Shown here piece by piece: positions 1-64,000 of a stretch of DNA of 64,000 nt; positions within the stretch are counted from its first letter, which is position 1; every line of letters begins with the position of its first letter. The notes beneath the pieces are model-generated. The model saw only the letters and a program-made list of their open reading frames with translations. It had not been told where the DNA came from and made no database searches. The position numbers and the translations under genes were made by a program. Source of the DNA: an uncultured Gemmatimonadales bacterium. GTDB taxonomy: Bacteria > Gemmatimonadota > Gemmatimonadetes > Gemmatimonadales > GWC2-71-9. The stretch spans positions 256,001 to 320,000 of the forward strand of contig CAWCFX010000003.1 of the NCBI GenBank assembly GCA_963795085.1, read 5' to 3'.

Positions 1-1
1 G

Positions 2-91
2 CCGACCCGGGCGGCCCGGGAACGGCGCCTCACCGGCAAGAAGAAGCAATCCGCGAAGAAGGCCCTGCGGCGGCCCCCCGACGACGAATAG
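2..91 (+). CDS. arfB: 3' end of alternative ribosome rescue peptidyl-tRNA hydrolase ArfB (partial)
   Basis: Frame 2 reads PTRAARERRLTGKKKQSAKKALRRPPDDE*, matching the basic C-terminal tail typical of ArfB/YaeJ. Confidence 0.75.
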   Translation, partial: PTRAARERRLTGKKKQSAKKALRRPPDDE

Positions 92-103
92 AAAGGGAAG
101 ACG

Positions 104-610
104 GTGGCGGTCACCGAAGTGCTGCGCACCTACCTGGAAATGCGGAATCCGGGCGACCTGGCCGGGGCGGCCCTGCCGGCCACCGGCACCCTCCAGCCGG
201 TGCGGGACTGCCCGGTTTCCTTTTATCGCTTCCTGTATCGCGAAGTGGGCCGGCACTATCACTGGCGCGACCGGCTGGCCTGGACCGACGACCAGGTCCG
301 GGCCTGGCTGGCCGATCCGGCCAATACCCTCCACGTCCTCTACATGCACGGCGCCCCAGCCGGATATTTCGAGTTGCGCATGGACACCGAGCAGAACGTG
401 GAGATAGCCTATTTCGGATTGCTGCCCGAATATCTCGGCCGCGGGCTGGGCAAGGGGATGCTGTCGGAAGCGGTCCTGGCGGGGTGGGGCCGCGGGGCGC
501 GCCGGGTATGGCTCCACACCTGCTCGCTGGACGACCCGGCGGCGCTGCCCAACTACCTCAAGCGGGGATTCAAGGCCTTCAAGGAAGAGCGGTACGAGAC
601 CACCCTCTGA
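104..610 (+). CDS. GNAT family N-acetyltransferase
   Basis: EIAYFGLLPEYLGRGLGK acetyl-CoA motif; WLHTCSLDDPAALPNYLKRGF. Confidence 0.9.
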   Translation: MAVTEVLRTYLEMRNPGDLAGAALPATGTLQPVRDCPVSFYRFLYREVGRHYHWRDRLAWTDDQVRAWLADPANTLHVLYMHGAPAGYFELRMDTEQNVEIAYFGLLPEYLGRGLGKGMLSEAVLAGWGRGARRVWLHTCSLDDPAALPNYLKRGFKAFKEERYETTL

Positions 611-1778
611 GCCTGGAAATGGCCCAGATGCCCCCAGCGGGACCGGCTGCCAGGAGAACAAAGGCCCAGCGCCAACCCAGCGCGCCGGCCGCCACCGGCA
701 CCAATTGAATGGTCGCCATCGTCAGGAGAAAACCGAGGGAAACCTGCAGGGTCAGAGCGGTGCCGACGGCGTGGGGCGGTGTCACCTCGGTGATCATGGC
801 ACTGAATTGCGCCGAATCGGAGACGATGAAAAACCCCCACACCATGGCGAGGGGAACCAGGACCCAGAAGCTGGCGCCGAAGACCAGGCCAATACCCAGC
901 GAGACCGTGCCACTGACTGCCATGGAAACCGTCACGACCCGGGCGTACCCCCACCGCCCCGCCATCCAGCCGCCCCAGACGGCGCCGGCGCCCCCCGACG
1001 CGATGATAAGAAACGATGCAAGATCCACCAGTCCAGGGGGAACGGGTGACCCCCGCTCCGACAGGCTGGCGCCGAGGAAGGCAGGAATCCAGGTCCACAT
1101 GGCGTAGAGTTCCCACATGTGGCCCAGATACCCTCCGGTCGCCAGCTGGGTGGGCCGATGGCGGAGCACGGTCAGGGCCAGACTCCAGGAAAAGGGGCGC
1201 CGGGGAAAGGGGAAAGGCCCATCGCGGTACCCGGCGCCGACCAGGACGGCCGACAGCACGGCGCCGGCGGAGGCGGCCAGCAGGACACCGTCGGCTCCGA
1301 TAGCAAACGAGCGAACGAGATAGGGGAAGGCCTTCCCGGTGGTGAGCGCGGCGACCAGGATGCCAATGGCGAGCCCCCGCTGGGCCTGGAACCAGGTGGC
1401 CAGCATCTTCATGGCGGGCGGATAGACGCCCGCGAGGAAGAAGCCGGTCAGGAATCGGAGCAGCAGCCCGGCCTCGTACCCGGGTGCGATAGGGAGGAAC
1501 GCATTGGCCAGCGCGGCCAGCAGCGCGGAGGCGGCGAAGTAGCCCCGCGCCGGGAGGATGTCCGCCAGGTTGAGCAGCGCGGCGGCCGCGGTGCCGGCCA
1601 CGAACCCGACCTGCACGACCGCGGTGAGCCAGCCAGCCTGGGCGGCGGACAGATGCCATTGCGCCCGCAGGTCGGGCGCGGCCGCGTTAGCCCCGAACCA
1701 GAGCGACATCCCCAGGAATTCCGCCACTGCCAGCAGGGCAAGGATCCGCCAGCGGTCCCGGTCCGCCGGCGGGCTCAT
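579..1778 (-). CDS. MFS transporter
   Basis: About 12 hydrophobic segments; AGVYPPAMK and DSAQFSA motifs; ATG at 1778 overlaps the ABC-F stop (ATGA). Confidence 0.9.
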   Translation of the reverse strand: MSPPADRDRWRILALLAVAEFLGMSLWFGANAAAPDLRAQWHLSAAQAGWLTAVVQVGFVAGTAAAALLNLADILPARGYFAASALLAALANAFLPIAPGYEAGLLLRFLTGFFLAGVYPPAMKMLATWFQAQRGLAIGILVAALTTGKAFPYLVRSFAIGADGVLLAASAGAVLSAVLVGAGYRDGPFPFPRRPFSWSLALTVLRHRPTQLATGGYLGHMWELYAMWTWIPAFLGASLSERGSPVPPGLVDLASFLIIASGGAGAVWGGWMAGRWGYARVVTVSMAVSGTVSLGIGLVFGASFWVLVPLAMVWGFFIVSDSAQFSAMITEVTPPHAVGTALTLQVSLGFLLTMATIQLVPVAAGALGWRWAFVLLAAGPAGGIWAISRLRGWSRTALP

Positions 1779-3703
1779 GACTCCAGTTCGTCCTGCGCCG
1801 CTGCCCACGACTCGAAGGCCCGGTCCAGTTCCGTCTTGAGCCCGTCCAGTTCCTGGCCCATCTGCGCGGCCCGCTTCCCTCCCTCGGCCGTGGTGTAGAG
1901 GTCGGGCTGCTCCAGCTCCGCCGTCAGTTCCGCAATCGCCGATTCCAGGGTCGCCACCCGGGCTTCGGCCTCCTCCAGTTTTCGGCGGCTGGCTCGCCGT
2001 CCGGCCTGCTGTTCTTTCCCGGCGGCCTGGGCCCGGCGCGTCCGCTGTTTTTCCGCCAGCAAGCGGCGATGTTCTTCTTCCTCCGCGGCCACCCGGGCGG
2101 CGTGGGCCCGCTCCCCGCTGACGGTCTCCCACTCGCCGAAACTGCCGTCAAAATCGGTGATCCGCCCTTGATGGAGCACCCACAGGCGGGTGGCAAGACC
2201 ACGAAGCAGTGCCCGGTCGTGGCTGACCAGCAGGACGGTGCCGTCGTATTCGTCAATCGCATCTTCGAGCGCCTCGATGGTCTCGACGTCGAGGTGGTTG
2301 GTCGGCTCGTCGAAGATGAGCAGGTTGGCGCCGCTCAGCATCAGCATGGCGAGGGCGACCCGGGCCCGCTCTCCGCCGGACAGCGTGCCGCCCTTGCGTT
2401 GCACGGTATCGCCGGAGAATCCGAAGCGGCCGAGGTGACCCTGGATCTGGCCCCGGTTCCATTGGGGCCGCAGGTCGTTGATGATGTCGTAGAGGGTGCG
2501 GTCGGCCGGAACCTGGCTCAGGTCCTGCCGGTAGTACGCCACCGTCACGGCGTTTCCCACCCGCAGGGTGCCTTCGTCCACCGGCCGCTCGCCCATCAGG
2601 GCCCGCAGCAGGGTGCTCTTTCCCGCCCCGTTGGGGCCCAGCAAGGCGAGCACTTCCTCCCGTTCCAGCCGGCCCGAAAAATCCCGGACCAGCGAGCGGT
2701 CGCCGATCCGGATGGTGGCCCGGTCCGCTACCACCACCTGGTCGCCGCCCCGGGCATCGGCCGCAAGGCGCAGCGACATCACCGCCCCCTCGCCGGGGGG
2801 AGGACTCAAGCGGGAGACCCGCTCCAGCCGGCGCCGCCGTCCCTTGGCCTGCCGGCTGCTGCCCCCCGCGATGTTGCGGCGGATGAAATCCTCCTCGGCG
2901 GCCAGCGCACCCCGCTGCTTGTCGAAGGCGCGCTGCTGGGAAAGCCGCCGCTCGGTCCGTTGCCGGACGAACGCATCATACCCCGCCGCGTAGGCGACGG
3001 CGGTGCGGTCTTCAACGTGGAGAATGTGGCTCGCAACCGCCTGCAGGAAAGCCCGGTCGTGACTGATCACCAGGATGGTGGCGTCGCTGCCCCGGAGATA
3101 CCCCTCGAGCCAGGCGGTGGTTTCGAGGTCGAGATGATTGGTCGGTTCGTCCAGCAGCAGCATGTCGGCGGGCGCGACCAGCTGGCGGGCCAGGCCCAGC
3201 CGCCCGCGTTCCCCCCCGCTCAGCGTATCCACCAGCCGGCTGCGCGCCTCCTCGGGATCGAACCCGAGGCCGTGGAGGACCGCGTCCACCCGGGGAGCAA
3301 ACGTGTAACCGCCCTCCCGCTCGAATCGCTCGAAGTCGCGGTCGTAGCGGGCCATCGCGGCGGGGGACGAATCGTGGGCGAGATCGTGGGCCTGATCGGC
3401 CAGGGAGCGTTCCAGCGCCAGCAACTCCCGGAACGGCCCCGCCGCCACTTCCCACACCGTCTCCTCATGCCCGAACGAGCGGTGTTGGTCCAGCACCGTC
3501 ACGCGCAGCCCGGAATCCCGCACCACCGAACCTCGGCTGGGTTCGAGGGTTCCCATGATGAGGTTGAAGAGCGTGGTTTTGCCGGATCCGTTGCGCCCCA
3601 CGACGCCCCAGCACTGGCGCCGCTCGACGGAGAAGGACACGTTCTCCAGGAGGGTGGTAGCCCCGAAGATGACGGCAACGCCGCTCAGTGCGAGCTGCGG
3701 CAT
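1775..3703 (-). CDS. ABC-F family ATP-binding protein
   Basis: Two ABC cassettes (GRNGSGKT, GPNGAGKS; LSGGE; LDEPTNHLD/FDEPTNHLD), no TM segments, C-terminal coiled coil. Confidence 0.95.
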   Translation of the reverse strand: MPQLALSGVAVIFGATTLLENVSFSVERRQCWGVVGRNGSGKTTLFNLIMGTLEPSRGSVVRDSGLRVTVLDQHRSFGHEETVWEVAAGPFRELLALERSLADQAHDLAHDSSPAAMARYDRDFERFEREGGYTFAPRVDAVLHGLGFDPEEARSRLVDTLSGGERGRLGLARQLVAPADMLLLDEPTNHLDLETTAWLEGYLRGSDATILVISHDRAFLQAVASHILHVEDRTAVAYAAGYDAFVRQRTERRLSQQRAFDKQRGALAAEEDFIRRNIAGGSSRQAKGRRRRLERVSRLSPPPGEGAVMSLRLAADARGGDQVVVADRATIRIGDRSLVRDFSGRLEREEVLALLGPNGAGKSTLLRALMGERPVDEGTLRVGNAVTVAYYRQDLSQVPADRTLYDIINDLRPQWNRGQIQGHLGRFGFSGDTVQRKGGTLSGGERARVALAMLMLSGANLLIFDEPTNHLDVETIEALEDAIDEYDGTVLLVSHDRALLRGLATRLWVLHQGRITDFDGSFGEWETVSGERAHAARVAAEEEEHRRLLAEKQRTRRAQAAGKEQQAGRRASRRKLEEAEARVATLESAIAELTAELEQPDLYTTAEGGKRAAQMGQELDGLKTELDRAFESWAAAQDELES

Positions 3704-3704
3704 G

Positions 3705-4052
3705 CTACTTCCCCACCCACTGTTTCCAGGTGTCTTCCGCCAGCCCCACGGTGACCTGGTGCTGCTGCCGCACCAGCGGATTCACCAGCAGGCCCGGCTC
3801 ATCGGCCAGTTTCTCCAGCCAGCGATCCTCGGACAGGCGAGACGCGTGCAACCCCAGGTCGGCAAAGCGCCGCCCCCCCCGGTCCACCAGCGTCTCGACC
3901 CCGAACTTCTGGGCAAACCGGCGAAGTTCGCCGATGGATGCCGCCCGCTCGGACAGGTCCACGAAATGCACCTTGACTCTCCGTTCCGCGAAGAACCGGA
4001 GCGCCTTTCTGGTGTCGGGGTTTTTCTTGAAGCCGAAAATCTGGACGTCCAT
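3705..4052 (-). CDS. ArsC/Spx/MgsR family protein lacking cysteine
   Basis: MDVQIFGFKKNPDTRKALRFFAER...LLVNPLVR, an ArsC/YffB-like pattern, 115 aa. Confidence 0.8.
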   Translation of the reverse strand: MDVQIFGFKKNPDTRKALRFFAERRVKVHFVDLSERAASIGELRRFAQKFGVETLVDRGGRRFADLGLHASRLSEDRWLEKLADEPGLLVNPLVRQQHQVTVGLAEDTWKQWVGK

Positions 4053-4235
4053 GCCGGAGCCGAGTGCCGGGAGCGGGGTGCAGGGGTGGTCGGGCCGGAA
4101 AGTAATCGCCCCGCGCCACCGGTGAGAATGCCGCGACAGCCGCCGGCCAGGCGATAGGGGACAACCACTTAGCTCCCTGTGCAAGTCTCCCCCCTCCCCG
4201 CATCTCCTGCCCGGTCGCCAAACCGGAGGATCCCC

Positions 4236-6458
4236 ATGCGCCCGATGCTCGTCGCCGCGGCTCTCGCCGCCAGTGTCACCGTCCCGCTCTCGGCCCAGGG
4301 ATGGATCGACGTGGAACGCCGGCCCAATCTCACCCTGCCTGCCACCTCGGTGCTCCGGGTGAGCTCCCAGGTGCGGGTCCAGATCGAGGGCCGGGTTGCC
4401 CGGGTGGAAGTGGAGGAACAGTTTCGCAACAGCGGCAGCGGAATCGCCGAGGGCACCTACCTCTACCCCATGCCGGGCGAGGCCGTGTTCACCGATTTTT
4501 CGCTATGGATGGGAGAACAGGAGGTCCGCGGCGAGATGATGCGGGCGGAGCAGGCGAGGGGTATCTATGAAGAGATCGTCCGCCGCCTCAAGGACCCTGC
4601 CCTGTTAACCCTCGAAGGACATGGTCTGATGCGCGCCCGGGTTTTCCCCATTCAGCCCGGAGAGACCCGGAAGGTCGTGCTCCGCTACACCCAGATGCTG
4701 GACCGGTCGGGTGACGCGTTGCGCCTTCGATACGCCATTGGCAGCCGCGACCGGGGGCGGGACCGGGGCCAGGGCGACGAAATCGCCGGCCAGTTCCGGG
4801 ACCAGTTCTCCCTCCGGGTCACCCTGCCGGAGACCGCCGACCTGGGCACCCCGTACTCTCCCACCCACCAACTGACGACCCGGCGGATGGGTGAACGGCT
4901 CGTCGTTTCGCTGGACCCCGAGGCGTCCGGCGACGTCGAACTGTTCATTCCACTCCGCCGCGGCCTGGTCGGGACCAGCCTGGTCACCCACGCGCCCGGA
5001 AGCGAGCCCGGCTTCTTCATGCTGCTGCTGGCTCCACCGGGACGGGAAGAGGCCAGCGTCATTCCGCGGGATCTTTCCCTGGTCGTGGACGTATCGGGCT
5101 CGATGTCCGGTGACAAGATCGAACAAGCCCGGGCGGCAATTCTGCAGACCCTGGGCACGTTGCAGGCGACCGACCGCTTCCGCCTGGTCGCGTTCTCCTC
5201 AGCGGTGCGCAATTTCCGGCCGGGCTTCGTACCGGCGACCGCGGAGAACCTTTCCGCCGCCCGCCGCTTTGCCCAGAACCTGTCCGCCAACGGGGGCACC
5301 AATATTGAAGCCGCTCTCAATGCGGTATTGACCGAGACTGCCGCGGCAGAACGACTTTCCATCATCATCTTTCTCACCGACGGCATCCCCTCCGTCGGTG
5401 AGCAGGCGCCCGACCGGATCGCCGAAGCCGCCGGGAGCCGAATCGGCCAGAACCGGATCTTCACGGTGGGTGTCGGCCACGACGTGAACACGTATCTGCT
5501 CGACCGGCTGGCCCGGGAAGGGCGCGGTAGCGCCGCGTACGTGGCACCCGACGCGGACGTCGAGGTGGCGGTTGGCTCGCTGGCCGCCAAGATTCAACAC
5601 CCGGCACTCGTCAACCTCCGGATCGTCGGCAGTCCCGTGCAGCTGGTCCAGTCCTTCCCCGCCACCCTGCCCGATCTGTTCTACGGCGAGGAGCTGGTGA
5701 TCTTCGGGCGCTATCGTGGCACCGGGACCGGCAACGTGGTGGTCGAGGGGGAACGGAACGGGCGGCGGGAGCGCTTCACGGCCCGGGCCGTCTTTCCCCT
5801 CAGCGAAGACGGCAACGAGTTCATACCCAAGCTCTGGGCCTCCCGGCGGATCGGCGAGTTGACCCGGCAGATCCGAATCGAAGGCGCGACCCCCGGTTTG
5901 ATCGAGCAGGTGCGGGACCTGGGACTCCGCTATGGCATTCTGACGGAGTACACCTCCTATTTGGTGCTGGAGCCAGGCATGGGGGGTGACCGGCCGATGC
6001 GGGAGGAAGCCCGGGCAGGGGCTGGCGCCCCGGTCGCCGCGGCACCGAGACTGCAGACCGGGGCCAATGCCTTCGCCGCCGCCGATGCCAGCGCGAAGAT
6101 GTCATCCGCGGGCACCGTCGCCGAAAGCGATCAGCTCGCCGAACGGCGGATGCGAGACCTGGGCAACGCCGGGTCCCAACCCCTGCGGCGGGCCGGTTCC
6201 AAGATGTTCCGGCTGGTGGGTTCGGTCTGGACCGATGTGGCCCACCGGGACAGCCTCGCGGTGATGGACGTCGCGCCCTTCAGCGACGCCTACTTCGCCC
6301 TGGTCCGGGCACTGCCGGAACTGAGCCAGTACCTCACCGTTGGCGACGAGATACTGGTCGCCGGGCACCGGGGCAGTATCAGGATTTCCGCCGGCGGGAG
6401 AACCCAGTGGCCGTCCGGCCAGCTGGAACGGGTAGTCCAACTGTATCGGGGTCGATGA
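4236..6458 (+). CDS. Secreted VIT + von Willebrand factor A domain protein
   Basis: GGAGGA RBS, signal peptide, VIT-like N-domain (EEQFRN...DPALL), MIDAS DVSGS, FLTDG, ILTEYTSYLV. Confidence 0.9.
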   Translation: MRPMLVAAALAASVTVPLSAQGWIDVERRPNLTLPATSVLRVSSQVRVQIEGRVARVEVEEQFRNSGSGIAEGTYLYPMPGEAVFTDFSLWMGEQEVRGEMMRAEQARGIYEEIVRRLKDPALLTLEGHGLMRARVFPIQPGETRKVVLRYTQMLDRSGDALRLRYAIGSRDRGRDRGQGDEIAGQFRDQFSLRVTLPETADLGTPYSPTHQLTTRRMGERLVVSLDPEASGDVELFIPLRRGLVGTSLVTHAPGSEPGFFMLLLAPPGREEASVIPRDLSLVVDVSGSMSGDKIEQARAAILQTLGTLQATDRFRLVAFSSAVRNFRPGFVPATAENLSAARRFAQNLSANGGTNIEAALNAVLTETAAAERLSIIIFLTDGIPSVGEQAPDRIAEAAGSRIGQNRIFTVGVGHDVNTYLLDRLAREGRGSAAYVAPDADVEVAVGSLAAKIQHPALVNLRIVGSPVQLVQSFPATLPDLFYGEELVIFGRYRGTGTGNVVVEGERNGRRERFTARAVFPLSEDGNEFIPKLWASRRIGELTRQIRIEGATPGLIEQVRDLGLRYGILTEYTSYLVLEPGMGGDRPMREEARAGAGAPVAAAPRLQTGANAFAAADASAKMSSAGTVAESDQLAERRMRDLGNAGSQPLRRAGSKMFRLVGSVWTDVAHRDSLAVMDVAPFSDAYFALVRALPELSQYLTVGDEILVAGHRGSIRISAGGRTQWPSGQLERVVQLYRGR

Positions 6459-6955
6459 GCCACGATCTGACCGAGCTGTATCACAGCTATCACGATTCGC
6501 TGGTCCGGATGGTCTATCGCCGGACCGGCGATCGTGATCGCGCGGAAGACATTGCCCAGGAGACGTTCGCGCGGGCGATGACGGCGCCCCCGGACAACCC
6601 GCGCCCCTGGCTCTTTGCGGTGGCGCTCAACCTGGTGCGGGAGGATGGCCGGAAGTCGGTCCGGCAGGGCCGCCGGCTTCAGTTGTTGAAGGCCGAATCA
6701 CCCCAATCCGCGCCGATGCCGGACGCGGAGTTTGACCGGGAGGAGCGCACCCGGTCGGTCCGCGCGGCGCTCGACCAGTTGTCGGAGCGCGACCGGGAGG
6801 TCCTGTTGCTCAAGGCCGAGGGATTCAACTACGACGAGATCGCCGCCACCCTGGGATTAGCCAAGGGGGCGATTGGAACGACCTTGGCGCGGGCGCGCCG
6901 CCGGCTGGTCGAGGCGTACCGCGCCGATGAGAAGGAGAATCATGCCGCATCTTGA
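6455..6955 (+). CDS. ECF RNA polymerase sigma-70 factor
   Basis: AEDIAQETF, PWLFAVALN, region 4 (GFNYDEIAATLG...TTLARARRRL); ATGA overlap with the upstream gene. Confidence 0.93.
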   Translation: MSHDLTELYHSYHDSLVRMVYRRTGDRDRAEDIAQETFARAMTAPPDNPRPWLFAVALNLVREDGRKSVRQGRRLQLLKAESPQSAPMPDAEFDREERTRSVRAALDQLSERDREVLLLKAEGFNYDEIAATLGLAKGAIGTTLARARRRLVEAYRADEKENHAAS

Positions 6956-7979
6956 TGAAGGCCACCTGATGGCGCTGCTCGACGGCGAACTCGCCGCCCT
7001 GGAGGAGCAGGAGACCCACGCTCACCTGGCGGCCTGTCCGGAATGCCGTGCCCGGCTCCAGGAACTCAGGGGATTTATGGTCGAGGCCGATGGCCTGGTG
7101 GGGGGCATTACGGTGCCCCCCGCTGCGTCCGCGCCGGCTGCCCCGGTAGCCGCGGGCAGCCGCCGCAGGCTCTCCCCACGGACACTCGCCTGGGCGGCGA
7201 CGGTTGTGGCGGCTACCGGGCTGGGTTTCGCGGGGTCCAATCTGCTGAGAAGTCCCGCCACGGAGCCCGCACACCAGGTTTCCGAGGCCAACCGATCTGC
7301 CGCCTCCGCACCGCCGGCCCCGGCAACCCAGTCTCCCGCCGCGGCGGCACCCCCGCTGGCTCCGCCGGAACAGGAACTTGCGGTCCGGCAGGTTCCCGCC
7401 CGCCGGCAGGACGAATCAGCCTCCACCTCCGGCCTCGCGGTGGCGGAGACGGACGAGGCAGCCGACCGGGTGGCCGGACAGCGAGCGGGTGTCCAGGCCA
7501 ACCAGACGCCGGTGGTAGGACGGATCGGGGAACCGGATACCCGGCCGCTCAGCCTGGCGCCCTCCGAGCCGCAGGCCTTTTCCGCCAAGTCGGCGGAACG
7601 CAGCCGCGCCGAGGCGCCGTCCTTGACGGCTCGCGATCAGGCTACCGTGACCATGGAGGAGGCGGTCCGAAGCCTTTCTGGGGTGATCCGGTTGATTGAC
7701 GGTCTGACGCCCGAACAATTCGAGGTGACTGCAAACGATAGCATCACCCCATCCGTAAGGGTCACCTACCGGGTGGGTCCGGGTGAGACCCCCCTGATCC
7801 TGGAGCAGAGCCGCGGAGTCAGACGTACTCCGGATGATGCGGTCTCCGCCGGGGCAGCCATGGCCCCCGTTCAGAGTCCCAATCAGTTGGAGTGGAAGGA
7901 CTTAGATGGTTTTTCCCTGCGGCTCATCGGAAATGTGAGCAAAGACTCGCTTAAACTCTTCAAGGCACGGGTAAAATAG
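6942..7979 (+). CDS. Zinc-finger (zf-HC2) transmembrane anti-sigma factor
   Basis: HLAACPEC (HxxxCxxC), TM segment LAWAATVVAATGLG, Ala/Pro-rich linker; AAGGAG RBS; overlaps the sigma gene. Confidence 0.85.
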   Translation: MPHLDEGHLMALLDGELAALEEQETHAHLAACPECRARLQELRGFMVEADGLVGGITVPPAASAPAAPVAAGSRRRLSPRTLAWAATVVAATGLGFAGSNLLRSPATEPAHQVSEANRSAASAPPAPATQSPAAAAPPLAPPEQELAVRQVPARRQDESASTSGLAVAETDEAADRVAGQRAGVQANQTPVVGRIGEPDTRPLSLAPSEPQAFSAKSAERSRAEAPSLTARDQATVTMEEAVRSLSGVIRLIDGLTPEQFEVTANDSITPSVRVTYRVGPGETPLILEQSRGVRRTPDDAVSAGAAMAPVQSPNQLEWKDLDGFSLRLIGNVSKDSLKLFKARVK

Positions 7980-8140
7980 GTCCCGAGGATTGGGACAAAT
8001 TCCTGCAGCACTTGGCTTTTCCTCACTTTACCTACCCCCCATGGCTCCATATATTGTAGCCGGGTCCGGCGGGGGGGTGGGTATTCGCCGGTTCGAGGCG
8101 GGAAAGTCTCCCGCATCATTCACTCAATCGGAGGTTCCTG

Positions 8141-8707
8141 ATGAAGCGGATCGTGAGAAGCGCTGCGGTTCTGGGCATGGTGGCCATGGTAAGTGTTGCA
8201 TCCGCCCACGCGCAGGCTCCAGGTCGGGCCAGCTTCCATGTGGCTGGTGGCGTCACCCTCCCCATGGGTGATTTTGGGGATTTCTTTGGAACCGGGTTCC
8301 AGGGTCTGGCCGGCGTGAACTTCGGGCTGGGCAGCATTCCGTTCGCCCTTCGGGTGGACGGCTTCTATGGCCAGAACAGCGGCGATGAAGCCGTGACCGG
8401 TCCGGACGTGAAGGTCAAGATGTTCGGTGGCATGGCGGGTGGCCAGTTCAACTTCGGCTCCGCCGCTTCGCCGGTGAAGCCCTACATCCTGGCCCAGGTC
8501 GGCATGGTGAACAACAAGGTCAGCGGCCCGGGTGGCAGCACCGACGGCGAGAGCGACTTCGCGTTCGGCGGCGGCGGCGGCGTCGGGTTCGGTCTCGGCT
8601 CCATGGCGGCGTTCGTGGAGGGCCAGTATGTCTCGGTCCAGACCGAGGGGAGCTCCAGCAACTTCATCGCGGCCCGCTTCGGCATTCGCTTCGGCGGCGG
8701 CATGTAA
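8141..8707 (+). CDS. Outer membrane beta-barrel protein
   Basis: GGAGG RBS, signal peptide (AHA|Q), Gly/aromatic amphipathic strands, C-terminal FGIRF. Confidence 0.85.
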   Translation: MKRIVRSAAVLGMVAMVSVASAHAQAPGRASFHVAGGVTLPMGDFGDFFGTGFQGLAGVNFGLGSIPFALRVDGFYGQNSGDEAVTGPDVKVKMFGGMAGGQFNFGSAASPVKPYILAQVGMVNNKVSGPGGSTDGESDFAFGGGGGVGFGLGSMAAFVEGQYVSVQTEGSSSNFIAARFGIRFGGGM

Positions 8708-8722
8708 TTCGTGGCAGTACCA

Positions 8723-8760
8723 GAAAGGCCGGCATCGTCCAGATGCCGGCCTTTTCTTTT
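8723..8760 (+). terminator. Rho-independent terminator
   Basis: AAAGGCCGGCATC-gtcca-GATGCCGGCCTTT stem followed by a T-rich tract. Confidence 0.9.
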
Positions 8761-8783
8761 ATGGACCATCTCCCGAGGCATCC

Positions 8784-10346
8784 ATGCGCGGCCTGATGAT
8801 GAACTACTTACTCACCATCCCCGCACTGCTCCGCCGCTATTCCGCGCTCTACCCCGGCCGGGAGATCGTCAGTCTCGGGCCGGATGGGACAGCCATCCGG
8901 TCCACCGCGGCCGCCTGCGTCGAGCGGGCCCTCCGACTGGGGCGAGGGTTGCGGCAGTCCGGGTTGGCCCCCGGAGCGAAAGTGGCTACCCTGTGCTGGA
9001 ACCATGCTCCGCATCTTGAGGCATACTTCGGGGTGCCCTCTGCCGGCCTGGTGCTGCACCCGCTGAACCCGCGCCTGCCGAGCGAAGATATCGAGTATAT
9101 CATGCAGGACGCGGGTGACGAAGTGGTCATCGTCGATGCCGACCTCGAGCCGCTCCTCGGCCGGTGGCCGGGGCGGCGCATCATCAACGGCGAAGGCCGG
9201 GCGTCTGCACCAGAGTCGTACGAGTCATTGCTCGCCTCAGCTCGGCCCGACGACCCCTGCCCCGACCCTCCTGAATCTCATGCCGCGATCCTGGCCTACA
9301 CATCCGGGACGACGGGCCGGCCCAAGGGGGTCGCCATTTCCCACCGGGCAATCGTGCTGCACAGCCTGGGGACCGCCCTGCCCGATGGGTTCAACCTCGG
9401 CGAGCGGGACACCGTGCTGGCCGCGGTCCCCATGTTCCACGCCAATGCCTGGGGCCTGCCGTTCACGGCCGCCATGGTCGGCGCACGCCAGGTGCTGGTC
9501 CGGAATGCATTCGACCCGGTGACCCTTCTCCGCATGATCGAAGCGGAGCGGGTAACCGTGGCAGCCGGAGTTCCCACGATCTGGCTCGGGGTACTGCGGG
9601 AACTGGAACAGAACCCGGGGCAATACGATATCGCGTCCCTCAACACCGTCATTGTCGGCGGCGGCGCTTGTCCGCCCGCCTTGATCAGGGCCTTCGAGGA
9701 ACAGTACGATGTCGCGGTCGTCACCTCCTGGGGCATGACCGAACTCTCGCCGGTCGGAACGGTCGGGCGGCCCGAGGTGACGCGCCCGGTTGCCGAGCGC
9801 TGCCGGCCGGGCCGCCCGCTTCCGCTGGTGGAGTTGCGAATCCGGCAGGATGGCCGCCTGATGCCGTGGGACGGGCAGTCCATGGGTGAACTGGAGGTTC
9901 GCGGGCCCTGGATCGCCATGGAGTATCACGGGGGGGCCGATCCTTCGGCCTTTACCGCCGACGGCTGGTTCCGAACCGGCGACATCGCCACCATAGACCG
10001 GTCCGGCGTGCTGGAAATTCGAGACCGGGCCAAGGACGTGATCAAGTCGGGCGGCGAATGGATCAGCTCGGTCGCGCTGGAACAGGCGCTGCTGGCCCAT
10101 CCCGGCGTCGCCGATGCCGCGGTCATCGCGGTGCCCCATCCGCAATGGCAGGAACGCCCGCTGGCCATCATGGTCCTGCGGGAAGGCGCCGAAACAACCG
10201 GAGCCGACCTGAAGGCCAGCCTCGAGAAGCGATTCCCCTCCTGGTACTTGCCGGATGACTTTGTCTTCGTGCCGATGCTGCCGCGGACGGCAACGGGGAA
10301 AGTCCAGAAGGCGCTGTTGCGCCTGCAGTATGGCGGTCAGCGCTGA
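8784..10346 (+). CDS. Long-chain fatty acid--CoA ligase (AMP-binding)
   Basis: YTSGTTGRPKG, WGMTE, WFRTGD, DRAKDVIKSGGEWISS motifs. Confidence 0.93.
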   Translation: MRGLMMNYLLTIPALLRRYSALYPGREIVSLGPDGTAIRSTAAACVERALRLGRGLRQSGLAPGAKVATLCWNHAPHLEAYFGVPSAGLVLHPLNPRLPSEDIEYIMQDAGDEVVIVDADLEPLLGRWPGRRIINGEGRASAPESYESLLASARPDDPCPDPPESHAAILAYTSGTTGRPKGVAISHRAIVLHSLGTALPDGFNLGERDTVLAAVPMFHANAWGLPFTAAMVGARQVLVRNAFDPVTLLRMIEAERVTVAAGVPTIWLGVLRELEQNPGQYDIASLNTVIVGGGACPPALIRAFEEQYDVAVVTSWGMTELSPVGTVGRPEVTRPVAERCRPGRPLPLVELRIRQDGRLMPWDGQSMGELEVRGPWIAMEYHGGADPSAFTADGWFRTGDIATIDRSGVLEIRDRAKDVIKSGGEWISSVALEQALLAHPGVADAAVIAVPHPQWQERPLAIMVLREGAETTGADLKASLEKRFPSWYLPDDFVFVPMLPRTATGKVQKALLRLQYGGQR

Positions 10347-10939
10347 GGCTGCTGAGCGGGCACCGGGTTGGGAATGGGAGGAGGCGCGGATACGGTCACC
10401 GCGGGCATGTACCCCGGAAGGGTCGAGCGTCCGGGACGGCAGGGGCGGCCCGCCCCGGGGATGTAGGCCACTTCGTTGCGGGGCTTGAGCACCACCTGGC
10501 CCCGCTGGAACAGGGCGACCCGCCGAGCGCCGATCGGCGTCTGCAGCATGGTCTGGCCGGTGAGCACGAAGGAACTCCGGCCGGCGCGCCGCACGGAATG
10601 CGCGGCCAGCACGACGGGGACCGTGAGCTTGGTGCTGTCCCGCGTCTGCAGCATGACGGGCTGCGCCATCCGTACTGAGCCCATGGTGTCGCCATTCATT
10701 TGCAGGGACACTTCGAAGCCATCGGCCTGGATGGGGAAGTCGTTCCGGTTACAGGCGGTCAGCACCATCTCCAGGGTATCGGCCGGGTTTCCGCTGCCCC
10801 GAATGGTCATTTCCGAGACCACGAACGTGGGGTCGTCGTACAGCCACCCGCCGAATGGCACACAGGCGGCGAGCCCGCATACGAGCAGACCTGCCGCCGT
10901 AAGCCCCGGCGGTATGAACGTGCGTCGGATGAATGTCAT
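10337..10939 (-). CDS. LEA type 2 (WHy) family lipoprotein
   Basis: Lipobox-like LAAC; NRNDFPI resembles the NPN motif of LEA_2 domains. Confidence 0.6.
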   Translation of the reverse strand: MTFIRRTFIPPGLTAAGLLVCGLAACVPFGGWLYDDPTFVVSEMTIRGSGNPADTLEMVLTACNRNDFPIQADGFEVSLQMNGDTMGSVRMAQPVMLQTRDSTKLTVPVVLAAHSVRRAGRSSFVLTGQTMLQTPIGARRVALFQRGQVVLKPRNEVAYIPGAGRPCRPGRSTLPGYMPAVTVSAPPPIPNPVPAQQPQR

Positions 10940-11058
10940 CAGGCTGACAGGACCAATGATGGGTTGGGGTATGACGGCAAAATATAACCAGCCCACGGGA
11001 TATACCTACTGGTGCACGTCGAACGGGATGGAGACGTCCCACGGCGCAACGCCTGCAC

Positions 11059-12612
11059 TCACTGCATCCCCTGCGCCACCGGGGCCCGCATCCGGTCCAG
11101 GCTTCGGTACTGGATCGCCTCGCTGACATGTTCGGGGGCCAGGTCTTCGCTGGAGGCGAGATCGGCGACGGTGCGGGCGATCTTGAGGACGCGATGATAG
11201 GCGCGGGCCGACAGCCCCAGCCGGGTGATGGCCTTCCGCAACAGGGTCTCGACCGGCTCGCTGAGCCGGCAATATCGGCGGAGATCACGCGAGGACATGT
11301 GGGCGTTGGCGTAGATTCCCGGCTGGCCGGTGAAGCGGGCACGTTGCAACCGGCGCGCCGCTTCGACCCGGCGACGAATGTCGGCGCTGCTTTCCTCGGC
11401 CTGATCGCCGGCCAGGTCGCGGTAGGCCACGGCGGGCACCGCGAGGTGGATGTCGATCCGGTCGAGCAGGGGGCCGGAGATCCGCGAGAGATAGCGTTCG
11501 ACCGTCAATGCATCGCAGCGGCAGGTGTGCGTCGGGTCGCCGTGGTAGCCGCAGGGGCAGGGATTCATGGCTGCCGCGAGCATGAACCGGGCGGGATAGG
11601 TCAGGCTCACCAACGCGCGGCTGAGGGTAACGACGCCATCCTCCATGGGCTGCCGCATGACCTCCAGGACGTTTTTGCGGAACTCGGGCAGCTCGTCGAG
11701 GAACAGGACGCCCCCGTGGGCGAGACTGACTTCGCCGGGCCGCGGGTTGGAGCCGCCGCCGATGAGGCCGGCATCGCTGATGGTGTGATGGGGCGCCCGG
11801 AAGGGCCGGGTGGCGCAGAGCGCCTTGCCGGAGGCAAGCACCCCGGCCACGCTGTGAATCTTGGTTGTCTCCAGCGCTTCATCCAGGCTCATGCTGGGAA
11901 GGATGGTCGGAAGCCGCCGGGCCAGCATCGTCTTTCCCGCTCCCGGCGGTCCCAGCAGCAGAATGTTGTGCCCTCCGGCCGCCGCCACCTCGAGGGCCCG
12001 CTTGGCGGCCGCCTGGCTGCGCACGTCCGAAAAATCCACGAGATCGTGGGACCGCTCCGCCATGAGCGCGGCGAGATCCACCTGGGCCGGTTCGATTGCC
12101 AACTCGCCGGTAAGATGGCGGCAGACCTCCGTCAGGGTGCGGGCGCCGCGAACCTCGAGCCCCTCCACCACCGCGGCTTCAGGGACGTTGTGATGGGGCA
12201 GGATAATCCCCCGGCAGCCCGCGGTACGGGCCGCGACGGCCATGGACAGGGCGCCCCGCACCGGCCGCAGGTCTCCCTCCAGCCCGACCTCGCCCAGGAT
12301 GAAATGCTCCCGCAGGATGTCAGCGGGGAAATGGCCGCTGGCCGCGAGGATCCCAATCGCGATGGGGAGGTCGAACGCCGAGCCGTCCTTGCGGACATCG
12401 GCCGGGGCGAGATTCACGGTGATGCGCTTGAGGGGAAAGGCGAGGCCGGCGTTGCTGAGCGCGGCGGCGACCCGCTCGCGCCCTTCTTTTACCGCGCCAT
12501 GGGGCAGTCCAACGGTGGAGAACGATGGCAGGCCATTGGCGATGTCCACCTCGACATCGACGGGGTAGGCCTCGATGCCCAGGACGGCGGCGGATCGGAT
12601 ACGGGCAAGCAT
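11059..12612 (-). CDS. comM: YifB/ComM Mg-chelatase-like AAA+ ATPase
   Basis: RITVNLAPAD, GPPGAGKTMLARRL, PFRAPHHT, GVLFLDELPEF, AAMNPCPCG. Confidence 0.95.
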   Translation of the reverse strand: MLARIRSAAVLGIEAYPVDVEVDIANGLPSFSTVGLPHGAVKEGRERVAAALSNAGLAFPLKRITVNLAPADVRKDGSAFDLPIAIGILAASGHFPADILREHFILGEVGLEGDLRPVRGALSMAVAARTAGCRGIILPHHNVPEAAVVEGLEVRGARTLTEVCRHLTGELAIEPAQVDLAALMAERSHDLVDFSDVRSQAAAKRALEVAAAGGHNILLLGPPGAGKTMLARRLPTILPSMSLDEALETTKIHSVAGVLASGKALCATRPFRAPHHTISDAGLIGGGSNPRPGEVSLAHGGVLFLDELPEFRKNVLEVMRQPMEDGVVTLSRALVSLTYPARFMLAAAMNPCPCGYHGDPTHTCRCDALTVERYLSRISGPLLDRIDIHLAVPAVAYRDLAGDQAEESSADIRRRVEAARRLQRARFTGQPGIYANAHMSSRDLRRYCRLSEPVETLLRKAITRLGLSARAYHRVLKIARTVADLASSEDLAPEHVSEAIQYRSLDRMRAPVAQGMQ

Positions 12613-12705
12613 GGGACCACGATAGCACGAACCCGGGGCCGGTCGTCACCCGAAAAGCCCGATCGTCGCCCGGGAAAACGCGGTTCTCAGCCAGCGGTCA
12701 GGTGG

Positions 12706-13525
12706 TCACGCGAGGAATCCCGCCGGCACCGATTCCACCACCGTCACCGCCTGCCCCACCCGCAGCACGCCCGCCTGCCGGTGCACCACGTTCTGGCCGA
12801 AATAGACCTGGCCGTTCCATTTCCGGAAGGTGGCCAGGGTGCGGAGCGGCTCCTTGCCGGCCACGCCGGTCTGCTGGTCGATGGTGGTCGTCACGCAGCG
12901 GTCACAGGGCTTGACCACGGCGAACTCGACCGCCCCGATCCGGAATTGTTTCCACCGATCCTCGTCGAAGGGCGTGCTGCCGCTCACCACCAGGTTGGGG
13001 CGAAACCGGTTCATCGGCAGCGCCGTCTCCATCCGCTGGTTCAGGTCCACCAGCGAACTCGATCCGATCAGCAGCAAGGGATAGGCGTCGGCGAAGCTGA
13101 CCCGACGCCGCGCCGCGACATAGCCGGGATTGGCCCGCCGGAAGGTGGACTCCGGCATGTACACCAGCCGGGCCGGGAAACCCAGGCAGCCGGTGAACCA
13201 GGCGGCCGCTTCCTCGCCTCCGTCCTGGGCCTCGCAGCGATCGCCCCAGATCACGACCGGGACTCGCGGGGCGTGCGCCGGCGGGGGGGCCACCCGGAGC
13301 CGGCGGCGTCGGGCCGATGCCGACCAGCATGGTGTCGCCCTCCAGGGCGACCTCGACCAACGCCATGCGATGGCTCTCCCGCTGGCTCACGAATCTCCCC
13401 GCGCCATCGACGACCATCCAGCGCCGGTCACCCACGATGCCGAAGTCATCGAGGGAGGCGCTGGCCAGGGGAACGCCCCGGGCCGATTTCAGGGGATAGA
13501 CCGTGAGCGCACTCAGCTCGATCAC
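12706..13525 (-). pseudogene. MOSC domain protein (YcbX/mARC-like), split by a +1 frameshift near 13290-13325
   Basis: The N-terminus (VYPLKSARG...DRRWMVVD) and the C-terminus (FADAYP, RFRPNLVV, KPCDRC) are in different frames. The span of 820 nt is 3n+1. May be a sequencing error. Confidence 0.8.
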
Positions 13526-13977
13526 GGCGCTTCCTCCCTGGCGTAGACATCGGACCGCTGAATTTCCATGAAGCCCTCCGGATTGGCGACCGCCGTAAAT
13601 CCCGCTTTCCGATAGAGCGCGTGGGCATCGCGCGTCACCAGCAGCCAGCGCCGAAGCCCCTGCAGCTCCGGCGTCTCCAGCATGCACTGCATCAGCCAGC
13701 GGGCCAGCCCCCGCTGCCGGTATTCCTCCAGCACGAAGACGTCGGCCACATACGCGAACGTTGCCTGGTCGGAGATCACCCGGCCAAACCCTACCTGGCG
13801 CGCGCCATAGATACCATAGGCCAGCGAGCCACGGATGGCGCGTTCGATGACCTCCCGCCCGATGCCGGCCGCCCAGTAGGACCGGCGCAGGTAGTCGTGG
13901 ATTCCCTCGACATCGAGGCGGGCCGGATCGGTGCTGATGGTCCACCCACCGCGGACCCACTCGTGGACGGGGCTCAC
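13522..13977 (-). CDS. GNAT family N-acetyltransferase
   Basis: GFGRVISD..FAYVADVFVLEEYRQRGLA..DAHALYRKAGF. Confidence 0.93.
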   Translation of the reverse strand: MSPVHEWVRGGWTISTDPARLDVEGIHDYLRRSYWAAGIGREVIERAIRGSLAYGIYGARQVGFGRVISDQATFAYVADVFVLEEYRQRGLARWLMQCMLETPELQGLRRWLLVTRDAHALYRKAGFTAVANPEGFMEIQRSDVYAREEAP

Positions 13978-16900
13978 GGCGCCGGCGGTTTGGCGACAGG
14001 AATGGTGATCACCACCTGGGTGCCCTGCCCCACCTCGCTCGCGACTGTAACCTTGCCGCCCCAGCTCTCCACCAGCCGGCGCACAATGGGCAGACCCAGT
14101 CCGGACCCGCTGGTGGTGGTAGAAAAACGTGGCTCGAAGATCCGGGGCAGCTGGCCGGGCGAGATGCCTGCCCCGTCGTCAATCACCGTAATCCGTCCCT
14201 CGGCCACCTCGACTCGCATCTCCCGGGCGCCGGCGTTCCTGGCATTCTCCAGGAGGTTGACCAGCACTTCCCGGATTTCGTCTCTCCGCGCCACACCCCA
14301 GGCCGGGGCAACCCCGTGCAGGGTGACCCGGGCTCCCTGGTCGGCGAGTTGGTAGAGCTGGATCACCTCGGCAGCCGCGGCGGTCAGCTCGACCGGTTCC
14401 AGCGGAGCGGTCGGTTCGACCGGTGCGCCATAGCGGCTGAAGGCCCGCGCGATGGTATCCAGCCGGTCGATCTCGGCGAGGATGCGCGCCGAGGTCTCCC
14501 CCAGAATGTGGTCGAAATCGCCCCGCTGGTCCCGGTGCACCCGAAGCAGGTGCTGCACGCCGAGCCGGAGCGGGGTCAGCGGGTTCTTGATCTCATGCGC
14601 CACCTGGCGGGCCATTTCCCCCCAGGCCAGCACCCGCTCGGCCCGGGAGACATCGGTGAAGTCGTTGAGGGCCACCACGACGCCCCGTAACCCCGACTCC
14701 AGCCGGCCCAGCTGCACCCGGATGCGGCGGCCCCGGGCCTCCACCTCCCGCGAGAGGGTACGGTCGTCCTGCCCAGCCAGTTCCCGGGTGACCGCATCGA
14801 CCAGCGGCCGCCACTCCACTCCCAGGTGATCGGCGAGCCGATCGCCGGGCCGCACCGTGATGCCCAGCATTTCCTCGGCGCGTCGATTGGCGAGCAATAC
14901 TTTGCCCTGGGTGTCCAGCGCGATCACCCCGGTCGCCACCGTGGCCAGTACCGCCGCGGTGCGCGAACGGGAGTCCTCGAGGGCAGCCTGGCTGGTCCGG
15001 ATGTCCAGAGCCATCCGGTCGAAGGCGCCGAAGACTTCCTCGAACTCGACGGGCGGATCCTGGGCCGGCAGCGTGACACCCTGTCCCCGGCCGACCGCGA
15101 GGGCGGAGCGGCGCAGGTCGGCCACTGGACGGGAGAGTGCACGGGACGCCGCCTGGGCCGCCGACAGGGCCGCGGCCACCCCGACGAACGTGGCCAGCAG
15201 CAGCACGAGAATGAGGTCGGTCTGCTGCTCCCCCAGTTCGGGATCGTGCGCCGGTTGCGGCGTGGCCAGAATGCCGACCTCGCCCGGGTCTCCCGGCCGC
15301 ACGACCCGGTAACCCATCCGGATCTGCGGTTCATCCAGGGCGCCCTCGCTGGTGACATCGAGCTCGTCCTCGACGGCGAGCTGAAGAAACGCTTCCGGAG
15401 GCTGAACCAGCTGGGGGATGATGCCAAGTTCCACGAGCAGCGGCGCCGAAGAGGCGGCCAGGGTCCCGCCGTAATACAGGCCCAGATCCGCATCGATCCG
15501 CCGGCTGAGTTGCACCAGGGCCTCGCGCACCGAGGCGCTGTTGGGCTGACCCAGGCTGCCGGCGGCCAGGACGGCATCGCGCAGCGTCTGGGTGATGACG
15601 ATCGTCTGGGTCCGGTCATCGTCGGCCCGGAGCCGGGCGATGCCCCACCCGGCGAACCCGACCGCGGGCAGAAGAAAGAACCCGCTCAGGGCCAGGGCGA
15701 GCCGGAACTGGTAGGAACGCCGGAGACGGGTCCACTCCGGCAGCTGGACAGCGGACCCCACCAGGAATTCCGTCAGAAACCAGAGAATGAACAGCAGGCC
15801 GATATCGGCCATCACCACGAGGATGCCCCGAACGAAGATGGGAGCCGGTCCCCGCATGTCCACCACCGCGTGCACATGGCGCACGCCGTCCAGCAGTACC
15901 AGCTGCCGCTCCCCGCGGATTCGCCAGCCATCCCGGTACCAGCGGAGCCGCAGACTGTCCACCCTGGCCCCTGGCTCGGGGAGGGAAAGACTCAGGGCAT
16001 AGAGGGGCACGTCCTCAGCCGGACGGCGCAGCAGGCGTCCCAGCCGGGCCGGCATGATCAGCCGGGTCCGGGGCCCGATCACCACGCTCGCCACCGCGCC
16101 ATCGGCCAGCCGCTGGAGAAGGATGGAATGCACGCCGGGCGTGCGCGCCAGCTGGACGGTTTCCCGGGTGTCGGCCGAATCCAGGTTCTGAACCAGCGTC
16201 GCCAGCAGGGAGTGGGGCACATCCATCGAATCGAGCGCCACCTCGACCAGCGGGGTGCCGTCGGGGGACCAGAGGCCCAGGTGGGTGGGATATTCTTCCT
16301 GTCCCAGCGGGCTGGCCTTCCAGCGGGCGTACAGCTCGGCGCCGCTCGCGGGGGGCGGTCCCACGGTCATCGCTTCGCCGAACAACTCGAGCAGCCGGCG
16401 GTCCAGTGGATCGGCCGCCGACCCGAGACCGCCCACATCCTTGCGGGCGACGTTGAGCCGTCCCTCCAGCACAGCGCCCCAGGTGATCAGCGCCGCGGCG
16501 CACCCGGCCACGATCGCGATGCCCGCCGTCGCCCCCCGCCGCGGGGCCGGCCGGGTGACCAGGAAGACCGCGGGCGTCCAGAGGAACGTGTACCAGGGCG
16601 GCCACCCGATGCGGGGTCCCCAGACGTAGATCCCGGCGATGCCGGCGAGGATGGCCATTGCCATGCCCAGCCAGATCGAAGCCGGGGTGCGGGAGATTTC
16701 CCGGGTGCCCCGGAAGAACGCGGCGGCCAGCGCGATGGGCGCGGCGGTCGCGAGGAGGAGCGTCGTTTGCCAGGTCAGCCACAGGCTCAGCGGGACGCCA
16801 TTGGCGGGGGGCGTGATGCCCCGTCCCAGTTCCCGCATCGCATACGGCGCTACCAGGAGGAGAGCGGCGCCGGCCAGCGCGGTGTACCAGCGGACCGGGA

Positions 16901-17993
16901 TGCGGCGCCGCCAGATGGCAATGGCGGCGATGATGACGAGCGTACTGAAGATCACCAGCGCCCCGGCGGAACTGGAGAGGGGACCCAGCAGGGGGCGATA
17001 AAAGGTGGCGGAGGAAAACCAGCCGGCCAGGCCGAGGTAGTCGCCGGCCGGGGCGCGGAGAAACAGCCAGAGTACGGCCGTCAGGAGCAGCAACCGCGCT
17101 ACCGTAGAAGGGGCAAGCAGGATCGCCAGCGCGATGACCCAGAGAAGCAGCGCGGTGACGATCACGCCCGACTCCGCCAGGGCGGCCTCCTTGGAGCGGC
17201 CCTGCTCCGGCGGCAGCGGCTCCGCCGCGAACAACTGCCGCATGCCCGCGGTGGTCGGCTGTTCATACACGAAGACCGAATCGCCGGGCGAAACCCCTGC
17301 CGCGGGGTAGATCAGGAGGCCAACTTTGGTTTTGTGGCGGAACCGCTCGGCCAGGCTGGCGTCGCGGTCGGGCGCCGAGGGCGCGGCCCAGAGGAGCAGG
17401 CTGGCCACGGCGGTCCGGCCGTCACCCAGGTCGCGGCGGGTTTCCAGCACCACGTAGAACGTGCTGGCCCGGACCTGGAGAAAGTCACCCTCCGCCGACG
17501 GGGCGATCCGGAAGCGACCGGCCCAGGCGAAGGGCACGTCATCCGCATCGAGCACGGCGACGCCGATCTCCGTTTCGGCGGCGGCCACGGCCGCGCGCAG
17601 GCGATCGAACGCGGCGTTCCGCTCGCGGCCGGCCGCTTCGCCGGCTGCCGCGACCAGAGCCTCGGTCTGCTGCTGGGCGTCGCGGAGTTCGCCGTCCAGC
17701 GCTTCGAAGGCACGGGTGACCAGGGATTCACGTATCTTTGGCCAGGTCTGATCGATGGCCCGAATGCGCAGGAACTGGAGGGAGACCGCGACGGCGAGGA
17801 GCAGGATCGAGATGAGGGCCGCTCGCCGGGCCCGCGTGGCGGCCGGCTGGAGCGACCAGGCCGCGGCGAGGGCCGCCAGCCACACGGCCAGGACGGGGAG
17901 AATGCCGGGATGGCGAAGCCATTCCGCCGAGGCAACCGCCAGGCCGAGGACAGCCAACACCCAACCACGGGCTCGATGACTCAAGTGGAACAT
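13974..17993 (-). CDS. Very large multi-pass membrane sensor histidine kinase (HAMP-PAS-HisKA-HATPase, NtrY-like)
   Basis: WGEMARQVAHEIKNPLTP H-box, NLLENA N-box, DDGAGI, GSGLGL; many N-terminal TM helices. Start uncertain. Confidence 0.88.
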   Translation of the reverse strand: MFHLSHRARGWVLAVLGLAVASAEWLRHPGILPVLAVWLAALAAAWSLQPAATRARRAALISILLLAVAVSLQFLRIRAIDQTWPKIRESLVTRAFEALDGELRDAQQQTEALVAAAGEAAGRERNAAFDRLRAAVAAAETEIGVAVLDADDVPFAWAGRFRIAPSAEGDFLQVRASTFYVVLETRRDLGDGRTAVASLLLWAAPSAPDRDASLAERFRHKTKVGLLIYPAAGVSPGDSVFVYEQPTTAGMRQLFAAEPLPPEQGRSKEAALAESGVIVTALLLWVIALAILLAPSTVARLLLLTAVLWLFLRAPAGDYLGLAGWFSSATFYRPLLGPLSSSAGALVIFSTLVIIAAIAIWRRRIPVRWYTALAGAALLLVAPYAMRELGRGITPPANGVPLSLWLTWQTTLLLATAAPIALAAAFFRGTREISRTPASIWLGMAMAILAGIAGIYVWGPRIGWPPWYTFLWTPAVFLVTRPAPRRGATAGIAIVAGCAAALITWGAVLEGRLNVARKDVGGLGSAADPLDRRLLELFGEAMTVGPPPASGAELYARWKASPLGQEEYPTHLGLWSPDGTPLVEVALDSMDVPHSLLATLVQNLDSADTRETVQLARTPGVHSILLQRLADGAVASVVIGPRTRLIMPARLGRLLRRPAEDVPLYALSLSLPEPGARVDSLRLRWYRDGWRIRGERQLVLLDGVRHVHAVVDMRGPAPIFVRGILVVMADIGLLFILWFLTEFLVGSAVQLPEWTRLRRSYQFRLALALSGFFLLPAVGFAGWGIARLRADDDRTQTIVITQTLRDAVLAAGSLGQPNSASVREALVQLSRRIDADLGLYYGGTLAASSAPLLVELGIIPQLVQPPEAFLQLAVEDELDVTSEGALDEPQIRMGYRVVRPGDPGEVGILATPQPAHDPELGEQQTDLILVLLLATFVGVAAALSAAQAASRALSRPVADLRRSALAVGRGQGVTLPAQDPPVEFEEVFGAFDRMALDIRTSQAALEDSRSRTAAVLATVATGVIALDTQGKVLLANRRAEEMLGITVRPGDRLADHLGVEWRPLVDAVTRELAGQDDRTLSREVEARGRRIRVQLGRLESGLRGVVVALNDFTDVSRAERVLAWGEMARQVAHEIKNPLTPLRLGVQHLLRVHRDQRGDFDHILGETSARILAEIDRLDTIARAFSRYGAPVEPTAPLEPVELTAAAAEVIQLYQLADQGARVTLHGVAPAWGVARRDEIREVLVNLLENARNAGAREMRVEVAEGRITVIDDGAGISPGQLPRIFEPRFSTTTSGSGLGLPIVRRLVESWGGKVTVASEVGQGTQVVITIPVAKPPAP

Positions 17994-18713
17994 CCCTGGC
18001 GATTGAAAGACATGACCCCCGCGGAAGTCCGCAGCCTGCTGGTGGGCCGACCCTGGCTGATCGTGCCGGTGGGCACCACCGAACAGCACGGACCCCACCT
18101 GCCCCTCGGCATTGACAGCATCATCGTCGAGCGGCTGGCCGATGACCTCTCGGCCCGGTTCTCGATTCCCCGGGCGCCGACCCTCGAATACGGCGTCAAC
18201 ACTTCGACCCGCTGGACCTTTACCGGCGGGGCAACGCTCAAACGCAAGACCCTCCACCGGGTCATGAACGAACTGGTCGAGTCCTGGGAAAACTTTGCCC
18301 AGGTCCGCGAGTTCGTGGTCCTGACGGCACAGGGCGGCGAGGCCCACCAGGAGGCCCTGAGCACGATCCGGGTGCTGCAATCCCGGGTCCAGGTGGTCGA
18401 TATCTTTGCCCTGGACTTCTCCCATGTCCTCGAACGGCCGGGCGGGCCGATTCACGGAGGCGAGGTGGACACCTCGCTTCTATTATACATCGCTCCCCAT
18501 CTGGTACGAATGTCGGACGCCCAGGACTATGCGTTGACGCCGAAACAGCTCACCCGCTACCGCCGGGGCGAGAGCCGGCCCATCCCTACCATCGTCGGAT
18601 CGCTGGGCTTCCCCAGCCGCGCCTCGGCCCAGAAGGGGGAGCAACTGTATAGATTCATTCTGGATCGCATCGCCGAGCGGTGTTTCTCGTTCATTCCTGA
18701 AGCGGAAGGCTGA
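17976..18713 (+). CDS. Creatininase family protein
   Basis: PVGTTEQHGPHLPLGID and HGGEVDTS motifs; RASAQKG. Confidence 0.88.
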   Translation: MTQVEHPWRLKDMTPAEVRSLLVGRPWLIVPVGTTEQHGPHLPLGIDSIIVERLADDLSARFSIPRAPTLEYGVNTSTRWTFTGGATLKRKTLHRVMNELVESWENFAQVREFVVLTAQGGEAHQEALSTIRVLQSRVQVVDIFALDFSHVLERPGGPIHGGEVDTSLLLYIAPHLVRMSDAQDYALTPKQLTRYRRGESRPIPTIVGSLGFPSRASAQKGEQLYRFILDRIAERCFSFIPEAEG

Positions 18714-18717
18714 CCTG

Positions 18718-19365
18718 ATGCGACGTCTTCTCCTCGCAGCAGTCCTGGTCCTCCCCCCCACGGCGGAAGCCCAGTCGATCGACAACGGCACCTTCAGTAT
18801 TCGGCGGGCAGGGAGGGAGATCGGCCGGGAGGAGCTGATGATCGAGGAGGGGCGCCGCGGCGTCCCCGGGGGCAGTACCGTCACCTCGAGGGTGCGGATC
18901 CCGGCTGTCGCCCCGACCTTCATCCAGGAATCGGTGATCGAACGCCGGGCGGACGGAAGCTTCGCCAACATGGTGATCAACTCCGCGACGGGATCGGTCT
19001 CGACGCGGATCATCGCCGAAGTCGCCCGGCATGCGCTCCGCATCCATACGGCCGCCGGGGGCACCGAGCGGATCCGGGAACTGCCGGCCGCGGCCAACCT
19101 GCTGGGACTGGCCGACAGCGCTTTTGCGCTCTATGCGCTGGCGGCCGATCTCGCGACCGCGGAACCGCTCGAGGTGACCGGAGTCTATCCGGCAGCCGCC
19201 CGACGGGTTTCGTTCACGGCCCGACGAGTGAGCGACCCGGCCCAGGGAACCCGCATCATACTGGCCGGGGAAATCGCCGGCACCATCTGGCTCGATTCCG
19301 AGGGTCATCTGCAGCGCATCGCCCTGCCGGATGCCGGCCTGGAAATCATTCGCCTGCGCCGGTAA
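18718..19365 (+). CDS. Hypothetical secreted protein
   Basis: Signal peptide (AEA|Q), beta-rich sequence, follows creatininase by 4 nt. Confidence 0.75.
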   Translation: MRRLLLAAVLVLPPTAEAQSIDNGTFSIRRAGREIGREELMIEEGRRGVPGGSTVTSRVRIPAVAPTFIQESVIERRADGSFANMVINSATGSVSTRIIAEVARHALRIHTAAGGTERIRELPAAANLLGLADSAFALYALAADLATAEPLEVTGVYPAAARRVSFTARRVSDPAQGTRIILAGEIAGTIWLDSEGHLQRIALPDAGLEIIRLRR

Positions 19366-19402
19366 GCGTTCCCGCCGCAGTCCCCATATAGCATAACCAA
19401 TT

Positions 19403-19464
19403 GACGAACAACTGTTTACCAGCTGTTCGTCGCAGGGTGAAACCTCCTGGATTGCCCCCCCGTA
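19403..19464 (+). promoter_or_regulatory. Inverted repeat plus ECF (sigmaW-like) promoter upstream of the tolC operon
   Basis: GACGAACA(19403-10)...TGTTCGTC(19424-31); TGAAAC(19438-43)-N17-CGTA(19461-64). Confidence 0.55.
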
Positions 19465-19505
19465 TGGGGGGCTGTCCTACCTTCCCGTTCCCCGAGGAAT
19501 CTGAC

Positions 19506-21026
19506 ATGGGTCGTGTGCTTGCTCTCAGCGTGCTCCTGGGTTTTCCATCGGTCGTGGCGGCCCAGGATTCAGTCAGAATGGCGATCCCTGCCCCAGCCGT
19601 GACCCTCACCCTCGCCGAGGCTCTGGAGCGGGCCCGGGGCAACAGTCCCGCCTTTCGCCAGGCCACCAATGATGCCGGCCCCGCGCGGTGGGGGGTCCGC
19701 AACGCCTACGGGAATTTTCTCCCGACCGTGAGCGTCAACGGGGGGGTCGGGTACACCGGGAGTGGCCAGTCCAATTTTGGCGGCGGCTTCATTCGGGAGA
19801 CGTCGCCGATCGTGAATTCCAACTACGGCCTGAACCTGAACTGGCAACTGGACGGTTCCGTGCTGAGCGGGCCGGGCCGGGCCAAGGCCAGCCAGCGGGC
19901 CACCGAGGCGGAAATCACCGGGGCCGAATCCAATCTCCGGTTCGATATCACCAACCAGTATCTCACCGCTCTCCAGGCGACGGCGCAGGTCGCCGTGAAC
20001 CGGCAGCAGGTGATCCGGCAGGACGACTTCCTTCGGCTGGCGCAGGCCAAGTACCAGGTGGGCCAGGCCACGCTGATCGATGTGCGGCAGGCCGAGGTGC
20101 AGAAGGGGCAGGCCGAGGTGACGCTGCTGCGGTCGGTGCAGGCGGAATACGATGCCAAGCTGGAGTTGTTCCGCCGGATGGGCCTGGTGCCCCCGGTGTC
20201 GGTGGCCCAGGTCGGGCTGACGGACTCGTTTGCGGTCACCCAGCCGGCGTTCGACCTGCCGCAGCTGCTGGCCCTCGCGGAAGGAGAGAACCCCAGCCTC
20301 CGCGCGCTGCAGGCGCGGGAAGACGCGGCACAGTGGCAGGTGCGCGCGGCCAAGTCGCAGTATCTGCCGACGATCTCGGTCAATGCCGGGTGGGCCGGGT
20401 TCACTCAGCGGGTGACCGATGGGCAGTCGCTGGTGGACCAGGCGTATAACAGTGCCCTGGCCGGAGCCACCCAGTGCGACATCGACAACCAGATCCGGGC
20501 CGGCATCAACCCGCCGCTTTCCCCGCTCAATTGCGATGCCCAGTTCTCCGATCCGACCCGGACCCAGTTGAACCCGACGCTCCGCAACTCGATTCTTTCC
20601 ACCAACGACGTGGGCCTCTTCAACTTCGAGAGCCAGCCGTTCCGGGTCTCCCTGACGGTCTCGCTGCCGATCTTCACCGGCTTCAGCCGGAGCCTGCAGG
20701 TCTCCCAGGCGCGGGCGGCCCAGCTCGACCTCGACGAGAGCGTACGGGCCCAGGGGCTGCTGGTCCGCAGCGATGTCGAGTCGCGCTACCTGTCCATCCA
20801 GACCTCCCACCAGGCGATCCTGGTGCAGCAGGCCAACCGGCAGGCGGCGGAGGACCAGCTCCGGCTGGCGCAGGACCGCTACCGGCTGGGCAGCGGCAAC
20901 TCGCTGGAGCTGTCGACGGCCCAGAGTGACCTGGTTCGGGCGGAAGGCGACTATATCAACGCGGTCTACGATTATCACAAAGCCGTCGCGGCACTGGAAG
21001 CCGCGGTGGGCCGTCCTCTCCGTTAA
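19506..21026 (+). CDS. TolC family outer membrane efflux protein
   Basis: GAGG RBS, signal peptide, two OEP repeats (FLPTVSV; YLPTISV; RYRLGSG). Confidence 0.93.
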   Translation: MGRVLALSVLLGFPSVVAAQDSVRMAIPAPAVTLTLAEALERARGNSPAFRQATNDAGPARWGVRNAYGNFLPTVSVNGGVGYTGSGQSNFGGGFIRETSPIVNSNYGLNLNWQLDGSVLSGPGRAKASQRATEAEITGAESNLRFDITNQYLTALQATAQVAVNRQQVIRQDDFLRLAQAKYQVGQATLIDVRQAEVQKGQAEVTLLRSVQAEYDAKLELFRRMGLVPPVSVAQVGLTDSFAVTQPAFDLPQLLALAEGENPSLRALQAREDAAQWQVRAAKSQYLPTISVNAGWAGFTQRVTDGQSLVDQAYNSALAGATQCDIDNQIRAGINPPLSPLNCDAQFSDPTRTQLNPTLRNSILSTNDVGLFNFESQPFRVSLTVSLPIFTGFSRSLQVSQARAAQLDLDESVRAQGLLVRSDVESRYLSIQTSHQAILVQQANRQAAEDQLRLAQDRYRLGSGNSLELSTAQSDLVRAEGDYINAVYDYHKAVAALEAAVGRPLR

Positions 21027-21038
21027 CAAGGAACGCAC

Positions 21039-22316
21039 ATGTCGCGACGTATGAAGTTGGGTCTCGTGGGTGGCGTGCTCATCGCGCTGATCGGCATTCC
21101 GCTCGCCCTGAGCGCCGCCCGCCGGGGTAACAAGGCGACCGACGTGCGGATCGAAAGTGTGGGACGGCGGGACCTGGTCTCGACGGTGACCGCGAGCGGA
21201 CGGATCGACGCGAAGACGTCGGTCGCGGTAAGCGCCGATATCACCGGCCGGATCACCCGGATCGGCGTGCGGGAGGGCGACCTGGTACGGAAGGGCCAGT
21301 TCCTTCTTCAGATCGACCCGACCACCTATGAGGCCGCGGTGGCGCGGTCTCAGGCGCTGGTGGCCTCGAGCCAGGCCCAGATGGTCCAGGCCAAGGCGAC
21401 CCTGGACCAGGCGGACCGGGCGCTTACCAGGGCGCAGGAGCTGCAGAAATCCGGCTCCACGCTGATTTCCGTGGAGGCGGTGGAGCAGGCCCAGACCTCG
21501 GTGGACGTGGCGCGGGCCAACTACAACGCCGCCCGGGCCCAGGTGGAGCAGGCCCAGGCGGGCCTCCAGGAGGCCCGCGACAACCTGTCCAAGACCCGCC
21601 TGGTGGCGCCCATGGCGGGCCGGGTGGTGCGGCTGCCGGTGGAGGAGGGGGAAGTCGCGGTGCCCGGCACCTTCTCCAGGGAGACAGCGCTGCTGATGAC
21701 CATTGCGGACCTGTCGGTGGTGCTGGCCAAGGTGAAGGTGGACGAGACCGACGTGGTGCGGCTGCACCTCGGCGATTCCGTCCAGGTGAGCATCGACGCG
21801 TTCCCCGACACGTCGTTCACCGGCCGAGTCACCGAGATCAGCAACAGCGCCCAGCTCACCGCTACCTCCACCGCCGGCGGCTCCAGTGACCGGGCCGTGG
21901 ACTTTGACGTCGAGGTGACCCTCGACAATCCCCCGGCGGACATCCGGCCCGACCTGAGCGCCACCGCCAAGATCATCACCGATACCCGGAAGAGCGTGCT
22001 GGCACTGCCGATCATCGCCCTGACGGTACGCGAGAACCAGGTGGTGCCCAACGAATCGGCCCCTCCGGCGGCCCCGGCCGATACCGGCGCCCGGAAGAAA
22101 AAGGAGACCGAGGGCGTCTTCGTGGTCCGCAACGACCAGGCCTTCTTCGTACCGGTCCGGGTGGGCATCGCCGGCGAGGAGCATTTCGAGATCCTGACCG
22201 GCCTCAAGGAGGGCGACCGGATCGTGGCGGGCAGTTACCAGGCCATCCGGGAACTCAAGGACAGCACCCGGGTCCGGGCCAGCAACGACAGCGCCCGCGC
22301 CGGAGGCCCCCAGTGA
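21039..22316 (+). CDS. MacA-like periplasmic adaptor (membrane fusion protein)
   Basis: N-terminal [35 protein letters not shown]. Confidence 0.93.
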
Positions 22317-23017
22317 GCGACGCCGTGATCAGCGTCCGCGACCTGGCCCGGCAATACACCATGGGGGGCGAGACCATTCACGCCCTCCGCGGGCTCAGTC
22401 TCCAGATCCGGCGCAACGAGTACGTCGCGATCATGGGGCCCTCGGGATCGGGCAAGTCCACCCTGATGAACCTCCTGGGATGCCTGGACACGCCCAGCGC
22501 CGGCGAGTACTGGCTCAACGGCCAGGAGGTCTCCCGGCTCTCGGATACCGCGCTCGCCCGGGTGCGGAACCGGGAGATCGGGTTCGTGTTCCAGACCTTC
22601 AACCTGCTGGCCCGGGCCACCGCGCTCCACAACGTGGAGTTGCCGCTGGTCTATGCGGGGGCCAGCGGCGCCGACCGGCGGCAGCGGGCAGTCACGGCGC
22701 TGACCCGGGTGGGGCTGGCCGATCGGATGCACCACCGCCCCAACGAACTGTCCGGCGGGCAGCGGCAGCGGGTGGCGATCGCCCGCGCGCTGGTGAACCA
22801 GCCGTCCATTCTCCTGGCGGACGAACCCACCGGGAACCTGGACAGCACTACCAGCGAAGAGATCATGCGGGTATTCGGGTCGCTCCATGCCCAGGGCCAG
22901 ACGGTGATCCTGGTGACGCACGAGGCGTCGATCGCCGCCTACGCCCACCGGGTGGTGGTCATCAAGGACGGGCAGATCGCGAGCGACCTCCCCAACTCCT
23001 CCATCGCGGCGGCCTAG
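22313..23017 (+). CDS. ABC transporter ATP-binding protein (MacB/LolD type)
   Basis: [36 protein letters not shown]. Confidence 0.96.
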
Positions 23018-24260
23018 ATGCGGCTTATCGAAGCGATCCGGATGGCGATGGGGGCGATCCGGGCCCAGAAGCTCAAGAGCTTCTTCTCGCTCATCGGGGT
23101 GCTGATCGGCGTGATGTTCCTGATCGCGGTGGTGTCCATCGTGCAGGGCATGAACGTGTACATCGAGGAACGTTTTGCCAACACGCTGATCGGCCTGAAC
23201 ACCTTCAAGCTGCGGCAGCGGCCGGACTTCACGCCCGGGAATGTCACCGATGAGCAATGGCTGGAATGGCGGCGGCGGCCCCGGATCAGCTACGCCGATG
23301 CCGAATTCGTGACCGATCGGATCACCATGCCGGTCATCGCCGCCAAGTACTGCCGCGACAACGTGACCGTTACCTACGGGAGCAAGCAGGCCAAGGACAT
23401 CGACTTGATCGGCACCGAAGTCAGCTACTTCACGATCAAGGATTACGAGATCACCAACGGCCGGGCCTTTACGGCGCAGGAAGTGCGGGCCGGGATGCCG
23501 GTGCTGGTAGTGGGCAGCGAACTGGGAAGCAAGCTGTTCGAGGGCCAGGACCCGGTGGGCAAGGAAGTGCGGGTCGGCGGGCTGCCCTACCGGGTGATCG
23601 GGGTGGTGGCGGAGCAGGGCAACCTCTTCGGCTTTTCGCTCGACAAGTTCGCCCTGATGCCGTACTCCGCGCAGGGACGCCGGCTGATCTGTCCCATCAA
23701 CATCCTCGACGAGCTGGTGGTGAAGGCCGCCAACACCACCGACCTCCGGGTCGCGATGAACGAGGCCGAGGCCGCCATGCGGGCGCGGCGGGGGCTGCGT
23801 CCCGGGGCAGGAGAACAACTTCTCGCTGGAGACCTCCGAGGGGGTGCTCGATTTCTGGGGCAAGATCTCCCGGGTGCTGTTCATGGCGCTGCCGGGCCTG
23901 GTCGCCATCTCGCTGGTGGTCGGAGGCATCGTGATCATGAATATCATGCTGATGGCGGTCACCGAGCGGACCCGGGAGATCGGCATCCGCAAGGCGCTGG
24001 GCGCCACCCGGCGGGACATCCTGTCGCAGTTCCTGGTGGAATCGGCCACCCTCTCCACGGCGGGGGCGGCCATGGGGATCCTGCTGGGGCTGGGCATGGC
24101 CTTCCTGGTCAAGATGCTCACCCCGCTCCCGGCGGCCGTGGCCCCCTGGTCCATCGCCGTGGGCGTACTCCTCGGCATCCTGGTCGGGGTCACCGCCGGC
24201 GTGTACCCGGCGAGCCGGGCCGCCCGGCTCAACCCCATTGACGCCCTGAGGGCCGAATGA
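23018..24260 (+). pseudogene. MacB/FtsX-family ABC permease (type A1), +1 frameshift at about 23801-23807
   Basis: The N-part ends at ...GLRP and the shifted frame continues PGQENNFSLE...VGGIVIMNIMLMAVTERTREIG. There is one extra base in CCCGGGG. Confidence 0.85.
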
Positions 24261-25519
24261 AACCGATTCGTGGCGTAGGCCTGTTCCGCCTCTTCGAAGG
24301 GGTGGGGATGGCGCTGGATTCCCTCGTCGCGAACAAGGTTCGCGCCGCCCTGACCATCCTGGGCGTGGCGATCGGGGTGATGGTGGTCATCGCGATGGCC
24401 TCGGTGATCACCGGCATCAACCGGAGCGTCACCCAGATGCTGGAGGACGCCGGCCCCAAGACCTTCTACGTGTTCAAGTACTGGCAGTCGGGCCTCCACG
24501 TCTCCGACGGCTCGGACGAACTCTCACCCTGGCGGCGCAATCCCTGGATCTCGGTCGCCGAGGCCAACCTGATCCGGGACCTGCCGGGAATCCGCGACGT
24601 CACCGTCCAGGAGGGCACCGGCGGGCCGGTCAGCTACGACGGCACCACCCTCAGCAGCGTGGATATTGCCGGTTTCAGCCCCAGCTGGATCCTGGTCACC
24701 GGCGGGCAGCTGCGGCAGGGGCGCAATTTCACCGAGATGGAGTATGCGTCCCGCGCCCGGGTGGTGGTCATCAACGACAAAGTGGCGGAGACCCTGTTCC
24801 TCAACGTCGATCCGATCGGGAAGCAGATCAAGATCTTCGGCCTGCCCTTCCAGGTCGTCGGCGTCCACGTCGCGGCGGCGACCCTGTTCGGCAACGAGGC
24901 CAGCCCCCGGATGGCGATTCCCCACAGCACCTTCGAGAAGGTGGCGGACTACTGGAAGGGCTGGATGAACCTGGTGGTGACGCCCCACGACGAGGTCACC
25001 GTCGCCGAGGCGCAGGACCAGGTGACCGCGGCGCTCCGCACCAGCCGGGGGCTCAAGCCGTCGGCCGACAACAACTTCACCGTGGTGACCCAGGACAAGT
25101 TCCTGGAGAGCTGGAACTCGATGACGGCGGGGTTCTTCGCGGTCATGTTCGCGCTTTCCAGCGTGGGCCTCATGGTGGGTGGCGTCGGCGTCATCGCCAT
25201 CATGATGATCTCGGTGACCGAGCGGACCCGGGAGATCGGCGTCCGCAAGGCACTGGGGGCCACCCGCCGGGAGATCATGTTCCAGTTCCTGGTGGAGGCC
25301 GTCACCCTGACGCTGGTGGGCTGCCTGGTCGGCATGGCGATCGGGGTCCTCATCGCCTGGACGATCCGGACCCTGATCCCGGTCCTGCCGGCCGCCGTGC
25401 CGCTCTGGTCGGTCGTTGCGGCTCTCATCTCCGCCACCCTGACCGGGGTGCTCTTCGGGCTCTACCCGGCCAACAAGGCGTCGAAGCTGGACCCGGTGGA
25501 GGCGCTGCGGTACGAGTAA
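24257..25519 (+). CDS. MacB/FtsX-family ABC permease (type B1)
   Basis: RAALTILGVAIG; VGGVGVIAIMMISVTERTREIG; LDPVEALRYE. Confidence 0.94.
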   Translation: MKPIRGVGLFRLFEGVGMALDSLVANKVRAALTILGVAIGVMVVIAMASVITGINRSVTQMLEDAGPKTFYVFKYWQSGLHVSDGSDELSPWRRNPWISVAEANLIRDLPGIRDVTVQEGTGGPVSYDGTTLSSVDIAGFSPSWILVTGGQLRQGRNFTEMEYASRARVVVINDKVAETLFLNVDPIGKQIKIFGLPFQVVGVHVAAATLFGNEASPRMAIPHSTFEKVADYWKGWMNLVVTPHDEVTVAEAQDQVTAALRTSRGLKPSADNNFTVVTQDKFLESWNSMTAGFFAVMFALSSVGLMVGGVGVIAIMMISVTERTREIGVRKALGATRREIMFQFLVEAVTLTLVGCLVGMAIGVLIAWTIRTLIPVLPAAVPLWSVVAALISATLTGVLFGLYPANKASKLDPVEALRYE

Positions 25520-25521
25520 AC

Positions 25522-25558
25522 GTGAGAGGTGAGCAGTAAGAGGTGAGACGTGAGTGGG
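25522..25558. repeat. Intergenic heptamer tandem repeat (GTGAGAS-like)
   Basis: gtgagag gtgagca gtaagag gtgagac gtgagtg. Confidence 0.7.
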
Positions 25559-25631
25559 GTCGGGGCAGCCGGCAATGGCTGGCGCCGACCCCCCTTTCCA
25601 TTCCGGATTTCTCCCCCGGTTACATTTGGTC

Positions 25632-26876
25632 ATGCCCCTCAGCGAAGCCCTCCTTCTCGCGCTCCAGGCCATCTGGGGCAGCAAGCTGCGCTCGTTTTTC
25701 ACCCTCCTCGGCATCATCGTGTCCGTAGGGTTCCTGGTGGCCGTGGTCGCCATCATCCAGGGCATGAACGCTTACGTCAAGGAGAACATCACCGGCGCGG
25801 TGATCGGCACCAACGCCTTCCAGGTGCGCCGGACGCCGATTGCCTTCGGGCTTCTCGATGACGAGGCGGTCCGGGCCATCAACAAGCGGCCGCTGGTCAG
25901 CCGGCGGGACGCCGAGGTGGTGGCGCGGGCGCTGCCGGATGCCCAGGCCGTCGCGTTCCAGTCCGGCTGGCCCACGCCGACCAATGACATGGTCTATGGC
26001 AACCGCACCGTGGGCGACGTGCTGGTCTTCGGGATCACGCCTCCGTTCCAGATCGTCCGCGATTACCGGTTCGCGGCCGGCGAGCCGCTGGCCGACCCCG
26101 ACATCAACGAGCGACGTTACACCACGGTCATCGGGTTCGACGTCGCCGACAAGCTCTTCGGCGATCCCTACCAGGCGATCGGCAAGCGGGTCCGGTTGGG
26201 CGGGCGGGAACTGGTCGTGAAAGGCGTTATCGCCCGGAAGGGAAAGGTGCTGGGGCAGTCGTTCGACGGGTTCGCGCTGCTGCCCTACTCCACGTTCGAA
26301 GCAATGTATGGCCGCCGCAAGACGACCGTGGTGTCGGTCAAGATGACCGATGCGGACCAGGTGGAAGCCGGGATGGAGCGGGCCGAGGAGGCCATGCGGA
26401 TCGCCCACCGGCTCCGGCCCGGGGAGCCCAATGATTTCACCGTGGACAAGGCCGATTCGCTGGTGGAGTTCTGGCGCAACCTCACCCGGATGCTCTTCAC
26501 GGTGATCCCGGCGGTGGTGTGCATCGGCGTCGTGGTGGGCGGCATCGTCATCATGAACATCATGCTGATGACCGTCACCGAGCGGACCCGGGAGATCGGC
26601 GTCCGCAAGTCGCTGGGCGCCACCCGGGCCGACATCCGGCGCCAGTTTCTCATCGAGGCAGTCACCCTGTCCTTCCTGGGGGGCGTCCTCGGCGTGGCGG
26701 GCGGCTGGATGCTCGCCCTGGGAGTGGCTGCCGCCACGCCCCTGCCCGCCCGGGTCACGCTCTGGTCGGTCAGCCTGGCGCTGGCCCTGGGCGCCGGCAC
26801 CGGAATCCTGTTCGGGGTCTATCCCGCCACCCGGGCGGCCCGGCTGGACCCCATTACCGCGCTCCGGGCCGAATAA
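25632..26876 (+). CDS. MacB/FtsX-family ABC permease (type A2)
   Basis: RSFFTLLGIIVSV; VGGIVIMNIMLMTVTERTREIG; LDPITALRAE. Confidence 0.94.
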   Translation: MPLSEALLLALQAIWGSKLRSFFTLLGIIVSVGFLVAVVAIIQGMNAYVKENITGAVIGTNAFQVRRTPIAFGLLDDEAVRAINKRPLVSRRDAEVVARALPDAQAVAFQSGWPTPTNDMVYGNRTVGDVLVFGITPPFQIVRDYRFAAGEPLADPDINERRYTTVIGFDVADKLFGDPYQAIGKRVRLGGRELVVKGVIARKGKVLGQSFDGFALLPYSTFEAMYGRRKTTVVSVKMTDADQVEAGMERAEEAMRIAHRLRPGEPNDFTVDKADSLVEFWRNLTRMLFTVIPAVVCIGVVVGGIVIMNIMLMTVTERTREIGVRKSLGATRADIRRQFLIEAVTLSFLGGVLGVAGGWMLALGVAAATPLPARVTLWSVSLALALGAGTGILFGVYPATRAARLDPITALRAE

Positions 26877-28111
26877 TGCTCGACCGGGTGAGCGAGGGGT
26901 TCTTCATCGCCCTCGACGCGATGCGCGCCAACAAGGCCCGCTCCGCCCTCACCGTGCTCGGCGTGGTGATCGGCGTCTCCACCGTGATGACCATGGCCTC
27001 CCTCGTCCAGGGCCTCAAGAACCAGATCCTCGGTACCCTCGAGGTGGCCGGCCCCACCACGTTCTACGTGGTCCGCTTCTTCTCGCAGACCCCACTCAAC
27101 CCGGACGACCTGCCCTACGAAGTACGCATCCGCCCGGTGATCAGGGAGGAGGACGCCGAAGCCATTCGCCGAATCCCGGAGATCCGGTATGCCGGCGTGT
27201 GGATTCAGCTCTTTCAGCGGGTCGAGTACCAGGGGATCCGGACCCAGGCGCTCACCGTGTGGGCCGCGGACGACCAGTACATGGAGGTCCAGGGAGGCAC
27301 CCTGCTGGCAGGCCGGTTCTTCAGCCGGGCCGAACTCACCGGCGAACCGGTGGCCGTCCTGGAGGACGCCGTCGCCACCCGGTTGTTCGGACAGGTGAAC
27401 CCGCTGGGTAAGCTGGTGCGGATCGGGGGCAGTGCCCTCAAGGTCATTGGGATCTACCAGAAACCGGAGAATATCTTCGAGCCCCCCGGCCAGGTGACCG
27501 GCGCCATCATCCCCTACCAGATGGCGCGGTACAATTACCGGTACGACGAGACCAACGGGCTGTTCCTCACGGTCAAGGGCCGGCCCCTGGTCCCGGTGGA
27601 CCGGGCCCAGGACCTGGTCACCGTGGCGCTCCGCAAGGCCCGCCGGCTCCGGCCCGGCATCCCCAATACGTTCGACCTGGTGACCCAGGACCAGATTCTC
27701 GATACCATCAACAGCCTGACGGGGGCCTTTTTCGGGGTCATGGTCGCGCTCTCCAGCGTGGCGCTGCTGGTGGGCGGGATCGGCGTGATGGCGATCATGA
27801 TGGTGTCGGTCACTAATCGGACCAGGGAAATCGGGCTCCGCAAGGCGGTAGGGGCCACCCGGCGGGAAATCCTCTGGCAGTTTTTGGTGGAGGCCGCCAC
27901 CCTGACACTCCTGGGCGGGCTCCTGGGCATCGCCGTTGGGCTGGGTGCCGGGCAGATACTCAAGTCGGTCATCGGCCTCCAGTCCGGGGTGCCACTGTGG
28001 AGCGCCGTGGTCGCCTGCCTTGTGAGCGTCGCCATCGGGCTTACGTTTGGCATGTACCCCGCCAACCGGGCCAGCCGAATGGACCCGGTGGAGGCGTTGC
28101 GCCATGAGTGA
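26876..28111 (+). CDS. MacB/FtsX-family ABC permease (type B2)
   Basis: TAATG overlap; RSALTVLGVVIG; VGGIGVMAIMMVSVTNRTREIG; MDPVEALRHE. Confidence 0.94.
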   Translation: MLDRVSEGFFIALDAMRANKARSALTVLGVVIGVSTVMTMASLVQGLKNQILGTLEVAGPTTFYVVRFFSQTPLNPDDLPYEVRIRPVIREEDAEAIRRIPEIRYAGVWIQLFQRVEYQGIRTQALTVWAADDQYMEVQGGTLLAGRFFSRAELTGEPVAVLEDAVATRLFGQVNPLGKLVRIGGSALKVIGIYQKPENIFEPPGQVTGAIIPYQMARYNYRYDETNGLFLTVKGRPLVPVDRAQDLVTVALRKARRLRPGIPNTFDLVTQDQILDTINSLTGAFFGVMVALSSVALLVGGIGVMAIMMVSVTNRTREIGLRKAVGATRREILWQFLVEAATLTLLGGLLGIAVGLGAGQILKSVIGLQSGVPLWSAVVACLVSVAIGLTFGMYPANRASRMDPVEALRHE

Positions 28112-28115
28112 GACA

Positions 28116-28216
28116 GGGGCAAGGGGGCAAGGGGGTATGGGGGTATGGGGGTATGGGGATATGGGGGGATGGGGGGATGGGCTGGACCACTGGACCACTT
28201 GACCACTTGACCACTT
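28116..28216. repeat. Intergenic array of octamer tandem repeats (G-rich, then TKGACCAC)
   Basis: GGGGCAAG x2, GGGGTATG x3, GGGATATG, GGGGGATG x2, then TGGACCAC x2 and TTGACCAC x2. Confidence 0.9.
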
Positions 28217-28223
28217 ATGACAA

Positions 28224-28940
28224 ATGCCCGTTGACATTCTGGCCATCGCGGCCCACCGGGACGACGTCGAGCTCACCTGCGCCGGTACCCTGATCAAGGC
28301 GGTGGATGCCGGCTACCGCACCGGAATTCTGGACCTGACCGCCGGAGAGAGTGGCACCCGGGGCAGCGCCGCGCTGCGGGCCGAGGAAGCCGGGCGGGCG
28401 GCGACGATCCTGGGCGCGAGCGAGCGGAGAAACGCCGGCCTGCCGGACGCGCACCTGCAGAACACCGAGGAGACCCGGCGGATGGTGATCGAGCAGATCC
28501 GCCACTTCGCGCCCCGGGTCGTCATCCTGCCGTTCGCGGTGGGCCGGCACCCCGACCACCGGGTCGCGTCGGAACTGGGACGGGACGCCTGTTTTCTCTC
28601 GGGACTCGCGCGCTACCCCGCCGACGGGACGCCGCACCGTCCCCACAAGATTCTCTACGCCCTGTCCTACCGTGAGGACCCGCTCAAGCCCACCTTCGTG
28701 GTGGACATCTCGGCGGAATTCGACCGGAAGCTCGCCGCGATCAAGTGCTACGCCAGCCAGTTCGACGGCGCCAAGGCCGCGGGGGAGATCTTCCCCACCG
28801 GGCAGGACCTCTACGGCCTGGTGGAGACCCAGAACGCGCATTACGGGTCGCTGATCCGGCGGCGCTACGGGGAACCGTTCTACACCCACGAAACGGTGCT
28901 GGTGGAGGATGTCGTGACGCTGGACGTTCAGAGCATGTGA
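28224..28940 (+). CDS. bshB1: Bacillithiol biosynthesis deacetylase BshB1 (PIG-L family)
   Basis: DILAIAAHRDDVEL, DLTAGESGTRG, RHPDH, PTFVVDIS, YASQF. Confidence 0.85.
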   Translation: MPVDILAIAAHRDDVELTCAGTLIKAVDAGYRTGILDLTAGESGTRGSAALRAEEAGRAATILGASERRNAGLPDAHLQNTEETRRMVIEQIRHFAPRVVILPFAVGRHPDHRVASELGRDACFLSGLARYPADGTPHRPHKILYALSYREDPLKPTFVVDISAEFDRKLAAIKCYASQFDGAKAAGEIFPTGQDLYGLVETQNAHYGSLIRRRYGEPFYTHETVLVEDVVTLDVQSM

Positions 28941-29009
28941 CGCTGCGCTCTGTATCCAGCACGGGGTCCTGAGTCTTACCCCCGCCCCCCCGCCGGGCTA
29001 TTTTCCAGC

Positions 29010-30188
29010 ATGTCCCGAAAGCCGGTTTACCTCGACCACGCCGCCACCACGCCCGTCCGCCCCGAGGTGCTGGAGGCGATGATGCCGTTTCTGACCGACT
29101 CGGCCTTCGGAAACCCCTCCAGCGCCCACCGGTTCGGGCGGGCCGCCCGGGCAGGAATCGAGCAGGCCAAGCGGCAGGTGGCAGCGGCGGTCGGCGCCGA
29201 GCCCAACCAGGTGGTATTTACCTCCGGCGGCACCGAGGCCGATAACCTGGCGATCATCGGGGCTGCGCTGGCGGCCCGCGATGCCGGGAAGCCGATGCTG
29301 GTGGCGGTCTCGGCGACCGAGCACAAGGCGGTGCTGGCGGCGGCGCACGCGGTGAAGCGCATGGGCGGCGAAGAGGAGATCCTGCCGGTGGACCGCCAGG
29401 GTATCCTCGACCCGGCGTCACTGGACCGGGTGCTGGCCCGCTCCCCCGCGGCGGTATCGGTCATGTGGGTGAACAACGAGACCGGGGCCATTCAGCCGAT
29501 CCGGGAGATCGCGGCGCGCTGCCACGACGCCGGGTGTTACTTCCATACCGACGCCGTCCAGGCCTTCGGCAAGATCCCCACCGCGATCCGGGACCTCCCC
29601 TGCACTCTCGTGACCATTTCCGGCCACAAGATCGGCGCTCCCAAGGGCATCGGGGCGCTCATCGTGCGCGACCGCAAGGCGGTCGAGGCGATCATCCACG
29701 GCGGCGGGCAGCAATTCGGGATCCGGCCGGGGACCGAGAACGTGGCGGGTGCAGTCGCCCTGGGCCGGGCCGCCGAGCTCGCCGCGGCGGAACAGGATAG
29801 CCACGCCAGGCGATTGGGGGAGCTCCGGGACGGCCTGGCGCGGCGTTTCCGCGAGCTGGTGAGCGACGTCATCGTGAACTGCGAGGACAGCCCCCGGGCG
29901 CCGCATGTCCTCAGCATCATCGTGCCGGGCGCCGACAGCGAAGCCCTGCTGATGCATTTCGACCTGGCTGGCGTCGCCGTCTCCAGCGGCAGCGCCTGCT
30001 CCACCGGCGCCGTGGAGCCCTCTCATGTCCTGACCGCGATGGGCGTGCCCCGGGAACTCGCGCTGGGCGCCATCCGCTTCAGCCTGGGGCACGAGACCAC
30101 CGAGGCGGACATCGACCGCGCGGTGGAGGTGTTCCCGTCCGTGGTGGAGAAGGTTCGCAAGCTGGCGGGGGTGCTGGGACGTGCCTAG
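29010..30188 (+). CDS. iscS: Cysteine desulfurase (IscS/NifS class)
   Basis: [23 protein letters not shown] (PLP Lys), SSGSACS. Confidence 0.93.
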
Positions 30189-31317
30189 CCAGTCGAGCGC
30201 AGGGGCGGACGCTCCCCGGCGGGTCCTCGTGGCCATGTCGGGCGGGGTGGACAGCTCGGTGGCGGCCGCGATCCTGGTCGAGCAGGGATACGATGTCGTC
30301 GGCGCCACCATGAAGCTCTTCTGCTATGGCGACGAGGTGCCGGACCGGCCCTGCTGCTCGCTCGATTCCATCAACGACGCCCGCGACGTGGCGCACCGCC
30401 TTGGCATTCCGCACTACGTGCTCAACCTGGAGGACCGGTTCAGCCGGTTCGTGATCCAGGATTTTGTCGGCGAGTACCGGCAGGGGCGCACCCCGATTCC
30501 CTGCGTGCGGTGCAATTCGTTCACCAAGTTCCGCGACCTGCTGGCCCATGCCGACGCATTGGGCTGCGACTATATCGCGACCGGGCACTACGCGCGGGCG
30601 GTGGACGGCGCGCTCCGCCGGGGACAGGATCGCAACAAGGACCAGAGCTACTTCCTGTGGGGAGTCGGCCGCGAGGTGGTGGCGCGGATGCTCACGCCGG
30701 TTGGCCATCTGACCAAGGAGGAGACCCGCCGATACGCGCGGGACCTGGGCCTCACCACCGCCGACAAGCCGGAGTCGGTAGAGATCTGTTTCGTTCCCGA
30801 TGGCGATTACGTGGCCGTGCTGGAGCAGCACCTGCCCGCGGACGATCCCGCGCTCACGCCAGGCCCCATCGTCACCACCACGGGCGCGGTGATCGGCCAG
30901 CACCGGGGGTTTGCCCGGTACACCATCGGCCAGCGCCGGGGGTTGCCGGGGGGCGGCACGAAGCCGCAGTACGTGGTCGCGCTCCACCCGGAACGGCGTG
31001 AGGTCGTCGTCGGCAGTCTGGAGGATCTGGCCGGCCATACGGTCCACCTCGACGAGGTGAACTGGCTGGCCGATCCGCTCAGCGCCGGCGATCCGTGCGA
31101 GATCCAGATCCGCTATCGTTCCCGGCCCCTGCCGGCCACCGTCATCAGCGCGGACGGCGCCTCGCTCTCCCTGGCCCTCGGGGTACCGGGGCGCGCCATC
31201 ACGCCGGGCCAGTCGGGTGTCCTCTATCGCGGGGAATCCATGCTGGGCGGCGGGGTGATCGCCAGGGCCGGGGAGCCGGGCCGGACCCGGACCCTGCCGG
31301 TCATGCAGTCGGCCTGA
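30181..31317 (+). CDS. mnmA: tRNA 2-thiouridine(34) synthase
   Basis: [47 protein letters not shown]. Confidence 0.96.
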
Positions 31318-31340
31318 ACGCTCCTCTCACACCGGTCACC

Positions 31341-33374
31341 ATGGCCTCAAACCCAGGCGCCCTCACGAGCATCGGTCTAGCCTGCCTCCTCCTGGTGCAA
31401 GGGGCGGGCACCCTGTGGGCCCAGGGCCGGCGCGCGATCACGGTAGACCAATTCCTGGCCCTCAAGACTGTAAGCGATCCCCGGCCGTCGCCGGATGGGA
31501 CACTGGTCGCCTACGTGGTCTCGGACGTGTCCCTGCCCGAGAACCGGACCGTTTCGCGCATTCACCTGGTGGAAGTGGCCAGCGGCCGAAGCCGCGAACT
31601 ACCGACGGGCGCCGGGAACGCGCGGGCGCCGCGCTGGTCCGCCGATGGCAAGACCCTGGCCTTCGTGTCCACCGCGGAGGATGGATCCCAGGTCTGGCGC
31701 ATGGCGATCGACAGCGCGAGGCCGGTCCGGGTCACCCGGGATTCCGGCGGGATCGGGGAGCTGGTGGCCGCTCCGGACGGCCGGTCGTTCTATTTCACGA
31801 GGGACGTGACATGGCCGGCGGTCCAGGAGCTGGACCGGCGGCATGGCGCATTCCCCACCAGCGCCCGGATCTGGACCGATCTTTTCTACCGCCACTGGAA
31901 TGAGTGGCGGGTGGGGACCCGGCAGCACCTGTTCCGGGTCACGCTCGCCGACGGGAAGGTCACCGACCTCACCCCGATCGACCGCGACGTCCCGACCCTG
32001 GCCCTGGGCGGCGCCGACATCGCCCTCTCCCATCCAGGCACCGAGCTGGCAATGGTGTTCAATCCTGACTCGGGCGTGGCGACCAGCACCAACAACGACA
32101 TCTTTGTCGCCGGGCCCGACGGCAGCGGCCGGCAGCCCATCACCACCAATCCCGCCAACGATCATAGCCCCGCCTACTCGCCGGACAGCCGGTACATTGC
32201 CTACCTGGCGATGGCGGTCCCCGGATTCGAGGCGGACCGTCAGCAGATCTGGCTCTACGAACGGGCGACCGGGCGCCGATCGGCGCTGGCGACGGACTGG
32301 AACGCGAGCGTCGCCGCGATCACCTGGAGCAACGACTCCCGCAGCATCATCGCGGAGACCGAGGAGCGCGGGGAGCACGTGTTCTACCGGGTCGAGGTGC
32401 CGAGCGGGGCCCGCACCCGTATCCTGAGCGGCGGGCTCAATACGTCGCTGGCGATCCCCCGGCGGGCGGACCTGCTTGTTTTCCTGCGGCAGACCGCAAC
32501 CCAGCCTGCCGAGGTGTATGTGGCCAACCCGGATGGCGGCGGCGTACGCCCGCTGACCTCTGTCAACGGTCCGGCGATGGCCCAAGTGGCGGTCAATCCG
32601 CTGGAGCCGTTCGCGTTTGCCGGCGCCTTGGGCGACAGCATCCATGGCTGGCTGATGAAGCCGCCCGGCTTCAACAGCCGCGAGCGGTATCCGGTGATTT
32701 ACCTGATCCACGGCGGGCCCCAGGGGTCCTGGCTGGATACCTGGCACGCCCGATGGAACTACGCCCTCTTCGCGTCTCGCGGGTACGTGGTGGCCGCGGT
32801 GAACTTCCACGGTTCGACCGGCTACGGACAGAGCTTCACCAACAGTATCAGCCGCCACTGGGGAGATTATCCATACGAAGACCTGATGAGCGGGGTGGAC
32901 CACCTCGCCTCGTTGCCCTTCGTGGATTCCACCCGGATCGGGGCGGCGGGCGCCTCCTACGGCGGGTACATGATCTTCTGGATGGCCGGACACACCAACC
33001 GGTTCCGCACCCTGGTCGCGCATGATGGCATCTTCAACACCATCAGCATGGCCGGTACCACCGAAGAACTGTGGTTTCCGCTGCACGAGTTCGGCGGCAC
33101 CCAGCTGTCCCAGTCGGCCCGCGCCACCATGGAGAAATGGTCCCCCCACAACTACGTGGCGAACTGGGTCACCCCGATGCTGATCATCCACGGACAGCAG
33201 GATTTCCGGGTGGACGTCTCGGAGGGGTTCCAGGCTTTTACCGCCCTGCGCCTTCGGGGCGTACCGGGCAAGTTTCTCTACTTTCCCGATGAAGGGCACT
33301 GGGTGCTCAAGCCCCGAAACCGTCGGCTCTGGTGGGACACGGTCCTGGACTGGATGGATCAGTACCTGAAGTAA
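31341..33374 (+). CDS. S9 family peptidase (beta-propeller plus prolyl oligopeptidase domain)
   Basis: Signal peptide, SPDG repeats, IHGGPQ, GASYGG, D-FRV, DEGH. Confidence 0.93.
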   Translation: MASNPGALTSIGLACLLLVQGAGTLWAQGRRAITVDQFLALKTVSDPRPSPDGTLVAYVVSDVSLPENRTVSRIHLVEVASGRSRELPTGAGNARAPRWSADGKTLAFVSTAEDGSQVWRMAIDSARPVRVTRDSGGIGELVAAPDGRSFYFTRDVTWPAVQELDRRHGAFPTSARIWTDLFYRHWNEWRVGTRQHLFRVTLADGKVTDLTPIDRDVPTLALGGADIALSHPGTELAMVFNPDSGVATSTNNDIFVAGPDGSGRQPITTNPANDHSPAYSPDSRYIAYLAMAVPGFEADRQQIWLYERATGRRSALATDWNASVAAITWSNDSRSIIAETEERGEHVFYRVEVPSGARTRILSGGLNTSLAIPRRADLLVFLRQTATQPAEVYVANPDGGGVRPLTSVNGPAMAQVAVNPLEPFAFAGALGDSIHGWLMKPPGFNSRERYPVIYLIHGGPQGSWLDTWHARWNYALFASRGYVVAAVNFHGSTGYGQSFTNSISRHWGDYPYEDLMSGVDHLASLPFVDSTRIGAAGASYGGYMIFWMAGHTNRFRTLVAHDGIFNTISMAGTTEELWFPLHEFGGTQLSQSARATMEKWSPHNYVANWVTPMLIIHGQQDFRVDVSEGFQAFTALRLRGVPGKFLYFPDEGHWVLKPRNRRLWWDTVLDWMDQYLK

Positions 33375-33430
33375 GCGGGCCGGGCCAGGGAGAGTATGGG
33401 CCGGTTGCACGGCGTACCCAAGGAGAATCG

Positions 33431-33832
33431 ATGCGCTCGCTTTTCGTGCGCTGGATCATCAACGCGCTGGCACTCTACGCGGCGTTCAACATCATTCCGG
33501 GGATCCATTTCGAGAAGGGGCCGGTAGCGCTGCTGGTGGTGGCCGCACTGTTCGGGATGGTGAACAGCGCGCTCCGGCCACTGCTCACGGTGCTCACCTG
33601 CCCGCTGGTGGTCCTTACCCTCGGCCTCTTCACCTTTGTCATCAACGCCATGCTGCTCCTGATTACGGCGTGGCTCTCCGCACAGCTCGATCTCGGACTC
33701 TTCGTGGACGGGTTCGGTGCGGCATTCGTCGGCGGGCTGCTCATCGGCATCGTCAGCCTGGTGCTGTCGCTCCTGGTCGGCGAGCGGAAAATGGTGGTGC
33801 GGCGGGTGGAACCGCCGGGAGACCAGCCGTGA
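33431..33832 (+). CDS. YvlD/DUF360 (phage holin 4-TMS) family membrane protein
   Basis: AAGGAG RBS; RPLLTVLTCPLVVLTLGLFTFVINA. Confidence 0.9.
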   Translation: MRSLFVRWIINALALYAAFNIIPGIHFEKGPVALLVVAALFGMVNSALRPLLTVLTCPLVVLTLGLFTFVINAMLLLITAWLSAQLDLGLFVDGFGAAFVGGLLIGIVSLVLSLLVGERKMVVRRVEPPGDQP

Positions 33833-34167
33833 ACGCGCTCCTCTACCGTCCCGAACCGCTCCCCGACGCGATTCGCCGCTGGACGCGGCAGGCTCCCGAC
33901 CACCTGCTCGGGCTGCTGGGTTGCGCCGGCCTCCTGGGCGCGGTCGCGGCGCTGGCCCTCGATTCTCACCAGTGGCCGGTGGCGACGGGCCTTGCGGCGG
34001 CCGGCGGCCTCGGGATCTGGGGCCGGCTCAGGCATGCCGCCAGCCGGCAACCGAGCCGGTGGCGTGCCGCCGTCGCGACCGCGGTCGGGGCCCTGACCCT
34101 CCTCGCCGCCGTGATCGCGGTGTCGGTGGGACTCCTGGTCTTCCTGGGGCCCGCGCCGCACTTCTGA
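33829..34167 (+). CDS. Hypothetical membrane protein
   Basis: GTGA overlap with the upstream stop; three hydrophobic segments. Confidence 0.65.
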   Translation: MNALLYRPEPLPDAIRRWTRQAPDHLLGLLGCAGLLGAVAALALDSHQWPVATGLAAAGGLGIWGRLRHAASRQPSRWRAAVATAVGALTLLAAVIAVSVGLLVFLGPAPHF

Positions 34168-34181
34168 GACGGAGTTCGCCG

Positions 34182-34793
34182 ATGTCTCATCCACCCGTCA
34201 CCGTCCTGCTGCTCCTCCTGGCATGGTGGCCCGGCGTGGCAGCCGGCCAGCAGGGCGCCCGGGCCTCCGAAATTCCGGCCATCTCCTGTGCCTACGCCGA
34301 CGGCGTGCTGGGCACCGATTGGAGCCGGGGCCCGGTCACCGCGGCACGGCTTCCATCCGGCGAGATGATGATCTCGTCCCAGGCCAGCGGCCGGCTCGCG
34401 GGCACCATGCATATCAGCGTCACCATCACCCATCACGAGCCCTCGCCGCCCTCGGAACCCCACGGCCAGTTGCACGTCCTGTTTCTCAACGATGGGCGTC
34501 TGGCGCAAGCCATGCTCCATCCCGACACGACCTCGCTGGCGCTGTTCCTGGATGATAGCCTGCACTTTGATCTGGGCACACCTGTTGAGGGCGAGGTCCA
34601 GGGCGCCACACGTAGCGCACATCTGACGCTGCACACCGCCCTCCCCCGGGGGGCCTTCCTGGCGCTGGCCCGGGCCCGGAAGGGCCGCGTCACCATCGCC
34701 GGCCGCTCCTACTCCATCGGAAGGAAGCTCCTGGAGCAGGTGTCGCGGGCCTACCGGGCGGTAATCTGTATGGCCCCCGTTGCCTACCCCTAG
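34182..34793 (+). CDS. Hypothetical secreted protein
   Basis: GGAG RBS, signal-peptide-like N-terminus. Confidence 0.55.
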   Translation: MSHPPVTVLLLLLAWWPGVAAGQQGARASEIPAISCAYADGVLGTDWSRGPVTAARLPSGEMMISSQASGRLAGTMHISVTITHHEPSPPSEPHGQLHVLFLNDGRLAQAMLHPDTTSLALFLDDSLHFDLGTPVEGEVQGATRSAHLTLHTALPRGAFLALARARKGRVTIAGRSYSIGRKLLEQVSRAYRAVICMAPVAYP

Positions 34794-34880
34794 CTCCAGG
34801 CCCGTGGCGCACGACCGGGGCCTGCAGTGGGGTCAGTGGTCCGGGGCCTTTGGTGAATTGGGCCTTGGCCGCCTGTCTCA

Positions 34881-34928
34881 CTTGCCCCCTTGCCCCCCGC
34901 CCCTGCCCCCCTGCCCCCCTGCCCCCCC
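34881..34928. repeat. C-rich octamer-like tandem repeat (CYTGCCCC) upstream of ppk1
   Basis: cttgcccc cttgcccc ccgcccc tgcccccc tgcccccc tgcccccc; the reverse complement of the GGGGCAAG units at 28116. Confidence 0.8.
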
Positions 34929-34976
34929 GTGACGTACGGCATATCGCCGGGACCTATCCGCGGATAGATTCTCCCG

Positions 34977-37118
34977 GTGACCAACGTCCAGCACCCCCCC
35001 GCCACGGCTTCCGCTGCCCCCCCACCCGTGGACCTGCGGCACCCATCGCTGTACCTCAACCGGGAGCTTTCCTGGCTGGAGTTCAACCGGCGGGTCCTGT
35101 GGGAGGGGCGCGACGCCCGTAATCCTCTTTTGGAGCGGCTCAAGTTCCTGGCCATCTTCAGTTCCAACCTGGACGAGTTCTTCCAGGTGCGGGTGGCGGG
35201 GCTCAAGCAGCAGCTGGCCGCAGGCTACCACGAACGGACCGCGGACGGGATGACACCGGAGGACCAGCTGGAGGCGATCTCGGCGATCGTCCGGGGCATG
35301 CAGCGCCAGCACAGCGAGTGCCTGCTCGGGGATATCCTGCCGGGATTGTCGCAGGCGGGGATCCAGGTGCTGGACATGGCCGACACGACGGAGGAGGACC
35401 GCCAGCACCTGGACCATTACTTCCACAGCCATGTGTTCCCGGTCCTGACCCCCCTGGCGGTGGACCCGGCGCATCCCTTTCCCTACATCAGCAATCTCAG
35501 CCTGTCGCTGGCGGTGGTGCTCCGGGACTCCGATGGCGATGAACGGTTCGCGCGGGTGAAGGTCCCCAGGATCCTGCCTCGCTGGGTGCGGCTGGCCGAA
35601 CCCAATCGGTTCGTCCCCCTGGAGCAGCTGATCGCCGCCAACCTCGAGTCGCTCTTCCCGGGAATCGAAATCCTGGGCTCCTACACGTTCCGGATCACCC
35701 GGAACACTGAATACGAGATCGACCACGACGAAGCCGAGGACCTGCTGAGCCTGATCCAGGAGGAGGTGCGTAACCGCCGGTTTGGTGAGGTGACCAGGCT
35801 GGAAGTGCATCCCACCATGCCGGCCGAACTCAGGAAGATGCTCCTCGCCGAATTCGCGGAGGAGCAGGAGTCCCGGGTCCCGTGGCTGACGGCGGACGAC
35901 ATCTTCGATGTCAGCGGCCCGATGGACGGCACCGACCTCATGGTCCTGGCGGGGACCGATGTCCCGGCACTCAAGGACCCGCCCTATCACCCCACCACGC
36001 CGCTCCGGATCGCCGGGCTGCGCGACATGTTCGAGGTGATCCGGGAGGGAGACGTGCTGCTGCACCATCCCTTCGAGAGTTTCGGCAACTCGGTCGAGCG
36101 CTTCATGCAGGCCGCGGTGGACGACCCCAACGTGCTCGCCATCAAGCTTACTCTCTATCGCACCGGCGGCGATTCCAGCATCGCCAAGCTGATGCTGCAG
36201 GCCGCCGAGCGGGGCAAGCAGGTCGCGGTGCTGATCGAGCTGCAGGCCAGGTTCGACGAAGAGAGCAATATCATCTGGGCTCAGCGGCTGGAGGATGCCG
36301 GGGTGCATGTGAGCTACGGCGTGGCGGGGCTGAAGACCCACAGCAAGGTGATGCTGGTCGTGCGGAACGAGGACGACGGCATCCGGCGTTACGTCCACCT
36401 GGGCACCGGCAACTATAATCCCAAGACCTCCCGGCTCTACACCGACTTTGGCCTCTTCACTTGTGACCCCCAGATCGGCGCGGACCTGACCGACCTGTTC
36501 AACGTCCTGACCGGCTTCGCGGCCCCGGCCGGGTACCGCAAGCTGATCGTGGCGCCCAACGGCATGCGGGACGCGTTCATCCGGATGATCCGCCGGGAGG
36601 GGGAGCAGGCCCGGGAAGGCAAGCCGGCCCGGATCCTGGCCAAGATGAACTCCCTGGTGGACCCGGAGATTATCGTTGCCCTGTACGAGGCGTCCCAGGC
36701 CGGCGTCACCGTGGACCTCATCGTCCGCGGAATCTGCTGCCTGCGCCCCGGCCTCCCGGGGGTGAGCGAAAACATCCGGGTCATCAGCGTGGTTGGCCGG
36801 TTCCTGGAGCACTCCCGCTCGTACTATTTCCTGAACGGGGGGGCGGAAGAACTCTATATCTCGTCGGCCGACTGGATGCCCCGGAACCTGGACCGTCGGA
36901 TCGAAGTGGCGGGTCCGGTCGAGAACCCCAACCACCGGGCAACGATCCGGGATATCATGCAGATGATGTGGCGGGATAACCGGCAGGCATGGGAACTGGC
37001 CTCGGACGGATCGTACACCCAGCGCTCGCCGGAGCCGGGCGAGGAGGAGCGGGCCACCCACCCCATGCTCATGGCCATCTACCGGGATGGCGGCCGGATC
37101 CCGCCCCTGCCCACCTAG
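34977..37118 (+). CDS. ppk1: Polyphosphate kinase 1
   Basis: NRELSWLEFN, SNLDEFFQVRVAG, HPFPYISN, LKTHSK, GTGNYN, GRFLEHSR, SSADWMPRNL. Confidence 0.97.
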   Translation: MTNVQHPPATASAAPPPVDLRHPSLYLNRELSWLEFNRRVLWEGRDARNPLLERLKFLAIFSSNLDEFFQVRVAGLKQQLAAGYHERTADGMTPEDQLEAISAIVRGMQRQHSECLLGDILPGLSQAGIQVLDMADTTEEDRQHLDHYFHSHVFPVLTPLAVDPAHPFPYISNLSLSLAVVLRDSDGDERFARVKVPRILPRWVRLAEPNRFVPLEQLIAANLESLFPGIEILGSYTFRITRNTEYEIDHDEAEDLLSLIQEEVRNRRFGEVTRLEVHPTMPAELRKMLLAEFAEEQESRVPWLTADDIFDVSGPMDGTDLMVLAGTDVPALKDPPYHPTTPLRIAGLRDMFEVIREGDVLLHHPFESFGNSVERFMQAAVDDPNVLAIKLTLYRTGGDSSIAKLMLQAAERGKQVAVLIELQARFDEESNIIWAQRLEDAGVHVSYGVAGLKTHSKVMLVVRNEDDGIRRYVHLGTGNYNPKTSRLYTDFGLFTCDPQIGADLTDLFNVLTGFAAPAGYRKLIVAPNGMRDAFIRMIRREGEQAREGKPARILAKMNSLVDPEIIVALYEASQAGVTVDLIVRGICCLRPGLPGVSENIRVISVVGRFLEHSRSYYFLNGGAEELYISSADWMPRNLDRRIEVAGPVENPNHRATIRDIMQMMWRDNRQAWELASDGSYTQRSPEPGEEERATHPMLMAIYRDGGRIPPLPT

Positions 37119-37158
37119 TGGACGGTCTCACATGTTTCGATATTCGCTGTCGAACAGC

Positions 37159-37288
37159 TCACCACGGAGACACCAAGCACACGGGAGGTAGCACGGAGCA
37201 CCGGCTCAAGAGCCGCAAATCCCAATACCTTGGTGGCAGCATGAAGCTTCTTCGTGCTGCCTTCGTGAACTCCGTGACTCCGTCGTGA
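37159..37288. repeat. About 40-bp imperfect inverted repeat built of CACGGAG units (REP/MITE-like)
   Basis: Left arm tcaccacggagacaccaagcacacgggaggtagcacggag; the right arm reverse complement is tcacgacggagtcacggagttcacgaaggcagcacgaag. Confidence 0.8.
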
Positions 37289-37330
37289 ATCAGTTCCTTC
37301 CCGCCTGATCGGAACTCTGGATACAGTCCA

Positions 37331-38431
37331 CTAGTACTTGAGGCCGGCCGCGTCGGCGAAGTCCTTTAGTTTCTCTTCCGCTTCCGGCGTCAGTGTTTCC
37401 GGCATGGTCACCTGGATCTGGACCAGCTGATCGCCCTTCTGCCCGGCCTTTTGAATCCCCAGTCCCTTGATCCGGAACTTCCGCCCCGGTTGCGTTCCCG
37501 CGGGAATTCTGAGCACCACTTTCTGGCCATCGAGGGTGCGGACCCGGAGCCGGGTACCCAGGGCCGCCTGGGCCAGGTTGATGGGGACTTCGCAGATCAG
37601 GTTGAGGCCGTCCCGCTGGAAAAAGCGGTCTTCCTGGACCTGAAATGTGATGATCAGGTCGCCTGGTGGTGCGCCGGCCCGCCCCGGCTCGCCCTGGCCC
37701 TTGAGCCGCACCTTGTTGCCCGTCTCGGTGGCGGAGGGAACCGTGATCATGATTTCGCGCTGAACGCGGAGTTCGCCGGCGCCCTGGCAGACCGGGCAGC
37801 GTTCGGACGGGATCTTACCGCGGCCGCGGCACTTGGGACAGGGCCGGCTGACCGCGAAGCCGCCCTGTCCGAACGAGACCGTTCCCCGGCCGTGGCATTC
37901 ATCGCACACGATGATCTTTGCCCCGGGCGCGGCACCGCTGCCGTGACAGTTGGAACAGCTTTCAGTCATAGGGAGGATCACCGGTACCTTGCCGCCCAGC
38001 GCGGCGACCCGGAACGGCACTTCGACCACCGCCTCCAGCGATTCGCCCCGGGACTCCTCCTTGCGGCCCCGGCCGAAGATGGAGGAAAAAATGTCGCCGA
38101 GCCCGAACCCGTTGATATCGCCGTAGTCGAAAGCCTCCTCCGCCCCCGGCTGGCCGGCCGGCCGGCCGGGACCCCGCGCGCCCGCCCCCTGGCGGCGAAA
38201 CGTGTCGAAGGCACCCAGTTTCCTCATCTGGTCATACTGCTTCCGCTTGTCGGCGTCGGAGAGCACGCTGTGCGCCTCCGAGATCTCCTTGAAGCGGTCG
38301 GCGGCCTGGGTGTTGTTCGGATTGGCATCCGGATGGTACTGCTTGGCCAGCCGCCGGTAGGCCTTCTTGATTTCGGCCGGCGAGGCGGTTTCCGGGACGC
38401 CCAGGACCTGATAGAAGTCCTTGTCGGCCAC
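37331..38431 (-). CDS. dnaJ: Chaperone DnaJ
   Basis: J-domain HPD, G/F region, four CxxCxGxG repeats. Confidence 0.96.
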   Translation of the reverse strand: MADKDFYQVLGVPETASPAEIKKAYRRLAKQYHPDANPNNTQAADRFKEISEAHSVLSDADKRKQYDQMRKLGAFDTFRRQGAGARGPGRPAGQPGAEEAFDYGDINGFGLGDIFSSIFGRGRKEESRGESLEAVVEVPFRVAALGGKVPVILPMTESCSNCHGSGAAPGAKIIVCDECHGRGTVSFGQGGFAVSRPCPKCRGRGKIPSERCPVCQGAGELRVQREIMITVPSATETGNKVRLKGQGEPGRAGAPPGDLIITFQVQEDRFFQRDGLNLICEVPINLAQAALGTRLRVRTLDGQKVVLRIPAGTQPGRKFRIKGLGIQKAGQKGDQLVQIQVTMPETLTPEAEEKLKDFADAAGLKY

Positions 38432-39048
38432 TAGGACTGGCCCTGGTCGGAGTAGACCTGCACCCGGGCCGGCCGGATCAGGGTGCCTTTAAACGAGTAG
38501 CCGGATTGGAAGGTCGCGCTGACCGAGTGGTCCTGTTCCGGGCTGGGCGGCGGGAGCGTGGACACGGCCTCATGCCTGGTCGGATCGAACGGCTGCCCCG
38601 CCGGGTCGATCCGTTCCAGTCCGCTGGATTCGAGTTCCTTGCGCAGTTTCCGGTTGATCATCACGGTGGCATCGTAAAGCGGGCCGGTCTGCTCGGCGCT
38701 GGCTTCGCCCGCGACCAGCCGGTCGAGGTCGTCCAGCACATCCAGCATCCGCATCACGAACGCCGCCTGAGCCCGGTCCGTCAGCTCGACCCGCTCCCGG
38801 GCGACCCGCTTCCGGAAGTTGTCGAACTCCGCCGCCAGCCGAAGCAGCTTGTCCCGGCTATCATCGAGTTCGCGGGTCAGCCGGGCCGCCCGTTCCTCGA
38901 GCGGTTCCATCGGCAGACCGCTGCCCCCTGTCGAAGGCTGGTGCAACTCCCCAACCTCCGCCACTTCGGCATCAGCCGTCACGGTCCGGTCGTCGGTCGC
39001 CCCGTCGGCCTGGACCACTTCTTCGGTAACCTTATGTTTGTTCTTCAC
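38431..39048 (-). CDS. grpE: Nucleotide exchange factor GrpE
   Basis: AEFDNFRKR, FDPTRHEAV, GY..LIRPARV; GTG start chosen at 39048. Confidence 0.93.
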   Translation of the reverse strand: MKNKHKVTEEVVQADGATDDRTVTADAEVAEVGELHQPSTGGSGLPMEPLEERAARLTRELDDSRDKLLRLAAEFDNFRKRVARERVELTDRAQAAFVMRMLDVLDDLDRLVAGEASAEQTGPLYDATVMINRKLRKELESSGLERIDPAGQPFDPTRHEAVSTLPPPSPEQDHSVSATFQSGYSFKGTLIRPARVQVYSDQGQS

Positions 39049-39129
39049 TTGGCTTGCTCTCTTCGAGGAAGGCGAGTCGAAAGATAATAGCAACCGTCGT
39101 ACCGCCCACGTCAGCCACCATGGCAGTCC

Positions 39130-40365
39130 CTAACCTGCGATCATCCCGTATAGCTGGAACAGCGCCGCCTGCGCGGCCCGGGTCCGGATTTCTTCCCGGG
39201 AGCCGGGGAAGACATAGGAGCGGGCCTGAATTTCGCCGCCGGCAAGGCTGGCGTACCAGACCAGGCCAACCGGCTTTCCCGGGCTGCCGCCGCTGGGACC
39301 GGCGATCCCCGTGATCGCCATTGCCAGGGTAGCGCCAAAGCGCTCCGCCACGCCGTGAGCCAGCGCCCGGCAGACCGGCTCGCTCACGGCGCCGTGCTCC
39401 CGGATCAGGGCCGGATCGACGCCCAGGTGGGCGGTCTTCACGGCATCGCTGTAGGCGATGACGCCTCCCTCGAAGACATCGGAACTGCCGGGAATCGCCG
39501 TGAGCCGGCCCCCCAGGAGCCCGCCGGTACAGGACTCGGCCACCGCGAGCCGGTTTCCCGTGGCGCGGGCAGCGTCGAGCACCCGGGCCGCCAGGTCTGC
39601 GGTCCCTTCGGCATAGATGTACCGGCCCGCCCTCTCCTGGACCCGGTGGGCGGCGGCGGCCAGGCATTCGGCCGCCCGGTCCGGTCCCAGGTCCCACGCG
39701 GTGAGGCGCAGGTCCACCCCCAGGAGACCGGGGAGGTAGGCCAGGGACACCGGCGCGATCGGGGCATCGATATCATCCAGCAACTCGGCGAGCGTCGACT
39801 CTGCGATCCCGGTGGTCCGGAGGGTGCGCGACTGGATGACCGACCCTGAGGCCCTGGCGGCCAGCCGGGGAACCACCTCGCCGGTCATCAGGCCCCGCAT
39901 TTCCACCGGAACGCCGGGCAACAGGATGGCCAGCCCCGGTTTGCCCTCGAGCCAGAGTCCGGGCGCGGTTCCGCGCGGGTTGGGCAGCACCGTGGCGCCC
40001 CGCGGAACCTCGGCCTGGCACCGGTTGCTCACGGCCAGGGGACGGCCGTAGCGGGCGAAACGTGCCTCCAGTTCCTGCCAGATCTCGTCCCGGAATTCCA
40101 GGGGGAGCCCGAACAGGCCGGCCACGCTTTTCTTGGTGATGTCGTCGCGGGTGGGTCCCAGCCCGCCGGTGGTAATGACGGCCCCGGTGCGGGCCAGCGC
40201 ATCGGCGAGGGCGGACTCGATAGTGCGGGGGTGGTCGGGGATGGCGGTGCGGCGGGCAACCCGGACGCCGGCGGGTGCCAGCAGCTGGGCGATCTCGGCG
40301 CTGTTGGTATCGACGGTGAACCCCAGCAGCAGTTCAGTGCCGATCGTGAGGATTTCTATATCCAT
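39130..40365 (-). CDS. cinA: Competence/damage-inducible protein CinA (NMN deamidase)
   Basis: GTELLLG, TGGLGPTRDD, GTAPG, AESCTGG, TGIAGPSGG. Confidence 0.95.
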   Translation of the reverse strand: MDIEILTIGTELLLGFTVDTNSAEIAQLLAPAGVRVARRTAIPDHPRTIESALADALARTGAVITTGGLGPTRDDITKKSVAGLFGLPLEFRDEIWQELEARFARYGRPLAVSNRCQAEVPRGATVLPNPRGTAPGLWLEGKPGLAILLPGVPVEMRGLMTGEVVPRLAARASGSVIQSRTLRTTGIAESTLAELLDDIDAPIAPVSLAYLPGLLGVDLRLTAWDLGPDRAAECLAAAAHRVQERAGRYIYAEGTADLAARVLDAARATGNRLAVAESCTGGLLGGRLTAIPGSSDVFEGGVIAYSDAVKTAHLGVDPALIREHGAVSEPVCRALAHGVAERFGATLAMAITGIAGPSGGSPGKPVGLVWYASLAGGEIQARSYVFPGSREEIRTRAAQAALFQLYGMIAG

Positions 40366-40422
40366 GCATCCTGGCCGCCCCTCGCGGGGCCATGGCAGCG
40401 CCCGGGTCTGTCGTGCGTTCCG

Positions 40423-41055
40423 TTATTTTTCGGAGAACAACGAGCGATACCGGTAGATGTACACGAAGAACGAATACACCGTCAGCGCCGCGGCGAGGGC
40501 GAGCGCCACCGCCACGAAGCCCCCGTGGAAATCATTCCACCAGGCGGCGAAGCGGTTGTGCTCCCACCCCATGGGTTTGCGGGCATCGCGGAAGGCGAAC
40601 CAGAGCATGACCGCGCCGATGAAGACGTTCTGGATGACGGTCTTGAGCTTGCCGGGCCCGGCGGCGGTGATGACCACGCCGCGGCGGCGGGCCCACCAGC
40701 GGAACCCGGTCATGGCCAGCTCCCGCCCGATCAGCAGGCCGCAAACCCAGAGCGGAATGCTGCCCCAGAATGGTATCCCGTAGTCCTCCTGGCGGGCCCG
40801 GCTGATGAAGTAGATGGGGATCAGGGTGGCGAAGAGCAGCAGCTTGTCGGCGATGGGATCCAGGAACTTGCCCAGGTCGGTGATCTGGTTCCGGCTGCGG
40901 GCGATGTAACCGTCGAAGACATCGGAGATCGCGGCAGCCAGGAAAATGACGAAGGCAATGAGCTTGGGCCAGTATCCGGCGATAAACGGCAGGAGCGCGA
41001 TGACCGGGGTGAAGGAAATCCGGATCAGCGTAATGACGTTGGGAAGGTTCCACAT
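40423..41055 (-). CDS. pgsA: CDP-diacylglycerol--glycerol-3-phosphate 3-phosphatidyltransferase
   Basis: NLPNVIT, SDVFDGYIAR...GKFLDPIADK. Confidence 0.88.
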   Translation of the reverse strand: MWNLPNVITLIRISFTPVIALLPFIAGYWPKLIAFVIFLAAAISDVFDGYIARSRNQITDLGKFLDPIADKLLLFATLIPIYFISRARQEDYGIPFWGSIPLWVCGLLIGRELAMTGFRWWARRRGVVITAAGPGKLKTVIQNVFIGAVMLWFAFRDARKPMGWEHNRFAAWWNDFHGGFVAVALALAAALTVYSFFVYIYRYRSLFSEK

Positions 41056-41160
41056 AGCCGCAATCTAAGCGGGACCGGGATGGAAGCCAGATAAGCAGCA
41101 GCGAGGCGGTGCGCGGCAGGCCGTGGGCAGTTCCTCCCCAGGCCCACCGCGTTCGGATGG

Positions 41161-41835
41161 CTAGCCCAGGCTCTTCAGTACCAGCTTGCTGATGGACTTG
41201 AGGGTGTCAAAGACCCCGTCCCCGTTCAGGGCGACGGCTTCGTAGAAAGGCGCCCGCTCGATCCACTCGCCGTCCTGCTGGTAGACCAGGAACTCTCCCG
41301 GCACGTTGGGATCGGGCATCGTCCGCTGCCGAACCGGGTCGCTCACCGGCCAGCCGGGATTGAGCGCGGCCTGCAGTTCGCCGATCGGGGCAGCGTTGGG
41401 GAGGTCGCGCTTGTTGTACTGGATGACGAAGGGCATCCGGGTCAGATCGTACCCGTGTTCCGCCATGTTGTCGTAGAGGTTCTGCATGGACTCGATGTTG
41501 GCTTCCATCCGCTCGATCTGGCTGTCGGCGACGAACACCACGCCGTCCACGCCCTTGAGGATGAGCTTGCGGCTGGCGTTGTAATACACCTGGCCCGGGA
41601 CCGTGTACAGGTGGAACCGGGTCTTGAAGCCGCGGATGGTGCCGAGATCCACCGGCAGGAAGTCGAAAAACAGGGTCCGCTCGGTCTCGGTCGCCAGCGA
41701 GATCATCTTGCCGCGGGCGCCGGGGGCAACCTTCCCGTAGACGTGTTCCAGGTTGGTCGTCTTACCGCCCAGCCCGGGGCCGTAATAGACCAGCTTGCAG
41801 TTGATCTCGCGGGCCGCGTGATTGATCATCGACAT
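41161..41835 (-). CDS. mglA: Small Ras-like GTPase MglA
   Basis: [37 protein letters not shown]. Confidence 0.95.
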
Positions 41836-41853
41836 GAGAAGCGGAGTCCTTTC

Positions 41854-42342
41854 TCAGCCGAACAGCTTGTCAATTTCATCTTCAGCATCACCCAGGAAGC
41901 CGGTTTCCACATGGGATCGTCCAGCGCCGTCCTGGCTGAACATCCCTTCGAAGACCTTGTTCAGTTCGCCCACGGTATTCTTGACCCGCAGCTTGACCAG
42001 CCCGAGCGTGGTACGGTTGTCGAACAGCACGACCAGGATGACCCGGCGGGCGATATCCGCCAGGTACATGGATTCCTTCTCTCCCTGGTGAAACAGGGCC
42101 CCGAACTCGGGCTCCCCGATCATCTTGGCCAACTGGTCGTTGGCGCTGAAGTCGGCGGCGGTAAGGGAGGCGAACGCGGTCGGATCGAAGGTGGGAGGCT
42201 CGCCGGCGGTGGTGATCATCTGCCCGGTGCGGTCAACGATCAGCGCGGTCCGGGCCCCGGACTCACGCAGGAATTCGACCAGGATGACCTGGATGCTCCG
42301 GGCATCTTCTTCACGGAAGGACCAACTGGAAGCGCCTGACAT
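41854..42342 (-). CDS. mglB: Roadblock/LC7 GAP protein MglB
   Basis: LIVDRTGQMI, ASLTAADFSA..LAKMIGE..F..LFHQG, TLGLVKL, EIDKLFG; directly upstream of mglA. Confidence 0.92.
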   Translation of the reverse strand: MSGASSWSFREEDARSIQVILVEFLRESGARTALIVDRTGQMITTAGEPPTFDPTAFASLTAADFSANDQLAKMIGEPEFGALFHQGEKESMYLADIARRVILVVLFDNRTTLGLVKLRVKNTVGELNKVFEGMFSQDGAGRSHVETGFLGDAEDEIDKLFG

Positions 42343-42629
42343 CACCCTCCTGCCTTGGTAGTTCCGAGCATGGTTTCCATCCGGCGCAGGACCGCGGCGG
42401 CGCGCCGGCGCAGCATCGGCTGCGTCTCCCAGGCGAGATAGTCCCGCAAAAGCCGAACCGTGTCGATCTCCACCTGCCCCTGGAGGTAGGCCAGGGCCGA
42501 GAGCCGGCGCAGCGGCTGCCCGCTGAAGAGGTCGTTCCGACTGCGAACCAGGTGGTGCCGCCCGGCGAACCAGCCGGCCGTGAGTCCCAGCAGGCCCGCG
42601 CCAAAGAACAGGAAACTGCGGGAGCGCAT
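42342..42629 (-). CDS. Small hypothetical membrane-anchored protein (95 aa)
   Basis: GGAGG RBS inside the recR 3' end, N-terminal TM, stop overlaps the mglB ATG (TGATG). Confidence 0.8.
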   Translation of the reverse strand: MRSRSFLFFGAGLLGLTAGWFAGRHHLVRSRNDLFSGQPLRRLSALAYLQGQVEIDTVRLLRDYLAWETQPMLRRRAAAVLRRMETMLGTTKAGG

Positions 42630-42631
42630 GG

Positions 42632-43222
42632 CTAGCGAACCTCCTGCCGCTCGAGCAGGGCATGTGCCAGTGTCACCCCATCCACGAACTCCAGGTCGCC
42701 GCCCATGGGAAGCCCCCGGGCCAGGCGGGTCACCTTGACGCTCATACCGGACAGCAGTTGCTGGATGTAGGTGGCGGTGACCTCGCCCTCCATGGAGGGA
42801 TTGGTCGCCAGGATGATCTCCGTCACGCCATCGTGCTGAACCCGGTGCATCAACTGCCGGATCCGGAGCGCCTCCGGGCCCACCCCGCTCAATGGGTCCA
42901 ACCGACCGCCCAGCACGTGGTAGCGGCCCCGGAACCCGGTAGCCCGGTCCAGGACCCCGACGGCGGACGGCTCCTCGACCACACAGACCACCGCCGGATC
43001 CCGGCGGGGATCCTGGCAGAATTCGCAGGTGTCCGTTTCGGCCGGTGTCCCACACACTCCGCAGGGCCGCACCCGCTCGGCCACGGCCGCGAGGACCGTG
43101 GCCAACCGCACCGCTTGTTGTGGAGACTGCTGCAGCAGGTGAAAGGTCAGGCGCTGGGCCGTCTTCCGGCCGATGCCTGGCAACCGGGCAAATTCGGTGA
43201 TCAGGTCCTCAATCGCGGGCAC
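42632..43222 (-). CDS. recR: Recombination mediator RecR
   Basis: LPGIGRKTAQRL, C4 zinc finger, TOPRIM (ATNPSMEGE), GGDLEFVD. Confidence 0.97.
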   Translation of the reverse strand: MPAIEDLITEFARLPGIGRKTAQRLTFHLLQQSPQQAVRLATVLAAVAERVRPCGVCGTPAETDTCEFCQDPRRDPAVVCVVEEPSAVGVLDRATGFRGRYHVLGGRLDPLSGVGPEALRIRQLMHRVQHDGVTEIILATNPSMEGEVTATYIQQLLSGMSVKVTRLARGLPMGGDLEFVDGVTLAHALLERQEVR

Positions 43223-43225
43223 CGG

Positions 43226-43534
43226 TCAGAGCGGCATGTTGAAAGGGAACGGCTGCACCTTTCGCATTTCCGCCTGGAGTACTTCCTGGGCCCGGCGCTG
43301 CGCCTCGGCCACCGCGGAGGTGACCAGATCGGAGAGGAACTCGGCATCCCGGTCCTCGAAAGCCGCCGGATCGATGGTGATGGACCGGACGGTGCCCCGG
43401 CCGTCGGCCGTGACTTTGACCAAACCCGCCCCCGCCGAAGTCTCGATGGTGCGGGATGCAAGTTCGGTCTGGATCTCCTGCAGCCGGCCCTGCATCTGCT
43501 GGCCCAGCTGAAACAACTGCTGTAGGTCTGCCAT
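43226..43534 (-). CDS. ybaB: YbaB/EbfC nucleoid-associated protein
   Basis: SAGAGLVKVTADG...LSDLVTSAV; located between dnaX and recR. Confidence 0.93.
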   Translation of the reverse strand: MADLQQLFQLGQQMQGRLQEIQTELASRTIETSAGAGLVKVTADGRGTVRSITIDPAAFEDRDAEFLSDLVTSAVAEAQRRAQEVLQAEMRKVQPFPFNMPL

Positions 43535-43652
43535 GAATCCGTAAGTTCCTGTCAAATCGTAAAATAGGCGCGCATCCGGAGGGGGCAAGTGGTCCCGTGA
43601 GCCAAGGCGCCAGGGCTGGATGCACCACCGGACCCCTGGCCCCCGTTGCCCC

Positions 43653-45383
43653 TCAGTCCACGATCTCCAAATCTAACTCATCGGCGGCGGCATCGAGGGC
43701 CGGATCCTTCTTCCGCAGCGTCTTAAGCCGCTCCGCCCTGGCCCCGGCATCCGACATCCGCTTTGGCCGGGGTGCGGAATCCTCGGGTAATGGAGTAGCC
43801 GAACCCACCTGGAAGGTGACCGGGGCCGCGACGAAGCGGACCAGGATTGCCTCCACGATACCGCGCTGCCGATTGAGCCGCTCGGCGATCAGGGGATTGG
43901 GGTCCAGCAACTCCACCGTGAGCCTGGGAGGAGCCGCCTCGATCGGTCGGCTGGCGCCCAGGGCCTCGCCCAGGAAGGGACTTTCCTTGCGGGCCTCCGC
44001 CACCACAGCGCCCCACGCCTCCTCCAGGGCGGACACGGTGAACGGCACCGGGTCGGCCGACAAACCCGGTCCCGGGGGCGGGGGCAGGGGAACCGCCTCC
44101 GGCGCCTCGGTGGGCACCGGCGGGGTGGGCGCGGGCTCCCGGGTCGCTCGGGGCTCGGGCCGGGCAGATGGCGCGGGAAGGATGGGCCGGCGGGGCGCGT
44201 TCGGTTCCCCGCCGGTATTCCGAGCGGGCGGAGTGGCCCCATCCCCCAGCTGGGCCAGGACCCGTTCCAGGTCCACGACCTGATCCATCAATGTCCAGCG
44301 AAGCAGGAGCGTCTCAACCATCAACCGCGGGTTCGCGCTGCGCCGGATCCCCTGCTCCTGGTCGGCCAGCAGCTTGAGCATCCGCAGGACATCGCCGGCG
44401 GCCAGCCGGGTGCGATAGTGGTCCAGCTGCTGGCGCATGGCTTCGGTGAGACCCTCCGGGTCCGAGCCCAGCTGGAGCATCAACAGCGACCGCAGCATCT
44501 CGGCGGCCCCGTTCATGAACTCGCCCAGGTCGGCGCCACCCTGGGTCAGCCGCTCGACCAGCGGGAAGACCGCCTCGGGGCGGCGCTCGGCGACCATCGC
44601 CAGGACTTCGCCGTAGAGTTCGTCGTCCACCAGGCTGAGAATGGACCGGACGCTTTTCACGGTCAGCTCGCCGTCGCCGAAGCTGAGACACTGGTCGAGC
44701 ACCGAGAGGGCATCCCGCATCCCGCCATCGGCGCCCCGGGCAATGAGGGTCAGCGCATCGTCCTCCGCCCGGATTCCCTCTGCCCGGGCCACCTCCCGGA
44801 GGCGCTCGCGAATGGCGGCCGGCCCGATCCGGCGGAAATCGAAGCGCTGCAGCCGCGACATCACCGGGGCCGCCGCCTGCGCAATCTTCTGCGGCTCGGT
44901 GGTGGCGAAGACAAACACCACGCCGGGCGGCGGCTCTTCCAGGATCTTGAGAAGGGCGTTCCACGCCTCCCGGGTGAGCATGTGGGCCTCGTCCACGATG
45001 TACACCTTGTAGTGGCCGGGCTGGGACGCCGCGTACATCGCCCGCTCGCGCAGTTCCCGGGCATCGTCCACCCCCCGGTTGCTGGCGGCGTCAATCTCCA
45101 CCACGTCCAGGTTGGCGGACCCGGCCCAGATCCGGGCACAGTTGACGCACTCGCCACAAGGCTCGCCGGGCGGATCCATCTCCTCTTTCCGCTCGCAGTT
45201 CAGGGCCATGGCCAGGATCCGCGCCGCGGTGGTCTTCCCCACCCCGCGAGGGCCGGTCAGCAGGTATCCGTGCCCCACCCGGTTTCGGGCGATGGCACCG
45301 CGGAGCACGTTGGCCACGTGGTCCTGCACGATGAGATCGGAAAATTTCCGGGGACGGTACTTCCGGGCGAGCGCGATTGCCAT
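43653..45383 (-). CDS. dnaX: DNA polymerase III subunit gamma/tau
   Basis: LARKYRP, GPRGVGKTT, EIDAASNRG, IVDEAHML, NALLKILEEP. Confidence 0.97.
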   Translation of the reverse strand: MAIALARKYRPRKFSDLIVQDHVANVLRGAIARNRVGHGYLLTGPRGVGKTTAARILAMALNCERKEEMDPPGEPCGECVNCARIWAGSANLDVVEIDAASNRGVDDARELRERAMYAASQPGHYKVYIVDEAHMLTREAWNALLKILEEPPPGVVFVFATTEPQKIAQAAAPVMSRLQRFDFRRIGPAAIRERLREVARAEGIRAEDDALTLIARGADGGMRDALSVLDQCLSFGDGELTVKSVRSILSLVDDELYGEVLAMVAERRPEAVFPLVERLTQGGADLGEFMNGAAEMLRSLLMLQLGSDPEGLTEAMRQQLDHYRTRLAAGDVLRMLKLLADQEQGIRRSANPRLMVETLLLRWTLMDQVVDLERVLAQLGDGATPPARNTGGEPNAPRRPILPAPSARPEPRATREPAPTPPVPTEAPEAVPLPPPPGPGLSADPVPFTVSALEEAWGAVVAEARKESPFLGEALGASRPIEAAPPRLTVELLDPNPLIAERLNRQRGIVEAILVRFVAAPVTFQVGSATPLPEDSAPRPKRMSDAGARAERLKTLRKKDPALDAAADELDLEIVD

Positions 45384-45544
45384 GGCAAGGAAGATAGACG
45401 GTCCGGGGGGAGGGGGAAAGAAAAAGGGGGTGGCAGGGATCCCCCCCTCCCTCCCCCCGGGCCCCTCGCCGCTTTTGCGTAAGCCCCATCACGGACAGCC
45501 TAACCGGCACTTCGCAACATCCATACGTCTCCAGCGAGGATCGT

Positions 45545-47230
45545 ATGAGCATCTCTCTCAAGGCGGCCCACCTCAAGCGATACCGGGACATCGCCCGGTT
45601 GTTCATCAAGTACGGGCGTTCCGACCTGGTCGCGTCGGCGGGCATGAATGGCGACCTGGTGCCGCCGGTCCCGCAGGACGTCCCGGTGCCGGCCGCCGAG
45701 GAACTGGCGACCGACCTGGAGAAAATGGGGCCCACGTTCATCAAGCTGGGCCAGCTGCTGTCCAGCCGGGGGGAGATTCTGCCGCCGGCCTACCTTACCG
45801 CCCTGGAGCGGCTGCAGGACGACGTGGAACCCTTTCCCTTCTCCGACGTGGAGAAGATCGTCACCGAGGAACTGGGCGCCCGGCTGTCCAAGGCCTTTTC
45901 ATTCTTCGATTCAACCCCGCTGGCCGCCGCCTCCCTGGGCCAGGTGCACCGGGCGGCGCTCCGGGACGGCCGGGCGGTGGTAGTCAAGGTCCAGCGCCCC
46001 GGCATCCGGGAGCGGGTGGTCGAGGACCTCGACGCCTTTGACGAGATCACCACGCTGCTGCTCAAGCATACCAGCCTGGGAGAGCGCTACGACCTCGCCG
46101 GGATCATGGACCAGTTCCGCAAGTCGCTGCTCACCGAACTGGATTACCGGCGGGAGGCGGCCAACCTGCTCCGGCTGGGACAGAACCTCCGGTCATTCGA
46201 GCAGATCGTTGTCCCGGCCGCGGTGGATGACTACACCACGACCAGGATCCTCACCATGGACTACGTGAGCGGCAAGAAGATCACCGCGCTGAGTCCTCTG
46301 ACCCTGATCGAGGTGGACGGCGAGGAACTGGCGGAGAGCCTCTTCCGGGCCTACCTCAAGCAGATCTTCGTGGACGGGTTTTTTCATGCCGACCCTCATC
46401 CGGGCAACGTCTTCCTGACCGAGGACTACCGGATCGCGCTGCTGGACCTCGGCATGGTCGCCACCATTCCGCCCCGGATGCAGGAACACCTGCTCCAGAT
46501 GGTGCTGGCGATCGCGGAGGGACGCAGCGACGAAACCGCCGACTTCGTGCTCAAACTGGGCGAGACGACCGAGCACCTGGACGAGCGGGAGTTCCGGCGC
46601 CGGGTGGCGGAGCTGGTCAGCGCCAGCCATGGCGCCAGCATCGGGGAACTCAAGGTGGGCCGCATATTCCTCGAGATGTCCCACTATTCGGCCGAGACCG
46701 GGGTGCGGCTCCCGCCGGAACTGACCTTGCTCGGCAAGGCGCTCCTCAACCTGGATGGCATCGGCCGCACCCTGGCTCCGGAGTTCGACCCCAATGCGTC
46801 CATCCGGAGAAACTCGGCCCGGCTGATGAACCAGCGGATGATCAAGAGCCTGTCGCCGGGCAGCATTTTCAGCAACGTGATCGAAATGAAGGAAATGGTG
46901 GACCGCCTGCCGGGACGGGTGAACAAGATCCTGGACCACGCGGCCAACAATCAGCTGGGGCTCAAGATCGACACGGGAATCGACTCAGCCCAGTTCATGG
47001 TCGGGCTGCAGAAGGTGGCCAACCGGATCACCATCGGCTTGATCCTGGCGGCGCTGATCGTCGGGGCGGCGTTGCTGATGCGGATCGAGACGAGCTTCAG
47101 GATTTTCGGCTATCCGGGGCTGGCCATGCTGTGTTTTCTCGGGGCGGCCGGCATCGGGCTGGCCCTGTTGCTGCATATCGTGTGGCAGGACGTGTCGGAG
47201 AGCGAAAGCAGGAAAGGACGGAGACAATGA
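45545..47230 (+). CDS. ABC1/UbiB (AarF) family kinase
   Basis: GPTFIKLGQ, AAASLGQVH, VKVQRP, FFHADPHPGN, LDLGM; C-terminal TMs. Confidence 0.93.
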   Translation: MSISLKAAHLKRYRDIARLFIKYGRSDLVASAGMNGDLVPPVPQDVPVPAAEELATDLEKMGPTFIKLGQLLSSRGEILPPAYLTALERLQDDVEPFPFSDVEKIVTEELGARLSKAFSFFDSTPLAAASLGQVHRAALRDGRAVVVKVQRPGIRERVVEDLDAFDEITTLLLKHTSLGERYDLAGIMDQFRKSLLTELDYRREAANLLRLGQNLRSFEQIVVPAAVDDYTTTRILTMDYVSGKKITALSPLTLIEVDGEELAESLFRAYLKQIFVDGFFHADPHPGNVFLTEDYRIALLDLGMVATIPPRMQEHLLQMVLAIAEGRSDETADFVLKLGETTEHLDEREFRRRVAELVSASHGASIGELKVGRIFLEMSHYSAETGVRLPPELTLLGKALLNLDGIGRTLAPEFDPNASIRRNSARLMNQRMIKSLSPGSIFSNVIEMKEMVDRLPGRVNKILDHAANNQLGLKIDTGIDSAQFMVGLQKVANRITIGLILAALIVGAALLMRIETSFRIFGYPGLAMLCFLGAAGIGLALLLHIVWQDVSESESRKGRRQ

Positions 47231-47237
47231 AGGAAGA

Positions 47238-47337
47238 GTGCCCCAGGCACCCCGAAGCGACACCAGACATCGCTTAGCGCTGCTACCGGCAAGGTCCTGA
47301 CGCGATTCGCGCGCCAGCGCCCTTCGGACCTGGGGCG
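47238..47337 (-). ncRNA. ffs: Signal recognition particle RNA (4.5S, small bacterial SRP)
   Basis: The minus strand reads GCCCCAGG...GAAUCGCGUCAGGACC-UUGCC-GGUAGCAGCGCUAAGCG...CCUGGGGC, i.e. the helix-8 CAGG/AGCAG symmetric loop in a ~100-nt hairpin. TACTTT -10 at 47343-48; near dnaX. Confidence 0.88.
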
Positions 47338-47412
47338 AGGGAAAAGTAACGGCCCAGGGGGCGATCGGCCAGTGGTCCCCAGCGGGTTAGTGCCCCACAC
47401 CCCTCAATTCGC

Positions 47413-49818
47413 TCAATCCGCCACCTGCTCGAACCGCAGATTGAGCACCGGGTACTCCCGCCACCCGTCAAAGTCGAAGTGCCACCACTCTTCCGCATAC
47501 ACGGTAAAGCCCTGGGCCTCCATCGCGGTACGCAGCAGCTCTCGATGCCAGCGCTGCCGTGCGGTGCCCCCGGGGTACCCCGGCAGGCTGCGGGGGGTGG
47601 CCTCGTCGTAGGTTCCCACCATTTCCACCGGCGCGCCAGTCTCGAGGTCGTAAAGGGTCAGGTCCACGGCCGCGCCCCGGTTGTGCCGCGATCCGTTGGC
47701 CGGATCAGCCACCAGCCAGCGGAGGGAATCGGGGGTGGCATCCCAGAACACGCGGGTGACGTACCAGGGCCGGTAGGCATCGTGAATCAGCAGGCCGTAG
47801 CCCTGGTCCCGGAGCCAGCGGTGGGCCCGGAGCAGGGCTTCCCCGGCCGGCCGCTGAAGTAATGCGCGCGCAGCGGAGTAGAACGTGGTGCCCAGGAAGT
47901 TGTTGGTCGTGGCGTATCTGATGTCGAACCGGATGGTCGCGTCCAGGGTGGCGAGGTCCACCAGGTCCGGCGCCCGAAGACCGCCGGGCTGGACCGGCGG
48001 AGTGGCGGCCAGCGCCTCCTGCAACAACATGGGCACCGGACGAACCGGGGTGACCTGGAGTTGCCCGTTCGCTTCGGGGCCGACCGACCGGCGGGGAAAC
48101 TCGATGCCATTCAGGCTGACCGATATTCCCCTGCCCTCCGCGTCCCGGCGAACCACGAGGCGCTCCCCGGCGTATAAGCCGCGGGGTGGCAATCGGAAGA
48201 CCGAATCGGACAGCTCCTCGAGCGGGAAGGCGAAAAACCACTCGATCAGCACCCGGAGTCGCCCGAGGTCCTCGTAGAGGTAAAGGACGTTGTGGTCCCA
48301 CCCGTATTCACCGATGAGTCCCGCCCAGCGGGCGGGGACCTCGGGAGGAAACGGGGGGGGCGCCCTGGTGAAGAATTGCTCTCCGAACGCGATGGAGCTG
48401 TCGGTGAGCGGCGAAAAGGCGTTACCGAACTCCCGGACATCGTCCACCACGAGGTCGGGACCGGAGGCGCGCAGCGCGACCGCCACTCCGCCCGCCGGGA
48501 CCAGGGCCAGGCCATCGGGCCGCTCCAGCAACTCGAAACGCCGCTGGCCGTGGAAATAGTGGCCTCGCATGGCACGGGCGCGCCCGGGCGGAATCGGCTC
48601 GGTCTGCAGCGGTTCGGGAAGCGGACCCCCGGCCCGCTCCGCCCGCATGGCGCGCAGCGCGAACGCGCCGAGGCGCTCCAGCACCTGGTTGGAGAACTCG
48701 AGATTGGCAATGACCACGACGCCGAGTTTTTCCGCGGTCAGGCCGTGCAGCTCAGTGGAGAAGCCGTAAACCGCCCCGCCGTGGCTCACGTGCGGGCTGC
48801 CTTCGAAAGGGCTCACCCCGAACCCCAGTCCAAAAAAGGAGCCGGCCTCGAACTGGGGCCGCCACATCTGCTCCAGTGCGGCCGAGTCCACCAGCGGGGT
48901 ATCCGCCACGGTCCCCCGGCGAAACAGGAAGCTGAGGAAGCGGGCCAGGTCCACGGCGGTGGAACGCAGGCCCGCCGCAGGCTCGATTCCCCACTCGAAG
49001 TCAGGCGCCCCGAAGCGGCGTCCGTCCACCGTCCACATCGTGCCGGCAGCCGCCTCGCCCGGCAGGACCGGGGGCCCGAAGGCCGACCGGCTCATCCCGA
49101 TCGGCCCGAGGAGGCGTTGGGCCATGACCCGGTCAAACGGGGCCCCGGCGGCCACCTCGAGCACCCGCCCGGCGACGGCGTAACCGGCGTTGGAGTACTT
49201 GACGGTGCTCTCCGGAGGAAACACCAGGGTGGTGCCGTTGAGACTGGCCACGGTCGCGGCGAGCGTCGCGGGCGCCGGGGTGAAGTAGTTGCCCACCGGG
49301 GGTTCGTGCACCAGGCCGGAGCGATGCGCCAGCAGTTGCCGCAATGTTACCGGGCGCGACCCAGGGTTTCCGGGGTTGAAGCCAGGGAGATAGTCCGTAA
49401 CTGGCCGGTCGAGGCCCAGCCCGCCCGTTCCCACCTCCTGCATGACACCGAGCGCGGTAAACAACTTGGAGACGGACCCTACCCGGTAGATGGTCTGGGC
49501 GGTCGCGGGAAGGCTGTCGGCCGGGCGGGCGGTCCCGAAACCGCGCGCCCACACAATCCGCTGGTCCTCCACCAGGGCGATGGAGAGACCGGGGATCGCC
49601 TTGTCGGCCATTTCATGGACGATGAACCGGGTGACCGCCGCCGCAGTCTGGGAGTAGGACGGGGCCGCCGGGATGGAATCCTGGCCGCCCGCCGGCCCGG
49701 CGCTTGCCAGCAGGATGGACACCAGGGCGAAACACCGGCGGCGGCGGGGGCCGCACGGCGCCCTGTGATGGCCGCCACACACCGGGCGCGCCCATCCGGG
49801 GTAGGTTGGGATCATCAT
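47413..49818 (-). CDS. Serine hydrolase (beta-lactamase/PBP family) fused to an M15 D-Ala-D-Ala dipeptidase (VanX-like)
   Basis: SVSK, YSN, HGG motifs; C-terminal DAYRP, SRHNRGAAVD, EEWWHFD. Start uncertain. Confidence 0.9.
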   Translation of the reverse strand: MMIPTYPGWARPVCGGHHRAPCGPRRRRCFALVSILLASAGPAGGQDSIPAAPSYSQTAAAVTRFIVHEMADKAIPGLSIALVEDQRIVWARGFGTARPADSLPATAQTIYRVGSVSKLFTALGVMQEVGTGGLGLDRPVTDYLPGFNPGNPGSRPVTLRQLLAHRSGLVHEPPVGNYFTPAPATLAATVASLNGTTLVFPPESTVKYSNAGYAVAGRVLEVAAGAPFDRVMAQRLLGPIGMSRSAFGPPVLPGEAAAGTMWTVDGRRFGAPDFEWGIEPAAGLRSTAVDLARFLSFLFRRGTVADTPLVDSAALEQMWRPQFEAGSFFGLGFGVSPFEGSPHVSHGGAVYGFSTELHGLTAEKLGVVVIANLEFSNQVLERLGAFALRAMRAERAGGPLPEPLQTEPIPPGRARAMRGHYFHGQRRFELLERPDGLALVPAGGVAVALRASGPDLVVDDVREFGNAFSPLTDSSIAFGEQFFTRAPPPFPPEVPARWAGLIGEYGWDHNVLYLYEDLGRLRVLIEWFFAFPLEELSDSVFRLPPRGLYAGERLVVRRDAEGRGISVSLNGIEFPRRSVGPEANGQLQVTPVRPVPMLLQEALAATPPVQPGGLRAPDLVDLATLDATIRFDIRYATTNNFLGTTFYSAARALLQRPAGEALLRAHRWLRDQGYGLLIHDAYRPWYVTRVFWDATPDSLRWLVADPANGSRHNRGAAVDLTLYDLETGAPVEMVGTYDEATPRSLPGYPGGTARQRWHRELLRTAMEAQGFTVYAEEWWHFDFDGWREYPVLNLRFEQVAD

Positions 49819-49857
49819 TGCCGTCCGCCGTTTTCTGCCAAATCAGGAGTGAAGAAC

Positions 49858-50055
49858 ATGCCCAGGGAAGTGCCGCGCCGTCGCGCCAGTGATCGGGACC
49901 AGCACGCCGAACCGGGACTCATGTTCGGGCTGGATTGGGCTCGCGAGGACGAGTCGCCGGCCAGCTTCGACCCGCAGGCGCCGACCCCCGACCGCCGCGA
50001 ACGCAGTCTGGACTGGGCCGGAGATGACCGCCGGGCCCGGCGGACAGGCTCCTAG
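49858..50055 (+). CDS. Small hypothetical protein (65 aa)
   Basis: AGGAG RBS; its stop shares the CTAG with the convergent M14 gene stop. Confidence 0.5.
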   Translation: MPREVPRRRASDRDQHAEPGLMFGLDWAREDESPASFDPQAPTPDRRERSLDWAGDDRRARRTGS

Positions 50056-52751
50056 CGGCCGGTCCCCAATAATACCGCGTTGGTCACCAGCCTGGCGGTC
50101 CCGCGCCAGAACCCCCGGAACAGGGGGTTCTCCGCGAAAACTACCACCGATCCGCGACCGACGTTTTCGACCGCGGCCCACACCGAGCCACGAAGCAGCT
50201 TCTCGGTGTTTCCGGGCCACGTGAACCCGGCAAGGGTCAGGTCGGAGCCCACAAAGACGACCGGGTTATCTCCCTTCTCCGAGGGCTTGAGCAGCCGGCC
50301 GGTATCCAGGAACACGGGAAGCACATCCCGGGCATACCCCATGGTGAGCCAGTGGGTCTGGTCGAGGGAGGCCCGGAAGATGGCGCCGGGAATGCGGACC
50401 GGGGTGCGGCTCGCCCCCGCGCTGGGCGACACCAGCGGGGGCGCCGGCCGGCTGCTCAGGCTCACCGTCGTATCGGCCCCGGGCAGCTTGGTCTTATCGG
50501 TTTCGTCCTCGCCCAGCGGCACCACGGTGGTGAGGGAGATCTCCTTGCGGCTCAGCACCTCGACCGCGCCCCCCACGGCGAGAATGCTGCCGCCGCTTCG
50601 CACCCAACTCTTCAACCGTTCTGCCCCGCTCTCGCCGAGTTCCCGCCAGATCCGGCTGGAAGACCCGCCCGGAAGAATCAGGACGTTGTATCGGTCGAGG
50701 TCCATCCCGCTGATGGCCGAGAGCCGCACCGGCGTGACCGGGTAGCGCAGCTCCTGCTCGAAGTAATACCAGAAGTCTCCAAAGGTCGTCTGGTCGAGTC
50801 CATCATCCGCCGCGAGCAGGACCCGGGGCGTCCGCAGGCTGACGACGCTTTCGCTGCCCACCCCGGTGTTGCCGGTATCGGCGAAGGCCGACTGCACGGC
50901 GGTCACCTGGGCGCCGGTCTCCATGGCCAGCGCCGCGATCCGCTCGTGGATGCCCACAGGATTTCGTTGCAGCCGCACCACGAACGTACCCCGCGGCCAG
51001 GCGGCGCCATCGGCGACGAGAGGCGCGGTGGCGACGGCGACCTTGAAATCCTCGCGCAGGAGCTGCATCGCGAGCCGGGCACCCGCCTCCGATCCGTTGG
51101 TAAACACGTAGGCCGAGCGGGCCCGCCCGGTTACGGTCCCCGGCGGCAGGCTGTCATCCACCGCCACCCGACGCCCGCTGACCGGCGCGGCCTCGTCGGT
51201 GTGCCAGGCGTCGAGACCCAGCGTCAGCGGCAGCGCCCATGCCGTGATGTCGTAGAATTCGTAGCCTTCCTGGGCGGCTTCCTCGCCCCGGATCCGGTTG
51301 CGTTCGAAGCGGCCCAGCTGACGCTGGGCGAACCCGCTGTCCATCAGCGGCCGCGGTTCCAGGATGGCGGTGGCCAGCCGGGCCTCCGGCTGGTCGAGAT
51401 CCACCACGTAGCTGCCGGCCGGAATGACCTGCCGTCCCGCCGGACCGCCCAGGTAGGACGTGGCCCGGGCCAGGGCGACCGGGGCCTCGGTGCGTATCAC
51501 CTCGATGTGCTGGCGGGACAGCAGGCTTGCCAGCCAGTGGGCGCGAGCCGGGTCGCCGGCGCCGCCAAACACGATGCGCCGGAGCGGCCGTCCCCGCGCC
51601 TCCGCCATGCCGGTGGCGTGGAAGGCGTGGTAATCCTGGAGCAGCGCCGCCCGGTTGGCCGCCGCCGTGGCCAGGGTGGCCAGGGAAGCGACATAGTGAT
51701 GCGCGATGCCCATCTCGAAGCTGGTCCAGGTCCCGTCGTCCTTGCGCTTCCGAAGCTCCGGCCCCCCGTCGGTCTCATACGTCATCCCGATGGCCCCGCT
51801 CAGGGTGGGCCATTCGTCCACGTAGCCGGGGTAGAAGAAATCGAACACGTCCCGCACGTAGTACTGCCAGCCGTAGCGGTCGAAGGCGTTCCCGTTGTTG
51901 CGGCCAAACCGTTCGAACCACTGAAGGGTCGATGCCGGCAGGTTGCGGTTGGTCGGCTGGGTGACCGGGGGGAAGAAATATTGACTGGTCGTGCTGTGCA
52001 GGTCCACGACTACCTGGGGCCGCCACCGCGTCATCACGCCGGCGAGGGCACGCGATTCCAGCTGCGACTGGGCCAGCAGGTCCCGGTTCATGTCGAACCG
52101 GTAATGGTTGTACCGGCCCCAGATGCTCCAGGGTTCGGTCTGTTCCAGCGCCGCCGGCTCGTCGGTGTTGACGGCGACCGAATTGTACCACGCGGCGAAC
52201 CGCTCGTGCCCATCGGGGTTCTGCGACGGATTGATGAGGACGAGGGTCTGCCGGAGGATCTCCAGGGTCGCCGGCTCGTCGCTCGCCAGCAGTTGATACG
52301 CGGTCTGCATGGCCGTCTCGAAGCCGGCCGGTTCATTGCCATGCACCGAGTGGGACAGCAGGACCACGGCGGGCAGCCCCTCGGCGACGGATCGGGCGTC
52401 AGCGGCGGTCGTCGCCCGCGCATCGGCCAGCCGGGCCAGCCCGGCGCGGATCTGGTCCAGCCGGGCCAGGTTTTCCGGCGCCGAGATGATCAGCAGCCGC
52501 ATCACTTTCCCCTCGGCGGTCCGGCCCATCACCTCGGTCCGGACCCGCTCCGGCGCCGCCGCCATCATCCGGTCCAGCACCCCCTGCTGCTGGTGATACA
52601 TCGTGTGCCGGGCGCCAATCCGGTATCCCAGGAGGCTTTCCGGGCGAGGCACGGCGGCGCGGTAGGGACCCCGATCGTAGAAATCGAACTCCTGGGCCGC
52701 CAGCGGGGTGGCCAGGGAGAGGGCGATGGCGAGGGCAATGAGTCGGGGCAT
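50052..52751 (-). CDS. M14 family zinc carboxypeptidase (secreted)
   Basis: Signal peptide, HGNE, NPDGHER, DMNRD, DLH; C-terminal GATase-like region. Confidence 0.92.
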   Translation of the reverse strand: MPRLIALAIALSLATPLAAQEFDFYDRGPYRAAVPRPESLLGYRIGARHTMYHQQQGVLDRMMAAAPERVRTEVMGRTAEGKVMRLLIISAPENLARLDQIRAGLARLADARATTAADARSVAEGLPAVVLLSHSVHGNEPAGFETAMQTAYQLLASDEPATLEILRQTLVLINPSQNPDGHERFAAWYNSVAVNTDEPAALEQTEPWSIWGRYNHYRFDMNRDLLAQSQLESRALAGVMTRWRPQVVVDLHSTTSQYFFPPVTQPTNRNLPASTLQWFERFGRNNGNAFDRYGWQYYVRDVFDFFYPGYVDEWPTLSGAIGMTYETDGGPELRKRKDDGTWTSFEMGIAHHYVASLATLATAAANRAALLQDYHAFHATGMAEARGRPLRRIVFGGAGDPARAHWLASLLSRQHIEVIRTEAPVALARATSYLGGPAGRQVIPAGSYVVDLDQPEARLATAILEPRPLMDSGFAQRQLGRFERNRIRGEEAAQEGYEFYDITAWALPLTLGLDAWHTDEAAPVSGRRVAVDDSLPPGTVTGRARSAYVFTNGSEAGARLAMQLLREDFKVAVATAPLVADGAAWPRGTFVVRLQRNPVGIHERIAALAMETGAQVTAVQSAFADTGNTGVGSESVVSLRTPRVLLAADDGLDQTTFGDFWYYFEQELRYPVTPVRLSAISGMDLDRYNVLILPGGSSSRIWRELGESGAERLKSWVRSGGSILAVGGAVEVLSRKEISLTTVVPLGEDETDKTKLPGADTTVSLSSRPAPPLVSPSAGASRTPVRIPGAIFRASLDQTHWLTMGYARDVLPVFLDTGRLLKPSEKGDNPVVFVGSDLTLAGFTWPGNTEKLLRGSVWAAVENVGRGSVVVFAENPLFRGFWRGTARLVTNAVLLGTGR

Positions 52752-52854
52752 GGGGGGCAAAGGGGGCAAAGGGGCAAAGGGGCAAAGGGGGCAAGGGCAA
52801 GGGGCCAGAGGGTATGGGGGTACGGCCCGCTTGCCCCCTGTCCCCCTGGCCCTC
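52752..52854. repeat. Intergenic G-rich octamer tandem array with a partial inverted arm
   Basis: GGGGCAAA-type units about 6 times, GGGTATGG, then ttgccccc tgtccccc tggccctc. Confidence 0.85.
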
Positions 52855-53787
52855 TTACGTCAGGATCGCCTGCTGCTGCTGCTGACGGGAGCGCAAATCC
52901 CAGGTTTCAGCCACGACGCCGCCGAGCAGGAACACGATGGCGGTGTACCAGACCCAGAGCACGAAGAGAATCATGGCACCCAGGTTGGCATCGAGAGTGA
53001 ACTGGCTGTTCTGCACGATGCGCCCAAGGTACAGCCCGAAGAGACGCTTGGCCACTTCGAAGGCGATCGCCGTAAAGCTTGCGGCCACCATGGCGGCCCG
53101 CCAGGGCAGCCGCCGGATAGACGCGTAGCGGTAGATCACGAAGAAGAGGACGATCGAGAATCCTACCGTGAGGACCTCCCCCAGCATCCGGCCCAGGGTG
53201 GTGAAAAAGAACGCGGTCAGCGGGGTCTCGCCCTCGGCCTGCCGGGGCAGGATGGACAGCAGGGTGCTCAACACGGTGTTGAGCAGGAACAGCAGGATGA
53301 CCGCCACGACCATGGAGACATCGCGCAGCTTGGCGAGAAGGTAGTTTACCAGGAAATGCCGCCGCACGGTCCGCACCGAGACATCGTACAGAAAGTTGAG
53401 GGCGGTGCGGATGCCGGCGAAGAGGCGGGTACTGAACCAGATGAAACTGGGCAGCGCGTACAGGGTAAGCTTGCCCCGGTTCTCGGTCACCTTGGCCAGC
53501 AGCGCCTCGACCACGGCGAATGGATCGTTGCCGCCCACCAGGGTGTGGGCGGGCAGAAATGGCTGCAGCAGCTGGTGAATGTCCACCGTGGAGGAGTTGC
53601 CCTGCAGCTCGGCCAGGTAGGTCAGCGCCACCAGGAGCAGCAGGATAAAGGGGACGGCGGCCAGCAACGCGTCGAAGGTCAGCGCGCTGGCCAGGAAGGG
53701 GACGTTGTTTTCGTCGGCGGCCTGCAGAGTGCGCCGGACGAACCCGCGGAGGCTGCGGTGCCAGCCTCCCAGGACGATACTGGTCAG
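52855..53787 (-). CDS. YihY/virulence factor BrkB family membrane protein (probable CTG start)
   Basis: The family N-terminus ENNVPFLASALTFDALLA lies upstream of the track's TTG; FEVAKRLFGLY, LWVWY. Confidence 0.85.
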   Translation of the reverse strand: MTSIVLGGWHRSLRGFVRRTLQAADENNVPFLASALTFDALLAAVPFILLLLVALTYLAELQGNSSTVDIHQLLQPFLPAHTLVGGNDPFAVVEALLAKVTENRGKLTLYALPSFIWFSTRLFAGIRTALNFLYDVSVRTVRRHFLVNYLLAKLRDVSMVVAVILLFLLNTVLSTLLSILPRQAEGETPLTAFFFTTLGRMLGEVLTVGFSIVLFFVIYRYASIRRLPWRAAMVAASFTAIAFEVAKRLFGLYLGRIVQNSQFTLDANLGAMILFVLWVWYTAIVFLLGGVVAETWDLRSRQQQQQAILT

Positions 53788-54218
53788 GCGGTGGGCTCCT
53801 GGGCGCGGGGGCCCCGGCGGCGGGCGCGGGCCTGTTCCAGCCGGCGTTCCAGCTCTTCCCGGGCGCCACCCCGCTGCGTGGTCGGCTCCAGGTCGGGCGC
53901 GCCGTCCTCGTCGGCATAATCGAGGTCGTCGGGGGCGTCCACGGCCAGGTCATCCGCGGGGAAGCCCGCGGCCGGGCTGACCCGGTTCCGGCTGGACAAC
54001 TTCTCGCCCAGCTCGTCCACCTTCTCTTCGGCCATCGCCCGCACCTTGCGGAGCCGGCGCTTGAGGCCTCGGCGGGTTTCCTCTCCGCTCTGCGGCGCGT
54101 ACAGCAGGGCCAGTCCGGCGCCGATCATCGCACCCAGCAGGAGCGCCTTGACCGAGGTCCCGCCCCGCTCCACGAACACGATCTTGCGGCCGTCGTCGTC
54201 ATCGTCATCGAAAAACAT
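53784..54218 (-). CDS. YtxH domain-containing protein
   Basis: LLGAMIGAGLALLYAPQSGEETR. Confidence 0.9.
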   Translation of the reverse strand: MFFDDDDDDGRKIVFVERGGTSVKALLLGAMIGAGLALLYAPQSGEETRRGLKRRLRKVRAMAEEKVDELGEKLSSRNRVSPAAGFPADDLAVDAPDDLDYADEDGAPDLEPTTQRGGAREELERRLEQARARRRGPRAQEPTA

Positions 54219-54224
54219 GGGGAT

Positions 54225-55640
54225 CTATTCTCCAGCTTCGGCGTCGTCCACCGCGGTGACGAGGGCCGGCTTCAGGGAAGCGTGCGGTTGCAGCGGAGCG
54301 TGAATGAACTCGTTCACCAGGGTGATGGTGCCATTGACGTTGAGCTGCTCGAAGAGAAACGCAAAGGTCTTCTCCAGGTCCTTCGCAATGGCGGCGCGAA
54401 CGTCCTCGGGCAGCGACCAGAATTCCTGCTTGAAGGGGCCGATCGCCTTTTTCCGCGCCTTGTAGTAAAACTGTTCGTCGGAGTCGCCGGCCTTGAAATC
54501 GCTCTGGGCATTCTCCTTGACCCACGCCTTGATACGGGAGACCATCTCGGCCGGGAGGCTGGGATGGTCGAACACGATGTTCTGGAAATTGGTGGCGAGG
54601 TGGATCTCGGCGGTCTCGATCCGGGGGAAGTTGCCAAAGGCGTTGGAGGGCAGCGTGCTGGCACCGTGCTGCACCGCGCCGGAGAGGCCGTATTCCTCGC
54701 GGGCCACCCGGGAGAGGGCCGCCAGCGCCTCGAGGTCGAGCTTGACGTCGGCGATGCTGCCGTCCGGCAGCACGACGCCACCGTGGGAGGTGCCGGTCTG
54801 CACCGAGATCTTGGTGATCCCTTCGTAGTCGCCCAGCGCCGCGAGGGCCCGGTTGTAACCCTGCATGAACGCGTGCAGTTCCTCCACGGTGCTGTTCTTG
54901 TGTCCGACCTCGCCGATCTCGGCGCCCACCGAGACGGACACGCCTTCCGGTTCCTGGTCCCGGATGAACTGGGTGATTTCGGCGGCGTGCTGGTAGTTGA
55001 GCCGCTGCTGCTCGTCCAGCGTGGGCCGGGAGAGATCCACCAGGGTGGATGTGTCCACGTCGATGTTGTAGAAACCGGCGCCGACCTCCTCCCCGATCAA
55101 CTTCTTCACCTCGCCCAGTTCTCCCGGGGCATCGGCCTGGTATTTCTTGGCGTTGACCTGGCAGTGGTCGCCCTGGATGAAGAGCGGGAGGTGATAGCCC
55201 TCGCGCAGCGCGGCGCCGATGATGACCGCGACGTATTCGGCCGGGCGCTGGTCGGTGTAGGCAATCTCGGAACGGGCGATCTCGAAAATCACCGCGCCGG
55301 CCCGCCCCGCCTTGGCGGTGCGCATGATGGCGCGGGAGGTATCGTAGGTCATCATGCGGACGTTCATCGCCGGCACCGTGAAGCCGGCGCACTCGCCCCG
55401 GGCCCGGGCCTCGTAGATGCCGGTAATCGAGGCCGGCCGCGCGCCCACCGCCTGGCCCAGTTCCCAGAGCAGCCAGCGGGCCGCGTCCCGCCCGGCCGGA
55501 TCGCCGAAGACGGCCTGCCAGACCACCCGGTCGGTGGCCTCCGACTGGAGCTTCGATGCATCCTTCACATGCACGCCGCCCGCCGTCAGGAGCACGGCGC
55601 CGGCGTACAGATTGACTGCCTGCTGGATCGGATCGGTCAT
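54225..55640 (-). CDS. fba: Class II fructose-bisphosphate aldolase family protein
   Basis: VPAMN, QGDH, AEIGEVG, GTSHGG, QHGASTL. Confidence 0.88.
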   Translation of the reverse strand: MTDPIQQAVNLYAGAVLLTAGGVHVKDASKLQSEATDRVVWQAVFGDPAGRDAARWLLWELGQAVGARPASITGIYEARARGECAGFTVPAMNVRMMTYDTSRAIMRTAKAGRAGAVIFEIARSEIAYTDQRPAEYVAVIIGAALREGYHLPLFIQGDHCQVNAKKYQADAPGELGEVKKLIGEEVGAGFYNIDVDTSTLVDLSRPTLDEQQRLNYQHAAEITQFIRDQEPEGVSVSVGAEIGEVGHKNSTVEELHAFMQGYNRALAALGDYEGITKISVQTGTSHGGVVLPDGSIADVKLDLEALAALSRVAREEYGLSGAVQHGASTLPSNAFGNFPRIETAEIHLATNFQNIVFDHPSLPAEMVSRIKAWVKENAQSDFKAGDSDEQFYYKARKKAIGPFKQEFWSLPEDVRAAIAKDLEKTFAFLFEQLNVNGTITLVNEFIHAPLQPHASLKPALVTAVDDAEAGE

Positions 55641-55739
55641 AGGATTTCCTCGAGCTGGATCAGCGGATTCCTGATTTCAGAATCTAGGCCCGAAACGAGA
55701 ACGAAGTAAGTGGGCCGGGCGATCGTGGGACGGTGAAAA

Positions 55740-57119
55740 TCAGGCCACGTCCCCCGTCCTCCGGTTCCTGACCTCCTGCAATTCAAACCCCGGGCGGCCC
55801 ATGGCGGCGTAGGTGAGCCGCTTGCCCAGTTCCACCCCGGGCTGATCGAACGGGTTGACCCCGTACCAGACGCCGGCGTACCCGGTGGCCAGCTGGTAGA
55901 ACATGATCAGGTGGCCCAGGGATTCCGCGGTGAGCACCGGCAGCTGCACCGTCATGTTCATCCGGCCGGCGCTGGAGAGCGCGGCCGCGGTGGCTTCGAA
56001 CTCGGCGCGAAGCAGGCCGCCCAGCGTGTGGCCCGGCAGGTAGGCCAGCTCCGCCGGGAGGGAAGGCAGTCCGGGTATGGTGACGTCCTCGCCGAACTCG
56101 TTCACGGTCAGGAAGGTGACCACCTTGTCATAGGGCCCCTCCATGAACAGCTGCACCTGGCTGTGCTGGTCGGTGGCACCCACCGAGGCAAGCGGCGTGG
56201 GGCCGGTGAACACCGCGTGCCCGCCCCGGCTTTCCCGCTTGCCCAGGCTCTCGGCCCACAGCTGGCGGAACCACTCGGCGAATTCCCGAAGCCGGTCGGT
56301 GTAGGGCATCAGGACGTGAATCCGGGCGCCCTGCGTCGCGTCCGCCGACCAGAGCAGGGCCGCGTAGAGGGCGGCGCGGTTGTGCAGCAAGTCGGGCTCA
56401 TCAGCGTTCTCGACCGCCGTGCGGGCGCCTTCGAGGAGCGCGGCGATATCGATGCCGACCAGCGCCGCCGGCAGCAGCCCCACCGGCGACAGGACGCTGA
56501 ACCGCCCCCCCACGGAGGGCGGGACATTGAGCGTGGCGATCCCATCGGCCTGGGCGATCTCCCGGAGGGCGCCCTTCTCAGGGTCGGTGGTAAACACCAG
56601 GTGGCGCACCGCCGCCGAGCCGAGGGCATCTTCCAGCCACTGCCGGATTACCAGATACTGGGCCATCGTCTCGGCGGTGCCGCCCGATTTGCTGATCACG
56701 TTCACCAGTACCCGCCGGGGATCGATCCGGCGCAGCGCGGCGGCGATGGTCGTCGGATCGACGTTGTCGAGGACGGTGAGCCGGGGAAAGAACTCCCGGC
56801 CTTCATCGTCCAGCTCGTTCCACGCGGGAGGTCGCAGCGCGTTGAGCAGCGCCTTGGCGCCCAGGGCGGAGCCGCCGATTCCCAGGACCACGACGTGGTC
56901 ATGCGCCTGGCCCAGCCCCTCGGCGAAACCCGCGATACTCTTCACGGTGGCGTCCTGCTCCGCCAGGCCGTAGAACCCGTACTCCCCCTCGGCGCGGCGA
57001 GCCCGGACTTCGGCCTGGACGTCCCGAAACCGGGACTCCAGCTCCTCGAGGCGGGCGCGAGAGAGTCCGTGCTCCCCGTCGAGGCCGTCCTGCATCATCC
57101 GTCCGTAACTCAGTTTCAT
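55740..57119 (-). CDS. pgi: Glucose-6-phosphate isomerase
   Basis: GIGGSALG, SKSGGTAET, VGGRFSV, QLWAESLGK, DQPGVELGK. Confidence 0.96.
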   Translation of the reverse strand: MKLSYGRMMQDGLDGEHGLSRARLEELESRFRDVQAEVRARRAEGEYGFYGLAEQDATVKSIAGFAEGLGQAHDHVVVLGIGGSALGAKALLNALRPPAWNELDDEGREFFPRLTVLDNVDPTTIAAALRRIDPRRVLVNVISKSGGTAETMAQYLVIRQWLEDALGSAAVRHLVFTTDPEKGALREIAQADGIATLNVPPSVGGRFSVLSPVGLLPAALVGIDIAALLEGARTAVENADEPDLLHNRAALYAALLWSADATQGARIHVLMPYTDRLREFAEWFRQLWAESLGKRESRGGHAVFTGPTPLASVGATDQHSQVQLFMEGPYDKVVTFLTVNEFGEDVTIPGLPSLPAELAYLPGHTLGGLLRAEFEATAAALSSAGRMNMTVQLPVLTAESLGHLIMFYQLATGYAGVWYGVNPFDQPGVELGKRLTYAAMGRPGFELQEVRNRRTGDVA

Positions 57120-57170
57120 CGTCGCGCTCCAGTGCATGGGAAGGAGCCAGCCGGCCTGCCGGGTCGCCCG

Positions 57171-57944
57171 CTAGATGGCGACACTGAGCCCATCGTAGGC
57201 GGGCCGGACGCCGGGCGGAAGGCTGGCCGCCAGTTCCGCGTGGCCGGTCTCGTGGGTCAGGTGGGTCAGAAACGTCTTCTCCGCGCCGAGGGCCTGGGCG
57301 GTGGCGACCGCCTCGGGGATGCTCATGTGGGTGGGATGGGAACGCCACCAGAGGGCGTTCAGCACCAGCACCCGGACCCCACGCAGGAGAGCCATCTCGG
57401 CGTCGCCCACCGCCTTGACGTCCGTAAGATAGGCCAGGTCGCCGAACCGGTATCCGTACACCCGCAGGTGACCGTGGCGAAAAGCCAGCGGCAGCACCGG
57501 GATCCCGGCGATCGTCACGGCGGTCCCCGGTTCCAGCGGGTGCAGGGCCAGCTGGGGTTTCGAGGTGCCCGCGTAGACCTGGGCATCGGCGTCGAAAATG
57601 TACCGGAAGGTTCCCTGCAGCCGCTCCAGGGTCTCGGGGGGGCCGTAGACCGGGAGCGCCCGGCGCTGCCGCACCGAGAAGATCCGCAGGTCATCGATGC
57701 CGTGAGTGTGATCGGCGTGTTCGTGCGTGTAGAGCACGGCGTCGGCGCGGTTGACCCCGGCGGCGACCAGCTGGAGCCGAAGCTCGGGCGGGGTGTCAAT
57801 CAGAATCGTGCCCGTATCCGTCTCGACCACCGCGCCGGACCGGCTGCGCCGGTCGCGGGGGTCCGGTGAGCCGCAGACCGCACAGGAACAGCCGACCTGG
57901 GGAATGCCGAAGCTGGTGCCGGTCCCCAGAAAGGTCAGCTTCAC
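57171..57944 (-). CDS. MBL-fold metallo-hydrolase (PhnP/YycJ-like)
   Basis: LGTGTSFGIP.C.C..C, THEHADH, YLTD, THLTH. Confidence 0.92.
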   Translation of the reverse strand: MKLTFLGTGTSFGIPQVGCSCAVCGSPDPRDRRSRSGAVVETDTGTILIDTPPELRLQLVAAGVNRADAVLYTHEHADHTHGIDDLRIFSVRQRRALPVYGPPETLERLQGTFRYIFDADAQVYAGTSKPQLALHPLEPGTAVTIAGIPVLPLAFRHGHLRVYGYRFGDLAYLTDVKAVGDAEMALLRGVRVLVLNALWWRSHPTHMSIPEAVATAQALGAEKTFLTHLTHETGHAELAASLPPGVRPAYDGLSVAI

Positions 57945-57974
57945 GGGGCGGGCAGCCGGCAGGTCGCCCGGCAG

Positions 57975-59438
57975 CTACACATGCTCGACCTTGAGAAGGT
58001 TGGTCGTGCCGGGGACGTCAAAGGGGACCCCGGCGGTTACCACCACGGCCTGGCCCGGCTCCGCCAGCTTGTGCTCCAGGATCCGCTGCCGGGCCACGGT
58101 GAGCATGGAGTCGTAGTTGGGCAGGTGGTCCACGTGGACCGGGATGACGCCCCAGACCAGCGAGAGTTGCCGGAACGTTTCGATCTCCGGTGTCACCGCG
58201 AAGATGGGGACCGGTGGCCGGTACGAGGAGACCTTCCGGGCGGTGAACCCGCTGCTGGTGAAGCAGACGATAAGCGGCGTGGTGAGCAGTTCGGCCGCCA
58301 CGCATACCGCCAGGCCGATGGCGTCCTCGGTGCGAACCGGGGCGGCCCGGGGTGCCGCCACCCGGTCGCCGTCTTCGCCCTTGCGGCGGGAATGGCCGAC
58401 CGCCGCCTCGTAGGAAGGGCTCCGCCCCCGCTGGTTGGCTTCCATTTCTCGGGCGATCCGGTCCATCGCGCGGACCGCTTCGACCGGGAATGACCCCACC
58501 GCGGTCTCCGCCGAGAGCATCACCGCATCGGTCCCGTCCAGAATGGCGTTGGCCACGTCGCTCGCCTCGGCCCGGGTGGGCCGGGGCGCGTGCACCATGG
58601 ACTCCAGCATCTGGGTGGCGGTGATCACCGGCTTGCCCTGGAGATTGGCCTCCCGGATCAGCCGTTTCTGCACCAGCGGCACCTCCTCGAACGGCAGCTC
58701 GACGCCGAGGTCGCCCCGGGCGACCATGATGGCATCGGAGGCTTCGATGATGGTGGACAGGTTGCGGACCGCGGTGTCCTTTTCGATCTTGGCGACCAGC
58801 CGGATCGACTTGGGAACCAGGGCGCGGAGCTCTTCCATGTCCTCGGGACGGCGGACGAACGAGAGGGCGATGAAGTCCACTCCCTGGCGCACCGCCCGCT
58901 GGACATCCTCCCGGTCCCGCTCGGTCAGCGCGGGGGCGCTGACCTCGATGCCTGGCAGGTTCATGCCCTTGTTGCTCTTGAGGTCGCCGCCGTACACCAC
59001 GAGGCCGCGCACCTTGTTGCCGGTCACCCCGGTCACCGTGACCTCGAGCAATCCGTCATCCAGCAGGATGCGGGCGCCGGCGCTCACGTCCTTGGCAAGG
59101 TCTTCGTACGTAGTCGGAATTTCGCGGGGACCCGCGCTGCTTTCGGGGGCGAACACCACTTCGCTGCCGGGATCGAGCCGGAGCGGCGCCGGGAGCGTCC
59201 CCACCCGGATCCGGGGGCCCTGCAGGTCTAGGAGGATCGCCGCCGACGAGCGCCGGGCCTGGAACACGGCCTTGAGATCGGCGATCCAGCTTTCCCGGAT
59301 GGCCGGCGTCCCGTGCGACGCATTGATGCGGACCACGTTGACGCCCGCATCGAGCAGCGAGGTGATTTTCTCCTGTCCCGCCCAGGCGGGGCCCAGGGTG
59401 GCGACGATCTTGGTGCGGCGAGGCGCGGTTCGGTTCAT
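57975..59438 (-). CDS. pyk: Pyruvate kinase
   Basis: RTKIVATLGP, DLQGP, AKIE, MVARGDLGVE, ATQMLESM, GTTN. Confidence 0.97.
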   Translation of the reverse strand: MNRTAPRRTKIVATLGPAWAGQEKITSLLDAGVNVVRINASHGTPAIRESWIADLKAVFQARRSSAAILLDLQGPRIRVGTLPAPLRLDPGSEVVFAPESSAGPREIPTTYEDLAKDVSAGARILLDDGLLEVTVTGVTGNKVRGLVVYGGDLKSNKGMNLPGIEVSAPALTERDREDVQRAVRQGVDFIALSFVRRPEDMEELRALVPKSIRLVAKIEKDTAVRNLSTIIEASDAIMVARGDLGVELPFEEVPLVQKRLIREANLQGKPVITATQMLESMVHAPRPTRAEASDVANAILDGTDAVMLSAETAVGSFPVEAVRAMDRIAREMEANQRGRSPSYEAAVGHSRRKGEDGDRVAAPRAAPVRTEDAIGLAVCVAAELLTTPLIVCFTSSGFTARKVSSYRPPVPIFAVTPEIETFRQLSLVWGVIPVHVDHLPNYDSMLTVARQRILEHKLAEPGQAVVVTAGVPFDVPGTTNLLKVEHV

Positions 59439-59463
59439 TTTCGAAGCATCGGTGAACAATAGA

Positions 59464-61032
59464 TCACGCGGCGAACGGGGAATTATACACCACCTCGCCG
59501 CCGACCACCGTGAGCAGCACGGCGGCCTGCCGAAAACCGGCCCCGCCTTCCCCGGACAGTGCCGCCCCGTCCCACACCACCAGGTCCGCGTCCATCCCGG
59601 GGGCCAGCCGTCCCCGCCGCCCGCCCACCCCCGCCGCGATCGCGGGCCCCGCCGTATAGGCGGCGATGGCGGCCTGAAGCGCGATCCTCTCGCCGGGGTA
59701 CCAGGCCGGCGCACCAGCCTCGGCCCGGCGTTCGGTGGCGGCGAAAACTCCTTCACGAGGGTCCAGGCTGGCGACCGGGGTGTCGCTGCCAAAAGCCAGA
59801 AGCGCGCCTCGTTCCAGCAGCGAGGCAAAGGCGTATGCCCCGGCGCCCCGACCTCCCCAGTGCCTGTCGGCCAGCGGAATATCCGTGAGCAGGTGAGCCG
59901 GCTGCATGGAAAGGACAATGCCGTGGCGGGCGGCCCGATCGAGGTCGGCGGGGTGGACGCACTGGAAATGCTCGATCCGGTGGGGAATCGCAGTCCGGGG
60001 GAGATCCTCCATCAGGTCCAGGGCCCGGCGGACGGCGGCGTCGCCGATGGCGTGGACCACTGACGCGAGTCCGCTCCGGGCGGCCAATGCCGTCGCGGCC
60101 CGGGCGGTCGCCTCCTCGCTGATCGGCATGCCCCGTTCCCGGCTGCCTTCGTAGGGGGCCAGCATCCACGCCGTGCGGCTGCCCAGGCTCCCATCGAGAA
60201 ACATCTTGACCCCGCCGTGGGTCAGCCAGTCCCCGCCCGCGCCGCTCCGGACTTGGTCCCGGACCAGGCGCTCCAGGTCGACGACCGGGTGATGGAACAA
60301 CACCCGCAACCGGAGCCGGTCGGTCTCCACCAGGCGGCTGAAGGCCTCATAGGCCAGGTGGTTCTCCACGTCGTGAATGCCGGTAATACCTAACCGGTGG
60401 GCCTCGGCCTGGCCCTCGAGGAGCGCGGTGACCACCCGGTCCAGCGGGGGATCGGGCAGGAGGTCCCGCACCAGGTCCACAGCCCGCTCCAGAAGCAGCC
60501 CGGTCGGCTGGCCGGCCCCATCACGAACAATCTTCCCGCCAAAGGGATCGGGGGTCCGGGGACCAATGCCCGCCAACCGAAGCGCCGCGGTGTTGACCCA
60601 GGCGGCGTGCACATCAACAGAATGGAGAAAGACCGGGGCTCCCTGGACCCCATCCAGGGCCGCACGCTCGGGCGGCTCCGCCCAGCCGTTCGAATCCCAC
60701 CCCTGGCCGGTAACCCAGCCATCCAGGGGAGCGACCAGGGCCACCCGGGCCAGAGCCTCCGCTCGCGTCGAGGCGCCGGCCAGTTGCACCTGGTGACGGC
60801 CCAGCGCCCACATGGCAAAGTGAGTGTGGCTGTCCACGAACCCCGGGGTCACCAACCCACCGGCAAAGTCGTAATGGGGGGTCCCCACGGGCAGATGTCC
60901 CGCCAGGTCCCTGCTCGACCCAACCTCCACGATCCGGCCGTCCTGCCACCAGAGGCTGTCAACCGGACCCGAACTATCCACTGAGAAGACTCGGCTGGCC
61001 CGGATGAACCCTGTCCTGGGGAAGAATGCCAT
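59464..61032 (-). CDS. Amidohydrolase 3 family (YtcJ-like)
   Basis: PGFVDSHTH, KMFLDGSLGSRTA, HAIGD, RIEH, FGSDTPV. Confidence 0.92.
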   Translation of the reverse strand: MAFFPRTGFIRASRVFSVDSSGPVDSLWWQDGRIVEVGSSRDLAGHLPVGTPHYDFAGGLVTPGFVDSHTHFAMWALGRHQVQLAGASTRAEALARVALVAPLDGWVTGQGWDSNGWAEPPERAALDGVQGAPVFLHSVDVHAAWVNTAALRLAGIGPRTPDPFGGKIVRDGAGQPTGLLLERAVDLVRDLLPDPPLDRVVTALLEGQAEAHRLGITGIHDVENHLAYEAFSRLVETDRLRLRVLFHHPVVDLERLVRDQVRSGAGGDWLTHGGVKMFLDGSLGSRTAWMLAPYEGSRERGMPISEEATARAATALAARSGLASVVHAIGDAAVRRALDLMEDLPRTAIPHRIEHFQCVHPADLDRAARHGIVLSMQPAHLLTDIPLADRHWGGRGAGAYAFASLLERGALLAFGSDTPVASLDPREGVFAATERRAEAGAPAWYPGERIALQAAIAAYTAGPAIAAGVGGRRGRLAPGMDADLVVWDGAALSGEGGAGFRQAAVLLTVVGGEVVYNSPFAA

Positions 61033-61069
61033 GGAGCGAAGATAGCGGGGGAAAGGCACTTCCCAACGG

Positions 61070-61378
61070 TTGTCTACGTTTTCCACATTGTTGAACCCAC
61101 ATGGCTCAACAGCCCCGAAATCCGCTCACCCGGGTTTGCCGGAGTTTCAAACATCCAAGTTGAAAAATCGAGTTGTCAACATGGAAAAGCCGAAACTCCG
61201 TGGAAACCTTGAATTATCATCTTCTCGCACAAGCGTTTATAGGACCGCCTTATTATCCACTTGAGGTGAGATTCGTAAGCCCTTTATTAACATAGATATC
61301 GATGGCACAGTGAATGTGGAAAAGCCCCTGGCGACAGTGTCGTCAGGGGCCGGGCGAATATTCATGATCAGTGAATAA
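61070..61378. other. AT-rich DnaA-box cluster: candidate oriC or DnaA-titration site
   Basis: TTTTCCACA 61079-87 and TGTGGAAAA 61315-23 (both perfect TTWTNCACA); TTATCCACT 61253-61, TTATTAACA 61284-92, AGTGAATAA 61370-78 (1 mismatch each); several 2-mismatch boxes; strongly AT-rich relative to the flanks. Confidence 0.7.
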
Positions 61379-61927
61379 TCAGGAAACGGCGTCTTCGACC
61401 GCGCTCTTTCTCTCCCGCCGGGGGAAGAAGGCAAGCAGGGCATACACCAGGAGCGGCAGGAAGATCAGCGTCTCCGTCACCAGGGTCGGAATCGCCTGGA
61501 CTGTCAGGTAGTGGGCGGCGTTCAGCACGCCCGGGATGGGCCGCCAGAGAAACTCATAACTCTGGGTGGAAAAGGGCCAAAGCAGCATCGGCCCGTTCCC
61601 CAGTTGGCTCATGGTATCCAGGAGGCCATGGCTGGCCAGGGCTAAGGCCACAGTGCCCCCGGACCAGAAGCGTGCCCCTGCCCCGCCTCTCGCAACCAGC
61701 AGGCCTATGATCCCCAGGGTCACCGCGAACAGGATGGAATGGGTGATACCCCGGTGGGCGAGCGGGGTGTTCGGGAGGACCCCGAAGAGGCCGGCCAGGA
61801 GGTCCAGGTCAGGGGCGACCGCCAAGGCGGCAAACCCGATGATTGCGGGCCGGGGGTTCCGGCCCGTCCCACGGCTATACAGGGCGCCGAGGGCGGCCCC
61901 CGCGGCGAGATGTCCGATGCTTGCCAT
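61379..61927 (-). CDS. YdjM-like inner-membrane metal-dependent hydrolase
   Basis: GH, APDLD, HRGITHS, SHGLLD, LLWPF. Confidence 0.9.
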   Translation of the reverse strand: MASIGHLAAGAALGALYSRGTGRNPRPAIIGFAALAVAPDLDLLAGLFGVLPNTPLAHRGITHSILFAVTLGIIGLLVARGGAGARFWSGGTVALALASHGLLDTMSQLGNGPMLLWPFSTQSYEFLWRPIPGVLNAAHYLTVQAIPTLVTETLIFLPLLVYALLAFFPRRERKSAVEDAVS

Positions 61928-62046
61928 GCCCCACCCTTCAGGTGAAACCCCCGGGACACCGAAGTGCCCCGGAGTCATGAATCAACCGGCTTCTGGGAGT
62001 TTAGGCAGGGGGAAGAACTGTGCCAATGGGGCCCGGCCCCCCGGGA

Positions 62047-62892
62047 TCAGCGGGAGAAAGTCAGGGTACCGGTACCACCCCAGGATATCGGCCCCACCAT
62101 CCTGATGGGAGATGCCCGGAGGCTCTTGGCCAGATCGTCGTTCCCGGCGATCTGCAGGGACCCGGCGACATTCTGCCGTTTCTCGGCCCGAAGATCGAGG
62201 CTGCCCCGGATCCTGGCCCCCCGCGAATTGAGGCCGAGCCAGATCTGTCCCACCGCCGGGGCAGCTCCTGCGGAATCTCCCGCCAGGTGCCCGTCCCAGG
62301 TGATGATCGTTTTGCCCATGGCGACCCGGTACCGGTCATCGGAATGCTCGGGGACCTTACCCATGGCCGGCTCAGCGTGCTCTACCCTGATGAGGGAGGT
62401 CTCGGCCAGCCGAATCATCCGCCAGTTGGGGCTGCGGAGGGTCGCCATGTAGTAGGCGGGGGTGGAATCCTCACCGGGGCGGCTCCCCGCGGCACCGATC
62501 AGCCAGACGCCGAGGTACTGGCGTTTGTCCGGTTCCGGGTTGGCATCGCCCAGCACCTGGTCGCCGATCTTGACCTGGTCGGAATAGAAGGAACACCAGA
62601 GGGCCGGCACCCAGGCCTGGAACTCTGGCTCTCCGGCCACCAGGTGGGAGATCGCCGGGGAGAGGCTGGGGAATGCGGCGGCCCTGACGGGCCGGTACTC
62701 GCGCGGCAGTTCCTTGTCGGCGGCCACGGAATCCATCAGGAAATGAACACACCAGGCTGCCCGGATGTTTTGCAGGGTCCATTCCTGCAGCGCCTGGCCG
62801 GACTCCTGGGCTCCCAGCGGCGCGCCCCCCAGGGCCAGCGCGAAGCCCAACAGCAGCGGCCGATACCACCGGTTGGAACGCAACAGAGCCAC
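62047..62892 (-). CDS. Hypothetical secreted protein
   Basis: GAGGAGG RBS before the GTG, signal peptide (LGA|Q). Confidence 0.75.
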   Translation of the reverse strand: MALLRSNRWYRPLLLGFALALGGAPLGAQESGQALQEWTLQNIRAAWCVHFLMDSVAADKELPREYRPVRAAAFPSLSPAISHLVAGEPEFQAWVPALWCSFYSDQVKIGDQVLGDANPEPDKRQYLGVWLIGAAGSRPGEDSTPAYYMATLRSPNWRMIRLAETSLIRVEHAEPAMGKVPEHSDDRYRVAMGKTIITWDGHLAGDSAGAAPAVGQIWLGLNSRGARIRGSLDLRAEKRQNVAGSLQIAGNDDLAKSLRASPIRMVGPISWGGTGTLTFSR

Positions 62893-62961
62893 CCGTCCTC
62901 CTCGGTTGGAGATTGTCAGTGAGTAGTGGGGACGAACGAGCGCCGAAACCCTGTACGGTTC

Positions 62962-63567
62962 CTATCCCTGCCGCGCTTCACGAACAGCGGCGGCCAGCTC
63001 GTCGTAGGCGCGGCGATCCAGGGCGCCGAAGCGGAGGTTGCGCCAGCGAACCCGCCCCTCGCGGTCGATGACGTAAACGCTGCGCCGCATGGTCCCCTCG
63101 GTCCCATTGCTGCCATAGCGTCGGGCCACCGCCTGCGCCGGATCGCTCAGCAGCCGGAAGGGAATGCCCAGACTGGAAGCAAACGCCATGTGCGTCTCAA
63201 GGCTGTCCACGCTGATGCCGACCACCTCGACGTCGGCGCCGAAGAGGCGGGCGAACTGGTCGGTGAAGGTGCGCATCTGGGCGGTGCAGCCGGAGGTAAA
63301 GTCCCGGGGATAAAACGCCAGCACCACCACCTTGCCGCGGAGATGGCCCAGCCGGAAGGGCTCGGCCCGGGGTCCCACGCTGTCCCGGGTGGCCCAGGGC
63401 AGCGTGAACTCAGGTGCCATCTCGCCCGCCTCGGGGCCGGAGATCAGGCTCGCGGTGGGTTCACCCGGGGGGGTGGCCGTCTGGGCGGCAAGGGGCGTGG
63501 ACAGGGCCACCCAGCAGGCGGCCAGGAGCAGGACGCGCATGAATAGACCATCTCTCTCTGAAGTCAT
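62962..63567 (-). CDS. Peroxiredoxin (BCP/PrxQ-like, single active-site Cys) with signal peptide
   Basis: FYPRDFTSGCTAQ, GISVD, LLSD, R.VYVID; the start may be 63540. Confidence 0.88.
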   Translation of the reverse strand: MTSERDGLFMRVLLLAACWVALSTPLAAQTATPPGEPTASLISGPEAGEMAPEFTLPWATRDSVGPRAEPFRLGHLRGKVVVLAFYPRDFTSGCTAQMRTFTDQFARLFGADVEVVGISVDSLETHMAFASSLGIPFRLLSDPAQAVARRYGSNGTEGTMRRSVYVIDREGRVRWRNLRFGALDRRAYDELAAAVREARQG

Positions 63568-64000
63568 GGATTCTGAGTCACCCGCGCCAGGGCGCTTTCG
63601 AAGCGCTGGGAGGTTCCCAGCCCGGTGTAGGCCACCTTGCCCTGGGCGTCGATGATGACGATGTAGGACGTCTGCGCCGCATCGTATCCGCGCACGCTCA
63701 CGCCGTCGGCATCATAGACCACCAGGAACGGCACCGGGTGCTCCGCCAGCCAGGCCCGAACCTCCTCGGGAGTCTGGCCGACGGCGATGTTGACACCGAT
63801 AAAGGCCACCCGGTCACCGTACAGTTGGTGAGCCGCCTCCACCCTGGGCATCAGCGCCTTGCAGACGTCGCACCAGGTCGCCCAGAACTCGATGAAGACC
63901 GGTTTGCGGCCGATGTATTGCCCCAGGTCCACCGGCCGGCCATCCAGGTCGGGGATGGTCACGGCCGGGGCGCTGGCGCCCACCGAGATTCCCTCCACCT
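63564..64000 (-). CDS. TlpA/ResA-like thiol-disulfide oxidoreductase (5' truncated)
   Basis: FWATWCDVCK; runs off the window end. Confidence 0.88.
   Translation of the reverse strand, partial: VEGISVGASAPAVTIPDLDGRPVDLGQYIGRKPVFIEFWATWCDVCKALMPRVEAAHQLYGDRVAFIGVNIAVGQTPEEVRAWLAEHPVPFLVVYDADGVSVRGYDAAQTSYIVIIDAQGKVAYTGLGTSQRFESALARVTQNP

Follow-up and report, generated by a model that had tools for sequence, protein, structure and literature searches.

In E. coli, Lys399 of FtsY and the apical loop of the SRP RNA act as a tether, which speeds up assembly of the SRP with its receptor at least ~100-fold (PMC4091067). Exceptions to the GNRA loop are already accepted within the SRP RNA family, and URRC is a widespread alternative (PMC4091067). 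Docking of Lys399 and the URRC exceptions were the background given in the initial annotation of the locus described here, and both are in print in that source. Larger loops have been described as well. Plastid SRP RNAs have apical loops that vary from 1 to 11 bases and follow no clear rule, higher-plant chloroplasts have no SRP RNA, and the chloroplast FtsY of higher plants and prasinophytes carries an uncharged residue at the Lys399 equivalent (PMC4091067). In the phylum Gemmatimonadota, Gemmatimonas aurantiaca with its CCGAA loop has been listed among the cases of a ‘bigger apical loop’ (PMC4091067, after Rosenblad et al. 2009). Among the solved structures surveyed for other RNAs, GNRA-like pentaloops are common and can accommodate the extra base at four different positions; UMAC loops mimic GNRA, and phage boxB pentaloops of the pattern G-N-R-(N)-A push one base out and so retain the GNRA fold (PMC12550061).

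The locus studied here lies in a stretch of 64,000 nucleotides (64 kb), called the window below, which is positions 256001-320000 of contig 3 in a genome of 3.89 Mb and 6 contigs that is 93.4% complete. A search with Infernal matched the model of the bacterial small SRP RNA (4.5S type, RF00169) to 47336..47237 on the minus strand, a gene (ffs) of ~100 nt, with 43.2 bits (gathering score 40). The alignment is full-length (model 1-97 of 97, not truncated), the match has E = 5.8e-06 in the 64 kb window and E = 8.5e-8 in the genome, and it is the sole Rfam match within the window. The initial annotation had called an SRP RNA and proposed this search, and the match over the full model bears the identification out. 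It had placed the gene at 47238-47337, which is one base off the limits found here, and had not named the minus strand; its loop position was correct.

Helix 8 on the minus strand reads GUCAGG-ACC-UUGCC-GGU-AGCAGC. The two sequences of the symmetric loop region that flank the hairpin and bind the Ffh M domain, GUCAGG (5' half, 47296..47301) and AGCAGC (3' half, 47279..47284), are both present. Between them, ACC (47293..47295) pairs with GGU (47285..47287) to form the apical stem, which encloses the pentaloop UUGCC at 47288..47292, exactly where the initial annotation had seen it replace the GNRA loop. The loop and both halves of the symmetric region were located by direct reading and with Infernal. 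There are 11 bases between the symmetric-loop halves, compared with 10 in the canonical RNA, and in the RF00169 alignment the loop has 5 bases where the model has 4.

The window's RNA shares many features with the RF00169 4.5S RNAs, including a full-length match over the cut-off, the GUCAGG and AGCAGC sequences, covarying helices, a single gene copy and a genome that encodes Ffh and FtsY. It departs from the RF00169 norm in its five-base apical loop, and its score is only 3 bits over the cut-off. UUGCC, with 5 bases, is not a GNRA tetraloop. Like the URRC loops it has U first and C last, but it exceeds them by one base and has U-G-C (Y-G-C) at its centre, where URRC has R-R. Gemmatimonas aurantiaca is similar in phylum, loop position and loop length; its CCGAA loop belongs to a class that begins with C and ends with A (C..A), whereas UUGCC belongs to a U..C class. 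The boxB pentaloops are matched by some relatives of the window organism, whose GUGAA, GCGAA and GUGCA loops fit G-N-R-(N)-A. UUGCC has neither the first G nor the last A and therefore lies outside that pattern; in addition, its partner would be FtsY and not the N peptide. Finally, as in the plastid SRP RNAs with enlarged loops, an atypical loop of more than 4 bases sits on an otherwise recognisable SRP RNA. Unlike the FtsY of higher-plant and prasinophyte chloroplasts, all 16 Gemmatimonadota FtsY proteins compared keep the lysine, and the pentaloops follow a strict rule, as described below.

Collecting the loops of relatives, another check that the initial annotation had proposed, revealed how widespread the pentaloop is. 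Within the same order, RF00169 matched 35 of 40 relatives (36 of 41 including the window's genome). Thirty loci were retrieved; in 29 of them GUCAGG and AGCAG are separated by 11 bases, and the thirtieth has a GAAA tetraloop. Within the genus, UUGCC and UCGCC are found in two genomes each. Across a sample of 151 genomes of the class Gemmatimonadetes, RF00169 matched 143 at E <= 0.01 and 116 over the cut-off, so that 35 lack a match over the Rfam cut-off. Many SRP RNAs of the class thus score near or below the cut-off, and automated annotation will skip some of them. The suggestion of the initial annotation that standard annotation may miss such genes holds only in part; the window's own copy passes.

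Hairpins were tabulated for 129 (115 + 14) of ~170 class genomes with a match; three genomes flagged as unpublished (G152, G056 and G060) and ~50 further matching genomes, mostly of families f7 and f8, stand outside this table. The loop has five bases in 107 of the 129 genomes and four in the other 22. The window's own family, f1, has the pentaloop in 46 of 50 genomes, and its tetraloops are GGAA once, UAAC twice and UAGC once, the latter two being of the URRC type. In f2 it is found in 13 of 15 genomes, with GAAA in the other two. All tabulated members of f3 (7/7), f4 (4/4), f7 (15/15), f8 (21/21) and f9 (1/1) have a pentaloop and no tetraloops. Family f5 (0/15) and the single f10 genome (0/1) have no pentaloop, and their loop is GGAA throughout. 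UUGCC itself is present in 11 of the 129 genomes, eight in f1 and three in f7. The pentaloop is the usual state in the class and not the peculiarity of one genome that the initial annotation had taken it for.

Three families from other classes of the phylum (f11, f12 and f13) have 10-base hairpins. The loop is GGAA in 11 of 11 genomes of f11, while f12, from a sister class, has the URRC-type loops UGAC twice and UGGC once. All three genomes of f13 (L283, L284, L285) have UCUUGAUCGA, a 10-base hairpin tip with only two Watson-Crick pairs, which can alternatively be read as a UGAU (URRU-like) loop closed by a U-C mismatch; their helix 8 loop is neither GNRA nor URRC. In family f6, none of the five genomes (G043, G124, G150, G167 and G173, 91-97% complete) gave an RF00169 match at E <= 0.01. 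Either their SRP RNA is more divergent, or weak matches were lost to the strict filters used for large batches. By parsimony, the tetraloop is probably ancestral in the phylum, the pentaloop would have arisen inside the class, and a few lineages would have reverted.

We also scanned named prokaryotes, one genome per species, for the pattern GUCAGG-NCC-NNNNN-GGN-AGCAGC, which gave at least 120 matches. Among the 120 matches listed, 76 carry titles of the Gemmatimonadota lineage (Gemmatimonad-, Longimicrobi- or Palauibacter, the last of which we take to be a member of the phylum). The commonest loops among the 120 listed are CCGAA (22), CCGCA (21), UCGCC (17), GUGAA (9) and UUGCC (7). The loop reported for Gemmatimonas aurantiaca is therefore common, here as in the class. 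Of the other 44 listed matches, 38 were run against Rfam (all except L160, L163, L169, L172, L191 and L192). Thirty-three of the 38 have no Rfam match and were rejected as chance occurrences in unrelated DNA. The remaining five (L143, L153, L131, L168 and L179) are SRP RNAs. L143, from a Bacteroidetes-labelled MAG, has an 11-base helix 8 hairpin, UCC-CGGAA-GGA, and scores 57 bits. L168, from a Chthonomonas-labelled MAG, and L179 both read ACC-CCGCA-GGA with an outer A-A mismatch, at 35.3 and 27.3 bits. Given these three 11-base hairpins outside Gemmatimonadota, the SRP pentaloop may have more than one origin. L131 (a ‘Pseudomonas sp.’ MAG) and L153 (an ‘uncultured bacterium’ MAG) have flanks of the Gemmatimonadota type and a CCGCA loop, and probably reflect binning contamination or loose labelling. 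Among the matches listed, the pentaloop is almost confined to Gemmatimonadota, and the window organism is accordingly placed in that phylum.

The locus was also compared with public sequencing data. The best public run shared 0.29 of the sampled words of 46900-47700, and contigs from four public runs were compared with 47100-47500. Two contigs from RNA libraries match the gene, X16 over 47239-47325 with 0 differences and X18 over 47237-47336 with 2 differences. The DNA contig X2 matches 47268-47336 with 4 differences; a second DNA contig, X1, is exact over 47314-47464 and ends short of the loop. The three contigs that cover UUGCC (X16, X18 and X2) have no gap at the loop. X16 and X18 cease to match at the predicted ends of ffs, with unlike sequence beyond. 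As their flanks differ from the window, these contigs probably come from close relatives. The ffs sequence is present in the RNA libraries of two studies; co-present DNA is a possible source, and the contigs do not prove transcription.

These data bear on the first alternative, that the fifth base was introduced by an indel in assembly or sequencing and the true RNA has a tetraloop, which the initial annotation had named as a refutation of its reading. The window was apparently assembled from an uncultured organism, and long-read assemblies do contain single-base indels. Against an indel, the three public contigs cross the loop without a gap, the 11-base hairpin recurs in most of the tabulated class genomes, and ACC-UUGCC-GGU itself exists unchanged in independent genomes (the 11 of the class and 7 among the 120 matches listed). 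The last observation already refutes the indel explanation, whose probability we regard as practically nil.

The second refutation named by the initial annotation was a canonical ffs elsewhere in the genome, with the present locus being a decayed or unexpressed extra copy. A second ffs was not found: RF00169 at E <= 1 gave one match only in the whole 93.4%-complete genome, and the large-SRP model RF01854 returned the same locus alone, as a partial match of 39.1 bits against a cut-off of 60. The genome also encodes both protein partners, Ffh (TIGR00959, 554.9 bits, cut-off 473.2) and FtsY (TIGR00064, 312.9 bits, cut-off 260.7). An Rfam score barely above the cut-off would fit a decaying copy, and a second ffs could lie in the ~7% of the genome that is missing. 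However, the relatives score similarly with one copy each, compensatory changes are found in all helices, and the RNA-library contigs match the gene. We conclude that the locus is the single genuine SRP RNA gene of this genome, and rate the extra-copy explanation as very improbable, though a shade less so than an indel.

The gene stands between two protein-coding genes. On the other strand and convergent with ffs is an ABC1/UbiB-type kinase gene (45545-47230, plus strand). Upstream lies an 801-residue ORF (47413-49818, minus strand) in which a beta-lactamase-fold domain (PF00144, residues 63-382) is joined to a Peptidase_M15 domain (PF01427, D-Ala-D-Ala dipeptidase, residues 618-783); it is unusual for a single protein to combine these two domains, both of which process cell-wall peptides. 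In bacteria ffs and dnaX are frequently adjacent. Here dnaX (43653-45383, minus strand) is a neighbour on the same strand; ffs lies 1.85 kb upstream of it, with the convergent kinase gene between them. A scan of 47100-47500 for sigma-70 promoters found none, and the only terminator-like match in that interval is inside the 3' end of ffs.

The structure of the hairpin was assessed with an alignment of 111 distinct relative sequences folded by RNAalifold. The minimum free energy structure of the lone ffs sequence is more stable than its shuffles (z = -3.12), yet it is unlike the SRP fold; it was set aside for this reason, and the covariance model and the alignment were used instead. RNAalifold predicted an apical stem of 3 pairs enclosing 5 loop columns. 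The outer stem pair is A-U in 81 sequences, G-C in 16 and C-G in 14, with 0 broken, and both inner pairs are C-G in 110 and U-G in 1. This covariation of the outer pair without a single broken pair proves the apical stem, and five columns are left for the loop. Over the whole RNA, 14 of the 19 predicted pairs show compensatory changes, that is, two-sided changes that keep the pair. In the 5' half of the symmetric region, the CAG within GUCAGG is invariant in all 111 sequences, and the bases on either side are at least 90% conserved, if not invariant. In the AGCAGC columns, A54, G55, C56, A57 and C59 never vary, and conservation of G58 is at least 90%. In several class members the normally invariant CAGG reads CAGA (L221 of G121; L296-L298 of G026, G030 and G038; L239 of G166). 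The changed position is presumably one that the Ffh M domain contacts in model systems.

The sequence of the pentaloop follows a clear rule, counted on the 93 pentaloops of the first 115 tabulated genomes. Nine loop sequences occur: GUGAA (25), CCGCA (23), UCGCC (15), UUGCC and CCGAA (10 each), GUGCA and GCGAA (4 each), and UCGCA and CCGCC (1 each). They conform to N1-Y2-G3-M4-M5. All 93 have a G at position 3, a C or U at position 2 and an A or C at position 4, and none has A at position 1; kinship among the genomes inflates these conservation counts, which overstate independence. The two end bases are linked. The combinations are G..A in 33, C..A in 33, U..C in 25, U..A in 1 and C..C in 1 of the 93. 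The 33 G..A loops (GUGAA, GCGAA and GUGCA) are those that fit G-N-R-(N)-A. The G..A, C..A and U..C classes are each present in both f1 and f7. The recurrence of the same few end-base combinations from one family to another speaks for selection and against drift.

Inspection of the Lys399 equivalent in FtsY was a further check proposed with the initial annotation, which had suggested compensatory changes in the protein partners. The FtsY of the window organism, whose N-terminal extension before the NG domain is short, is 41% identical to E. coli K-12 FtsY over that domain, and Lys399 aligns to a Lys. We extended the comparison to 16 proteins, from the window organism and 15 class genomes, divided equally between pentaloop lineages (UUGCC twice, CCGCA three times, CCGAA once and GUGAA twice) and tetraloop lineages (GGAA five times, GAAA twice and UAAC once). 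All 16 have Lys at the Lys399 equivalent, in both loop groups, and the alignment of the 16 contains no column that divides pentaloop from tetraloop lineages. As for the residues of the FtsY RNA-binding patch named in PMC6059433, all 16 proteins retain Trp343 and have an aromatic residue 365, and a basic residue 406 is present in every pentaloop lineage (8 of 8) and in 6 of 8 tetraloop lineages. The comparison, which covered FtsY, revealed no compensatory change among the 16 sequences, and the proposal is not supported for the receptor.

It could be that the loop has lost its tethering role in the class, with SRP-FtsY assembly independent of the loop and the loop sequence drifting. The variety of loops (nine pentaloop sequences as well as GGAA, GAAA, UAAC and UAGC within one class) could be taken this way, as could the fact that the U..C and C..A classes are not GNRA, and the enlarged loops of chloroplast SRP RNAs offer a precedent for a change of function (PMC4091067). 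However, drift would not hold G3 in every pentaloop, together with Y2, M4 and three end pairs in 91 of 93. The lysine is kept in all 16 FtsY proteins and the nearby RNA-patch residues are largely kept, whereas the lineages of the chloroplast precedent lost the lysine (PMC4091067). A lost tether therefore appears distinctly improbable. The tight sequence constraint on the loop likewise leaves nothing in favour of the RNA-independent assembly that the initial annotation had raised.

Taken together, our preferred explanation is that the locus is the sole functional ffs of its genome and carries the pentaloop typical of its class, which would act as a tetraloop mimic in tethering FtsY. We assign this reading a probability of about 0.75. 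We hold the gene identity and the clade-wide nature of the trait with high confidence; for the GNRA- or URRC-like fold and the FtsY tether, which we propose from sequence comparison, the odds are somewhat better than even. In the proposed mechanism, an SRP RNA of ordinary 4.5S architecture binds the Ffh M domain. The pentaloop would fold in a GNRA-like manner, with one extra base looped out or stacked, and the U..C class to which the window's loop belongs may fold like a URRC tetraloop with one extra base. This class parallels the URRC tetraloops of the window's own family and of a sister class, and UUGCC could accordingly be read as U-Y-G-(C)-C, URRC-like plus one base. Such a loop would still provide a transient tether to the conserved FtsY lysine, and assembly of the SRP with its receptor and targeting would then proceed as in E. 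coli.

The tether could also be kept with another fold, in which a non-canonical N1-N5 pair closes the loop and the Y-G-M triloop is the functional element. The tight linkage of first and last bases favours this arrangement, and the central three loop bases are the most constrained; the linked ends would fit a non-canonical closing pair around a 3-base loop equally well. Arguing the other way, GNRA and URRC loops of sister lineages (GGAA in f5, f10 and f11; UGAC and UGGC in f12; UAAC and UAGC in f1) have exactly these ends, G..A and U..C, which points to continuity of the fold, and GNRA-like pentaloops are common in published surveys (PMC12550061). We therefore regard the triloop as unlikely, though clearly less so than loss of the tether. 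A further reading goes beyond a tetraloop mimic. The N-Y-G-M-M pentaloop may be a distinct, selected docking module, a new family of GNRA mimics with three interchangeable end classes, an invariant G and an extra base that would contact FtsY or Ffh. If so, the specificity or the kinetics of the tether would be altered relative to tetraloop SRPs. This is a tentative idea, to which we give about the same low weight as to the triloop.

The pentaloop of one species, Gemmatimonas aurantiaca with CCGAA, is already in print. In the literature covered, which did not extend to subscription papers, we found no description of a class-wide loop rule beyond that one species in PMC4091067. What is new here is the UUGCC variant, the breadth of the trait (107/129), the N-Y-G-M-M rule with its linked ends, and the unchanged FtsY.

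The tetraloop of the SRP RNA has been treated as near-universal, and it makes assembly ~100-fold faster (PMC4091067). Most of one bacterial class has instead a rule-bound five-base loop and has kept the receptor lysine. Together, the loops form a natural series that begins with GGAA and URRC tetraloops and continues with pentaloops of the G..A, C..A and U..C classes, in some cases inside one family. The series lets one ask what the tether needs, whether charge and shape or the strict GNRA fold.
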